Source of the DNA: a virus
Taxonomy: Duplodnaviria; Heunggongvirae; Uroviricota; Caudoviricetes
IMG/VR virus record: IMGVR_UViG_2654587570_000013
Coordinates: 1 to 35,061 of that record
Reading direction: 5' to 3' (one strand)
Length of the DNA stretch: 35,061 bases
In this document: positions 1 to 35,061 of the stretch, piece by piece
Position numbering within the stretch: position 1 is the first letter of the stretch
Layout of the letters: each line of letters opens with the position of its first letter
Made by a program: the position numbers and the translations under genes
The notes under the pieces: model-generated
What the model saw: the letters and a program-made list of their open reading frames with translations, nothing else
The model's database searches: none
What the model was told of the DNA's origin: nothing

Positions 1-387
1 ATGTTCAATATCATGATTCGTAAATTTGGCGAGATGACTTTCGAGAAAGCTGGTGTTGCGCGTACCGAAGAAGAAGCAATGGCCTTAGTTCTGGTAGCAC
101 TGAGATCATCACCTGAGATTATCGACGCTGAATATGTAGCCGCAGAAGGTGAGATTAAAGAGATTAAAGCAGTGGCTAAGGAATTAGGTGTTAAAGGTTT
201 CCGTAAGCTGAAACTATCCCGCGAGACTTATGTCATTGGACAGCAAGGACAATACCTAGATGAGAATAGCGCGATTGTCCTACTGAATAAGATCACCCGC
301 TATGGTTTCCAGATTGAGCAATATAAAACGTGTTTCGAATTATACGAAAAAGGTTTGCTGGATACTCTGACCATCGTTCGCGCTTAA
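1..387 (+). CDS. hypothetical protein (may be truncated at window edge)
   Basis: 128-aa ORF starting at window position 1; no motif recognised; followed by a hairpin plus T-run at 402-427. Confidence 0.4.
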   Translation: MFNIMIRKFGEMTFEKAGVARTEEEAMALVLVALRSSPEIIDAEYVAAEGEIKEIKAVAKELGVKGFRKLKLSRETYVIGQQGQYLDENSAIVLLNKITRYGFQIEQYKTCFELYEKGLLDTLTIVRA

Positions 388-401
388 TTAATTTCTAATT
401 T

Positions 402-427
402 GGTGGGTGCAATTCCCACCGCTTTTT
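402..427 (+). terminator. putative rho-independent terminator
   Basis: GGTGGG-tgcaatt-CCCACC stem-loop followed by gcttttt, immediately after the ORF ending at 387. Confidence 0.5.
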
Positions 428-444
428 AAACTGGAGAATCAAAC

Positions 445-525
445 ATGTTAGCTTTTATCTCATTCGTGGGAGGTAGTCTCACAACCATGATTAGTCTTTC
501 TTATATTGTCGTTAGTATGGGGTGA
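445..525 (+). CDS. small hydrophobic peptide (26 aa), speculative
   Basis: ATG at 445 preceded by ggag; translation MLAFISFVGGSLTTMISLSYIVVSMG is essentially one transmembrane segment. Below the ORF-track size cutoff. Confidence 0.2.
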   Translation: MLAFISFVGGSLTTMISLSYIVVSMG

Positions 526-528
526 GCA

Positions 529-654
529 ATGAAACAATTTCATGATGGCATTTCATCCAAGACATTCAAGAAAGAATATAGCGGATTGTGTATTAACTGG
601 ATTGATTTGATTGGTGCGGTTGTGTTTGGTTTGGTAATCAGCATCAACTTTTAA
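529..654 (+). CDS. small membrane peptide (41 aa), speculative
   Basis: ATG at 529; translation MKQFHDGISSKTFKKEYSGLCINWIDLIGAVVFGLVISINF has a C-terminal hydrophobic helix; sits between a terminator and the secreted-protein gene. Confidence 0.3.
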   Translation: MKQFHDGISSKTFKKEYSGLCINWIDLIGAVVFGLVISINF

Positions 655-699
655 CGATATAAATATATCGTAATTCAAATAACAAGAGGAAATTCTACT

Positions 700-945
700 A
701 TGAAAAAGATTATCGCGGGTGTTGTTCTTGCTCTGGGTTTGGTTGGTGCTGCAAATGCCGAACAATATGTACAGGGTGATAGTGTCAAGCGTGCTGCCGT
801 TGCACCTTCTTTAAATCAACTGTGTACTGAATTAGCACAGGTTGCCGGAGTTGGTGACGATGACGACTTTATTACTGCGTGTGTATGGAGTCATATCGAG
901 GATATTAATAAACGTGATGCAAAACTAACTGGAAAGAAATATTAA
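700..945 (+). CDS. small secreted/periplasmic protein of unknown function (possible moron)
   Basis: N-terminal signal peptide MKKIIAGVVLALGLVGAANA with an A-N-A signal peptidase I site; mature part has two Cys; SD agagga upstream; terminator at 962-998 downstream. Confidence 0.55.
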   Translation: MKKIIAGVVLALGLVGAANAEQYVQGDSVKRAAVAPSLNQLCTELAQVAGVGDDDDFITACVWSHIEDINKRDAKLTGKKY

Positions 946-961
946 TGACTTACTAACCAAT

Positions 962-998
962 GCCCCTATCGTTATAATACGCGGTAGGGGCGTTTTTG
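962..998 (+). terminator. putative rho-independent terminator
   Basis: GCCCCTA ... TAGGGGC stem followed by gttttt gttt. Confidence 0.5.
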
Positions 999-1010
999 TT
1001 TGGAAATGGT

Positions 1011-2690
1011 ATGAAAACTAAACTGTATTCGTATATTCGCTTCTCGTCTATGCGTCAGAATGATGGTTCGAGTTATGAACGACAAATCAGGATGGCGAGA
1101 GAGGTTGCGGCAAAGTATGACCTTGAACTGGTAAATGATTATCAGGATCTGGGTGTATCTGCGTTTAAGGGTGCTAACTCTAAAACAGGGGCGCTATCTC
1201 GTTTCCTTGATGCAATTGGTAGATCCGTTCCTGTTGGTAGCTGGCTATTCATCGAGAACTTGGACCGTTTATCCCGTGCCGATATTGTCAGTGCGCAGGA
1301 GTTATTCCTTTCAATAATCCGTAGGGGGATAACCATTGTTACTGGCATGGATAACAAGATCTACTCGCTGGATACTGTTACCGCTAACCCGATGGACCTG
1401 ATGTTCTCCATCCTTTTATTCATCCGTGGTAATGAGGAAAGCCAGACTAAGCGCAATCGTACTAACTCAAGCGCATTGATTAAGATTAAAGCTCATCAAG
1501 AAAATCCACAAAATCCGGCAGTGGCTATCGAGGAAGTTGGAAAGAATATGTGGTGGACTGATACCACTTCCGGTTATGTGTGTCCCGATCCGGTCTTCTT
1601 CCCTATTGTTCAGGAGGTTGTGGAATTACGCAGGAATGGACGGTCTACCGCCGAGATACTGGATCACCTTAACGCGACATATACACCACCACCAGCCGCA
1701 AGTCACAAGAGGCATTCAAACTGGTCACGAGCAATGATTGAAAGGTTGTTCCATACCCGCGCTTTGATTGGTATCAAGGAAATCTCTGTAGATGGCGTTA
1801 AGTATGAGTTAAAGGATTATTACCCTCGTGTGCTAGATGACGCTGAGTTTTATCACCTTAAGAAAAGCATTGGTGTTAGAGCATGTAACTATGGAGACAA
1901 AGAAGAAGCTAAACCGATCCCCCTGCTTAGTGGTGTTAATCTGCTGAAATGTGAACATTGCGGTTCCGCTATGGTTAAGGTGAAAGGAACTAACAAACGG
2001 CCTAACCAATATCGTTATTCATGCGATGCAATGCGCTCTAGTCGTATTGCATGTGTGCATACAAACTGGAGTTTTCGAGGTGATCAATTAGAGAAAGCTG
2101 TATTGCAATTGCTGGCTGATAAAATCTGGATTGCTGAGGATAAGGCTAATCCTGTTCCGGCTTTGAAAGTACAGATTGATGAGATATCACGCAAGATTGA
2201 TAACCTGATTACCCTTTCTGCTATGACTGGAGCAACGAAGGAGTTAGCCGACCAGATTACTACCCTCAATAGCGAGCGTGAAACACTCTATAATCAGATT
2301 AAGATGGCAGAAGAGGAAATGTATTCTGTGGACTCTCAAGGCTGGGAGAAGCTCGCAGAATTTGATTTAGAAGATGTTTATAACGAGGATCGCATTAAGG
2401 TCCGGTTTAAGATTAAGCAAGCTCTAAAACGGATCGGGTGTAGCAGGATTGACAAATACAAAAACTTGTTTGTATTGGAATACATTGATGGCAAGACCCA
2501 GAGAGTTGTAATAGAAAATTCAAGAGGACCGAGGAAAGGACAAATCTTTGTCGATTTGAAAACTATCAATGATAGGCAGATTCTGGAGAGTAACGGGCTT
2601 GTTCTGCATCCATGTTTAGACATGCTGACAGATAAAGACTGGAAGCCAGAAGAGGAAATACCAGGTCCATTACAGGAATTTGGAATTTAA
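1011..2690 (+). CDS. large serine recombinase (probable integrase)
   Basis: N-terminal resolvase-type catalytic domain with YIRFSSMRQ serine motif, a recombinase domain, a Cys-rich zinc ribbon (CEHCGS...C..C) and a C-terminal coiled coil. Start placed at MKTKL; the ORF track begins 15 nt earlier at 996. Confidence 0.85.
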   Translation: MKTKLYSYIRFSSMRQNDGSSYERQIRMAREVAAKYDLELVNDYQDLGVSAFKGANSKTGALSRFLDAIGRSVPVGSWLFIENLDRLSRADIVSAQELFLSIIRRGITIVTGMDNKIYSLDTVTANPMDLMFSILLFIRGNEESQTKRNRTNSSALIKIKAHQENPQNPAVAIEEVGKNMWWTDTTSGYVCPDPVFFPIVQEVVELRRNGRSTAEILDHLNATYTPPPAASHKRHSNWSRAMIERLFHTRALIGIKEISVDGVKYELKDYYPRVLDDAEFYHLKKSIGVRACNYGDKEEAKPIPLLSGVNLLKCEHCGSAMVKVKGTNKRPNQYRYSCDAMRSSRIACVHTNWSFRGDQLEKAVLQLLADKIWIAEDKANPVPALKVQIDEISRKIDNLITLSAMTGATKELADQITTLNSERETLYNQIKMAEEEMYSVDSQGWEKLAEFDLEDVYNEDRIKVRFKIKQALKRIGCSRIDKYKNLFVLEYIDGKTQRVVIENSRGPRKGQIFVDLKTINDRQILESNGLVLHPCLDMLTDKDWKPEEEIPGPLQEFGI

Positions 2691-2726
2691 GCGGACTAAA
2701 TCGACGTATAACGAGCTAAACACTTT

Positions 2727-2751
2727 AAGGGGTACATCTGTACCCCTTTTT
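2727..2751. terminator. bidirectional hairpin terminator between convergent genes
   Basis: Near-perfect palindrome AAGGGGTACA-TC-TGTACCCCTT with T-run on the plus side, between the recombinase stop (2690) and the convergent minus-strand gene end (2764). Confidence 0.5.
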
Positions 2752-2763
2752 AATTTAATTGTA

Positions 2764-3762
2764 TTAAAGAGCCTCTAAAGGGCTTAAATCGAGTTCTAAG
2801 TCTTCCGGTATTAAATCAGCTAACGGTGCATTCATCCACTGCGATAAATCTCGTTCTATGTCTTCATCACTAATGTAGTTGTTCAGATTGATTGCGTTGG
2901 TATCATCAAAATACATTGGCTTAGATGGGTTGGTGTGGATGTATTCATTGATGAATGATTTAACATCTTTCAGCTTGCTAATCGGTAGCGTTTCTGTGAA
3001 TCCGCTATTCATTACCTTACGTGGGATTTTCTTGCCCTGAATATTCTTTTTAATCCCCATTTCTAAATCACCAGCTTTCCATCCAATGTTAAACAAATGT
3101 GAGCATTCAAAGGTGATTTTCTCGCTGGTGTGCTTCTGGTGTTCTCTTACCCGTTGCATCGGATCTTTGCGAGTGGTAATTCCATATTTGAAAAACTTCT
3201 CGCCAACACGAATTAGATAAAAGTGCATAGAGCGCTGTGCAAACTTGTTTCTGATAACCTGTTTTCTACCATTCTGAATTGATTTAAGTACACCCCTAAC
3301 CAAAGGGCATGTTAACCCACCTTGTCTGCGGTTATTGTGTAAATCACCTTTCTTGTGAATCTTTCCGTGGCACTTACAACGAAGAATTAGTTTAGTGTCA
3401 ACACCCTGATAAGGTTCAGCCAGACCTAACACATCCCACCCTATCGGCTTGTAGAACTTGCGAGCGTTTTCTAAGTGTTCTTCTTCGGTAAATCTAAACT
3501 TCTTCTTAGGCGGTGATACTCTATCTTTGCCAGTAAACTGACCAGTTAGAACATGACTAATACATGGCGTTTTAACCTTTCCGTTAACTTCTATGCAAAC
3601 TTTGGTGTTCTGGAATGGTTTCTTTACAGGAAGCACAAAACCACTGTATAACCATCCATGCGCTTGACAAACTTTAATGATTCTGGTTTCATATTCGACC
3701 GGAGGGGTCGCACGTTTGCTTTTTGCGGTAAATTCGATATCCTTTGCTAAAGTAGTATTCAT
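2764..3762 (-). CDS. putative nuclease with Cys/His zinc-finger-like segment and a GIY-YIG-like motif
   Basis: 332 aa; mid-protein HFYLIRVGEKFFKYGITTRKDPMQRVREH resembles the GIY...YIG...R..H core of GIY-YIG nucleases; upstream CKCHGKIH...C cluster; acidic C-terminus. Confidence 0.45.
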   Translation of the reverse strand: MNTTLAKDIEFTAKSKRATPPVEYETRIIKVCQAHGWLYSGFVLPVKKPFQNTKVCIEVNGKVKTPCISHVLTGQFTGKDRVSPPKKKFRFTEEEHLENARKFYKPIGWDVLGLAEPYQGVDTKLILRCKCHGKIHKKGDLHNNRRQGGLTCPLVRGVLKSIQNGRKQVIRNKFAQRSMHFYLIRVGEKFFKYGITTRKDPMQRVREHQKHTSEKITFECSHLFNIGWKAGDLEMGIKKNIQGKKIPRKVMNSGFTETLPISKLKDVKSFINEYIHTNPSKPMYFDDTNAINLNNYISDEDIERDLSQWMNAPLADLIPEDLELDLSPLEAL

Positions 3763-3808
3763 AGTAGTGAATCCTCAATAAAATAATATTCACTACTATT
3801 TATAAGAA

Positions 3809-4066
3809 TTAATTATTGTAGTTTTGGAAACCAGTAAGATCACAAAATGAATCAGTATCATGTGCAGGAGAACGATGCTCTGCTTCGTCAGAGAAAATGT
3901 TGGCTACCGGAGATTCCACTTTAACTTCCAGTGCTTCTTCAACATCTGACTTAACTTCTTCGACCACTGGTTCAACTGCTGGAGATTCTTCTTTTGTTTC
4001 TTCAATGACGATCTCAGGTTCTTTCATTGCTTCAACCAGAGACGGATCAACTTCGTCGAATACCAC
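3809..4066 (-). CDS. small highly acidic protein (unknown; DNA-mimic-like composition)
   Basis: 85 aa, about one third Asp/Glu; apparent GTG start. The overlapping plus-strand Ser/Thr-rich ORF (3897..4121) looks like its antisense shadow. Confidence 0.35.
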   Translation of the reverse strand: MVFDEVDPSLVEAMKEPEIVIEETKEESPAVEPVVEEVKSDVEEALEVKVESPVANIFSDEAEHRSPAHDTDSFCDLTGFQNYNN

Positions 4067-4146
4067 TTTATCATCTGCGGTATATTTGTCTATAATGAAA
4101 AATGGTCAGAAATATAGCTAACGTCGCCAGCATATTCTAACAAAAA

Positions 4147-4166
4147 AGCGCCCACTGGAGGCGCTT
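4147..4166 (-). terminator. putative terminator at end of the late operon
   Basis: GCGCC-cactgga-GGCGC hairpin; on the minus strand it is followed by a T-run, immediately after the endolysin gene. Confidence 0.45.
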
Positions 4167-4171
4167 TAATT

Positions 4172-4525
4172 TTATCCATTCCACCGTGATTTTTTTGATC
4201 TGGAATCAATATGCGTAAAGGTTTTATATTTTCCTAAGCCGTATTGAGTAGGATATTTCCCATCAAGATAAGCATGAACAATATCAGGCGAGACACCCTT
4301 GATAACAATGTCAGCCGCGCGGCCTCGAACATGATAGCTATTGGTTGCGCCGCCTACATTCTTGTTATGAGTCGGGCAACGGTTCCCACTGTTAATAATC
4401 ACTGGTTTACCGAAGTGCTCTCGTACATCCTCAAGAATCACCAGTAATTCAGCGTCGATTGTATCATAATCACATTTTCCGCATTTACATTTAAATTCCT
4501 TGCGAGAAAAATGCTTACTTAACAT
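4172..4525 (-). CDS. peptidase M15 family cell-wall hydrolase (probable endolysin)
   Basis: SGNRCPTHNKNVGGATNSYHVRGRAADI ... FTHID matches the zinc-binding H/D/H signature of M15 peptidases; 117 aa, no signal peptide; last gene of the late operon. Confidence 0.8.
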   Translation of the reverse strand: MLSKHFSRKEFKCKCGKCDYDTIDAELLVILEDVREHFGKPVIINSGNRCPTHNKNVGGATNSYHVRGRAADIVIKGVSPDIVHAYLDGKYPTQYGLGKYKTFTHIDSRSKKSRWNG

Positions 4526-4534
4526 ATTACCCCC

Positions 4535-4882
4535 TTAGATCATTTCGAAGATATAACCAATAAAGCGCATACCCTTGATATAATAAGGAGCAGTGCCTAC
4601 ACACACCGCGCGTGCATCACCCAGACAGTTAAAGCTATAAGGATTAACTACATCGACTTCTTGCCCTACACGAAAACGATATTTAGGACGTTTAGCCAAT
4701 GTAGCGACACAAAACACGGTCCCCTTTTCATGATCACGGATACATTCTTTATATTGTTTATGTTTAACTCTCTTCGCCTCAAAATCATAGGTCATAGATT
4801 CTGGGCTAATGCCATTAATAAAAATACCGGAAAGCTGATCAACCGGATAAGTAGGAAATTCAGTGAAAATATTTTTAGCCAT
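4535..4882 (-). CDS. hypothetical protein
   Basis: 115-aa ORF co-oriented and tightly packed in the operon; no recognisable motif. Confidence 0.5.
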   Translation of the reverse strand: MAKNIFTEFPTYPVDQLSGIFINGISPESMTYDFEAKRVKHKQYKECIRDHEKGTVFCVATLAKRPKYRFRVGQEVDVVNPYSFNCLGDARAVCVGTAPYYIKGMRFIGYIFEMI

Positions 4883-4920
4883 GTTATACCCCCATAAGAT
4901 TCTATGAGGGTATTTATTGA

Positions 4921-5604
4921 TTAAACGTATTTCATGCGCGATTTAATGTGCTTATTGATGTTTTCAAGCATCATTGCTTCGTTGCTTTCCCACGATCCTA
5001 GCGTCGAATAACGAGTAGAAATTTTATCCGACTTAACGGCAACAATTCGCTTACTCTGTTTCTGGATGCGTTTCTCTAAGCGACGTTTTGCCACCGCCGA
5101 TCCATTCTTAGCGCGTTTGGTTCGGGATTTCTTAGGCTTGTACTTCTTCATGATAAAAGTCCCTTCCTTGTTCTCTACCTTGATGAAGTTGCCGTTTTCG
5201 ATGTTACGCATCATCTTACCGCCTTTGATGGCCTTAATGTTCCCGTGGGAGTCTAAGACCTTACCGTTGGCGATTGGCACTAGCTTATTGATTTTGCCAC
5301 CATCGAAATAGTGTTTCAGATAGTCATCCTGACTGCCGATCTTCTTGTCCTTATCCCTTGCGCCCTTGATGAAGATTTGGTGTCTGGTCCCTGATCGGTT
5401 CTTGTAGTTGGTATTACCTACAGCTTGCTGAGTCCAGCGAGTAGGTCTATCAACATTCTTGTTAATCTTCTTCTGGAGTGCACGAGCAGCAAAGATCGCC
5501 CCTTCCCCTATCGCCCTTTCGAATGTATCGGTTGCTTTATCAGTCCATTGGCGTAACGCTTTCTTTGTCCTTAGAGCGTTTCGTTTATTGGTACTGGTTG
5601 CCAT
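4921..5604 (-). CDS. very basic Lys/Arg-rich protein of unknown function
   Basis: 227 aa with long K/R-rich stretches (possible nucleic-acid binding or virion internal protein); SD AGGGGG upstream. Confidence 0.5.
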   Translation of the reverse strand: MATSTNKRNALRTKKALRQWTDKATDTFERAIGEGAIFAARALQKKINKNVDRPTRWTQQAVGNTNYKNRSGTRHQIFIKGARDKDKKIGSQDDYLKHYFDGGKINKLVPIANGKVLDSHGNIKAIKGGKMMRNIENGNFIKVENKEGTFIMKKYKPKKSRTKRAKNGSAVAKRRLEKRIQKQSKRIVAVKSDKISTRYSTLGSWESNEAMMLENINKHIKSRMKYV

Positions 5605-5605
5605 G

Positions 5606-5776
5606 TTAGCCCCCTAATAACGAAAAGACCCCCGCCAGTGTCCTTAGCAATTGTTCATCCACGGTCATAGCCGGGAGTTCAAGCCCAAAGGACGTTAGCA
5701 GAGGTCTAATAGCTACGTTATAAGTGAGGGCGACAATCAAGAGATAACCAAAATATTTCTTAAGTTTATTCTTCAT
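5606..5776 (-). CDS. small membrane protein (56 aa), speculative
   Basis: Translation MKNKLKKYFGYLLIVALTYNVAIRPLL... has one transmembrane helix; its stop abuts the SD of the next gene. Below the ORF-track cutoff. Confidence 0.35.
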   Translation of the reverse strand: MKNKLKKYFGYLLIVALTYNVAIRPLLTSFGLELPAMTVDEQLLRTLAGVFSLLGG

Positions 5777-5794
5777 ATATTCACCCCTTTATTA

Positions 5795-6073
5795 TTATTT
5801 TTGTTTGAGTATGTCGAGAACTTGGTCAAATTTGGCGTCCATCGCAACCACTTTCTTCTCTATACCGTGTAGTGTTTGTTCCATTTGGTAAACACGTTCA
5901 GCAATCTGAGTATGGTTATTCTGCATCGTCTCAAACTTCTGGTTTAACAATGCGTCGCTGGATTCCAATTTCGACAATCTATTTTCTGTGGCTAATTGAT
6001 TTCGGTGAAGTCTCCAAAGCCCACCACAAATTAAGGCGATAACACCGATACCGCCATATATAATTTCAGTCAT
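5795..6073 (-). CDS. membrane-anchored coiled-coil protein (holin/spanin-like or exclusion protein, unassigned)
   Basis: 92 aa; N-terminal transmembrane segment GGIGVIALICGGLW followed by a heptad-like coiled coil; immediately downstream of the J-like gene. Confidence 0.5.
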   Translation of the reverse strand: MTEIIYGGIGVIALICGGLWRLHRNQLATENRLSKLESSDALLNQKFETMQNNHTQIAERVYQMEQTLHGIEKKVVAMDAKFDQVLDILKQK

Positions 6074-6127
6074 TACGCCCCCGATATTTTTATATAATTT
6101 AATGGCAGAATTATTTAGATAAAAATA

Positions 6128-6165
6128 ATCCCGCCTAACTCAAAAGAATTAAGCGGGATTAATTA
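6128..6165 (-). terminator. putative hairpin terminator after J-like gene
   Basis: ATCCCGC ... GCGGGAT stem with a long loop; T-rich on the minus strand. Confidence 0.35.
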
Positions 6166-6178
6166 TTAGAATTAAATT

Positions 6179-9100
6179 TTAAGAAACAGAAATACCAGTA
6201 GCGGCTTTCTTAGTTACCATTACCGTTAGATCGCTGATATATGCACTTGGGTTATAGTTGTTAACGCCCTTACAGTAAACTTCAAAAGTCATTGTTACTG
6301 CCCCGTGTCCGGCTGGCATGTCAATAACTCCACTGTACATACAGCCAGAAGTTGCAGTGCGATCATATAGAACACCACCATTTTTCTTAACGATTAGTCG
6401 GCAAGTATCCCAATGATCGCTACTTTCGCCACGACGAACAGACCCGTTATGATGAATCGCTGGAATCACTATTTGGCGATCGAATGGATGATCATCTTCG
6501 ACCCTTACAGTGATTGCACCATCAGGCCAGTTTGGTTGGCGATGCGGGAAACTCCTACCAACCACTTTCACGAAGTCACCACGCACCTGATTAGCATCAA
6601 GCATACCCAAAATGCGGCAACTTGAATTAATCGTTACGTTGTTCATTTCGCCGGAATCAGCCACCAAATGACCACGAATATTAGCGTGTCTAAAATGACA
6701 AGTGCCATCTTTGCCGATATACCATCCATCGTTACCATTCCAGTTATAAGACTGGATATAGTTACCAATTTTAGCATTATCGATAGAGCCATCAATGATA
6801 TGACCTGTTCCGATCTGTGCGTGTTGGATGTGAGCGCCGTTAATCTGGGCTGTGCCGATCTTAGCCGTGGTGATACTAGCATCACTAATCTGGGCTGTGC
6901 CAATTGCAGCATTACGAATCATCGCATTATCAAGATAAACTTTGTTATCTTCGATGCCAAACGGACAAACTTCTGATCCGTCTTGTGGAGCTACCGCGAT
7001 TTTATCAGCCGTAAAGATGATTCTTGTCGGTTCTGCCGGATCATTGGTTGCGCTCATATGAATACCAGCCACGCGACCATCTGCATTAACTGCCAGATTA
7101 TATTTGCTGTTAATGGTTCCCTTCAAAGCATCGATTTTTACATCTGCTTCCTGATTCACACCAGCAATCTTGCCATCCATTTCTACCCGAACTTGATCAA
7201 TCTTACTTGCGCTTGCTGCCTCACTGGTAGCAATTGCTTGTTTCAGGGTAGTAGCAGATGCGCTAACTTCTTTGGTGATATCGCCTTTCAGTTCAGCTTT
7301 AACCTGATCAATCTTAGTTGCGCTGGCTTGCTCACTGGTAGCAATCAGACTCTTGAGAGTATCGGCTGAGGCTTGGACCGTCTGCCCTGTCTCGGTAGTA
7401 ATCTGTTTATGCATTGCATCAATCTTAGCATCGGCATTAGCGCCAGCTTGAGCAATAGCATCCGCGATGGTTTCATCTAAGCGATCTTGTAAACCAATCA
7501 GGTCTTCCAGTGCTTCTTTGTCCTGATCGTCCCAGCTAATGGTAGATTTCATTTGCATGAAATACGGTTCAGACCAAACAGCATCATCCATACCGAAAAT
7601 ATCATAGTGAGCACCACGGATATAATAATCACCGTCAGCCAAATCAAAGGAAGTATGACTAACGCTATTGGTAGTCACTGCCCTTGCATCGGAGAAAGTA
7701 TTATCGGTTGCATACTGGATGATTGACCCTGCATAGTCATGTTCTACGTCATCCGCCCAGCTAACAAACGCAGTATTAAAGCCACCACGCGCACTAAAAC
7801 CTTTCATCGGCTTATGTTGTGGGTTGATAGCCACTAAACGCGCTGGGGCGCTCTCTGAGTTGTTATAGCCCTTGACTGATACTTCTACCGTCAATTCACG
7901 GGAAAGGCCGTTAAACTGGTTCATATCAAGCGTATAAGTCCATGATTCAGGATCGCGGGTACGGTACTGAATAGACTTACCAGCCTTGTTAGTCACCTTG
8001 ATAATGTATGCTTCAAACAGGTCACTAAACTTGTTAGCTTCACCGTTGATCATCACATCTAATTGTTGCTGATTTTCCCATTCGATAATCAGATCATTGC
8101 CTTCGAAAGTACCAGGTGAACTACCCTGATTTTTGATTCGAATAACCGGAGTCGGCAATTCATAGGTAACAGTAGGATTCTGGTTAACCAGTTCCACCCA
8201 TTCGGAACGAGCAATAATACCGAAAGCACAAACGCGGTAATCGTAGGAACGATCTTTAGCCAGTGCATTGATATTGAAAATTTGCTGTGAAGTCTGTCCC
8301 AGCTTAATCCAGTTAGGTGATCCACTCACTTTGTAATCAATCTGGAAACCGTAGCGGTTGAAATCTTCCGGTACATCCCATGTCAAAGTTACGTTTTTAC
8401 CGTGGATTGTCTCACCAGTTGCCTTAATTCTGAAATTAGTCGGTTTCTGTACTGTCATTGAATCCGGTAAACCAGTAGGTCTATTGTCTGGATTCGCCGC
8501 ATAGTTCAGGTCAGTATAAACCTGAGAATTATATTCTGTGGCGGTGATAGTCATCATCCCAGCAATACCAGAATCAATAGAGCGATCAATTGCAGTAATA
8601 CGCCAAAGTGAATTATTCAGTTTTAATTCATCATAGGTTACGCTAATAACATCCCAAACTTCGGCAGTGAATGCGTCAGTAGTCATAAAGCTGATAACCT
8701 GAGTGATACGAGATTTATTTCGTTCTACACTCGCTAGTTTATCAATCTGGGCTTTAGACTTAACAAAACGATATTCAATATCTTTAGCGATAATTCGACC
8801 ATCTTGACGAATAGTAGCATCGTTTTCAGCATCAGCCGGATAACGTAGCATTTGCTCTGAATAGTCAATTGATGGTTCTTGATACATCGCGTTAATGGTA
8901 TTGAAATAACCATTAGTGCCACCTGTTTTCAGTGATACTTTTCCCATCATGATATTGTCTTCATTGAAGGTATGCTTAACAATATCAGGAGCATCCAGTT
9001 TCAGAGTAATACGTCCAAAGGATTCGAACATCACCCCGCCGAAAGTCTGCATAAGACTGGTCAAGTTCTCTTTAAAGCTGGCGTTCGGATCACATGCACC

Positions 9101-9925
9101 GTTTGAATGCAAATCCATCTGGCGTACTTGTTTACGTACTTTCAGGAATGAATCAACGTTGATGTTTTCAATTGGTACGGATAAGCCATATTTTTCATTT
9201 GTTAGGTAGTGGAAAATCTGGTCCACGCCGTTAGTGCTTGCCTCAATAGCATTGGTTTCAAGGTTACGGATTTTTAAGCCCATAACATCGACCGCTACCT
9301 GGCTATTTGGTTGAAGGATATCAACACCAGCAGCCAAAGATTTGTCATCACGACGTAAAACAATACACATGGTCGCAATGCCGTTACCCTGATACCGATC
9401 ATCCCAATCAGCGCCCAAATGATGTTTAGCAAGATCTAATGCAGTGTTAGGATTTTTACCCGTGCGAAACTCGACTTCTAAAACTTTGCGGTATTCGTCT
9501 TTAATGTTTCCTTTATCGAGAATGCCATCACGAATTGTCATATTCTGGCTAATGAGAACGTTTTTATTATCGATGTGCAGTGCTTTAAAGTGATCGATCT
9601 CACCTTCGGCAATAGCAAAAATTTGTACCAGCTTGTTATTTTCACGCTGTGAAATTGCTTTGTAAACGCAGATTGCACCAGTTCGGGTAGTACCGAAAAG
9701 AACGGGTAAAACTGTCTTAGGATCGTTTGATGTTCCTAGTGTCACCGCATTATCTGGGCTTTGTACTTTCGGTGTTTTTGGTGCGCCTACAGTGGAAGCG
9801 ATCAAGGTCATTGCACCAGCAGCCATACCGATAGCGACTGCGGTCATAACAGAAAATGTTGCAGCAGCAGCCATCCCAGCAGACGCACCAGCAATAACCG
9901 CGCCTACTAATATTTCAAATCCCAT
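6179..9925 (-). CDS. central tail fibre / host specificity protein (lambda J-like) with I-like hydrophobic N-terminus
   Basis: 1248 aa; C-terminus (DDHPFDRQIVIPA ... IDMPAGHGAVT ... KKAATGISVS) closely resembles the lambda J receptor-binding end as I recall it; internal fibre-shaft repeats; N-terminal Gly/Ala-rich hydrophobic segment; start overlaps the upstream stop (TAATG). Confidence 0.85.
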   Translation of the reverse strand: MGFEILVGAVIAGASAGMAAAATFSVMTAVAIGMAAGAMTLIASTVGAPKTPKVQSPDNAVTLGTSNDPKTVLPVLFGTTRTGAICVYKAISQRENNKLVQIFAIAEGEIDHFKALHIDNKNVLISQNMTIRDGILDKGNIKDEYRKVLEVEFRTGKNPNTALDLAKHHLGADWDDRYQGNGIATMCIVLRRDDKSLAAGVDILQPNSQVAVDVMGLKIRNLETNAIEASTNGVDQIFHYLTNEKYGLSVPIENINVDSFLKVRKQVRQMDLHSNGACDPNASFKENLTSLMQTFGGVMFESFGRITLKLDAPDIVKHTFNEDNIMMGKVSLKTGGTNGYFNTINAMYQEPSIDYSEQMLRYPADAENDATIRQDGRIIAKDIEYRFVKSKAQIDKLASVERNKSRITQVISFMTTDAFTAEVWDVISVTYDELKLNNSLWRITAIDRSIDSGIAGMMTITATEYNSQVYTDLNYAANPDNRPTGLPDSMTVQKPTNFRIKATGETIHGKNVTLTWDVPEDFNRYGFQIDYKVSGSPNWIKLGQTSQQIFNINALAKDRSYDYRVCAFGIIARSEWVELVNQNPTVTYELPTPVIRIKNQGSSPGTFEGNDLIIEWENQQQLDVMINGEANKFSDLFEAYIIKVTNKAGKSIQYRTRDPESWTYTLDMNQFNGLSRELTVEVSVKGYNNSESAPARLVAINPQHKPMKGFSARGGFNTAFVSWADDVEHDYAGSIIQYATDNTFSDARAVTTNSVSHTSFDLADGDYYIRGAHYDIFGMDDAVWSEPYFMQMKSTISWDDQDKEALEDLIGLQDRLDETIADAIAQAGANADAKIDAMHKQITTETGQTVQASADTLKSLIATSEQASATKIDQVKAELKGDITKEVSASATTLKQAIATSEAASASKIDQVRVEMDGKIAGVNQEADVKIDALKGTINSKYNLAVNADGRVAGIHMSATNDPAEPTRIIFTADKIAVAPQDGSEVCPFGIEDNKVYLDNAMIRNAAIGTAQISDASITTAKIGTAQINGAHIQHAQIGTGHIIDGSIDNAKIGNYIQSYNWNGNDGWYIGKDGTCHFRHANIRGHLVADSGEMNNVTINSSCRILGMLDANQVRGDFVKVVGRSFPHRQPNWPDGAITVRVEDDHPFDRQIVIPAIHHNGSVRRGESSDHWDTCRLIVKKNGGVLYDRTATSGCMYSGVIDMPAGHGAVTMTFEVYCKGVNNYNPSAYISDLTVMVTKKAATGISVS

Positions 9926-10344
9926 TATTCACCCCCGAATCTATAAACTTGTTCATAGTCAATGTCTGAAACAGGAATGGTCATCCAGATACCATCTTCT
10001 TCAACGAGGCCATAACCGGAATAATGAGGAACTACGGAATAATATTTGCGGTTTCCTAATTTGTGGGCTGTGACCAGTAAGTCGCCGTCCTGTAAATCAT
10101 CAGTGACTAATTTGAAATGTTTCTTAATTGGTTGAAGGATATTTGTGTATCCGCTTAATTCTTTGCAGATTTTCAAGCCTTCTTCTTTAGTTGAATATTT
10201 TTTATAAAGAGAATTATATAGGTCAGTACCAGCGAGAATATCGATGATCTTACATGCAATTATATTGCAATCATTCTCGCCTTGAACGAACTCCTGACCT
10301 ATTAAAGAATTGATGTAATCGGTGATAAGCCTAGTTTTTAGCAT
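9925..10344 (-). CDS. tail tip assembly protein (lambda K-like, NlpC/P60-type Cys/His motif)
   Basis: Start placed at MLKTRL, which has a GGAGGT SD; the ORF track extends to 10500 and would overlap the upstream gene by 110 nt. ENDC...H...H pattern; sits between the L-like and J-like genes. Confidence 0.55.
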   Translation of the reverse strand: MLKTRLITDYINSLIGQEFVQGENDCNIIACKIIDILAGTDLYNSLYKKYSTKEEGLKICKELSGYTNILQPIKKHFKLVTDDLQDGDLLVTAHKLGNRKYYSVVPHYSGYGLVEEDGIWMTIPVSDIDYEQVYRFGGE

Positions 10345-10390
10345 GTTGAATACCTCCATGCAGTTATTTACTAGGCTTAGGGAGAAGGGA

Positions 10391-11044
10391 TTATTTCTTC
10401 GATGAATGCCACTTGCTTTCGCTATTCCAGCGACCCGTCCTTGAGAAGAATAGATCGTTCTCGTTTCCAACATAGGAACGGTGGATACCATCGGAAGCAT
10501 GACTACGAGCGTTTTTATCTAGAACTTCCCAGATACTATTAAGCTGAAATTCTGATTCGTTTTTACACTCTTCATCTTCATGTTCGATGTTAATACCGAT
10601 GGAATCGACTACCCCACGGAAAACAGGGTAAGTAGTTTCAACCTTGCCCGTGTTGGGGTTAAGGAAAACCATCTCGATTTTCACATCAGATTTATCGAAT
10701 TGCTTGTTACGAATCAGGGTAATGTATTCTTCGCGAACGTTAGAAACAGTTACGTTGATCCCGTTGTTGTTGATCTCCTTCTCTTCGGTATTCGATGAGA
10801 TTTGAAGAAAGTCACCCGTTGCAAGATACGTAAAACCGTTATAGTCCAAATCGAAGTACCCATCTGTAAGCCGTAGAACGTCTCCTGACGCGGTTATTAC
10901 TTCGATAATGTGAAACATCGATCCAGTGGAAAAAAGCTGCGGTAGAGTCAATCTAGACACATTCTGCCCTGTCTGGTCGTTGTAGACCTCGATGAAGTCC
11001 AGATTAGTGCATAGTTTGCTGAATGATTCCTGAATAGTTGCCAT
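10391..11044 (-). CDS. minor tail protein (lambda L-like position)
   Basis: 217 aa; position between the M-like and K-like genes; start overlaps the upstream stop (TAATG). Confidence 0.5.
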   Translation of the reverse strand: MATIQESFSKLCTNLDFIEVYNDQTGQNVSRLTLPQLFSTGSMFHIIEVITASGDVLRLTDGYFDLDYNGFTYLATGDFLQISSNTEEKEINNNGINVTVSNVREEYITLIRNKQFDKSDVKIEMVFLNPNTGKVETTYPVFRGVVDSIGINIEHEDEECKNESEFQLNSIWEVLDKNARSHASDGIHRSYVGNENDLFFSRTGRWNSESKWHSSKK

Positions 11045-11604
11045 TATACATTCTCCACTAATTCAAATTTCATCTTGCCGATCTGAGCGATCTTCCAATC
11101 GATGTTTTCAGTTTTGAGAACAAATTCACCTTCTACGTTCTGATACTTGATCACCTCACCCGCTAGGACGTTCTGACGCAAGTTAGGGAAGAGTTTCATT
11201 TCGCCACCTGATTTCACATCTTCGGTGATCGTGTAGATTTTCTTGTGGTTCTCAAACTGGATGATAGTTCCCGCTTTCAGTGTTCCGGTGAAGTTGGAGA
11301 TTCTCACCTTACGCCCACCGCGAGCAGTACCAGCAGCAGCCGTTACCATCTGGCGTACATCACCTGTGTATTTTGAAAAGTAAGACAGTGGCACATTGAA
11401 AGGACGACCAAAAAGGTGACGTGCTACAAATTCTTTTACTTCGTTAATATCCTGAGCCATGAAATTCGCGGTAAATTCTGCTTCGTAAAAATGGATGCCA
11501 GTAAAGCGACGCTGGAACTTACCGGATATAGATTGCGCCTTGAAGAAAGGCTGTTTTGATTTAAGAGTAAAATCTGTGATTTTAATATTCTTGGATTTGA
11601 ACAT
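11044..11604 (-). CDS. minor tail / distal tail protein (lambda M position)
   Basis: 186 aa, immediately downstream of the tape measure gene. Confidence 0.5.
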   Translation of the reverse strand: MFKSKNIKITDFTLKSKQPFFKAQSISGKFQRRFTGIHFYEAEFTANFMAQDINEVKEFVARHLFGRPFNVPLSYFSKYTGDVRQMVTAAAGTARGGRKVRISNFTGTLKAGTIIQFENHKKIYTITEDVKSGGEMKLFPNLRQNVLAGEVIKYQNVEGEFVLKTENIDWKIAQIGKMKFELVENV

Positions 11605-11610
11605 AGAAAA

Positions 11611-11648
11611 GCCCCCATAGTTTTATGATTATTTATGACTATGGGGGC
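11611..11648 (-). terminator. intercistronic hairpin (attenuator) between tape measure and M-like gene
   Basis: GCCCCCATAG ... CTATGGGGGC 10-bp stem with flanking A/T runs. Confidence 0.4.
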
Positions 11649-11654
11649 TTTTAA

Positions 11655-14084
11655 TTACATCTTACGACGCTGTGCGTCTTCTACCGCCTGAGCAACTAAC
11701 TTAGCGTGACGTTTGATAGCATCCATGACCATCTTGTCTGAGCTATTAACGTTGCCGTTAATGTTCAAAGGCGCATTAACTTCAATCGGCTGAGAGTTAC
11801 CACCACCTGATTTTTGAGCAGCAAGGAAGTCTTTCAAATCGCCGTTAGTACGCTGATCAACTACTCGTTCACCCTTATCAAGCAACCATGTACCCTCACG
11901 CGGGATGTTATCGATACCATCATGAGCCATACCGCTAACGTTAGTAGACTTGATGTTTGCGATGTTCCCCATGTTCTGAGAAACAGCCAATGCAGCAGCA
12001 GCGATCTTTTGTCCTGTGGTGACGTTGGTCGGATCGTTCCATGCATCGGTAGCAGCCGTCCACATGTTCACCGTCGCTTGTCCGATAGAGAATGCTTTAT
12101 GAGCATTGAAAGCCATCTGCATAGCTTTAGTGTTTTCCTGCCCGAAGAGAGTCATTGCAGCAGCAAAACCGCCATACATATCATCGGCTATTGACTGGCG
12201 AGCATCAGCATATTTCTTTTCAATTGCAGCCATCCGTTTTTGATGGTTTTCATTGAGTTTTTCTAATGCTTCCATCCGTTTAGCCGGATCATTAATACCG
12301 TCAATCTTGAGTTTATCGGTCTTATAATCTTGTTCAGCATCCGATTTCTCTTTATCGATTGCATTAAATTTAGCAAACGGATTATTTGAGTCTTGATAAT
12401 CATAACCACTAGTTAATTGATTGGTTTTATAACCATCCATTCCCTGTAAAGAATTTTCAATCTGAGAATAGTTTTGCTCGGTATCGTTCACACGACGCAT
12501 ATATTCTTCGTAGGAGATAGCTTTACCATCAAGTAACCGTTTATGGCTTTCTAGCTCGTTGTCCCTGATTTGTTGCAATTGTGTTAAAGCATTCAGAGCA
12601 TCAATCGGATCAGCACCCAACATCATTTTATAAACGTTTTCAGTATTCTGATCGATTAGCGCCTGGCGTTTCGCGGCTGCGTCTTCCTGAGAGATTAAGC
12701 CCAGAGCTAACGCGTCGTTCACATCTTTTAAGCTGTTTTGCAACTGGCTATTTTGAGAAGTGATAGACGCTGCAACTTGCCCTTGCAATTTAACATCAAG
12801 TGCATTCAGTCGCTTGATTGCATCCTCGCGTGCTTTCTGTGCTTTTTCTGCGGCTTCCTTAGCCTTTTTAGCTGCCTCTTCCGCTTTCTTGCGTGCTTCT
12901 TCTTCGGCTTTCTTCTCATTACCAGACTTACCCAATGATTCTGGTCTTACTGGTTTATTTGGTATAGTCAAATCACGGTTAGGATCTGCCTTGCGGGTTA
13001 GATGTTCCCCGTTATCGACAACAATCAGAGAGCCATTTTTCTTATAAGAATCACCAAAACGTTTCTTAAATCCTTCAACATCAAAGCCAGCAGTACGAGG
13101 ATCGACACCAGCACCACGGATCGCGGCCTTTTCCCAATCTGCCAGATTATTCCAACGCTTTTCTTTATTGTACTTGTCAATAATTTTTTGAGCGTCTTTA
13201 TGGTTGGCGTTAAGAATACCGCCAGTTGCGGTCTTGCCTTCTTTATTCAGTCGATCTAATGCCCTGAATAGAGAACTCTTTTCCCAATCAATATTAAACC
13301 AGTCAAATAACCAGTTTAAACTATCAACCAGCGGACCAGAAATGGTCATACCGACACCTTTCAGGTTATTTTCCAGCTTATTGATATTTTGAGAAAATTT
13401 ATCATATTTTTTAGCGTTTTCTTCGGTGACGTTAACAGATTGATTCTGAATAGCGATCATCGCCTCTTGAGCAGTATTATATTTCTCAAGCTGGCTGGTC
13501 ATATGGCTTGAATCACTGGCTAAAGATTCCATCATGAACTTGATTTCAGCCATTGATTTTCCGGCTTTCTTCATGTCATAGAACACTTGGATCGCCGCTT
13601 TCATACCACCTTGCGGATCAGTCATGAAGTGAGCATAGTTTTCTAACTTAAGGCCAACCGATTCTAAGTCATCGGCAATACCGCCACCGTTAGCCCATGC
13701 ATCACCCATTTTATCTAAGGTGTCTTTGTTGATATCACCAAATTTTTCAACTGTTAGGCCAGTACCAGAAAATTCCTTTTCCAGTCTTTGAAGGGATTCA
13801 ATCGAGAGTCCGGTCGCCTTAGATACTTCTGAATATTGTTTAACGTATTCCGCGCCAGCTTTAGCGGCTGCAACCACTGCGGTCGCAACTAAGCCGATAC
13901 CACCAGCAGCTAAACCAGCAGAGCCAGCAATACCACGAAGAGATCCAGTCAGACCAGACAAGCCACCACCAAAATCAATATTACTTGCCTTTTCAGACAA
14001 ATCATCGAGCAGGTCAGCGGCTTCACTAGTGCTTCTCTTTAGCCCTTTATTATCCCCTTCTATTGTTACTATATGTTTTGTCAT
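11655..14084 (-). CDS. tail tape measure protein
   Basis: 809 aa; Ala/Gly-rich N-terminal hydrophobic stretch, long alpha-helical/coiled-coil body; canonical position after the chaperone pair and before the tip genes. Confidence 0.85.
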   Translation of the reverse strand: MTKHIVTIEGDNKGLKRSTSEAADLLDDLSEKASNIDFGGGLSGLTGSLRGIAGSAGLAAGGIGLVATAVVAAAKAGAEYVKQYSEVSKATGLSIESLQRLEKEFSGTGLTVEKFGDINKDTLDKMGDAWANGGGIADDLESVGLKLENYAHFMTDPQGGMKAAIQVFYDMKKAGKSMAEIKFMMESLASDSSHMTSQLEKYNTAQEAMIAIQNQSVNVTEENAKKYDKFSQNINKLENNLKGVGMTISGPLVDSLNWLFDWFNIDWEKSSLFRALDRLNKEGKTATGGILNANHKDAQKIIDKYNKEKRWNNLADWEKAAIRGAGVDPRTAGFDVEGFKKRFGDSYKKNGSLIVVDNGEHLTRKADPNRDLTIPNKPVRPESLGKSGNEKKAEEEARKKAEEAAKKAKEAAEKAQKAREDAIKRLNALDVKLQGQVAASITSQNSQLQNSLKDVNDALALGLISQEDAAAKRQALIDQNTENVYKMMLGADPIDALNALTQLQQIRDNELESHKRLLDGKAISYEEYMRRVNDTEQNYSQIENSLQGMDGYKTNQLTSGYDYQDSNNPFAKFNAIDKEKSDAEQDYKTDKLKIDGINDPAKRMEALEKLNENHQKRMAAIEKKYADARQSIADDMYGGFAAAMTLFGQENTKAMQMAFNAHKAFSIGQATVNMWTAATDAWNDPTNVTTGQKIAAAALAVSQNMGNIANIKSTNVSGMAHDGIDNIPREGTWLLDKGERVVDQRTNGDLKDFLAAQKSGGGNSQPIEVNAPLNINGNVNSSDKMVMDAIKRHAKLVAQAVEDAQRRKM

Positions 14085-14095
14085 AAATTACCCCT

Positions 14096-14482
14096 TTAAC
14101 CGCTTCTGAGTTTCTCAAGCAAAGATGGATCAAACATGTTCAGCATTGTCGCTTTACGTTCTTCTTCTTTCTTGCGTACAAGTTCTTCCTGTTCTTCTTT
14201 AGTTTTAAAGAGTTTTTCTTCTCTAATTAATTGGAATTGGCTAGGCTTGAGTTTCTTTGCAGTTTCACGAGTCATTCCTTGCGACGTCATATACATGGAA
14301 TACTGCAACATCGCATTCTGCATATCATGAAACGCGGGGCTTTGTGGTTCTAAGTAGGTGTCGAAAATGTATAATTTCCAAAATAGAGTGATTGGCATAT
14401 TATCCATTTCATCTTTACTAAGCCCCGATCTCATCATTTGCCGGAAATAGAAATTCAGAAGCGGGTTTACTTTACCTCGTTT
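14096..14482 (-). CDS. tail assembly chaperone extension (lambda T-like; candidate -1 frameshift product with upstream gene)
   Basis: Reading frame is open from 14482 to 14096; it overlaps the 3' end of the G-like ORF in the -1 frame and has no well-placed independent start. Confidence 0.4.
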   Translation of the reverse strand, partial: KRGKVNPLLNFYFRQMMRSGLSKDEMDNMPITLFWKLYIFDTYLEPQSPAFHDMQNAMLQYSMYMTSQGMTRETAKKLKPSQFQLIREEKLFKTKEEQEELVRKKEEERKATMLNMFDPSLLEKLRSG

Positions 14483-14775
14483 TCAATTACCGCCGGATCT
14501 TGCATCAATGAGGCTTGAGCAACCAAACCGATTAATTCACTGCGGACGTTAGTATACAGTGCCTTAACTTGTTCAATAGATTCAAATACTGGTTTACCGT
14601 CTTCATCTTCAATACAACGAAGAATCGAACGTTCGTCACGGTCTTCTTTATCAGTATTAAAAACATGTTCGTTAAATTCTTTTACTGACATAGGGCGAGC
14701 ATAGAAAGTGAATCCACCGATGGTCAGAGATTCGCGTTTCGGAGAGAGTGCGGCTAACATTTCGTTAATATTCAT
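14467..14775 (-). CDS. tail assembly chaperone (lambda G-like position)
   Basis: 102-aa acidic ORF between the tail tube gene and the tape measure gene. Confidence 0.5.
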   Translation of the reverse strand: MNINEMLAALSPKRESLTIGGFTFYARPMSVKEFNEHVFNTDKEDRDERSILRCIEDEDGKPVFESIEQVKALYTNVRSELIGLVAQASLMQDPAVIENEVK

Positions 14776-14830
14776 TCTTGTTTCCTCTTAAGTTAATTAG
14801 ATATGTTTATTTAGAATTGGAAACAAAAAA

Positions 14831-14848
14831 GCCACCCCGAAGGATGGC
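14831..14848 (-). terminator. hairpin terminator/attenuator after the tail tube gene
   Basis: On the minus strand GCCAUCC-UUCG-GGGUGGC (UUCG tetraloop) followed by a T-run. Confidence 0.45.
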
Positions 14849-14857
14849 TAGATAATA

Positions 14858-15328
14858 TTAGACTTTCTGGAAAACAGCTTGTTTGACCGGAGCACCATCT
14901 ACTACAAAGGTGAAGGTACGGCCTACTACAGCATCCTCACCACCAGTCATGGTAGTTTTAGACAGGAAGCCGTTATAAGCGATATGTACACCAGATTTTT
15001 TCGTAGCATCGATGTAGTAAGCAATTTTAAGCTGTACGCGCTTACCGTCTTCGGTTGCTTTAATCAGTTTTTCGTGTACTTCGTTACCCGGCATGTAGTT
15101 GATCGAAAGTTCGATATCCGGTACAGACATACGACCAACCAGCTTACGGTTATACGGACCACCGAAGTTAGGAACATCGATAGTAGAACGTTCTACACCA
15201 GTTTCCGGGAAAGCCGCACATTCTGGAATTTCCAGATAGCTTTCACTGTCAAGATCGGTGTTAGTTACTTCTTCATGCAGAAACAGACCAACGAGGCCAC
15301 CAGAAAAAATATCAAATTTAGTAGTCAT
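14858..15328 (-). CDS. major tail tube protein (lambda V N-domain-like)
   Basis: 156 aa; INYMPGNEVHEKLIKATEDGKRVQLKIAY resembles the conserved lambda V segment as recalled (WMPGE...ALLAWFNEGD...YKIRF); very strong optimal-codon bias typical of an abundant structural protein; terminator hairpin downstream. Confidence 0.6.
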   Translation of the reverse strand: MTTKFDIFSGGLVGLFLHEEVTNTDLDSESYLEIPECAAFPETGVERSTIDVPNFGGPYNRKLVGRMSVPDIELSINYMPGNEVHEKLIKATEDGKRVQLKIAYYIDATKKSGVHIAYNGFLSKTTMTGGEDAVVGRTFTFVVDGAPVKQAVFQKV

Positions 15329-15382
15329 TATTCTTTTCCTTCTATTTTAAACAATAGGGCACATACCCGTAATTCTATTTAT

Positions 15383-15685
15383 TTAGCGGTTGCTCAAACG
15401 TCTATAACGAAGATGAGCGATCCCCCTATTTGTGCTAACGGTAATTACCGCCCCTTGCGGTGCAATACAAGAATGAATCTGTCCCCAATCATGACCCTTA
15501 TGGCTTCCAGAAACACACAAACCATGAATAAGCAATTCAGAGTCACCACCGCCACCACCGGAAGAATGAGCACAGAATGAAATAGTCCCGAAAGCGTCGG
15601 CTGTCCAACCGTTAGGAATATCAAACCATCCCTGATTTGCTTTACCCGCCCTATTCCCCAAAGCGCCATCTACCCAAAATGCCAT
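15383..15685 (-). CDS. small Gly/Trp/His-rich protein, paralogue 1 of 3 (unknown function)
   Basis: 100 aa; shares WFDIPNGW, a Gly-rich segment, D-SEL--GL and a C-terminal aromatic-basic tail with the two adjacent ORFs. Confidence 0.55.
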   Translation of the reverse strand: MAFWVDGALGNRAGKANQGWFDIPNGWTADAFGTISFCAHSSGGGGGDSELLIHGLCVSGSHKGHDWGQIHSCIAPQGAVITVSTNRGIAHLRYRRLSNR

Positions 15686-15990
15686 TAGTGCATTCTCCTG
15701 AATTTAAAATAATGCAAGCTACCTTTACCCAATGTAAAGCTAACGGTAGCACCAGCGCCAACTAAAGAACTAGCGCCCCAACTCCCGGCATCAGCCGCAT
15801 GATGACCCGATTCAATCAATCCATTTACGACCAATTCAGAATCAAGATCACCAGCACCGTTAATGGCTTCCATATGAGCAAAAACAATTCCGCATGAATC
15901 AGTAACCCAGCCGTTGGGGATATCAAAATATCCACCATTAGCCCAAATACTAATAGCGTTTGACATTCTTTGATTTATCCATCCAGCCAT
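15685..15990 (-). CDS. small Gly/Trp/His-rich protein, paralogue 2 of 3
   Basis: 101 aa; YFDIPNGW motif; its stop overlaps the start of paralogue 1 (TAATG). Confidence 0.55.
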   Translation of the reverse strand: MAGWINQRMSNAISIWANGGYFDIPNGWVTDSCGIVFAHMEAINGAGDLDSELVVNGLIESGHHAADAGSWGASSLVGAGATVSFTLGKGSLHYFKFRRMH

Positions 15991-15992
15991 AA

Positions 15993-16289
15993 TTAAAACT
16001 CCATGAATTTAAAATATTCAACACCACCTTCACCCCCTAAACCAAAGGAGACGGTGCAGCCAGCAGGAACAAACGAATTTATAGTAGATCCCCAATTGGT
16101 CCCACCACGACGACGAGCAACGGTCAAACCATCTACGTTAATATGTGCATCAGACCACCCACCACCAGCATTATGACGCATTACAGCGACACCAGCACGA
16201 GCAGTACCATAGCCGTTAGGAATATCAAATACATGCCATTTTAAAGCATCGATTTTAGTATTAATTTCGCTACTTACCCAATATCCCAT
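15993..16289 (-). CDS. small Gly/Trp/His-rich protein, paralogue 3 of 3
   Basis: 98 aa; VFDIPNGY motif; 2-nt gap to paralogue 2. Confidence 0.55.
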   Translation of the reverse strand: MGYWVSSEINTKIDALKWHVFDIPNGYGTARAGVAVMRHNAGGGWSDAHINVDGLTVARRRGGTNWGSTINSFVPAGCTVSFGLGGEGGVEYFKFMEF

Positions 16290-16327
16290 ATAAGAATCCT
16301 TAGCGGAGATTTCTCCCCGCTTTCCAA

Positions 16328-19300
16328 TTACCCTAATTTAGCTTCAATTGCAGCAAGACGTTCACGAAGAAGTTTATTTTCTTCGCTCATTTCTTGGACC
16401 GCTTTAATTAAAAGCGCGTTCACTGCGGAGTTTGAAATTGTTAAAATTTCTTCTGGGTTATCAAAACCACCAATTTTTGCGGTTTTAACAGCTTCCGGTA
16501 ATACCTCTTGTAAATCCTGTGCGATAATACCAATCTCATGACCTATAACTTCTCGGTCATTAAGAGATTTAACTTTATCGTAGGTTTTAACTTTGAGTTT
16601 ATTTACCTTATCCACCGCATTTTCTTCGTAATCTTCAACATTAATTTTCAGACGACGATCGGAACGAATATAAACATCGTTAAAGTTACCATTACCAGGA
16701 CAGTAAAAAGTACCATCATGATGGAACTCGAATACAGCTTGAGGGTGACCAGCCGCTGGCGATGCCTCCGCAGATCCAACACGAATAATTGCTTGCCCCC
16801 AATTTTGAGGAACACGACGCATACCAAAATCGACGGCAGTTGTATACCCTTGATTGGTGATTAAACTTCTTCCTTTGATAATCGGATAATAACAGTCCGG
16901 TGAAACATAGCCATGATCGACAAATATTGGCGCTTCTAAGCCCCATTGATCACCCCAACCTCCAGATTGGCTAGCAGTCCAACGTTCACCATGAACATAG
17001 AATCGAACGTTATTGACATGAGTCATTTCGACACCTTTTGGACTTAGCGCGATATCCCCCGCGTTTGTAATATTGATAGCAGCATTAGTAGCATAGCTAT
17101 AGAACGCTAATCCATTATCAGCACCACCTTTACCGATATACCAGTTGTTATTATCAGCACAAGTACCCAACAAATATATCGACGAATCGCCCGTTTCGGC
17201 ATTCATGATGATTGCGTCAGAACCACGATTAACTTTAAGTTTCCCGAAGAAGGTGTTTTTAATGGTATTATCACCCAATCGTTCAAATTCGGCTAAAAAT
17301 CCTTTTGAGTCACGAAGGCTTAAAACGTTATTTCGACCTGTATTGCTTGCCCCCCAATGGACGAGTTCCATATAGTCCATAGATTGACGAGAACCAGCTT
17401 TAAAGAAAAGATTGTCCTCAAGACGAGTGCTACCATCAATTCCAAGATGCAAACAGCGTGCGGTCGCTGTGCCACCTAGATCTAATCCACCACCAGCAAA
17501 ATCATAACTAAATGGTCTACGGCTATTCCACCCACCGAAAGAATCACCGTGATCTGTGGAAAGAATATGGAAGCTAGTTCCATCATTACGGAACATCAAA
17601 CCATAATTACCACCTTTAACAGCCAAACGAGCATTTTCAGATAATGCAACTTCGCTATTCATTACAATTTTCTGGCCTTTACCACCAGTAATATGTAATT
17701 CACCATCTTCAATCAGGTTTATCGAGTTTTGACCGTTATCATTCCACCAAATAAAATCTTTGGTTGTTCCATCACCGAAGCCAAACCAGCCATTACGAAC
17801 ATCTTGTCCAGTGCGATAATCCATGAAATTAAAATGGCTTGATTCGTTTGGTCCTCGACGAATATCAATACCAGAATTTCCACCAACACCACCATCCAAT
17901 GTTAATCTCTTGACATGTAACCCGGTTGTTGCTGTCAGCAATAATTCCTGATTTGTATCTTCGTATCCAGTAGCAAGACGATATGCGTTATCATCAACTG
18001 TCTCATGCCAGATAGTGGCAGGAGCAGAACTACGGAAGCGACGCAACATTTTCTTAGCATTTGTTTGCTGTTCGTTCAAATGCTCAATGTCATATTGGCC
18101 TTGATGGTTTCCAGCAAAATTTAACGTTCCACGGTTGCTAAAGTTATTGAACGATGAAATGTTAAGAGCATCAAAAATTTCATCTGCAACAGGTTTTTCA
18201 CCGCCCAGGTATTCAGGAGTATCCAACAGGTTTAAAGAAACACCACCGGAAGAAACTTGATATTCTGCTAAAACAAATCCTGTATGTGCACCATAGTAAG
18301 CGTAAAGATCATAATTGTCGCCATCGGTTGGAATAGCGCAAAAATGTTGTTCATAATGCCAAATAGTATAATACGCATTGAATACAACACCTTTCGGGCT
18401 ATTGTTGCCGCATCGAATCACCAATTCGATAATATTGGCTTGTCCATTCATCCCGACGTTATAACCGTTACCACCAACTAAGCGGATCTTAGCACTACGA
18501 CCGTGTTGCTGTGGCATTGTCAAAGTGCCTAGTTTAAACCAACCACCCTCGATCCCAAAATTAAGCGTCTTCTGGAACAGTCGGTCAATTTCTGCTTTCG
18601 AATATGCGCCAATTTCGGCAGGAGTAGGTTTATCACCTTCATGATACATGCGGTGAGAATATGCCAAATGACCCAATTCATCATAGCCGTATGTTCTTAC
18701 CGTATGAACCGGATTAGACCCATAAGTGAACTCAAAGCCACGAGCATGATTAACACCAGATGGATGCGGAACATGCAAGATCATTGCAATATGACCCGCC
18801 AGGTCATTCATGCGGAATGCACCAAAGTAATCAAGATTACGCGCATTTGGATCATCAAAATAGTTTGCGGTCTTAGACAGCAAATAACCATCAGTATAAG
18901 TGTTTACGTGTTTTTTGATGTACTTGCCATCAGCAGATCCATCGGCTGCATCAATACGGCTTTCTAAGCGTGCCAATTCAGAATCAGTGTAAGACTTGTT
19001 ATTGTCAACTTTGCTATGAATTGCTGTATTTTTGGCTTCAACATCACGGGTTAATGCTGCGACGTTATCCGCTGCCTCTTGCTTATTGGCTGCAATCACA
19101 CCAGTAAGGTTATTGTAGGTGTCAGTTAACTGATTTTCCGCATAGACTTTATTTGCTGCGATAGTGCGGTCAGTTTCTGTCTTAATCAGATCAACTTTGT
19201 CATTGATTGCTTTGTCATTACTTGCGATTGTCGCGTCGGTACGGGATTTAATATCATCAACTTTTTTATTGATGCGGGTATCCAGTTCCTGGGTTGCTAC

Positions 19301-19738
19301 AGCAGCCGCATTTTTATTAGCGTTGATGGTATCCGACAATTCAGCTTTAACACCAGCAAGGTCGGAAGCAGCTTTATTTTTATTGGCCTCGATTGTCGCG
19401 TCGGTTTCGCGTTTAATTACATCAACTTTATTGTTAATTTCTGCGTGATTTGCTGCGATGGTTGCATCAGTAGTTTGTTTAATTTCATCTACTTTAGCGT
19501 GAATATTGCGGTCATTTACTGCAATTGTGCTATCCAGTTCTTGTTTGTTAGCATCAACTTTAGATTCTAGTGCCGCGTGAGTTTCAGGAGAAACAGAGAT
19601 TTGAACTACTTCATGATCTCGGTCTTTGGTAAAAATAACATGGTCTTTAAGGTTGATTGCTACCTCACCGACCTGTAATTGTTCCGGCGTTGGTTTTTTG
19701 CCAGAAACATTTGTTCGTTTAAATTGGATCGACTGCAT
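16328..19738 (-). CDS. tail fibre/tailspike with C-terminal intramolecular chaperone (peptidase S74-type) domain
   Basis: 1136 aa; N-terminal array of roughly 22-aa shaft repeats (KVDxIKxxTDATIxAN); C-terminal ~110 aa has the S-DxRxK autoproteolysis signature (YIRS/DRRLK) and a terminal coiled coil, as in T5 L-shaped fibre and K1F endosialidase chaperone domains. Confidence 0.85.
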   Translation of the reverse strand: MQSIQFKRTNVSGKKPTPEQLQVGEVAINLKDHVIFTKDRDHEVVQISVSPETHAALESKVDANKQELDSTIAVNDRNIHAKVDEIKQTTDATIAANHAEINNKVDVIKRETDATIEANKNKAASDLAGVKAELSDTINANKNAAAVATQELDTRINKKVDDIKSRTDATIASNDKAINDKVDLIKTETDRTIAANKVYAENQLTDTYNNLTGVIAANKQEAADNVAALTRDVEAKNTAIHSKVDNNKSYTDSELARLESRIDAADGSADGKYIKKHVNTYTDGYLLSKTANYFDDPNARNLDYFGAFRMNDLAGHIAMILHVPHPSGVNHARGFEFTYGSNPVHTVRTYGYDELGHLAYSHRMYHEGDKPTPAEIGAYSKAEIDRLFQKTLNFGIEGGWFKLGTLTMPQQHGRSAKIRLVGGNGYNVGMNGQANIIELVIRCGNNSPKGVVFNAYYTIWHYEQHFCAIPTDGDNYDLYAYYGAHTGFVLAEYQVSSGGVSLNLLDTPEYLGGEKPVADEIFDALNISSFNNFSNRGTLNFAGNHQGQYDIEHLNEQQTNAKKMLRRFRSSAPATIWHETVDDNAYRLATGYEDTNQELLLTATTGLHVKRLTLDGGVGGNSGIDIRRGPNESSHFNFMDYRTGQDVRNGWFGFGDGTTKDFIWWNDNGQNSINLIEDGELHITGGKGQKIVMNSEVALSENARLAVKGGNYGLMFRNDGTSFHILSTDHGDSFGGWNSRRPFSYDFAGGGLDLGGTATARCLHLGIDGSTRLEDNLFFKAGSRQSMDYMELVHWGASNTGRNNVLSLRDSKGFLAEFERLGDNTIKNTFFGKLKVNRGSDAIIMNAETGDSSIYLLGTCADNNNWYIGKGGADNGLAFYSYATNAAINITNAGDIALSPKGVEMTHVNNVRFYVHGERWTASQSGGWGDQWGLEAPIFVDHGYVSPDCYYPIIKGRSLITNQGYTTAVDFGMRRVPQNWGQAIIRVGSAEASPAAGHPQAVFEFHHDGTFYCPGNGNFNDVYIRSDRRLKINVEDYEENAVDKVNKLKVKTYDKVKSLNDREVIGHEIGIIAQDLQEVLPEAVKTAKIGGFDNPEEILTISNSAVNALLIKAVQEMSEENKLLRERLAAIEAKLG

Positions 19739-19767
19739 CGAATCACCTCACTATAAAACAGGAATAA

Positions 19768-19785
19768 GGGAGGCGTTAACCTCCC
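19768..19785 (-). terminator. hairpin (attenuator) between V-like gene and fibre gene
   Basis: GGGAGG-cgttaa-CCTCCC stem-loop; flanking sequence only moderately T-rich. Confidence 0.3.
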
Positions 19786-19811
19786 GCGTCATGTTTTATT
19801 TAGAGAAGCAA

Positions 19812-20645
19812 TCAGTATTCCCCGAAGTCGATCCGGTCATGGATAGAAACGGCTTCAATCTCGGCTGGTGTCGGTTTTTCTTCTGTGGAATACACTTTCA
19901 CCCATCCAGAATTACCGTCTTTCTGGACTGTGCGAACTCGTAAACGTGGTGCGCCGGAAGCGGTGCAAGTTAATTGCCATCCACCATCTTCATTAGGTTG
20001 AACGTGAATTAGTGAAGTATCAGCACTAAATGGATTAGATACGCTCGATCCCTGATAAGTTACGAAACGGTTTCCGGCTAATGCTTCGCTATCAATCGGA
20101 CCTATGAATGGGCTAACGCCTGAACCTACGCCATAATCCCCTTGTCGCAGAATTTTTCCCTCGGTCGCGATACCCCTTGCAAGAATCCCGCCATCTGGTT
20201 CAAGTTTAAATTCCAGTGTTACAGCTTTGTTATCTGCGCCACGGGTTTTATGTGATGTGACGTAAGCATCGAATATACAAAAGTACCCTGTGTTAGCAGC
20301 ACTATAGCCAGAGTTCACAACATAGAACATACGGAAGCGTAAAGGTGTTTTATCCTCTACCGCTTTCATCAACATTGCTTGATGTTCGTCATCCAGAACA
20401 CGGTTTAACGTGAGTGTTGTCGGTTCCAGTTTACGATAACCAGCAAGTTTCCCCGTAGCGTCCTGGTCATACTCTTCTAACGTCTGGATCTCTGTGGATT
20501 CGGTTATCGTCGGAAATGCTGCGATGTTCTCGATAGGACTAAAGCTAGGATCGAAAAAGTCCGGCTGGTTATCCACCATAGTAGACACGGAGACTTCAAC
20601 ATGCGACCCCGTGAAAATGTCTAAGTTATCTTGTGTAATATTCAT
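19812..20645 (-). CDS. tail tube-fold protein with C-terminal extra domain (lambda V-like major tail protein or tail terminator)
   Basis: 277 aa; TLTLNRVLDDEHQAMLMKAVEDKTPLRFRMF resembles the same V-like segment; C-terminal ~100 aa beta-rich domain carrying a KPTPAEI motif also present in the fibre. Confidence 0.5.
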   Translation of the reverse strand: MNITQDNLDIFTGSHVEVSVSTMVDNQPDFFDPSFSPIENIAAFPTITESTEIQTLEEYDQDATGKLAGYRKLEPTTLTLNRVLDDEHQAMLMKAVEDKTPLRFRMFYVVNSGYSAANTGYFCIFDAYVTSHKTRGADNKAVTLEFKLEPDGGILARGIATEGKILRQGDYGVGSGVSPFIGPIDSEALAGNRFVTYQGSSVSNPFSADTSLIHVQPNEDGGWQLTCTASGAPRLRVRTVQKDGNSGWVKVYSTEEKPTPAEIEAVSIHDRIDFGEY

Positions 20646-20654
20646 TATTACCCC

Positions 20655-21077
20655 TTAAAAACGCGCTAGATAAGAAAATTTAAGGCTAAGTGTCCCAACG
20701 ATACCCCCATCACTAGAATCATCGTCATAATCGGTATTAGAGGCTACTGGAGTGATATCTGAAATAGAGAAGCCCAAATCTTTAAAACGTGGATTATCCG
20801 GCTGAATCTGGATTATCTGGCAAATACCCTCATGAATTTTGGTTTCATGATTCTGAGAATACAACTGCATTTCGATAACGCATTCAGCTTGCATTGCATT
20901 ACCACCACGGACCCTATTGTAAGTCTCATTCATTCCGGTAATCCAACAAACCACGTCATCACTAAAGCCTTGCTGAGTTTGTTCTACGTTTAAAGCCAGA
21001 CCTAAATCTTGTTCGATAATATCCTGCAAGGCGCGTTTGATTTTCAGTCTAGGCATATTATTAACGGTAGCGAGCAT
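20655..21077 (-). CDS. head-tail joining / tail completion protein (by position)
   Basis: Start placed at MLATVNN, which has a GGGGG SD; the ORF track extends to 21125. Located between the capsid and tail genes. Confidence 0.45.
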   Translation of the reverse strand: MLATVNNMPRLKIKRALQDIIEQDLGLALNVEQTQQGFSDDVVCWITGMNETYNRVRGGNAMQAECVIEMQLYSQNHETKIHEGICQIIQIQPDNPRFKDLGFSISDITPVASNTDYDDDSSDGGIVGTLSLKFSYLARF

Positions 21078-21351
21078 GTGTACCCCCTGCACGAGCAATA
21101 AAGCAATCAGAAGTATTATCACCATTGCGCTTAACGTATTGAACTTTGAAACGCTGATTTTCTACAGTGACAACATCACCCTGATTTAAGTCTCCCTCAC
21201 GACAAAATAGAAATTCTGTCTCTGTCATTACCCCTTGTTCGTCGGTAGTAGTAATTTCATGATAAGCACGAATTGATTTACCACCTTCCACCGAAAATAC
21301 AGGAGCACTTCGGAACATTCTTGATAATTGTGATTCTGATAATTTGAACAT
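21061..21351 (-). CDS. head-tail connector protein (by position)
   Basis: 96-aa ORF immediately downstream of the capsid gene and its terminator. Confidence 0.45.
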   Translation of the reverse strand: MFKLSESQLSRMFRSAPVFSVEGGKSIRAYHEITTTDEQGVMTETEFLFCREGDLNQGDVVTVENQRFKVQYVKRNGDNTSDCFIARAGGTHARYR

Positions 21352-21386
21352 AGTTACCCCCTTTATGGAGTATTTACATACAAAAA

Positions 21387-21408
21387 AGCCCCACCGTTAG
21401 GCAGGGCT
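21387..21408 (-). terminator. weak hairpin plus T-run after the capsid gene
   Basis: AGCCC ... GGGCT stem; on the minus strand followed by TTTTTTG. Confidence 0.3.
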
Positions 21409-21545
21409 AATTATTATTTTGCTTTAGTCTTACGTTCTTTTTTAACTGTGGCTTTCGCCGTAACCGTCTGAGATTCTTCTTCCTGAGATGGAATCAGATT
21501 TTCTTCCCCCAAATCGGGGGAAGGTTCAGATGGTTCTACGTTATT

Positions 21546-23558
21546 TCATTCAGCGGAGATGTGAAGAACTTTCAGAGCTTCCGGCTGAACTACGGTGAAG
21601 TCCAGGTCTACCCAGATACGCGGAACGATAGCAGACTGTGCGCGGTAAGTGGTGTCGTCCATATCCAGTTCCAGACCACCCCATTCACCGATCATGATAC
21701 CGGAGAAGTCACCCAGAACGATGTGGTCTGCCGGAATAACGCCAGAAGTAACTACATCGTAACCAGCCAGTTTGCCGTTTTCGATGATATAACCGGAAAC
21801 GCCGTTATCTTTCAGGGTAGATTCCAGTTCAGCAGCAGTTGCACCGCTCATTGCAAACTTGATGGACTGTGCCGGAACGCCAGCGTCGGTCAGTGCTGCA
21901 ATTTCTTTCAGGAAGTCTTTGTAAGAGAAAGCAGCTTTCTTAGTAACGCGACCACCGTCTACCAGTTGCTTAACCAAACCTTTCGGACCGCGAGTATTGT
22001 CTTTGTCAGACAGAATCAGTTGTTCCAGTTTGATGCGAACAGCTTTGTTAATATGATCAGTGATCAGGGTAGCAATATTCGGAACAGTTTTCAGAGACTG
22101 ACGGCTGATCGGGTTGCCACCAGCAAAAGTTTTCGGAGCCATTTTCACGTTTTCAAAGGTAGCCTTCGACTCGGGGGCACTTCCATTTTCGTCTACAAAA
22201 CCAAAGGCATCAACGCTGGAAGCAGTCATTTTCGGTACAGCGATCGGGCTATTCAGACCAGACAGGACGGTCACGCCCAGACGACCCAGACACGAAGCAG
22301 GAAGCAGCATTTCGATGTATGATTCAGTCAGCAGTTTTTCGTCAGTTACAGCGGTCAGAGTAGTTTTGGTGTTACCATCAGCAGCAGCACGCAGAGCAGC
22401 AGCCGGAACGAATACAGAGCCACCGCGAGCAGCACGACCACGCTGCATTGCAGCACCAGCAGCCATAGCGGAATATTCAGCTTCGTTAGCACCCAGAGCA
22501 GCACCATCTACCAGAGAGCGAATTACGTTGTTCAGGTCAAAAGTTTTTTCCATTTTAGAGTCCTTAATTTGTTGTTCGTTGTTACGTTGAGCAGTAGCGA
22601 TTTTATTTAGTGCCTTAGTGCGGAATGCTTCCGGCGTAATTTCTTTATTTGCCAATGCGCGTTTAAATTCTTCATCGTCTTCGTTAATATTTAGCTCGCG
22701 AGCGATCTCGCGAATTTCTAATTCGTCTTCTTCGGAACGTTCAGCCACTTCTTCGATTTTTTCTTCTTCAACCGGAGCGGCTTCACGTTCTTCTTTTACT
22801 TCTTCTGCTTCCCGAACAGTTGAACTATCATCATCAACACTTTCAGGATGTTCAGCGTCTTTTCCGTCTTCGAGATTTTCATTTTCTTTATTCTCTTCAA
22901 CTTGGCGCTCTTGAGTTTCTTCAACTTCCGGTTCTTTATTTTCTTCTACCGGAGTTTCTTCAACCTGAGCGGCTTCTTGTTCTTCTTTGATTTCTTCGAT
23001 TTGTTCTTTAGTCATATCGCGTTTAGCCTCCAAATTAACTGTGATAGTATTTAGAGAGCGATTTAAACCGACCGAATCATCAGCAGGAACGGTGACAAAT
23101 GAGAGTTCATAGGGCGCCCACTTAGTAACAATCAATTGCCCTTTGGCGTAATCGATGTGATATTCTTTAATGTCATAGCCGACAGAAATTTTTTCCATCG
23201 TACCTTCAATGACTTTATTGCGAATATCATTAGCCAAAGTGCCATGCTTAGAGAATTTAACCAGAGCACGACCTACGTTATCCGCATCGATTCGAGCGTC
23301 GCAGACTACACCTAAATGATTATCGAAATTATGATTGAACAGCAACGGAGCGTTATTATTCAGACGAGACAGATCAACCGCTTCCGGTGTATGTACCAGA
23401 ATTTCATCTAGTACCACCATCTCTTGATTTTGCTCATCCCAGAATTGGCGCTGATACGGCTGTTCACTGGAGAAAGCAATTTCAAATTCGTATTGATCGT
23501 TATGCCCTTCGTTAATAACTCCACCGTAACCGTTAAGATCGCGGCGAAATTTAAGCAT
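21546..23558 (-). CDS. prohead protease - acidic scaffold-like linker - HK97-fold major capsid protein (single ORF)
   Basis: 670 aa; N-terminal ~170 aa protease-like, central ~150 aa extremely acidic/coiled-coil, C-terminal ~330 aa Ala/Gly-rich capsid-like region; strong codon bias; internal ATG at 22553 has an AAGGA SD. Confidence 0.7.
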   Translation of the reverse strand: MLKFRRDLNGYGGVINEGHNDQYEFEIAFSSEQPYQRQFWDEQNQEMVVLDEILVHTPEAVDLSRLNNNAPLLFNHNFDNHLGVVCDARIDADNVGRALVKFSKHGTLANDIRNKVIEGTMEKISVGYDIKEYHIDYAKGQLIVTKWAPYELSFVTVPADDSVGLNRSLNTITVNLEAKRDMTKEQIEEIKEEQEAAQVEETPVEENKEPEVEETQERQVEENKENENLEDGKDAEHPESVDDDSSTVREAEEVKEEREAAPVEEEKIEEVAERSEEDELEIREIARELNINEDDEEFKRALANKEITPEAFRTKALNKIATAQRNNEQQIKDSKMEKTFDLNNVIRSLVDGAALGANEAEYSAMAAGAAMQRGRAARGGSVFVPAAALRAAADGNTKTTLTAVTDEKLLTESYIEMLLPASCLGRLGVTVLSGLNSPIAVPKMTASSVDAFGFVDENGSAPESKATFENVKMAPKTFAGGNPISRQSLKTVPNIATLITDHINKAVRIKLEQLILSDKDNTRGPKGLVKQLVDGGRVTKKAAFSYKDFLKEIAALTDAGVPAQSIKFAMSGATAAELESTLKDNGVSGYIIENGKLAGYDVVTSGVIPADHIVLGDFSGIMIGEWGGLELDMDDTTYRAQSAIVPRIWVDLDFTVVQPEALKVLHISAE

Positions 23559-23604
23559 TTAATCACCTTTAATTAATTGGGGGCATTGCGCCCCCCGTTG
23601 GTTA

Positions 23605-25116
23605 TTAGGGATCGGCTGGGGAATTTTTTTCTTCACCCTCGCCATCAACGATAATATTTAGTGCGCTCTTTTCGGCTTGAATCTCTGAGAATACTTTTTC
23701 AGGATCATCACCACGTTCAAGAATAACGGCAGTACGTGATTTAAGTCCTTTATCAATTAAAGCAATATCAGCGTTTACGTCTTTAATAACATCGACAGAC
23801 TCGAAACGCGGACGAATAATAGTTGTATTATCGATAATATGTGGAATTGCAGTAATACGAATCGGAACAATACCACGCGCGGAATAATGGCGTAGATACG
23901 CTTCGAAAATTGGCAATACCACTGTTTCAATCAATTTGTTTTGAAGTGCTTTAACGCGGTTACGTTGAAGTAGTTCACCAAAACGTGCGGCGCTGTAATT
24001 TATTTGGCTAGTATCGCCAGTTAAGCCCTGATTGAACACGCCAAGACCCATCGCTATACTCTTGAACATTCCATCATTGAAGCTGTTAAAGTCATCACCA
24101 CTTTGCGATGATTGAATTGACTTGATTGTTGCCCCTTCCGGCAATTCCTGAATAGTACCAGGCGCGAAATCGTGAATAACTTCCGGCGCTTGATATTGGT
24201 CTTCATCTTCACCAGTATCAAAATCGTCACCAGAATCTTTCGGACGCTCGATGAACGCCATGCTACAACTTGAAATTCGTTTATGTACCAGTACAGCTTC
24301 GCGGAATGCGTCTTGATGTGCGATATCCTTAATCACTGGCAGGAAGTCAGTCACACCACGCAGAGATTCAGCCGCAAGTGGTTGATAATAATGGCATACT
24401 TGCGAAGCATCTACGCGATAGTTATCACCTGTGTAGGTCTGAGTCAGTAGGTTGATTTTACGAAACCAGTATGCAACAGGGCGCATTGTGTGTAGGTCAT
24501 ACTCCACACCTTGATATATCGCACGCTCTTTGCTTACTTCACGGTTGAGCGACCAGTCGCACTTATCAGCAGACAGGATAGAAACATTTAACTCATTGTT
24601 TTCTTTAGTTAAAACGATGAAACACTCACCACCCATAACGCGCTCACGTTCAGCCATTACCAGCAGTTCACGGAAGTTAAAGCGACCGTTACGAGAGAAG
24701 CGTTTAGCATTCTGCGCCCACTTCCAGAAAGCATTCTCAATCTGCTTATTCAGTGCGCTATCAAGTTTGCCATTTGATTTAACGATTGATGGCTTCGGAT
24801 CTAGGCCAGTACCTACCACCATATCGGTTATGTATTGCGTGTAGCGACTGCCTACGGAAGTGTTTAAGGCCAGAGTACGACCCTGATCATAAAGGCGCTT
24901 ACCGTTCGATTTGAGAGCCTTATTGAAGGTTCCGGTGATAGTATCTTGTTGAAGCTGTCCATCAATGCGATCACCAACCAGTCCTAAACTCCGAGTCGCC
25001 AAAGATCTCTGGTATTTTTCTACTTGTTTGTCGATGAAAATTTTTGGTTGTTGCTGGCGGTGATTAGTTTTAACTGGAGTTTCTACCGCCTTTTTGCGTC
25101 GAAAAAGATTAAACAT
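23605..25116 (-). CDS. portal protein (lambda gpB family)
   Basis: 503 aa; KSIAMGLGVFNQGLTGDTSQINYSAARFG resembles the conserved lambda portal segment as recalled (IAAGLGVSYEQLSRNYAQMSYSTARAS); located after the terminase gene. Confidence 0.8.
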   Translation of the reverse strand: MFNLFRRKKAVETPVKTNHRQQQPKIFIDKQVEKYQRSLATRSLGLVGDRIDGQLQQDTITGTFNKALKSNGKRLYDQGRTLALNTSVGSRYTQYITDMVVGTGLDPKPSIVKSNGKLDSALNKQIENAFWKWAQNAKRFSRNGRFNFRELLVMAERERVMGGECFIVLTKENNELNVSILSADKCDWSLNREVSKERAIYQGVEYDLHTMRPVAYWFRKINLLTQTYTGDNYRVDASQVCHYYQPLAAESLRGVTDFLPVIKDIAHQDAFREAVLVHKRISSCSMAFIERPKDSGDDFDTGEDEDQYQAPEVIHDFAPGTIQELPEGATIKSIQSSQSGDDFNSFNDGMFKSIAMGLGVFNQGLTGDTSQINYSAARFGELLQRNRVKALQNKLIETVVLPIFEAYLRHYSARGIVPIRITAIPHIIDNTTIIRPRFESVDVIKDVNADIALIDKGLKSRTAVILERGDDPEKVFSEIQAEKSALNIIVDGEGEEKNSPADP

Positions 25117-25126
25117 GATTTACCCC

Positions 25127-25621
25127 TTATCGCGTAAGACGTAATTTGATATTTTTAATCGGGCTAATTCCCTGTTTACGTCGTTCGGCTTGAATTAATT
25201 TTGATAACTGACGTTCATAATCGACTTTTAGAGTCTGGAGAACAGCCAATGACTCATAGGCGAAAGTATTCCCTTTCACTGTCATTGCTGATAATGCGGC
25301 TTCGTCCCCAGATAAACGGGCGAAAATAACTTGCTCGATTAAGGCGATAGTTTCCCGCAGATATTCTTTTTTGGATTGTTTGGCGAATACTGGTAAAACA
25401 GTTAATTCCTGCATTGATACCAGTTCTTCTTCCAAAGTGGTTACGATGGTATATTTACCTTCGGCAAAATCTAAGGTTTTGATCTCATGATTAGCCGGAG
25501 TATCATCAACCTGATAAATGATACCTTTACTATTTCCTACCTGAATTGTTACACCCTCTTCATTCGCCAGCGTGATTTTTTCGCCTTTACGAATTACTAA
25601 GGGAATTAGTTCTAAACTCAT
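25127..25621 (-). CDS. hypothetical protein between terminase and portal genes
   Basis: 164-aa ORF in operon context; no motif recognised. Confidence 0.45.
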   Translation of the reverse strand: MSLELIPLVIRKGEKITLANEEGVTIQVGNSKGIIYQVDDTPANHEIKTLDFAEGKYTIVTTLEEELVSMQELTVLPVFAKQSKKEYLRETIALIEQVIFARLSGDEAALSAMTVKGNTFAYESLAVLQTLKVDYERQLSKLIQAERRKQGISPIKNIKLRLTR

Positions 25622-25693
25622 AATTACCCCTTATTTAATTGTTATTGGATTAACAATATTTAGGAGTAAGCCGCCCCGAAGGACGGCGAGTTA

Positions 25694-27601
25694 TTAGAAC
25701 GATGTTACCCAACTACGGCCTCTATTTGGAGGTCTGACGATGTTTTGACGTTGCGGTCGTGTGATTGGCTTAGTTTCTTCGATTTGCTCGTTAGATTGCG
25801 ATTTAGGAGCTTTTACGGGTTCTTCGACAACGCGGTTTAAGCTGTCTTTCATTGCAATGAGTTTATCCCATGACATTTTTGAAAGGACGTAGCGAGAAGC
25901 CGCATAGCTATAAACCAGACAGTCGAGAGCCTCGTTTCGGGTACTACCTGGATTTTTCACCCAACGCACGCCAGTAGTAGTACGCTTGATGGATTCACTC
26001 AAAAGCTGATCGAGATAATCATCAGGAACGGTTTCTGATATCTCTAAACCAATATGAGGATTGTCTTTCAGGTTTCTAACCAGCATTTCACGAACAGCAG
26101 ATTTACCAACGTTAACACCCAGCATAAGCAATTCATGACCACCTGTGCGGGTAGGTTTAACCGGAATCACTGGAGCATTACCAGATGAACTACCTTTGAT
26201 CGCGTGTAGGTTCTTCCACTTACCGCAAATACGGTATCCGGCTTGAGTGAATCGACCGTTCGATGTATCAAGGAAGCTGGCGAGCATAGGAACACGATCA
26301 CCCGATACAGTAGTAAATTTGGTTTTATGGAAGTTGATTAATCTATCCCATACAGGGGATTCATATCGTTCACAGTTATGATCGTAAAAGCTGCGGTGAT
26401 CCAGAATGTAAACCTTATCTTTCGCTACACCTAAGATGGTAGTTTCTGCGCGATCTAATTGCTGGTCAGTACCCGCACATAAGAAAATCACGTCATCAGG
26501 GATATTCTCGATAGAAACATCTGTTTTGAGTTGTTCCAGTTCATTTGCTTCTACTGCCGTGTCCTGATCGTCGTATACCTTGCCTAACACGGTGTTAAAA
26601 AAGGATTGTAAATCAAAGGATTGCCACGCATGACTAAAATCAACCACACAAGCGCGAATCGTGCTGAAAGGTGAATACAGACGACTGATCCAGAATCCTG
26701 CTACCTCACTTTCACGGGTTGCTCTCCACTCTCCTTGTGCTACTGCCCTGATTCGTTCCCCTTCTGTCCATGCGTTCTTACAGTGGGGGCAAATATAACG
26801 AGCGGTATCAGGATCGGGTAAGTTCTTACCATCAATGTTACGCCATTCAAATTGAACGTTTTCCCACTCGATCACCTGGTGTCTACCGCAATGAGGACAC
26901 GGAACAAAAAACATACGCATATCGCTTGATAACCATTGCTGGTTAATGCTTCCCAGCTTACTGGTCGGGGTACTGGATACGACTAATCGACCTTCATCGC
27001 CAAAGGTAGTTAAACGGTTAGCAGCCAGTGCCACCGGATCACCTTCTTCTGAGGCTGTGGCAGCATCAATTTCGTCAAGTAATCCAACCTTTGCGGTCTT
27101 ACCACGTAGGGTTGATGGGCTGGTAAGCGATACCATGTACAGGAAGTGATTCGTTTTTAACTGGAGTTGGTTGTTGTTGTTAACCGCGTTGCGATCATTC
27201 TTGTCTGTAACCACGTCTTTCAATGCATCACATGCTTCGATAGACGGTCGGATCTTACCCGCGAGATATTGAGACATTTCTTTAGCGGTTGATTGTCCGA
27301 TAATCATATTGCATGGATCGTTAGCCATCTGGTTAAACAGGATACCGTTTAGGATGGTAGTTTTTCCGATCTGCGCACTGGTCATCAGTACATACTTTTT
27401 CTTATTCTCAAGGAAAGGAGCATCAATCATGCCTTTCTGGAATGACAGCAATTTAACTTTATCCCCCGCTTGAGGACCATCTACCAGCACCATATTCGCT
27501 TCGCACCATTCAGACGGAAGGAGCTTAGGCGGTGGAGTGATATATTTTGCGGCATTTTTAAGAATCTTTTTTAATTTTGCCTTATTAGAAATCAGTTTCA
27601 T
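25694..27601 (-). CDS. terminase large subunit (lambda gpA family)
   Basis: 635 aa; Walker A-like SAQIGKTT; VPCPHCG zinc motif; C-terminal [14 protein letters not shown] resembles lambda gpA RNEALDCFVYALAA as recalled; GAGGGT SD; first gene of the leftward operon. Confidence 0.9.
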
Positions 27602-27688
27602 GTAATTACCCTCATTACGAAATATGAAGGTATTTATTAAATTATTGATATTTTGATAAATACGGGTATTAAGATTTAAGGAGGGTGT

Positions 27689-28285
27689 ATGCTAATTAAT
27701 CAGCAAGAAAGAGATGAATTAGCCTTGTCTTGTACCGATCATGAATATCGTTTACCCGTTAAGCATAAGCATTTAAAAACCGATTACACAACATCTGGGT
27801 TTAGCCGTGAGGAAGCGAAAGAGATTTTAATAGAATTTTACCGTGATAATGGCTATAGAGACGTTCATAACTTCTTTAAGAAGCATCGCACATCACAGAC
27901 AGAGTTTCAGCGAGTCCGTGAGTGGTTTGATTTTGATATCAAGCGTTATTATCGCATTGATGACGGTCCTATCTATCGGTTGCAGTGGAAGCCGATCAGG
28001 GAAGTGTTGAAACAGAAGAGATTGAATCACGCAATTACACGCTATCGTAACGAGGCTTTCAAGAAAGGCTATGGTGATACAAGGGAACTATTCGTTGAAC
28101 TCGCTAACGTGAAGTACAGCCACTATTACAACGATCCTAAAGGGTTCTTTGAAGTGCTTCGCAAGGTTGATATAAGTCGGGGTACATATTATTCACGGTT
28201 GAAGAAGTACGGGATTAAGGCAGAGTTCTTTATGTCGGTTGACGATGGAGAACTTTTTCCGATAAAATGTAAGTCCTCTAAATAA
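27689..28285 (+). CDS. protein with two copies of a small HTH-like module (putative DNA-binding regulator)
   Basis: 198 aa; AAGGAGGG SD; two internal segments ([17 protein letters not shown]...FFKK and [17 protein letters not shown]) match the module found in the two small downstream proteins. Confidence 0.5.
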
Positions 28286-28314
28286 AGGTGAACATTCACT
28301 TTAATTTGGAGAAA

Positions 28315-28548
28315 ATGACTATGACTACTAAAGCTACTCGCGGTCGCCCTACCCGTTTTAATCGTGAACAGATGGCTGATATTGCCTACGCTTACTATAC
28401 AGCGGATCGTGGTAAGGAAGCGAAAGAACAGATTCTTAGTGAACATGGGATCTCAATCGCCCAATTCTATAAGAATATGAAGAAGTTAGACATTAAATTC
28501 TATGTTCAGATCGGTGATGGTCAGATCGTAGAAGCAACAGGTTTTTGA
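28315..28548 (+). CDS. small HTH-like DNA-binding protein (paralogue family)
   Basis: Start placed at ATG 28315 after GGAG; the ORF track starts at a GTG at 28288. RGRPTRFNREQMADIAYAYY ... GISIAQFYKNMKKLDI parallels the 31655 protein. Confidence 0.5.
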   Translation: MTMTTKATRGRPTRFNREQMADIAYAYYTADRGKEAKEQILSEHGISIAQFYKNMKKLDIKFYVQIGDGQIVEATGF

Positions 28549-28556
28549 TTCTCTTT

Positions 28557-28581
28557 GCCACTCTTCGGAGTGGCTTTTTTG
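28557..28581 (+). terminator. rho-independent terminator (UUCG tetraloop)
   Basis: GCCACTC-TTCG-GAGTGGC followed by TTTTTTG. Confidence 0.6.
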
Positions 28582-28707
28582 TATGTAAAACAATCGGCGC
28601 AAAACTGCGCTCATCTCTAAGTTGAGTCCAAATCTGGACTGATCTATAGATGCATCCAAATCTGGAGGGATGTGCTTAACTTTCAGCGCATCTACAGATA
28701 CAAAAAA

Positions 28708-28726
28708 GCCCCTGAAATTCAGGGGC
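28708..28726 (-). terminator. rho-independent terminator of the Rha-like operon
   Basis: GCCCCTGA-aat-TCAGGGGC 8-bp stem; T-run on the minus strand. Confidence 0.55.
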
Positions 28727-28734
28727 AAAAATTA

Positions 28735-29577
28735 TTACAGTCCGAAGGCTTCCAGAGTTCCGATATTCTTACGAATCAGTGCAGCCGTATTGTTGATAAT
28801 TGCACGAGCATTGTTTGGCTGCGGTAATTTCAAAGTTGCTACCGTCTCTTCCTCAATCAAGCCCAATTTAACCAGCACTGGTAAACAGTCAGTTGTGAAC
28901 TCAAGCTGACCATGTGCTGATTGTCGAGCGTACATGTAAGCAGGAGGAAGAACATCATAGCCGTTAGGCTTACCAGAAGCATCCAGACGACGCTCAATGT
29001 GTTTAGCCTCACATAATCCCTTAAGAATACGTTGTACCTTCGTAGAGCCTCGTTTTTCGCCTAATAAGCGGGTGAGACTGTGTGCGTCAATGGCACGTCT
29101 GATGTGGAGATCAACTAAACGTTTATTTTCGCGGGTTTTCTCTAATGCCAGTTCGATCCAATCGGTTTCTTCAAAGTGTTCATATGGATTAACCGGAACA
29201 TTAGCTTTACCTTCTTTCATCAAACGCCATTCTTTAGCAATTTTGAAGCGAAGCGGTGCATCGTATCCCATAACCAGAGTATTACAGAGATCTTCATCCA
29301 GTTCATACATCGGTTTATTACGATTCAGAGAATCTTTATAAGTCGTTTCTTTATAAAAACCGATGGGCGCAAAATTGCGCTCATCTCCTCCGACCAGTTT
29401 GCTACCCTTTTCAAGCGAATCAACCATATTACGAAAATCACGCATAACATCTTTATGATTCTTTCCGGTTAATTCCGCGATCTGCAAAGTAGACATGGTC
29501 AGCGGTTTGGTGTTATCAACAACCAGAGACACGGAAGCAGGTTTAATAGCAGTATTCATAGTAGTAACAGTATTCAT
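28735..29577 (-). CDS. Rha-family phage regulatory protein / antirepressor-like
   Basis: 280 aa; N-terminal LTMSTLQIAELTGKNHKDVMRDFRNMVDSL matches the Rha-type N-terminal DNA-binding signature. Confidence 0.6.
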   Translation of the reverse strand: MNTVTTMNTAIKPASVSLVVDNTKPLTMSTLQIAELTGKNHKDVMRDFRNMVDSLEKGSKLVGGDERNFAPIGFYKETTYKDSLNRNKPMYELDEDLCNTLVMGYDAPLRFKIAKEWRLMKEGKANVPVNPYEHFEETDWIELALEKTRENKRLVDLHIRRAIDAHSLTRLLGEKRGSTKVQRILKGLCEAKHIERRLDASGKPNGYDVLPPAYMYARQSAHGQLEFTTDCLPVLVKLGLIEEETVATLKLPQPNNARAIINNTAALIRKNIGTLEAFGL

Positions 29578-29666
29578 AGTAAAATCCCCCTTAAACGGTT
29601 TAGTGATGATCCTCCTAGTTCCGGCATCACTACCGGAACAATTTTATTTATAAAGAAATTTTTATC

Positions 29667-29813
29667 TCATTTAGATTCAGCAATCGCGCGATCAATTTCT
29701 TCTTGAATGCGACGCTGGCGTTCATGGAAGTCAACCATTGAGAAATTCAGGTTTGGGGTCCACGGTTTGCGGTTCGGGTTTTTACGTCCATCAATTTTCT
29801 TAGTAGTGTTCAT
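29667..29813 (-). CDS. small basic protein (48 aa), speculative
   Basis: Translation MNTTKKIDGRKNPNRKPWTPNL...; AAGAGGA SD; lies between a near-consensus promoter and the Rha-like gene. Below the ORF-track cutoff. Confidence 0.35.
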   Translation of the reverse strand: MNTTKKIDGRKNPNRKPWTPNLNFSMVDFHERQRRIQEEIDRAIAESK

Positions 29814-29871
29814 AATTAACATCCTCTTTACAAATCTAGGTCAAATAGGTTCAAAGTTGTCAAGTGCGATA

Positions 29872-29900
29872 ATCATAAAAAAGTTAGAAAATTTTGTCAA
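29872..29900 (-). promoter_or_regulatory. near-consensus sigma70 promoter (leftward)
   Basis: Minus strand reads TTGACA - 17 nt - TATGAT; the -35 element is embedded in a TTGTCAA/TTGACAA inverted repeat. Confidence 0.45.
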
Positions 29901-29935
29901 TGCCCCTTGACAAGCCACCAAAGGGTTGACCTAAC

Positions 29936-30394
29936 TTACAGCATATCTAAGCCTTCATCATGGCCGTAGAAGCCACCGTGAGAAGAGAAACAGATTGGTG
30001 CGTAGTCGTCGTCATCTTCGTCTTGTTCATCTTGTTCTGGGGCTTCCTGAGCGGGTTGTTTGCCGTAATCAGCCATAATCTGGTCAAGATCAGCGATCCC
30101 ATAGTAAGAGCCTAAATCAACGTCATATTCACGAACATCAAACGGCAGGTCATCACGAACAATAATTGCTGGAATATCGTTGTATTGAAGACGACCTTCA
30201 TCAGTAAGACAGTCGATGATCACAGTAGGACGACCATTTCGTTTTAAAGCGTAGAAAGCAGTTGAGTAGTTGGAGTCTTCGGAATGACGAATGATGTTAT
30301 AACCACGATTAGCGAAAACTTCTAGCATATGGAAGTTACCATAGTTTTCAGAGTCCAGACCCAGAAGTACGAAAGGAGTTTTAGTATTGATCAT
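29936..30394 (-). CDS. hypothetical protein with acidic C-terminal tail
   Basis: Start placed at MINTKTP, which has a GAGGA SD; the ORF track extends to 30424. 152 aa with a DEQDEDDDD tail. Confidence 0.5.
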   Translation of the reverse strand: MINTKTPFVLLGLDSENYGNFHMLEVFANRGYNIIRHSEDSNYSTAFYALKRNGRPTVIIDCLTDEGRLQYNDIPAIIVRDDLPFDVREYDVDLGSYYGIADLDQIMADYGKQPAQEAPEQDEQDEDDDDYAPICFSSHGGFYGHDEGLDML

Positions 30395-30967
30395 AGTGGT
30401 ATCCTCTAAAAGAAAGTGAATCAAACAAATTACACTAGTATTTATACGAGAAAAAAATATCTATTTGGAAGTGATTGGATTCAGTCGGCTTCGCCTCCTT
30501 CATGATTTTGATTAAATCATCATCAAAACGAAGGAGTATCTTTAGAATATAAGAATCTTTCTTTTGGAGAAATAATAATCAGGAAGCAATTTGGCAACCG
30601 AAGGTTGCAATCCCGAAGGGATACCAATACCTTTCTAGAAAGTGATTGTTACTCACTTCGTTCGTTTACTAGAATCAGTTAGTAACTAGCATTAAATCCC
30701 TTTCTAAGAAAATCCTTTCAAAAGTGAGTGAACGCCGTAGGCGTGAACGTGAGCGAAGCGAACTATCCAATCCCTTTCGAATCCTGCTTGCAGGTCTTAG
30801 AAGGTGTTGATGGGCGCTTCGCGCACGGCTACGCCGTATTCTTTTTGCGAGATCTTTCTTGAACGTAGTGAGAGAAAACGAGCAAAAAGGAGAACGTTAG
30901 TTCGAATTTTATATTCTATGGTCTGTGGGGTGAAATGTTTTTCAAGATCATACACTTATGAGATTGA

Positions 30968-31090
30968 AGTGTAGGGTTAGTGTAGGTGTGTAGGTTTCAT
31001 AGTGTAGGTTTGAGGGTGTTATAGTGTAGGTTTACTGGCTAGTGTAGTGTAGGCCAATCCCTTTAAAGTGTAGGTTTGTAGTGTAGGGTT
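30968..31090 (+). repeat. array of ~9 direct GTGTAGG(T/G)TT repeats (iteron-like)
   Basis: Copies start at 30969, 30980, 30988, 31002, 31024, 31047, 31068 and 31081, plus a degenerate copy at 31042; all same orientation with irregular 8-23 bp spacing, inside a 1.2-kb ORF-free region. Confidence 0.6.
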
Positions 31091-31284
31091 TTCATCAAAA
31101 ATTTTGATAGAAAATTCTTGTATATTATTTAATCAGAAAATCACCAAAAATCGCGGTAACTGCATGATTTAAAAGGAATGGTCAAAAGGTCACCGTGCTA
31201 TAATAGGTTATAAAGGTTGATAATCGTTATCCGCCATTTTCACACAAAAATTTTGATAGTCTTTTCTCGTTTAGGTCAAGTGTA

Positions 31285-31313
31285 TTGACAACTGTCAAGG
31301 ATTATTTTATACT
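31285..31313 (+). promoter_or_regulatory. near-consensus sigma70 promoter (rightward) with overlapping palindromic operator-like site
   Basis: TTGACA - 17 nt - TATACT; the -35 element is part of the palindrome TTGACA-ac-TGTCAA. Confidence 0.5.
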
Positions 31314-31654
31314 TTTTATCGCTGGTGGGGGTTGAAATTTTCTAAACAGCCCCCATATAGATGATAAGCAAGATTTTTCGTGTATAAATACATGCATGAA
31401 ATGATTGTTCACTTCTGAAAATCCCCTGATTCACTGTTAACACATACAGCACTGGTTAAACACACAGTGCTTTTTCGATTAAATAATGTACGAAATGATT
31501 AATTATTAATCTTCTCTTTAGCAATTCGTGCTCCCACTGATCGGATATACAGTGGTTTTACAGGGTTTTCTGAAATGACTTTTATAAATAGAAGTATCGA
31601 GGGCGAAAAGCTCTTTTTATTGTCCTTATTAATCCACATTTGAGGAATCTACTT

Positions 31655-31834
31655 ATGGCTAGACCTGTTAAGTTTACTCGTGAAATGATTGTTGATATTG
31701 CTAAACGCTTTTATGGCGATACTGAACGAGGCGGCGAGAATTTCTTTAAGAAGGAAGGAATTGATAGAAGCGGATTCTATAAGTTAATGAAGAAATACGA
31801 AATTCAGATAAAGATTAACGTTCAAGTTTGTTAA
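31655..31834 (+). CDS. small HTH-like DNA-binding protein (paralogue family)
   Basis: Start placed at MARPVKF, which has a TGAGGA SD; the ORF track starts at 31640. ARPVKFTREMIVDIAKRFY ... GFYKLMKKYEI parallels the 28315 protein. Confidence 0.5.
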   Translation: MARPVKFTREMIVDIAKRFYGDTERGGENFFKKEGIDRSGFYKLMKKYEIQIKINVQVC

Positions 31835-31950
31835 TCCACTTTCACTGAGAATTATATGATGGCTTTAAAAATAAAAAGCCTCCCTTGTTGCAGCAAAGGA
31901 GGCTTGAAATGAACAATTAAAACTAACACAGCATTCAGGAGTATTTATAA

Positions 31951-32946
31951 ATGAAAAATTCTAAGCGCATCACCTTCAACCTGTTTATTAAATCCAACGG
32001 CAAACTGAACATTACCGTCATGGAAGGTAAAGCAAGCAAACAAGACAAATCCTTTGAAGTAGTATCCGGTAAGACTCTGACCGAAATGCGTCAGAATGCT
32101 GGCATCAAAGACGGTGCTGAATGGCAGATCACTAACCGTTTCGACAAACGTCACGTTAAACCTACACTGGTAGAAGGTGAATCCGTTTATTGCTTCGCTC
32201 GTGCTGTTAAAGCCGATGAAACTTACTATCTCGCTGTTGTTAAAACTGCTTCCGGCTTCCGTGCTGTAATGCATCACAAGAGCAAGCGTAACGAATACGG
32301 CGTAGAGACCCAGGAAGTCGCAAAACGCTTCCGTACTGTTGCTACCGAATCCACTGTAAAGGATGTTTCTGGTACTGTTAACACCGCTAAAGGCGGTTCC
32401 TTCTACAACCACGCATTACAGGTTACTTCCTCCTTCTTCTGCAAAAAAGAAGCACAGAAAGAAGTTTCTCCGGTAGTAGTTGAAGAAGTTAAAGAAGAAG
32501 TTGCAGTGGTTGAATCTTCCGAAGTTGAAGCACTGAAAGCACGCATTGCTGAACTGGAAGCTGAAAACGCATCTCTGAAAGCTGAACTGGCAGCACAGGA
32601 AACCACTTTCGAAGTAGCAGCGGTTGAAGTTGAAGCAGTTGAAGAAAAATCCATTGATGAAGAACTGGAAGAACTCCTTAACTATCGCTGGGGTGTTGTT
32701 GCAGAAGTAGAACAAGAAGTTGCTCCGGTAGTTGTTCCGGTTGAAGTTGAAAAAGAATCCGCACCTGTTACTAACTTTGAATCCCTGCGCAATAACTTTA
32801 TGGCTAAATTCAAAACCACTTGGGAAGATACCGAAGAAGAACAAGAAGAGATTGAAGTAAACGAAGACGAGATCCGCGAAGCACAGATGGCACTGCATGA
32901 CGCTATCTACGACACCAACTACAGCGCCTACGCATACGCAGCTTAA
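31951..32946 (+). CDS. abundant acidic coiled-coil protein of unknown function (early region)
   Basis: 331 aa; globular N-terminal ~170 aa followed by a Glu/Val/Ala-rich coiled-coil and acidic tail; very strong optimal-codon bias (cgt, ctg, ggt, gaa); AGGAG SD. Confidence 0.7.
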   Translation: MKNSKRITFNLFIKSNGKLNITVMEGKASKQDKSFEVVSGKTLTEMRQNAGIKDGAEWQITNRFDKRHVKPTLVEGESVYCFARAVKADETYYLAVVKTASGFRAVMHHKSKRNEYGVETQEVAKRFRTVATESTVKDVSGTVNTAKGGSFYNHALQVTSSFFCKKEAQKEVSPVVVEEVKEEVAVVESSEVEALKARIAELEAENASLKAELAAQETTFEVAAVEVEAVEEKSIDEELEELLNYRWGVVAEVEQEVAPVVVPVEVEKESAPVTNFESLRNNFMAKFKTTWEDTEEEQEEIEVNEDEIREAQMALHDAIYDTNYSAYAYAA

Positions 32947-32961
32947 TAGAGGGGTGAATCT

Positions 32962-33204
32962 ATGATGAATCAAAACAAAGAATTTCTGGGTAATCTGATG
33001 TTAGAAATTACCAAAATGAAAGAAAGAATGGTAGCGATGGAATCAGAGATTAAAACTCTTAAAGCTGATAATAAGGCGTTGAGAAAGTCCTTAAAGCTGA
33101 TTGATGAGACTAATGCGGTTATGATGGATCATGTATTCCCTGAGTGGCGAAATGAAACTAAACCTACACAACATAAGAAACTTACACTTCGAATTGTTGC
33201 ATAA
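32962..33204 (+). CDS. small coiled-coil protein
   Basis: 80 aa; AGAGGGG SD; heptad-like pattern (MKERMVAMESEIKTLKADNKALRKSLK). Confidence 0.5.
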   Translation: MMNQNKEFLGNLMLEITKMKERMVAMESEIKTLKADNKALRKSLKLIDETNAVMMDHVFPEWRNETKPTQHKKLTLRIVA

Positions 33205-33210
33205 AAAAAA

Positions 33211-33228
33211 GGGACTCCGAAGAGTCCC
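33211..33228 (-). terminator. hairpin terminator (UUCG loop on the minus strand)
   Basis: GGGACTC-CGAA-GAGTCCC; an 8-nt A-run on the plus side gives a T-run on the minus transcript. May also stop rightward transcription. Confidence 0.45.
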
Positions 33229-33313
33229 TAGTAAGTTTAGGTTAGGTTTGCACAACAAAGATGAGGTTATAATGAACATAATGCTACATTATTCTTTAAA
33301 GCCAGAAAAATAA

Positions 33314-33330
33314 CCGCCCCGAAGGGGCGG
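33314..33330 (-). terminator. hairpin terminator (UUCG loop on the minus strand)
   Basis: CCGCCCC-GAA-GGGGCGG; T-rich on the minus side. Confidence 0.45.
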
Positions 33331-33479
33331 GAGGATTAATACTCAATCTATACTTGTTATGTTTTTGTGTTGTATGGATCACTGACTATGAAAACACTGT
33401 TTTTATGGCTTTTAATCGGGAACTCTCTTTCGAAAATTCCCTGTTAAAACCACATAAGGAGAAAAGGCAGATTACAATA

Positions 33480-33653
33480 TTATTTAGTGTCTGATTTATA
33501 GCAACTAAAAAGAATAAACAGGATTAAACATACCCAGCCGTAAGGCGTACCGATTAGAAATTTGAAAAACACCACCAGCGATATAAAAATCAATTTAATG
33601 CCAGCGACGATAGTCAAAAACAGCAGAGTAGCAAAGTAGACAAAAAGATCCAT
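33480..33653 (-). CDS. small membrane protein (57 aa), speculative
   Basis: AGAGGA SD; translation MDLFVYFATLLFLTIVAGIKLIFISLVVFFKFLIGTPYGWVCLILFILFSCYK... has 2-3 predicted transmembrane segments. Below the ORF-track cutoff. Confidence 0.4.
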   Translation of the reverse strand: MDLFVYFATLLFLTIVAGIKLIFISLVVFFKFLIGTPYGWVCLILFILFSCYKSDTK

Positions 33654-33706
33654 AGATAATCCTCTTTGAAAACGACCATCATCTATAGTTCAATTCATCG
33701 ATTTAA

Positions 33707-33808
33707 TTAATGATACTTGAAAGCATTACACACAGCAGAAATGCCAATGTGAGCAAATGAATATACGATAGTTAATCCTACAGCCAGATAAATCAAAAAT
33801 TCAACCAT
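33707..33808 (-). CDS. small membrane peptide (33 aa), speculative
   Basis: GAGGA SD; translation MVEFLIYLAVGLTIVYSFAHIGISAVCNAFKYH is a single transmembrane helix. Confidence 0.3.
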   Translation of the reverse strand: MVEFLIYLAVGLTIVYSFAHIGISAVCNAFKYH

Positions 33809-33904
33809 AGGTAAATCCTCAAATAAGAAAAAGGTTAGCGGGGGATGTTCTCCCCCGTAGACGTTGACCATCAACATCTTTCATACATTTATTTATAACG
33901 CGTT

Positions 33905-34456
33905 TTAAGACACATCAAATTCATCGTCTTCTTCTGGTTCTTGTTCCGGTTCATCCATTAATGGTAATTCTTCTTCCTCGTCTTCTCCTAAATCCGCATT
34001 TTCGAACAAGTCCCCTACTTCATTTAAACGACGCTCGATGATCTCCCTTAGCTTATTCTTCAATGTTTTCTGGTCGGTGGCAGATTCAAGAATTTCTAAA
34101 GCGTCGATTGTGGCGATCTGCAAAATAGTCTGTTTCACCTTCCCGCAATATTCCGCTAGTTCCTGCTCAACATACCCGACCGGAATCAGGAGGTTCATTG
34201 CTTCCTGGTTCTCTCGTTCGGCTGCATCTGCTAATGCTCTCTCACGGCGTAATTTCTCTACGTCGATTTGTTCCTTGACAGTAGTTTCCCTGAGTGGACT
34301 GATGATATTTTTTGCTACCCACTCGGTCCCCTCTTTGAGTGGCACGCGGCGGGTATTGGTATTGTAAGGTAGTCCCCTTTCTAACCATTTCTTAGCGGCG
34401 TTAATTGTATAGCCGTATAAGCGGGAAATTTCTGTAAGGGTTAATTCTTCTTTCAT
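33905..34456 (-). CDS. HTH DNA-binding protein with acidic C-terminal tail (Nu1/terminase-small-subunit-like N-terminus; alternatively a regulator)
   Basis: 183 aa; N-terminal LTLTEISRLYGYTINAAKKWLERGLPY resembles the Nu1-type HTH; central coiled coil; DEEEELPLMDEPEQEPEEDDEFD tail. Confidence 0.5.
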   Translation of the reverse strand: MKEELTLTEISRLYGYTINAAKKWLERGLPYNTNTRRVPLKEGTEWVAKNIISPLRETTVKEQIDVEKLRRERALADAAERENQEAMNLLIPVGYVEQELAEYCGKVKQTILQIATIDALEILESATDQKTLKNKLREIIERRLNEVGDLFENADLGEDEEEELPLMDEPEQEPEEDDEFDVS

Positions 34457-34755
34457 CCGGTTATCCTCCTTTAAATTTGCGTAAAATTATTTATCTGATC
34501 TGCGCATTCAGGAGAGCGCCTAAAACGCTTTATAACGAAGGGAAAGATCGAGGCATGGAAAGGGATTGGCGTGTGTTAATAGTCGCGTAGCGACCGCGCT
34601 GGTGGGCTGCACTGCACCTGTTTTGAAATCTCACACGCACATCAAATACCGGGGTGCCGAAAACTCCCTTTATTTCACCCGTGGAACAGTACCTTTTGAT
34701 TTTGTCAAGTCTTTTTTATAAATAATCGAAAATATTTTTCACACGAGGGCAAATC

Positions 34756-35061
34756 ATGAAGACTAAAGATATTAAGATTGAATTTGAAACTGTTGATGAC
34801 GTTCGGGAACATCGCATTGATTCTACTGGCTGCATCTTCCAGCTTACTAACTCCCCTATTGGATTGATTATCTATGTAGCAGAAGATGACGTGTACGCTA
34901 TATGGGATGGACAGGATGAGTTTAAAGGCGGGAATAGCCATCTGATCAATACTCATGAGGGATTTGATCCGACTCCTGTCTGTATGCTTGCTTATCACGT
35001 AACACTGGATGAACTACCGGAAGCAAGCGCGCGTATCCGTAGAATGAAAGACATTAAGTGA
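34756..35061 (+). CDS. hypothetical protein
   Basis: 101-aa ORF with AGGG SD and an upstream TTGTCAAG-containing promoter-like region; ends at the window edge with a stop codon. Confidence 0.45.
   Translation: MKTKDIKIEFETVDDVREHRIDSTGCIFQLTNSPIGLIIYVAEDDVYAIWDGQDEFKGGNSHLINTHEGFDPTPVCMLAYHVTLDELPEASARIRRMKDIK

What the first reader, a model, noticed from the sequence alone, without database searches (positions are those of the whole stretch)
30968..31090. Array of about nine GTGTAGGTT direct repeats in an ORF-free control region
An 8-mer core GTGTAGG(T/G)T recurs about nine times in the same orientation within 123 bp, with irregular spacing. It sits between divergent early promoters. This is the architecture of iterons at a replication origin or of a multi-site binding array for a phage DNA-binding protein. 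It is not CRISPR-like: the units are too short and there are no uniform spacers. No replication initiator is recognisable nearby, so the binding partner is unknown.
Basis: seen in the sequence. Interest (0 to 1): 0.7.

Follow-up and report, generated by a model that had tools for sequence, protein, structure and literature searches.

The report
Iteron-like repeat array, E. coli prophage
The cluster of GTGTAGG repeats is real and is very probably the docking platform for a neighbouring protein of a completely uncharacterised family in an E. coli prophage, most likely marking the phage's replication origin; related prophages carry different repeats, always matched to a different version of that protein.

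Summary
There are eight full GTGTAGG copies and one truncated copy, all on the + strand, at 30968-31090, inside a 1.2-kb ORF-free stretch of a ~35-kb temperate E. coli prophage.

New result: 33 related loci carry an array at the same position, but with five different motifs:
- A: GTGTAGG
- B: TTCAGGGGCAAA
- C: CGGGGA
- D: TTGTACA plus CCGGGGA
- E: AGTGCAGGG

Motif type matches, without exception, the type of an orphan 313-371-aa protein encoded 0.9 kb to the right (here 31951-32946, "p331"). A 43%-identical homologue goes with a one-base-different motif.

In every type the copies are phased at 10.2-11.3 bp. In types A, C and D the array abuts the most AT-rich 40-mer of the intergenic region. 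p331 has a basic N-terminal half, a coiled coil and a very acidic tail. It has no sequence or fold match anywhere.

Best reading (about 0.5): an iteron-type origin and autoregulatory platform with p331 as a new kind of initiator. Main rival (about 0.3): an operator array of a type-specific regulator. Binding and origin activity are inferred, not shown.

The parts
30968..31090 (+). Array of 8 full copies and 1 truncated copy of (A)GTGTAGG(K)T(T), all direct. GTGTAGG starts at 30969, 30980, 30988, 31002, 31024, 31047, 31068 and 31081; the truncated copy starts at 31042.
   Evidence: Conserved in all type-A relatives. Copy number varies from 6 to 10, and L015 has a 22-bp repeat-to-repeat deletion.
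31094..31133 (.). AT-rich block (87.5% A+T) that starts 4 bp after the array. It contains the near-palindrome ATCAAAAATTTTGAT. Proposed DNA-unwinding region.
   Evidence: It is the most AT-rich 40-mer of the 1.2-1.6-kb intergenic region in types A, C and D, and starts 6-12 bp after the last copy in each. It falls in the top 0.06% of 40-mers of the window. The unwinding role is inferred.
31951..32946 (+). p331, an orphan 331-aa protein and the proposed cognate binder and initiator. The N-terminal 170 aa are basic (pI 9.8, net +13). A coiled coil spans roughly 188-230. The remainder is acidic (pI 4.1, net -33). The protein ends ...NYSAYAYAA.
   Evidence: Present in every GTGTAGG locus and in no other locus. 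The motif follows its divergence. No Pfam, PHROG, NCBIfam, PADLOC or PDB match. Only 5 representatives in a library of 1.8 billion proteins. Charge figures are and the model.
32962..33204 (+). p80, an 80-aa coiled-coil protein ending TLRIVA. It is co-inherited with p331. [quoted passage not shown]
   Evidence: The related E-type motif goes with a p331 homologue but with a different second gene, so p80 is the less likely binder.
32159..32167 (-). Isolated inverted copy of GTGTAGGTT inside the p331 gene.
   Evidence: It sits at the same relative place in six type-A loci. Its function is unknown. Type B has no equivalent copy inside its own gene.
33161..33169 (-). Isolated inverted copy of GTGTAGGTT inside the p80 gene.
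31196..31204 (+). Extended -10 promoter-like element TGcTATAAT, about 105 bp to the right of the array.
   Evidence: Read from the sequence. The equivalent TGcTATAAT promoter in type-B loci and in L027 has a GTGTAGG copy in or against it.
31285..31313 (+). Promoter-like site TTGACA-17-TATACT (11/12) facing the p59-p331-p80 genes.
   Evidence: It is conserved in types A, C and D. In L029, L031 and L032 single cognate motif copies lie 15-85 bp upstream of the equivalent promoter or shortly downstream of it (about 15-90 bp).
30906..30934 (-). Weak leftward promoter-like site (TTCACC-17-TAAAAT, 9/12), 35 bp to the left of the array.
   Evidence: This is a consensus match only.
31434..31553 (+). 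Three LexA-box-like sites (CTG-N10-CAG) in the leader of the p59-p331-p80 operon: 31434-31449, 31451-31468 and 31536-31553.
   Evidence: 31434-31449 is the only exact CTGT-N8-ACAG in the window. Three of the four near-matches in the window lie within these 120 bp. The sites are conserved in all loci that carry this leader variant. LexA binding is inferred.
31655..31834 (+). p59, a small HTH-like protein and the first gene of the rightward operon. It is part of the surroundings but is not the specific partner of the array.
   Evidence: The type-A array and p331 occur with either p59 variant: 97-100% or 53-54% identity to the window's p59.

Best explanation
The array is the cognate multi-site DNA-binding platform of p331 (31951-32946). 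The proposed mechanism has five steps.
1. The basic N-terminal domain of p331 reads the asymmetric 9-11-bp unit tAGTGTAGGtTT.
2. Its coiled coil joins the bound copies, which lie on one face of the helix, into one nucleoprotein complex.
3. That complex destabilises the abutting 40-bp AT-rich block (31094-31133).
4. The acidic C-terminal part recruits host replication proteins.
5. The array therefore works as an iteron-type origin of the phage, and promoter-proximal copies (seen in relatives) feed back on transcription of the initiator operon.

Basis of each element:
- Shown by comparison: the array-protein pairing, the phasing, the AT-rich neighbour, and the early, possibly SOS-controlled operon position.
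- Inferred only: physical binding, strand opening, host-factor recruitment and origin activity.
For: 1. Exclusive pairing. There are 33 loci: 16 type A, 13 type B, 2 type C, 1 type D and 1 type E. Each has an array at the same position and a matching protein type, with no mismatched pair.
2. The pairing survives exchange of the DNA between the two parts. Five type-A loci carry a B-type p59 patch; in the one locus aligned (L015) that patch is 97.7% identical to a type-B locus. Two type-B loci carry the A-type leader. Types A, C and D share the roughly 560 bp between the array and p59.
3. Graded covariation. Homologues with 77-81% N-terminal identity keep GTGTAGG although flanks and copy spacing change. 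The 43%-identical homologue has AGTGCAGGG.
4. Other neighbours do not covary: p198, p86, Rha, p162, p59 and the TerS-like protein.
5. In every motif type sampled (nine arrays from eight further loci and the window) the copies are phased at 10.2-11.3 bp, with R = 0.58-0.99. Steps of 21-23 bp are frequent, as in plasmid iterons (established knowledge).
6. The most AT-rich 40-mer of the intergenic region starts 6-12 bp after the array in types A, C and D.
7. p331 is bipartite: basic N-terminus, coiled coil, very acidic C-terminus. This layout is like lambda O (from memory).
8. No other replication gene is recognisable in the 35-kb phage, so an initiator must be among these orphans.
9. The operon's leader has three conserved LexA-box-like sites. 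That fits an induced lytic function rather than a maintenance repressor.
Against: - There is no direct evidence of binding or of origin activity.
- No convincing DnaA boxes or IHF sites were seen, and the DnaA-like 9-mers are not conserved (by eye).
- The phage encodes no helicase, loader or primase.
- The module is absent from 72,556 plasmids, so nothing shows that it can act as a replicon.
- The repeat units are shorter (9-11 bp) and less evenly spaced than classical 17-22-bp iterons.
- In type B the AT-richest block lies about 80 bp away, beyond a promoter.
- Single motif copies inside or next to promoters in relatives fit a purely regulatory role equally well.
- Types C and D have two proteins and two arrays, which is unusual for an origin.
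Confidence: 0.5

Rival explanations
1. The array is an operator array, not an origin. p331 is a type-specific transcription regulator: an immunity-type repressor, or an early activator or silencer. It oligomerises over the array and controls the flanking leftward (p162/Rha) and rightward (p59-p331-p80) promoters. On this view the five motif types are heteroimmune or regulatory specificity classes.
For: - Swapped protein and site cassettes are typical of phage immunity regions (established knowledge).
- The phage has no recognisable repressor.
- In relatives, single cognate copies sit against or inside the rightward promoter or next to it. Examples: GTGTAGGgcTATAAT in L027; one copy upstream and two just downstream of the promoter in L029; one copy ending 15 bp upstream of the -35 in L031.
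- Type-B promoters carry a GTGTAGG copy in their spacer.
- P2-type repressors bind direct repeats two helical turns apart (from memory).
Against: - Eight to sixteen phased copies are far more than promoter occlusion needs.
- In the window the array ends about 105 bp and 195 bp upstream of the two rightward promoter-like sites and overlaps neither.
- The gene lies in an operon whose leader holds LexA-box-like sites and terminator-like hairpins. That is expected for an induced lytic function, not for a repressor made in lysogens.
- p331 has no HTH or peptidase domain.
- The very acidic 160-aa tail is unexplained by this model.
- A separate near-palindrome and promoter module lies next to the array and is exchanged independently of it, so it is another candidate for the switch.
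Confidence: 0.3
2. The array is a centromere-like or DNA-organising site. p331 acts as an adaptor in the manner of ParR, omega or TubR: it coats a phased array and tethers, pairs or positions phage DNA during lytic growth or packaging.
For: Phased short direct repeats, a coiled-coil oligomeriser and a nearby autoregulated promoter resemble parC/ParR-type centromeres (from memory). Phasing is shown and the coiled coil.
Against: - There is no ParA, ParM or TubZ-type NTPase in the window.
- The element is an integrating prophage with a serine integrase.
- It is not found on plasmids.
- The array does not covary with the small-terminase-like protein: L011 and L016 share motif type C but have 91% and 55% TerS identity to the window.
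Confidence: 0.07
3. The repeats act at the RNA level, for example as a protein-sponge transcript with repeated UAG/GGA-like motifs, or they are selectively neutral remnants of slippage.
For: - The array lies in a long untranslated region that also holds hairpins and terminator-like sites.
- Repeat number varies by slippage.
Against: - Phasing at about 10.2-11.3 bp in five unrelated motif types points to duplex DNA.
- No Rfam match.
- A + strand terminator-like site (30825-30845) lies upstream, and no convincing promoter reads into the array.
- Strict covariation with a protein and conservation of the copies while flanks diverge argue against neutrality.
Confidence: 0.04

Closest known systems
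Lambda-type origin: ori iterons with the O initiator (lambdoid phages)
   Same: - Several initiator-binding repeats are followed directly by an AT-rich block.
- The initiator is about 300 aa, with an N-terminal DNA-binding part and a C-terminal part for partner recruitment.
- The gene lies in the early rightward operon behind a small regulator.
- The initiator's N-terminal domain and its repeats are exchanged together between related phages.
(The lambda facts are from established knowledge. The features of this locus come.)
   Different: - p331 shows no homology to O; Pfam returned nothing.
- The repeats are asymmetric 9-11-bp direct units, not 19-bp units with internal symmetry.
- There are 8-9 copies here and up to 16 in relatives, rather than 4-6.
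- The array lies 0.9 kb upstream of the gene, not inside it.
- There is no P-like helicase loader.
Iteron plasmid replicons (P1 oriR/RepA, pSC101, F, R6K, RK2)
   Same: - Direct repeats in one orientation at roughly one or two helical turns.
- An adjacent AT-rich region.
- A cognate Rep gene next to the repeats, with repeat copies at its own promoter for autoregulation.
   Different: - No Rep_3 or winged-helix Rep similarity.
- No conserved DnaA boxes.
- The module was not found on any of 72,556 plasmids.
- The units are about half the length of plasmid iterons.
Short-iteron origins of satellites: P4 ori/crr with alpha, and SaPI ori with Rep
   Same: - Short (6-8 bp) specificity repeats at irregular spacing.
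- In types C and D the repeats form two clusters around an AT-rich gap.
- Island- or phage-specific matching of repeat and initiator.
(The facts about P4 and SaPI are from memory.)
   Different: Those initiators are primase-helicase or helicase enzymes. p331 has no NTPase or other enzymatic domain. Type A has one cluster with the AT-rich block at its edge.
Direct-repeat operators of P2-type immunity repressors, and parC/ParR centromeres
   Same: Direct repeats spaced by whole helical turns, with type-specific protein and site pairs. In parC the array is phased and includes the operon promoter.
   Different: - P2-type operators have two half-sites that straddle the promoter, not 8-16 copies upstream of it.
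- ParR needs a ParM motor, which is absent here.

Membership tests
Iteron-type replication origin | Multiple direct repeats in one orientation, spaced in helical register | tested here: met
   Eight full copies and one partial copy, all on the + strand. Best period 11.2 bp, R = 0.65. Periods are 10.2-11.3 bp in all five motif types. The units (9-11 bp) are shorter than classical iterons.
Iteron-type replication origin | AT-rich unwinding region adjacent to the repeats | tested here: met
   The most AT-rich 40-mer of the intergenic region starts 6-12 bp after the array in types A, C and D, and about 80 bp after it in type B. Actual unwinding was not tested.
Iteron-type replication origin | Adjacent gene for a cognate initiator whose specificity matches the repeats | tested here: inconclusive
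   The cognate protein is identified by strict and graded covariation. Nothing shows that it is an initiator: it has no similarity to any Rep, O or DnaA family.
Iteron-type replication origin | Host-factor sites (DnaA boxes, IHF) in the origin | tested here: not met
   Only 1-2-mismatch DnaA-like 9-mers are present, and they are not conserved among relatives. No IHF consensus was found. This was inspection by eye, not a formal scan.
Iteron-type replication origin | Supports initiation of replication in vivo or in vitro | not testable with these tools
   This needs marker-frequency sequencing after induction, or a plasmid origin assay.
Phage repressor/operator (immunity) region | Binding sites overlap the promoters they control | tested here: inconclusive
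   In the window, the array ends about 105 bp and 195 bp upstream of the rightward promoter-like sites and 35 bp from a weak leftward one. In L027, L029, L031, L032 and in type-B loci, single copies lie in, against or near the promoter.
Phage repressor/operator (immunity) region | Repressor with a recognisable DNA-binding domain (HTH/XRE, with or without an S24 peptidase), expressed in the lysogen | tested here: not met
   No such domain in p331 or anywhere in the window. Expression could not be tested. LexA-box-like sites in the operon leader argue for repression in lysogens.
Partition centromere (parC/ParR, omega, TubR types) | Adjacent partition NTPase gene | tested here: not met
   No ParA, ParM or TubZ-like gene in the 35-kb window.
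cosB/pac site bound by small terminase | The repeats match the specificity of the small terminase and lie next to its gene | tested here: not met
   The TerS-like gene lies 2.8 kb away on the other strand. TerS variants (55% versus 89-98% identity) are distributed independently of motif type.
CRISPR array | Repeats of 23 bp or more, separated by unique spacers of uniform length | tested here: not met
   Units are 9-11 bp with gaps of 0-14 bp, and two copies overlap.

The most novel reading that the evidence does not exclude
p331 and its counterparts in types B-E (and possibly the paralogous second proteins of types C, D and E) form a previously unrecognised family of sequence-specific DNA-binding proteins with a new fold. 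They would serve as the replication initiators of a widespread, unstudied group of enterobacterial prophages that lack any known replication or immunity gene. Specificity would be carried by a two-part cassette, array plus N-terminal domain, kept matched across about 0.9 kb of freely exchanged DNA. Foreign-type sites at promoters (type-A sites in type-B phages and the reverse) would let one phage type interfere with another.
Probability: 0.35. Interest if true: 0.65.

Novelty: new variant of a known kind. Interest (0 to 1): 0.55.

Why it matters
This prophage group is present in about 1% of complete E. coli genomes (63 of 5,426 share parts of the region; 18 carry type A). It also occurs in Salmonella and Shigella. 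None of its early genes has an assigned function, and no cultured phage in GenBank carries them.

The array and p331 pairing gives the first experimentally testable handle on how these phages replicate or switch. It offers five natural specificity variants for swap experiments. It would add a new DNA-binding fold and initiator class if confirmed.

In practice, the matched array and protein cassette could be used to type these prophages. Cloned arrays might act as type-specific decoys against them.

Tried and rejected
- **Homology of the region to cultured phages.** Megablast found nothing. Blastn found only a 75-nt patch shared with RB49-group phages.
- **Family and domain searches.** Rfam, tRNA, Pfam, PHROGs, NCBIfam, PADLOC and PDB-sequence searches of p331 and all early proteins found only Rha, the terminases and the integrase.
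- **Wasted or empty searches.** One protein search with the P0125 N-terminus returned nothing. Two word-indexed searches listed only near-identical E. coli proteins. Scans of viral contigs for P0121 and P0125, and of GTDB genomes for the family, found nothing.
- **Pattern scan for GTGTAGG triplets in viral contigs.** Of the 80 stretches fetched (87 matched), 69 encode no relative of any early protein of this prophage, and some come from giant-virus MAGs. Every one of the 11 hits from this phage family had p331.
- **Plasmid search for p331 and its type-B counterpart.** No match.
- **p59, p198/p86 or the TerS-like protein as partner.** Rejected by lack of covariation.
- **sRNA-mRNA pairing between the terminator-like hairpin at 30829-30841 and p331 codons at 32293-32305.** The 13-14-nt complementarity is within the range of shuffles and is absent in other types.
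- **Same-type double lysogens as a test of immunity.** Type A is too rare (18 genomes, one copy each) to be informative.
- **Literature.** Searches found no description of this prophage group.

Full report
**1. The observation**

The sequence at 30968-31090 reads gaAGTGTAGGGTTAGTGTAGGTGTGTAGGTTTcatAGTGTAGGTTTgagggtgttatAGTGTAGGTTTactggctAGTGTAGTGTAGGccaatccctttaaAGTGTAGGTTTgtAGTGTAGGGTT.

- GTGTAGGKT matches six times here, all on the + strand. The whole window has nine matches against 0.21 expected, and no shuffle out of 100 reached nine.
- The 7-mer GTGTAGG adds copies at 30980 and 31047. A truncated copy lies at 31042. That makes eight full copies and one partial copy in 123 bp.
- No ORF of 30 aa or more spans the array.
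- NCBI's annotation of a 97.5%-identical prophage leaves the whole 1.26 kb between two genes empty.
- Rfam and tRNA scans are negative.

**2. Context**

The window is a temperate siphovirus-like prophage of E. coli.

- Large serine integrase: 996-2690.
- Endolysin, tail, head, portal and lambda-GpA-type large terminase genes on the - strand: 2.7-27.6 kb.
- A roughly 7-kb early region of orphans: p198 and p86 (+), Rha and p162 (-), the 1.2-kb gene-free region, p59, p331 and p80 (+), then two small membrane proteins and a Nu1-like small terminase (-).

In E. coli 2014EL-1346-6 the element interrupts hicB. Parts of the region occur in 63 of 5,426 complete E. coli genomes, always on chromosomes. 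The p331 N-terminal coding part occurs in 18 of them, once each. No phage in the GenBank collection has the region, p331, p198 or p162. The best large-terminase match there is 45% identical. No replication gene or repressor is recognisable anywhere in the window.

**3. The key result: motif types swap with one protein**

Twenty-four IMG/VR loci were fetched through the conserved p162 protein. All loci that include the upstream region have a repeat array at the same position and in the same orientation, but with different units.

| Type | Repeat unit | Copies | Loci |
|---|---|---|---|
| A | AGTGTAGGTTT | 6-10 | window and six loci |
| B | TTCAGGGGCAAA | about 9 | 13 loci |
| C | two clusters of CGGGGA-type units | 13-16 | 2 loci |
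| D | CTTGTACAT clusters plus seven CTAATACCGGGGA | | 1 locus |

All early proteins were compared across loci.

- p331 and p80 are present in every type-A locus and in no other locus.
- Types B, C and D carry, at the same place, their own 313-, 337- and 371-aa proteins.
- These proteins are only remotely related to p331. Pairwise E values are 2e-5 to 3e-4. They share an L-x-V-V...G...H-x-S-x-R...G stretch and an FF motif.
- Types C and D add a second 333/363-aa protein. The two second proteins are 29% identical to each other, and both types have CGGGGA-type units.
- A pattern scan of IMG/VR added five more type-A loci of this family, all with p331.

In total there are 33 loci and no mismatched pair.

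**4. The pairing is more than linkage**

- Types A, C and D share the roughly 560 bp between the array and p59. This intervening DNA is demonstrably exchanged.
- L015 is A-like through the array, then carries a patch 97.7% identical to a type-B locus (the end of the leader plus p59), then is A-like again in p331.
- Four further type-A loci have the B-type p59.
- Two type-B loci have the A-type leader.
- p198, p86, Rha, p162 and the TerS-like protein vary independently of motif type.

These mosaics show free exchange of the spacer DNA. They do not by themselves prove selection on the pair.

**5. Graded covariation**

| Locus | p331 homologue | Array |
|---|---|---|
| L027 (Salmonella), L029, L032 | 77-81% identical in the N-terminal domain | keeps GTGTAGG (7-8 copies), although flanks, spacing and promoter region differ |
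| L031 | 43% identical | TTAGTGCAGGG (4 copies plus 1): the same unit with T changed to C in the core |

L031 has a different, full-length second gene instead of p80. The motif therefore follows p331 rather than p80.

**6. Anatomy that bears on mechanism**

*(a) Phasing.* In nine arrays covering all five motif types, the copy positions fit a period of 10.2-11.3 bp with resultant length 0.58-0.99. Nominal Rayleigh p values are 0.002-0.07, uncorrected for the period scan. Steps of 21-23 bp are common. This places the sites on one face of duplex DNA.

*(b) AT-rich neighbour.* The most AT-rich 40-mer of each 1.2-1.6-kb intergenic region (88% A+T) begins 6-12 bp after the last copy in types A, C and D. 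In type B it lies about 80 bp further on, beyond a promoter. In the window it is 31094-31133, in the top 0.06% of all 40-mers.

*(c) Promoters.* Promoter-like sites face p59-p331-p80 at 31196-31204 (TGcTATAAT, by eye) and at 31285-31313 (11/12). In the window no copy overlaps them. Relatives have single cognate copies placed as follows:
- against the -10 (L027);
- one upstream and two just downstream of the promoter (L029);
- one direct and one inverted copy downstream of the promoter (L032);
- ending 15 bp upstream of the -35 (L031).

*(d) The leader.* It has terminator-like hairpins and three CTG-N10-CAG sites, at 31434-31449, 31451-31468 and 31536-31553. They include the only exact CTGT-N8-ACAG of the window. 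Three of the four near-matches in the window lie within 120 bp, where about one is expected for the whole window. The sites are conserved wherever this leader variant occurs, and are closer to the LexA consensus in L027, L029 and L032. LexA binding is an inference.

**7. Interpretation**

That the array is the binding platform of p331 is, in my judgement, about 0.8 likely. It rests on covariation only.

For the function of the complex I favour an iteron-type origin that also feeds back on its own operon (about 0.5). The reasons are:
- many phased, same-sense copies;
- the abutting AT-rich block;
- a lambda-O-like layout of a roughly 330-aa early protein (O's layout is from memory);
- an operon that looks SOS-controlled;
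- the absence of any other candidate replication gene in a phage that must replicate.

Arguments against:
- no homology to any initiator;
- no conserved DnaA or IHF sites;
- no helicase loader;
- short units;
- absence from plasmids;
- the two-protein, two-array layout of types C and D.

The main rival (about 0.3) is a type-specific regulator with an operator array. The promoter-proximal copies and the lack of any recognisable repressor speak for it. The copy number, the distance from the promoters in this window and the LexA-like leader speak against it. Centromere-like, packaging, RNA-level and neutral readings are unlikely: there is no NTPase, no covariation with TerS, the phasing matches duplex DNA, and the copies are conserved while flanks drift.

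**8. Comparison with known systems**

The module works like lambda ori/O, plasmid iteron replicons, and the short-iteron origins of P4 and SaPIs. It is not a member of any of those families by protein homology. Among the origin-defining features, repeat geometry and the AT-rich neighbour are met. The cognate-protein criterion is met only by covariation. Host-factor sites are not met. Activity is untestable here.

I file it as a new variant of a known kind: a specificity-matched repeat array and binding-protein cassette, built on an unrecognised protein family.

**9. Unexplained**

- Type-B loci carry one to three GTGTAGG copies at their own promoter, one of them inside the spacer (TTGACActGTGTAGGatcggtgcTATAAT), although they lack p331.
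- The type-A locus L027 carries two type-B units beside its promoter.
- These may be remnants of recombination between arrays, or sites for cross-regulation between phage types.
- Two inverted GTGTAGGTT copies inside p331 and p80 are conserved in type-A loci. They have no counterpart in type B.

Noticed in passing
window 30507-30584: A 75-nt stretch is about 80% identical to an unannotated intergenic stretch of 57 RB49-group T4-like phages, lying in RB49 itself between hypothetical genes ORF165c and ORF164c. It includes a small hairpin, TTTTGAT-N9-ATCAAAA. It is conserved in all types of this prophage family. RB49 intergenic regions are known for mobile promoter/stem-loop cassettes (PeSLs, PMC2839356). 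Whether this stretch is one was not tested.
   Followed up: partly
window 31434-31449, 31451-31468, 31536-31553: Three LexA-box-like sites (CTG-N10-CAG) cluster in the leader of the p59-p331-p80 operon. They are conserved in every locus with this leader variant and absent from the alternative variant. This suggests SOS control of the operon in one variant only.
   Followed up: partly
window 31219-31231: GATAATCGTTATC (GATAATCATTAT in relatives) matches the 3' two-thirds of the Fur-box consensus as I remember it. It lies just downstream of the TGcTATAAT element at 31196-31204. Seen by eye only.
   Followed up: no
window 30412-31065: A second repeat family, RAAAGKGATT, occurs in both orientations. 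Eight of the 29 matches in the window (at most 1 mismatch) and three of the four exact ones lie in these 650 bp, including one inside the GTGTAGG array (31056-31065). The window total is 29 against 15.2 expected. The motif is present in all array types, so its partner would be a conserved protein or a host factor.
   Followed up: partly
window 31094-31108 and 31244-31258: The near-palindrome ATCAAAAATTTTGAT occurs twice, 150 bp apart, flanking the TGcTATAAT element. In L027 and L031 the same position holds a different palindrome set (GTGCAATTGCAC and GTGCA/TGCAC repeats). This points to a separate, independently swapped operator module. It covaries with neither p59 nor Rha.
   Followed up: partly
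window 30740-30845: A long inverted repeat (GGCGTGAACGTGAGCGAAGCG / CGCTTCGCGCACGGCTACGCC) ends in a + strand terminator-like hairpin with a T-run at 30825-30845, about 130 bp to the left of the array. Other types have differently sequenced but similarly placed GC hairpins with T-runs. This may be a small RNA or an attenuator.
   Followed up: no
window 31517-31533: The 17-mer CTTTAGCAATTCGTGCT is conserved in every leader variant of the family. It is present twice in type-B loci and in L031. Its function is unknown.
   Followed up: no
window 31327-31354: The hairpin GGGGGttgaaattttctaaacagCCCCC lies a few bases downstream of the 31285-31313 promoter. It is conserved (GGGGTTGAAA...CCCCATATA) in all types, including the otherwise different type-B leader.
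   Followed up: no
window 33905-34456 (-) versus 25694-27601 (-): The Nu1-like small-terminase gene (phrog_57, E = 4e-15) is separated from the GpA-type large-terminase gene by the whole 6-kb early region, and sits next to the prophage end. This is unusual for cos phages.
   Followed up: no
window 32920-32946 and 33187-33204; L011, L022: The C-termini ...NYSAYAYAA (p331)...LLDFAA (type C)...VRRAA (type E) and ...TLR(L/I)VA (p80 and the second proteins) resemble ssrA/LVA-type ClpXP degradation tags as I remember them. This suggests unstable proteins. Untested.
   Followed up: no
L004 (type B) promoter region; L027 3190-3245: Foreign-type repeat units sit at promoters. Three GTGTAGG copies lie at the type-B promoter, one of them inside its spacer. 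Two type-B units lie next to the promoter of the type-A locus L027.
   Followed up: partly
window 27689-28548 and 31655-31834: p59, p86 and the C-terminal parts of p198 are paralogous small proteins with a (G)RP-x-K-F-T...GI-x-x-S-x-FYK-x-x-KKY pattern. This resembles resolvase/Hin-type HTH domains (by eye). No library recognises them.
   Followed up: no

What the first reader, a model, noticed from the sequence alone, without database searches (positions are those of the whole stretch)
33905..34755. No terminase small subunit next to TerL; a Nu1-like HTH gene sits 6 kb away beside a GC-rich palindromic noncoding stretch
TerL is the first gene of the leftward operon and faces a divergent promoter region, so no TerS gene is adjacent to it. 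The only Nu1-like protein (33905..34456) is separated from TerL by the early region. Directly upstream of it is a ~300-bp ORF-free region containing the palindrome GTCGCGTAGCGAC (34582-34594) and a GCGACC motif reminiscent of the lambda cohesive end. This could be the cos site and TerS in an unusual split arrangement. It could also be an unrelated regulator, in which case TerS is one of the small HTH proteins at 27689-28548.
Basis: inference. Interest (0 to 1): 0.55.

Follow-up and report, generated by a model that had tools for sequence, protein, structure and literature searches.

The report
Lambda-type terS and candidate cos, displaced from terL
In this E. coli prophage the small terminase gene, a distant relative of lambda Nu1, and a conserved DNA element that is probably the packaging site sit 6.3 kb from the large terminase gene, a gene-order variant shared by a whole clade of enterobacterial prophages but otherwise ordinary lambda-type packaging.

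Summary
terL (25694..27601, -) opens the late operon and has no terS beside it. The 183-aa ORF (33905..34456, -) lies 6.3 kb upstream on the same strand, behind a 299-nt ORF-free stretch.

The 183-aa protein is the cognate small terminase. It falls in the same PHROG as lambda Nu1, aligns to Nu1 by profile comparison, and has a Nu1-like winged helix-turn-helix. In about 58 more distant relatives its ortholog directly abuts a gpA-type terL. The split is therefore a derived, clade-wide arrangement, seen in E. coli, Salmonella and Proteus. The alternative TerS candidates at 27689-28548 show no TerS signal.

Whether the noncoding stretch is cos is plausible but unproven. The palindrome does sit in a 25-nt island that is invariant in E. 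coli and kept in Salmonella.

The stronger signal is a bipartite element at 34632-34705: AGGTWCT, a 19-23 nt hypervariable spacer, then GAGTTTTCGGCAC. It lies upstream of terS in most relatives that have upstream sequence, always in the same orientation, and occurs once in the window. It follows terS, not terL. Virion DNA ends were not determined. This is a modest variant of a known system.

The parts
25694..27601 (-). terL, gpA-type large terminase; first gene of the leftward late operon
   Evidence: Pfam GpA_ATPase 4.6e-56 and GpA_nuclease 6.8e-44; phrog_15 1.5e-136
27602..27688 (.). 87-nt AT-rich divergent intergenic region between terL and a 198-aa ORF; holds no terS and no copy of the conserved element
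   Evidence: 26% GC
33905..34456 (-). terS: Nu1-family small terminase. N-terminal winged HTH (about residues 1-40), long helix 40-88, helical domain 93-152, disordered acidic tail ending EFDVS
   Evidence: phrog_57 E=4.4e-15 over the full length; lambda Nu1 is itself in phrog_57 (1.3e-76); hhalign against Nu1 prob 92.5%, E=4.8e-7; AF2 model and Foldseek top hits 7lw0, 1j9i, 6hn7; orthologs abut terL in about 58 relatives
33480..33877 (-). two small hydrophobic ORFs (56 and 57 aa) downstream of terS on the same strand; function unknown
   Evidence: no family hit
33314..33330 (-). terminator-like hairpin CCGCCCC-TTC-GGGGCGG followed by a T-run; probable end of the short terS operon
34478..34506 (-). 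inverted repeat TGCGYA-N17-TACGCA (TGCGTAA-N16-TTACGCA in other members) bracketing a -10-like TAnnnT, just upstream of the RBS; candidate promoter/operator of terS (inference)
   Evidence: conserved in E. coli, L022/L023 and Salmonella members; not called by the sigma-70 consensus scan
34575..34599 (.). Candidate protein-binding site
   Evidence: invariant in E. coli members while the flanks diverge; its 16-nt core GCGGTCGCTACGCGAC is kept in Salmonella L359; absent in L022/L023 and Proteus
34632..34705 (-). family-wide bipartite element: left flank AAAAGGTACTG (34687-34697), hypervariable spacer (about 34667-34686), right flank GAGTTTTCGGCACC (34653-34666), then ..GTGTGA. Best cos / packaging-recognition candidate
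   Evidence: found upstream of terS in the same orientation in most relatives that have upstream sequence, from every clade sampled; leave-clade-out nhmmer gives a single hit in the window, E=1.9e-6; 35 distinct spacers of 19-23 nt
34700..34713 (-). AAGACTTGACAAAA box; outer limit of conservation. Beyond it the cargo genes differ between prophages
34756..35061 (+). variable cargo ORF (101 aa) between the conserved element and the prophage end; replaced by an LprI-family gene in other members

Best explanation
The window is a nearly complete temperate siphovirus prophage with a serine integrase. It is found inserted in hicB, or beside a truncated cytosine-permease gene, in E. coli. Its packaging machinery is lambda-type.

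Shown:
- The 183-aa ORF is the small terminase, a remote homolog of lambda Nu1.
- In this lineage terS, together with about 255 nt of conserved upstream DNA, has been separated from terL by the 5.6-8.7 kb early/regulatory region.
- Relatives keep the ancestral overlapping terS-terL arrangement.

Inferred:
- The conserved upstream DNA is the packaging recognition region.
- The bipartite element at 34632-34705 would be the site where the gpA-type TerL nuclease makes staggered nicks. Either the GC-rich 5' half of the variable spacer is the cohesive end, or the whole spacer is a longer overhang.
- The more proximal conserved blocks (34620-34650 and the 25-nt palindrome island at 34575-34599) would be TerS winged-HTH binding sites, equivalent to cosB.
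- Packaging would then run from the element through terS, as in lambda.
- terS would be expressed from its own promoter/operator (34478-34506) as a short operon ending at the hairpin at 33314-33330.
- TerS would reach TerL in trans through its acidic C-terminal tail and the basic TerL N-terminus.
For: - TerS identity: phrog_57 E=4.4e-15 over the full length. Lambda Nu1 scores 1.3e-76 against the same PHROG. hhalign against Nu1 gives 92.5% probability, E=4.8e-7. The AF2 model has a winged HTH whose best PDB matches are TerS DNA-binding domains 7lw0, 1j9i (Nu1) and 6hn7. Profile search of PDB sequences gives weak hits to the same chains.
- Synteny: in all canonical-clade loci that hold both genes (about 58; TerS 37-38% and TerL 37-41% identical to the window's in the two reference loci L025/L026), the two tblastn matches lie -28 to +74 nt apart in all but three, where the TerL match is N-terminally truncated. 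In all 23 window-clade IMG/VR loci the gap is 5.9-8.7 kb on the same strand. The same holds in Salmonella (6.4 kb) and Proteus (5.6 kb).
- Element: it lies upstream of terS in one orientation, 69 to about 800 nt away, in most relatives that have upstream sequence, from every clade sampled. It occurs once in the 35-kb window and has no copy at terL.
- It is probably not the terS promoter or leader: in the L177/L186/L205 types an opposite-strand 187-aa gene lies between it and terS.
- There is no RNA structure signal: z=+0.42, covariation term 0.02.
- The right flank resembles the sequence immediately right of the lambda cosN nick. The family PSSM ranks lambda positions 11-28 fourth of 97,370.
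- Portal, head-tail joining protein and TerL are all lambda-type, which raises the prior for a cos site upstream of the Nu1 homolog.
- The two TerL alleles (58% identical) that pair with one TerS type share an identical N-terminal 16 residues.
Against: - No physical ends were observed. Searches for contigs ending inside the element found no pile-up.
- A profile of the whole element does not find lambda cos in a search of the circularised lambda genome (best hit elsewhere, E=1). The left flank is not lambda-like (rank 1361). The right-flank test was done after the resemblance had been noticed.
- A hypervariable centre is unlike lambdoid cosN, whose cohesive ends are conserved (general knowledge).
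- Conserved flanks around an unconstrained, fixed-length spacer would also fit a promoter or a bipartite binding site for another protein.
- No clear repeated R-type sites or IHF consensus were found in 34457-34712.
- Phage DCP80, the only isolated phage with homologs, lacks the element in its first 30 kb.
Confidence: 0.6

Rival explanations
1. The 183-aa protein is TerS, but the 255-nt conserved stretch is only transcriptional control DNA. On this reading the bipartite element is a phage-specific late promoter or activator site, and the inverted repeat is an operator. cos or pac lies elsewhere.
For: Conserved flanks around a fixed-length unconstrained spacer look like a promoter. The 3' half of the spacer is A/T-rich (31% GC), like a degenerate -10. 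In canonical relatives the element sits 69-136 nt upstream of the first late gene. An operator-like inverted repeat brackets a -10-like hexamer next to the RBS.
Against: The sigma-70 scan finds nothing on the terS strand in 34457-34755, and spacings to TTGACA do not fit. The element stayed with terS, not with terL and the 25-kb structural operon, when the two were separated, and there is no second copy. In several relatives an opposite-strand gene lies between the element and terS.
Confidence: 0.25
2. The phage packages by a headful (pac) mechanism, or has ends of another type. The conserved element is a TerS recognition site without precise cohesive-end cutting.
For: Ends were never observed here. 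Small terminases also recognise pac sites close to or within terS in pac phages (general knowledge; review PMC9611059).
Against: TerL, portal and TerS are all of the lambda gpA / portal_2 / Nu1 families. In characterised phages these are associated with 5' cohesive ends (general knowledge, not tested here).
Confidence: 0.1
3. The 183-aa protein is not a terminase subunit. It is a MerR/Xis-like DNA-binding regulator or a recombination directionality factor for the serine integrase, given its position near the prophage end.
For: The winged-HTH fold also matches excisionases (RdfS 8dgl, Pukovnik Xis 4j2n) and BldC. There is no Pfam or NCBIfam hit. The gene lies within about 0.7-1.8 kb of attR.
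Against: The match to the Nu1 PHROG covers the full length. The gene is tightly adjacent to or overlapping terL in about 58 relatives, and TerS and TerL have diverged to a similar degree. No other TerS candidate exists in the window.
Confidence: 0.04
4. The conserved leader acts as a structured RNA (riboswitch, antiterminator or sRNA) upstream of terS.
For: It is a long (255 nt), conserved, relatively GC-rich 5' region.
Against: The MFE is no better than shuffles (z=+0.42). The RNAalifold covariation term is 0.02 and the helices are not supported in the divergent members. There is no Rfam match. Flank variants show no compensatory pattern.
Confidence: 0.02

Closest known systems
Bacteriophage lambda cos-Nu1-A packaging module
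   Same: The TerL is gpA-type, the portal is lambda-family, and the TerS is Nu1-family with an N-terminal winged HTH. A conserved noncoding region lies directly upstream of terS in the position of cosN-cosB. The right flank of the element resembles lambda positions 13-25.
   Different: terS is 6.3 kb from terL instead of overlapping it, and has its own short operon and terminator. TerS misses the Pfam Phage_Nu1 model. The candidate nicking region has a hypervariable 19-23 nt centre, unlike the conserved 12-nt cohesive end of lambda. No R-site repeats are evident.
Uncharacterised prophage relatives with canonical terS-terL (IMG/VR loci L025, L026, L148-L207)
   Same: They have the same TerS and TerL families and, in most loci, the same bipartite element upstream of terS in the same orientation.
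   Different: There terS abuts or overlaps terL. Some carry an opposite-strand 187-aa gene between the element and terS.
Phages whose terS is remote from terL (Pseudomonas phage E217, cited in review PMC9611059)
   Same: The two terminase genes are not adjacent, so the subunits must assemble in trans.
   Different: E217 is a large lytic myovirus with the genes about 58 kb apart. Its terminase families were not compared with this one here. In this window the system is lambda-type, and the ancestral adjacent state is visible in close relatives.

Membership tests
Lambda Nu1-type small terminase (PHROG 57 / Pfam PF07471 Phage_Nu1) | Sequence membership in the family profile | tested here: met
   phrog_57 E=4.4e-15, residues 1-168 against profile positions 9-190 of 199. 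Lambda Nu1 scores 1.3e-76 against the same PHROG. hhalign against Nu1 gives prob 92.5%, E=4.8e-7.
Lambda Nu1-type small terminase (PHROG 57 / Pfam PF07471 Phage_Nu1) | Passes the curated Pfam Phage_Nu1 model | tested here: not met
   No Pfam hit, even at E<=10. It is therefore a remote relative, not a member of the Pfam-defined family.
Lambda Nu1-type small terminase (PHROG 57 / Pfam PF07471 Phage_Nu1) | N-terminal winged helix-turn-helix DNA-binding domain followed by helical oligomerisation region | tested here: met
   AF2 model, pLDDT 74. Strand-helix-helix-strand, then helices 40-88 and 93-152. Foldseek top hits are 7lw0, 1j9i and 6hn7, with probabilities 0.93-0.97 but E of about 0.3-0.6.
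Lambda Nu1-type small terminase (PHROG 57 / Pfam PF07471 Phage_Nu1) | Gene immediately upstream of the large terminase gene | tested here: not met
   6.3 kb apart in the window and 5.6-8.7 kb apart throughout the clade. The feature is met in the more distant relatives.
Lambda Nu1-type small terminase (PHROG 57 / Pfam PF07471 Phage_Nu1) | Binds cognate cos/pac DNA and the large terminase | not testable with these tools
   Only indirect evidence: an acidic TerS tail, and a basic TerL N-terminus conserved between two divergent alleles.
Lambda-type cos site | Staggered nicks that give fixed cohesive ends on virion DNA | not testable with these tools
   Contig-end surveys were uninformative.
Lambda-type cos site | Unique conserved cis element next to terS, in fixed orientation | tested here: met
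   One hit in the window, E=1.9e-6, with a profile built from the other clades. The element is present upstream of terS in most relatives sampled.
Lambda-type cos site | Sequence similarity to lambda cosN | tested here: inconclusive
   The whole-element profile does not find lambda cos. The right-flank PSSM ranks the lambda cosN-adjacent sequence 4th of 97,370. The left flank ranks 1361st.
Lambda-type cos site | Repeated TerS-binding (R) sites and an IHF site between cosN and terS | tested here: inconclusive
   No convincing repeats were found. Only conserved blocks, a palindrome island and an inverted repeat are present.
Sigma-70 promoter | -35 and -10 hexamers at 16-18 nt spacing on the terS strand | tested here: not met
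   No site on the minus strand in 34457-34755.
Structured cis-regulatory RNA | Stable fold, covariation, or an Rfam match | tested here: not met
   z=+0.42; covariation term 0.02; no Rfam hit.

The most novel reading that the evidence does not exclude
The terS gene with its recognition element behaves as a free-standing, exchangeable packaging-specificity cassette next to attP. One TerS type (90-97% identical) works with TerL alleles that are only 58% identical. On this reading the contact runs through a short conserved interface: the acidic EFDVS tail of TerS and the basic 16-residue N-terminus of TerL. TerS is expressed from its own regulated promoter, uncoupled from the late operon. The hypervariable centre of the element would then be a long cohesive end that evolves unusually fast.
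Probability: 0.2. Interest if true: 0.5.

Novelty: new variant of a known kind. Interest (0 to 1): 0.3.

Why it matters
- Annotation: in this prophage family TerS is mostly labelled 'hypothetical protein'. The family is present in 64 of 5,426 complete E. coli genomes and also in Salmonella and Proteus. In one strain it carries mcr-1.
- A natural experiment: the conserved element followed terS, not terL, when the two genes were separated. That argues it serves DNA recognition rather than late transcription.
- A concrete target: this gives a short, testable candidate packaging site. Such a site is relevant to predicting transduction and to building cos-plasmid tools for these phages.
- Limits: it does not change the understanding of terminases. 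Non-adjacent terminase genes are already documented (PMC9611059).

Tried and rejected
1. Homology of the element to lambda cos. After noticing that AGGTTAC...CGCGGGTTTTCGC in lambda resembles the flanks, I searched a circularised lambda genome with an nhmmer profile of the whole element. cos was not recovered. Only the right flank scores well, and the left flank does not. I keep this as suggestive only.
2. Physical ends from public assemblies. I scanned IMG/VR and JGI metagenome contigs for right-flank motifs and looked up short Logan, ENA and NCBI contigs carrying terS. Contig ends do not pile up in the element. One Logan contig starts 2 nt before GGTACT and one IMG/VR contig starts 8 nt before AGGTTCT. 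Both are more likely assembly-graph breaks.
3. Structured RNA leader: rejected.
4. Sigma-54 and sigma-70 readings of the element: by eye the spacings do not fit, and the scan finds nothing.
5. Two-fold symmetry or covariation between the ACTC and GAGT flanks: the variants do not co-vary.
6. The ORFs at 27689-28548 as TerS: no family support.
7. Genome-collection scan for relatives: the patterns matched, but none was confirmed.
8. Isolated-phage relatives: only DCP80, which lacks the element and may be a chimeric record.

Full report
What the window is. The 35,061-nt window is colinear with prophages in 64 of 5,426 complete E. coli genomes. In strain 2014EL-1346-6 the element splits hicB. In strain 06-00048 it ends beside a truncated cytosine-permease gene less than 90 nt beyond the window's last ORF. 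So the window is essentially a whole prophage. It encodes a large serine recombinase (996..2690). It also has a 25-kb leftward late operon: gpA-type TerL, a head-tail joining protein, a lambda-family portal, a capsid fusion protein, siphovirus tail genes, a tape measure, tail fibres and an endolysin.

Checking the observation. TerL (25694..27601, -) is the first gene of that operon. Only 87 AT-rich nucleotides separate it from a divergent 198-aa ORF. The 183-aa ORF is at 33905..34456 (-). The 299 nt upstream of it hold no credible ORF, and GTCGCGTAGCGAC is at 34582-34594. Only the central 100 nt are GC-rich (55%). A 5-bp-arm palindrome is expected by chance in 300 nt (P=0.22), and GCGACC occurs 14 times on the two strands of the window. 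So the description is accurate, but those two sequence cues carry no statistical weight on their own.

The protein is the small terminase.
- Pfam and NCBIfam give nothing.
- PHROGs places the whole protein in phrog_57 'terminase small subunit' (E=4.4e-15). Lambda Nu1 itself belongs to that PHROG (1.3e-76).
- A profile of 22 homologs aligns to Nu1 with 92.5% probability (E=4.8e-7).
- The AlphaFold model (pLDDT 74) has an N-terminal winged helix-turn-helix, a long helix, a helical domain and a disordered acidic tail.
- Its best PDB matches are TerS DNA-binding domains, including Nu1 (1j9i). The E-values are weak, and excisionases with the same fold also appear.

The strongest evidence is synteny. 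IMG/VR holds two more distant clades, whose reference loci (L025, L026) are 37-38% identical in TerS and 37-41% in TerL. In every one of about 58 loci from these clades that hold both genes, the ortholog sits directly upstream of, or overlapping, a gpA-type terL. The measured gap is -28 to +74 nt in all but three, where the TerL match is N-terminally truncated.

The split is a clade trait. In all 23 IMG/VR loci of the window's clade the two genes lie 5.9-8.7 kb apart on the same strand. The same holds in Salmonella (6.4 kb) and Proteus (5.6 kb), where TerS identity falls to about 52%. The split arrangement is therefore derived, stable and widespread in Enterobacterales. It is not an assembly artefact or a decaying prophage. 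Within the clade the modules reassort. One TerS type (90-97% identical) is combined with two TerL alleles that are only about 58% identical, and a 56% TerS is combined with a 79-83% TerL. The two TerL alleles share an identical 16-residue basic N-terminus, [16 protein letters not shown], and a more conserved C-terminus. All TerS variants keep an acidic tail ending in EFDVS or EFEVI. I take this, by inference only, as the trans-acting TerS-TerL contact. In lambda the Nu1 C-terminus binds the gpA N-terminus (general knowledge).

The noncoding stretch. Alignment of the upstream regions shows that conservation begins abruptly at about 34713 (AAGACTTGACAA on the minus strand) and runs 255 nt to the terS start codon. 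Beyond that point the cargo genes differ between prophages. Three layers can be told apart.

(i) Next to the RBS lies an inverted repeat TGCGYA...TACGCA (34478-34506). It brackets a -10-like TAnnnT and is conserved in E. coli, L022/L023 and Salmonella. This looks like a promoter/operator, though the consensus scan does not call it.

(ii) A GC-rich core contains a 25-nt island (34575-34599) that is invariant in the E. coli members while its flanks diverge. Its 16-nt core is kept in Salmonella, and it is absent from L022/L023 and Proteus.

(iii) Furthest from terS is a bipartite element (34632-34705): AAAAGGTACTG, about 20 nt of spacer, GAGTTTTCGGCACC, then ..GTGTGA.

The element in layer (iii) is the important feature. 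It is present upstream of terS, always in the same orientation, in most relatives that have upstream sequence, from every clade sampled. The distance to terS is 69, 120, 136 or 200 nt, or about 650-800 nt. A profile built only from the canonical-arrangement clades finds exactly one significant match in the whole window, at 34702-34641 (E=1.9e-6). There is no second copy near terL. The flanks are conserved, but the 19-23 nt spacer has 35 distinct sequences. It is GC-rich in its first 10 nt (55%) and A/T-rich after that (31%). It varies even between prophages whose surrounding leader is more than 90% identical.

What the element most likely is. Four observations point to a DNA-level site tied to TerS.
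- It is unique in the genome.
- When terS and terL were separated it stayed with terS, not with the structural operon.
- In several relatives an opposite-strand 187-aa gene sits between it and terS, which does not suit a terS promoter or leader.
- There is no RNA-structure signal: z=+0.42, covariation term 0.02, no Rfam hit.

Given a lambda-type TerL, portal and Nu1 homolog, the best reading is the packaging recognition region, cos. The element would be the nicking site and the proximal conserved blocks would be TerS binding sites. The right flank matches the lambda sequence immediately right of the cosN nick (CGCGGGTTTTCGC). The family PSSM ranks that lambda position 4th of 97,370. However, the whole-element profile does not recover lambda cos, and the left flank is not lambda-like. 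That test was also post hoc, so I count it as suggestive only.

Against the cos reading, the centre is hypervariable whereas lambdoid cohesive ends are conserved. No R-type repeats were found. Attempts to find contigs that terminate inside the element failed. The main rival is a phage-specific promoter or other bipartite protein site, with cos elsewhere. I put cos at roughly 0.55-0.6 and TerS identity at about 0.9.

Comparison with what is known, and verdict. The review PMC9611059 says that TerS genes typically neighbour TerL but that this is not universal, citing phage E217 with about 58 kb between them. The split is therefore not unprecedented. What is specific here is a lambda-type module whose terS-plus-recognition-DNA cassette has been moved to the attP-proximal end of the genome. 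The ancestral adjacent state is still visible in relatives, and the modules reassort. That makes it a new variant of a known kind, of modest interest. Its main value is a correct annotation for a common enterobacterial prophage family and a short, well-defined candidate packaging site to test.

Noticed in passing
window 30425-31639 (repeats at 30964-31090): A 1.2-kb ORF-free stretch holds five iteron-like copies of AGTGTAGG(T/G)TT. It may be an origin or an operator array. No recognisable replication protein is encoded in the window.
   Followed up: no
window 28288-28548 and 31640-31834: Two paralogous small proteins (86 and 64 aa) sit at either side of the early region. Their function is unknown and no family hit was found.
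   Followed up: partly
window 28576-28617 and 29346-29387: A 42-nt direct repeat (81% identical) containing GGGCGCAAAAYTGCGCTCATCTC. One copy is downstream of the Rha-family gene and the other lies inside its 5' part.
   Followed up: no
window 25694-27601 versus L002, L005, L012: Two TerL alleles only about 58% identical circulate with nearly identical TerS. The alleles share an identical 16-aa N-terminus and a 74-84% identical C-terminus.
   Followed up: partly
L001 (NZ_CP024232) and L234 (NZ_CP015229): The same prophage type is inserted in hicB in one strain and beside a truncated cytosine-permease gene in another. This suggests either two integration sites or integrase variants.
   Followed up: no
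NZ_CP044443 (strain HeN100), hit H46: In this relative the region between terL and terS carries mcr-1.1 together with ISApl1 and ISKpn26.
   Followed up: no
L147 (Escherichia phage DCP80, PQ671644.1, 1-30000): This 141-kb record is filed under Straboviridae. It begins with a block of gpA-type terL followed by mostly unannotated ORFs, and has the Nu1-like gene 22 kb downstream, after the endolysin. It may be a chimeric assembly, and it lacks the conserved element.
   Followed up: partly
L177 2429-2992, L186 7249-7821, L205 5168-5728: A conserved gene of about 187 aa with no family hit is inserted on the opposite strand between the conserved element and terS in some canonical-arrangement relatives.
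   Followed up: partly
window 33480-33877: Two small hydrophobic ORFs (56 and 57 aa) follow terS, with a strong terminator-like hairpin at 33314-33330. Their function is unknown.
   Followed up: partly
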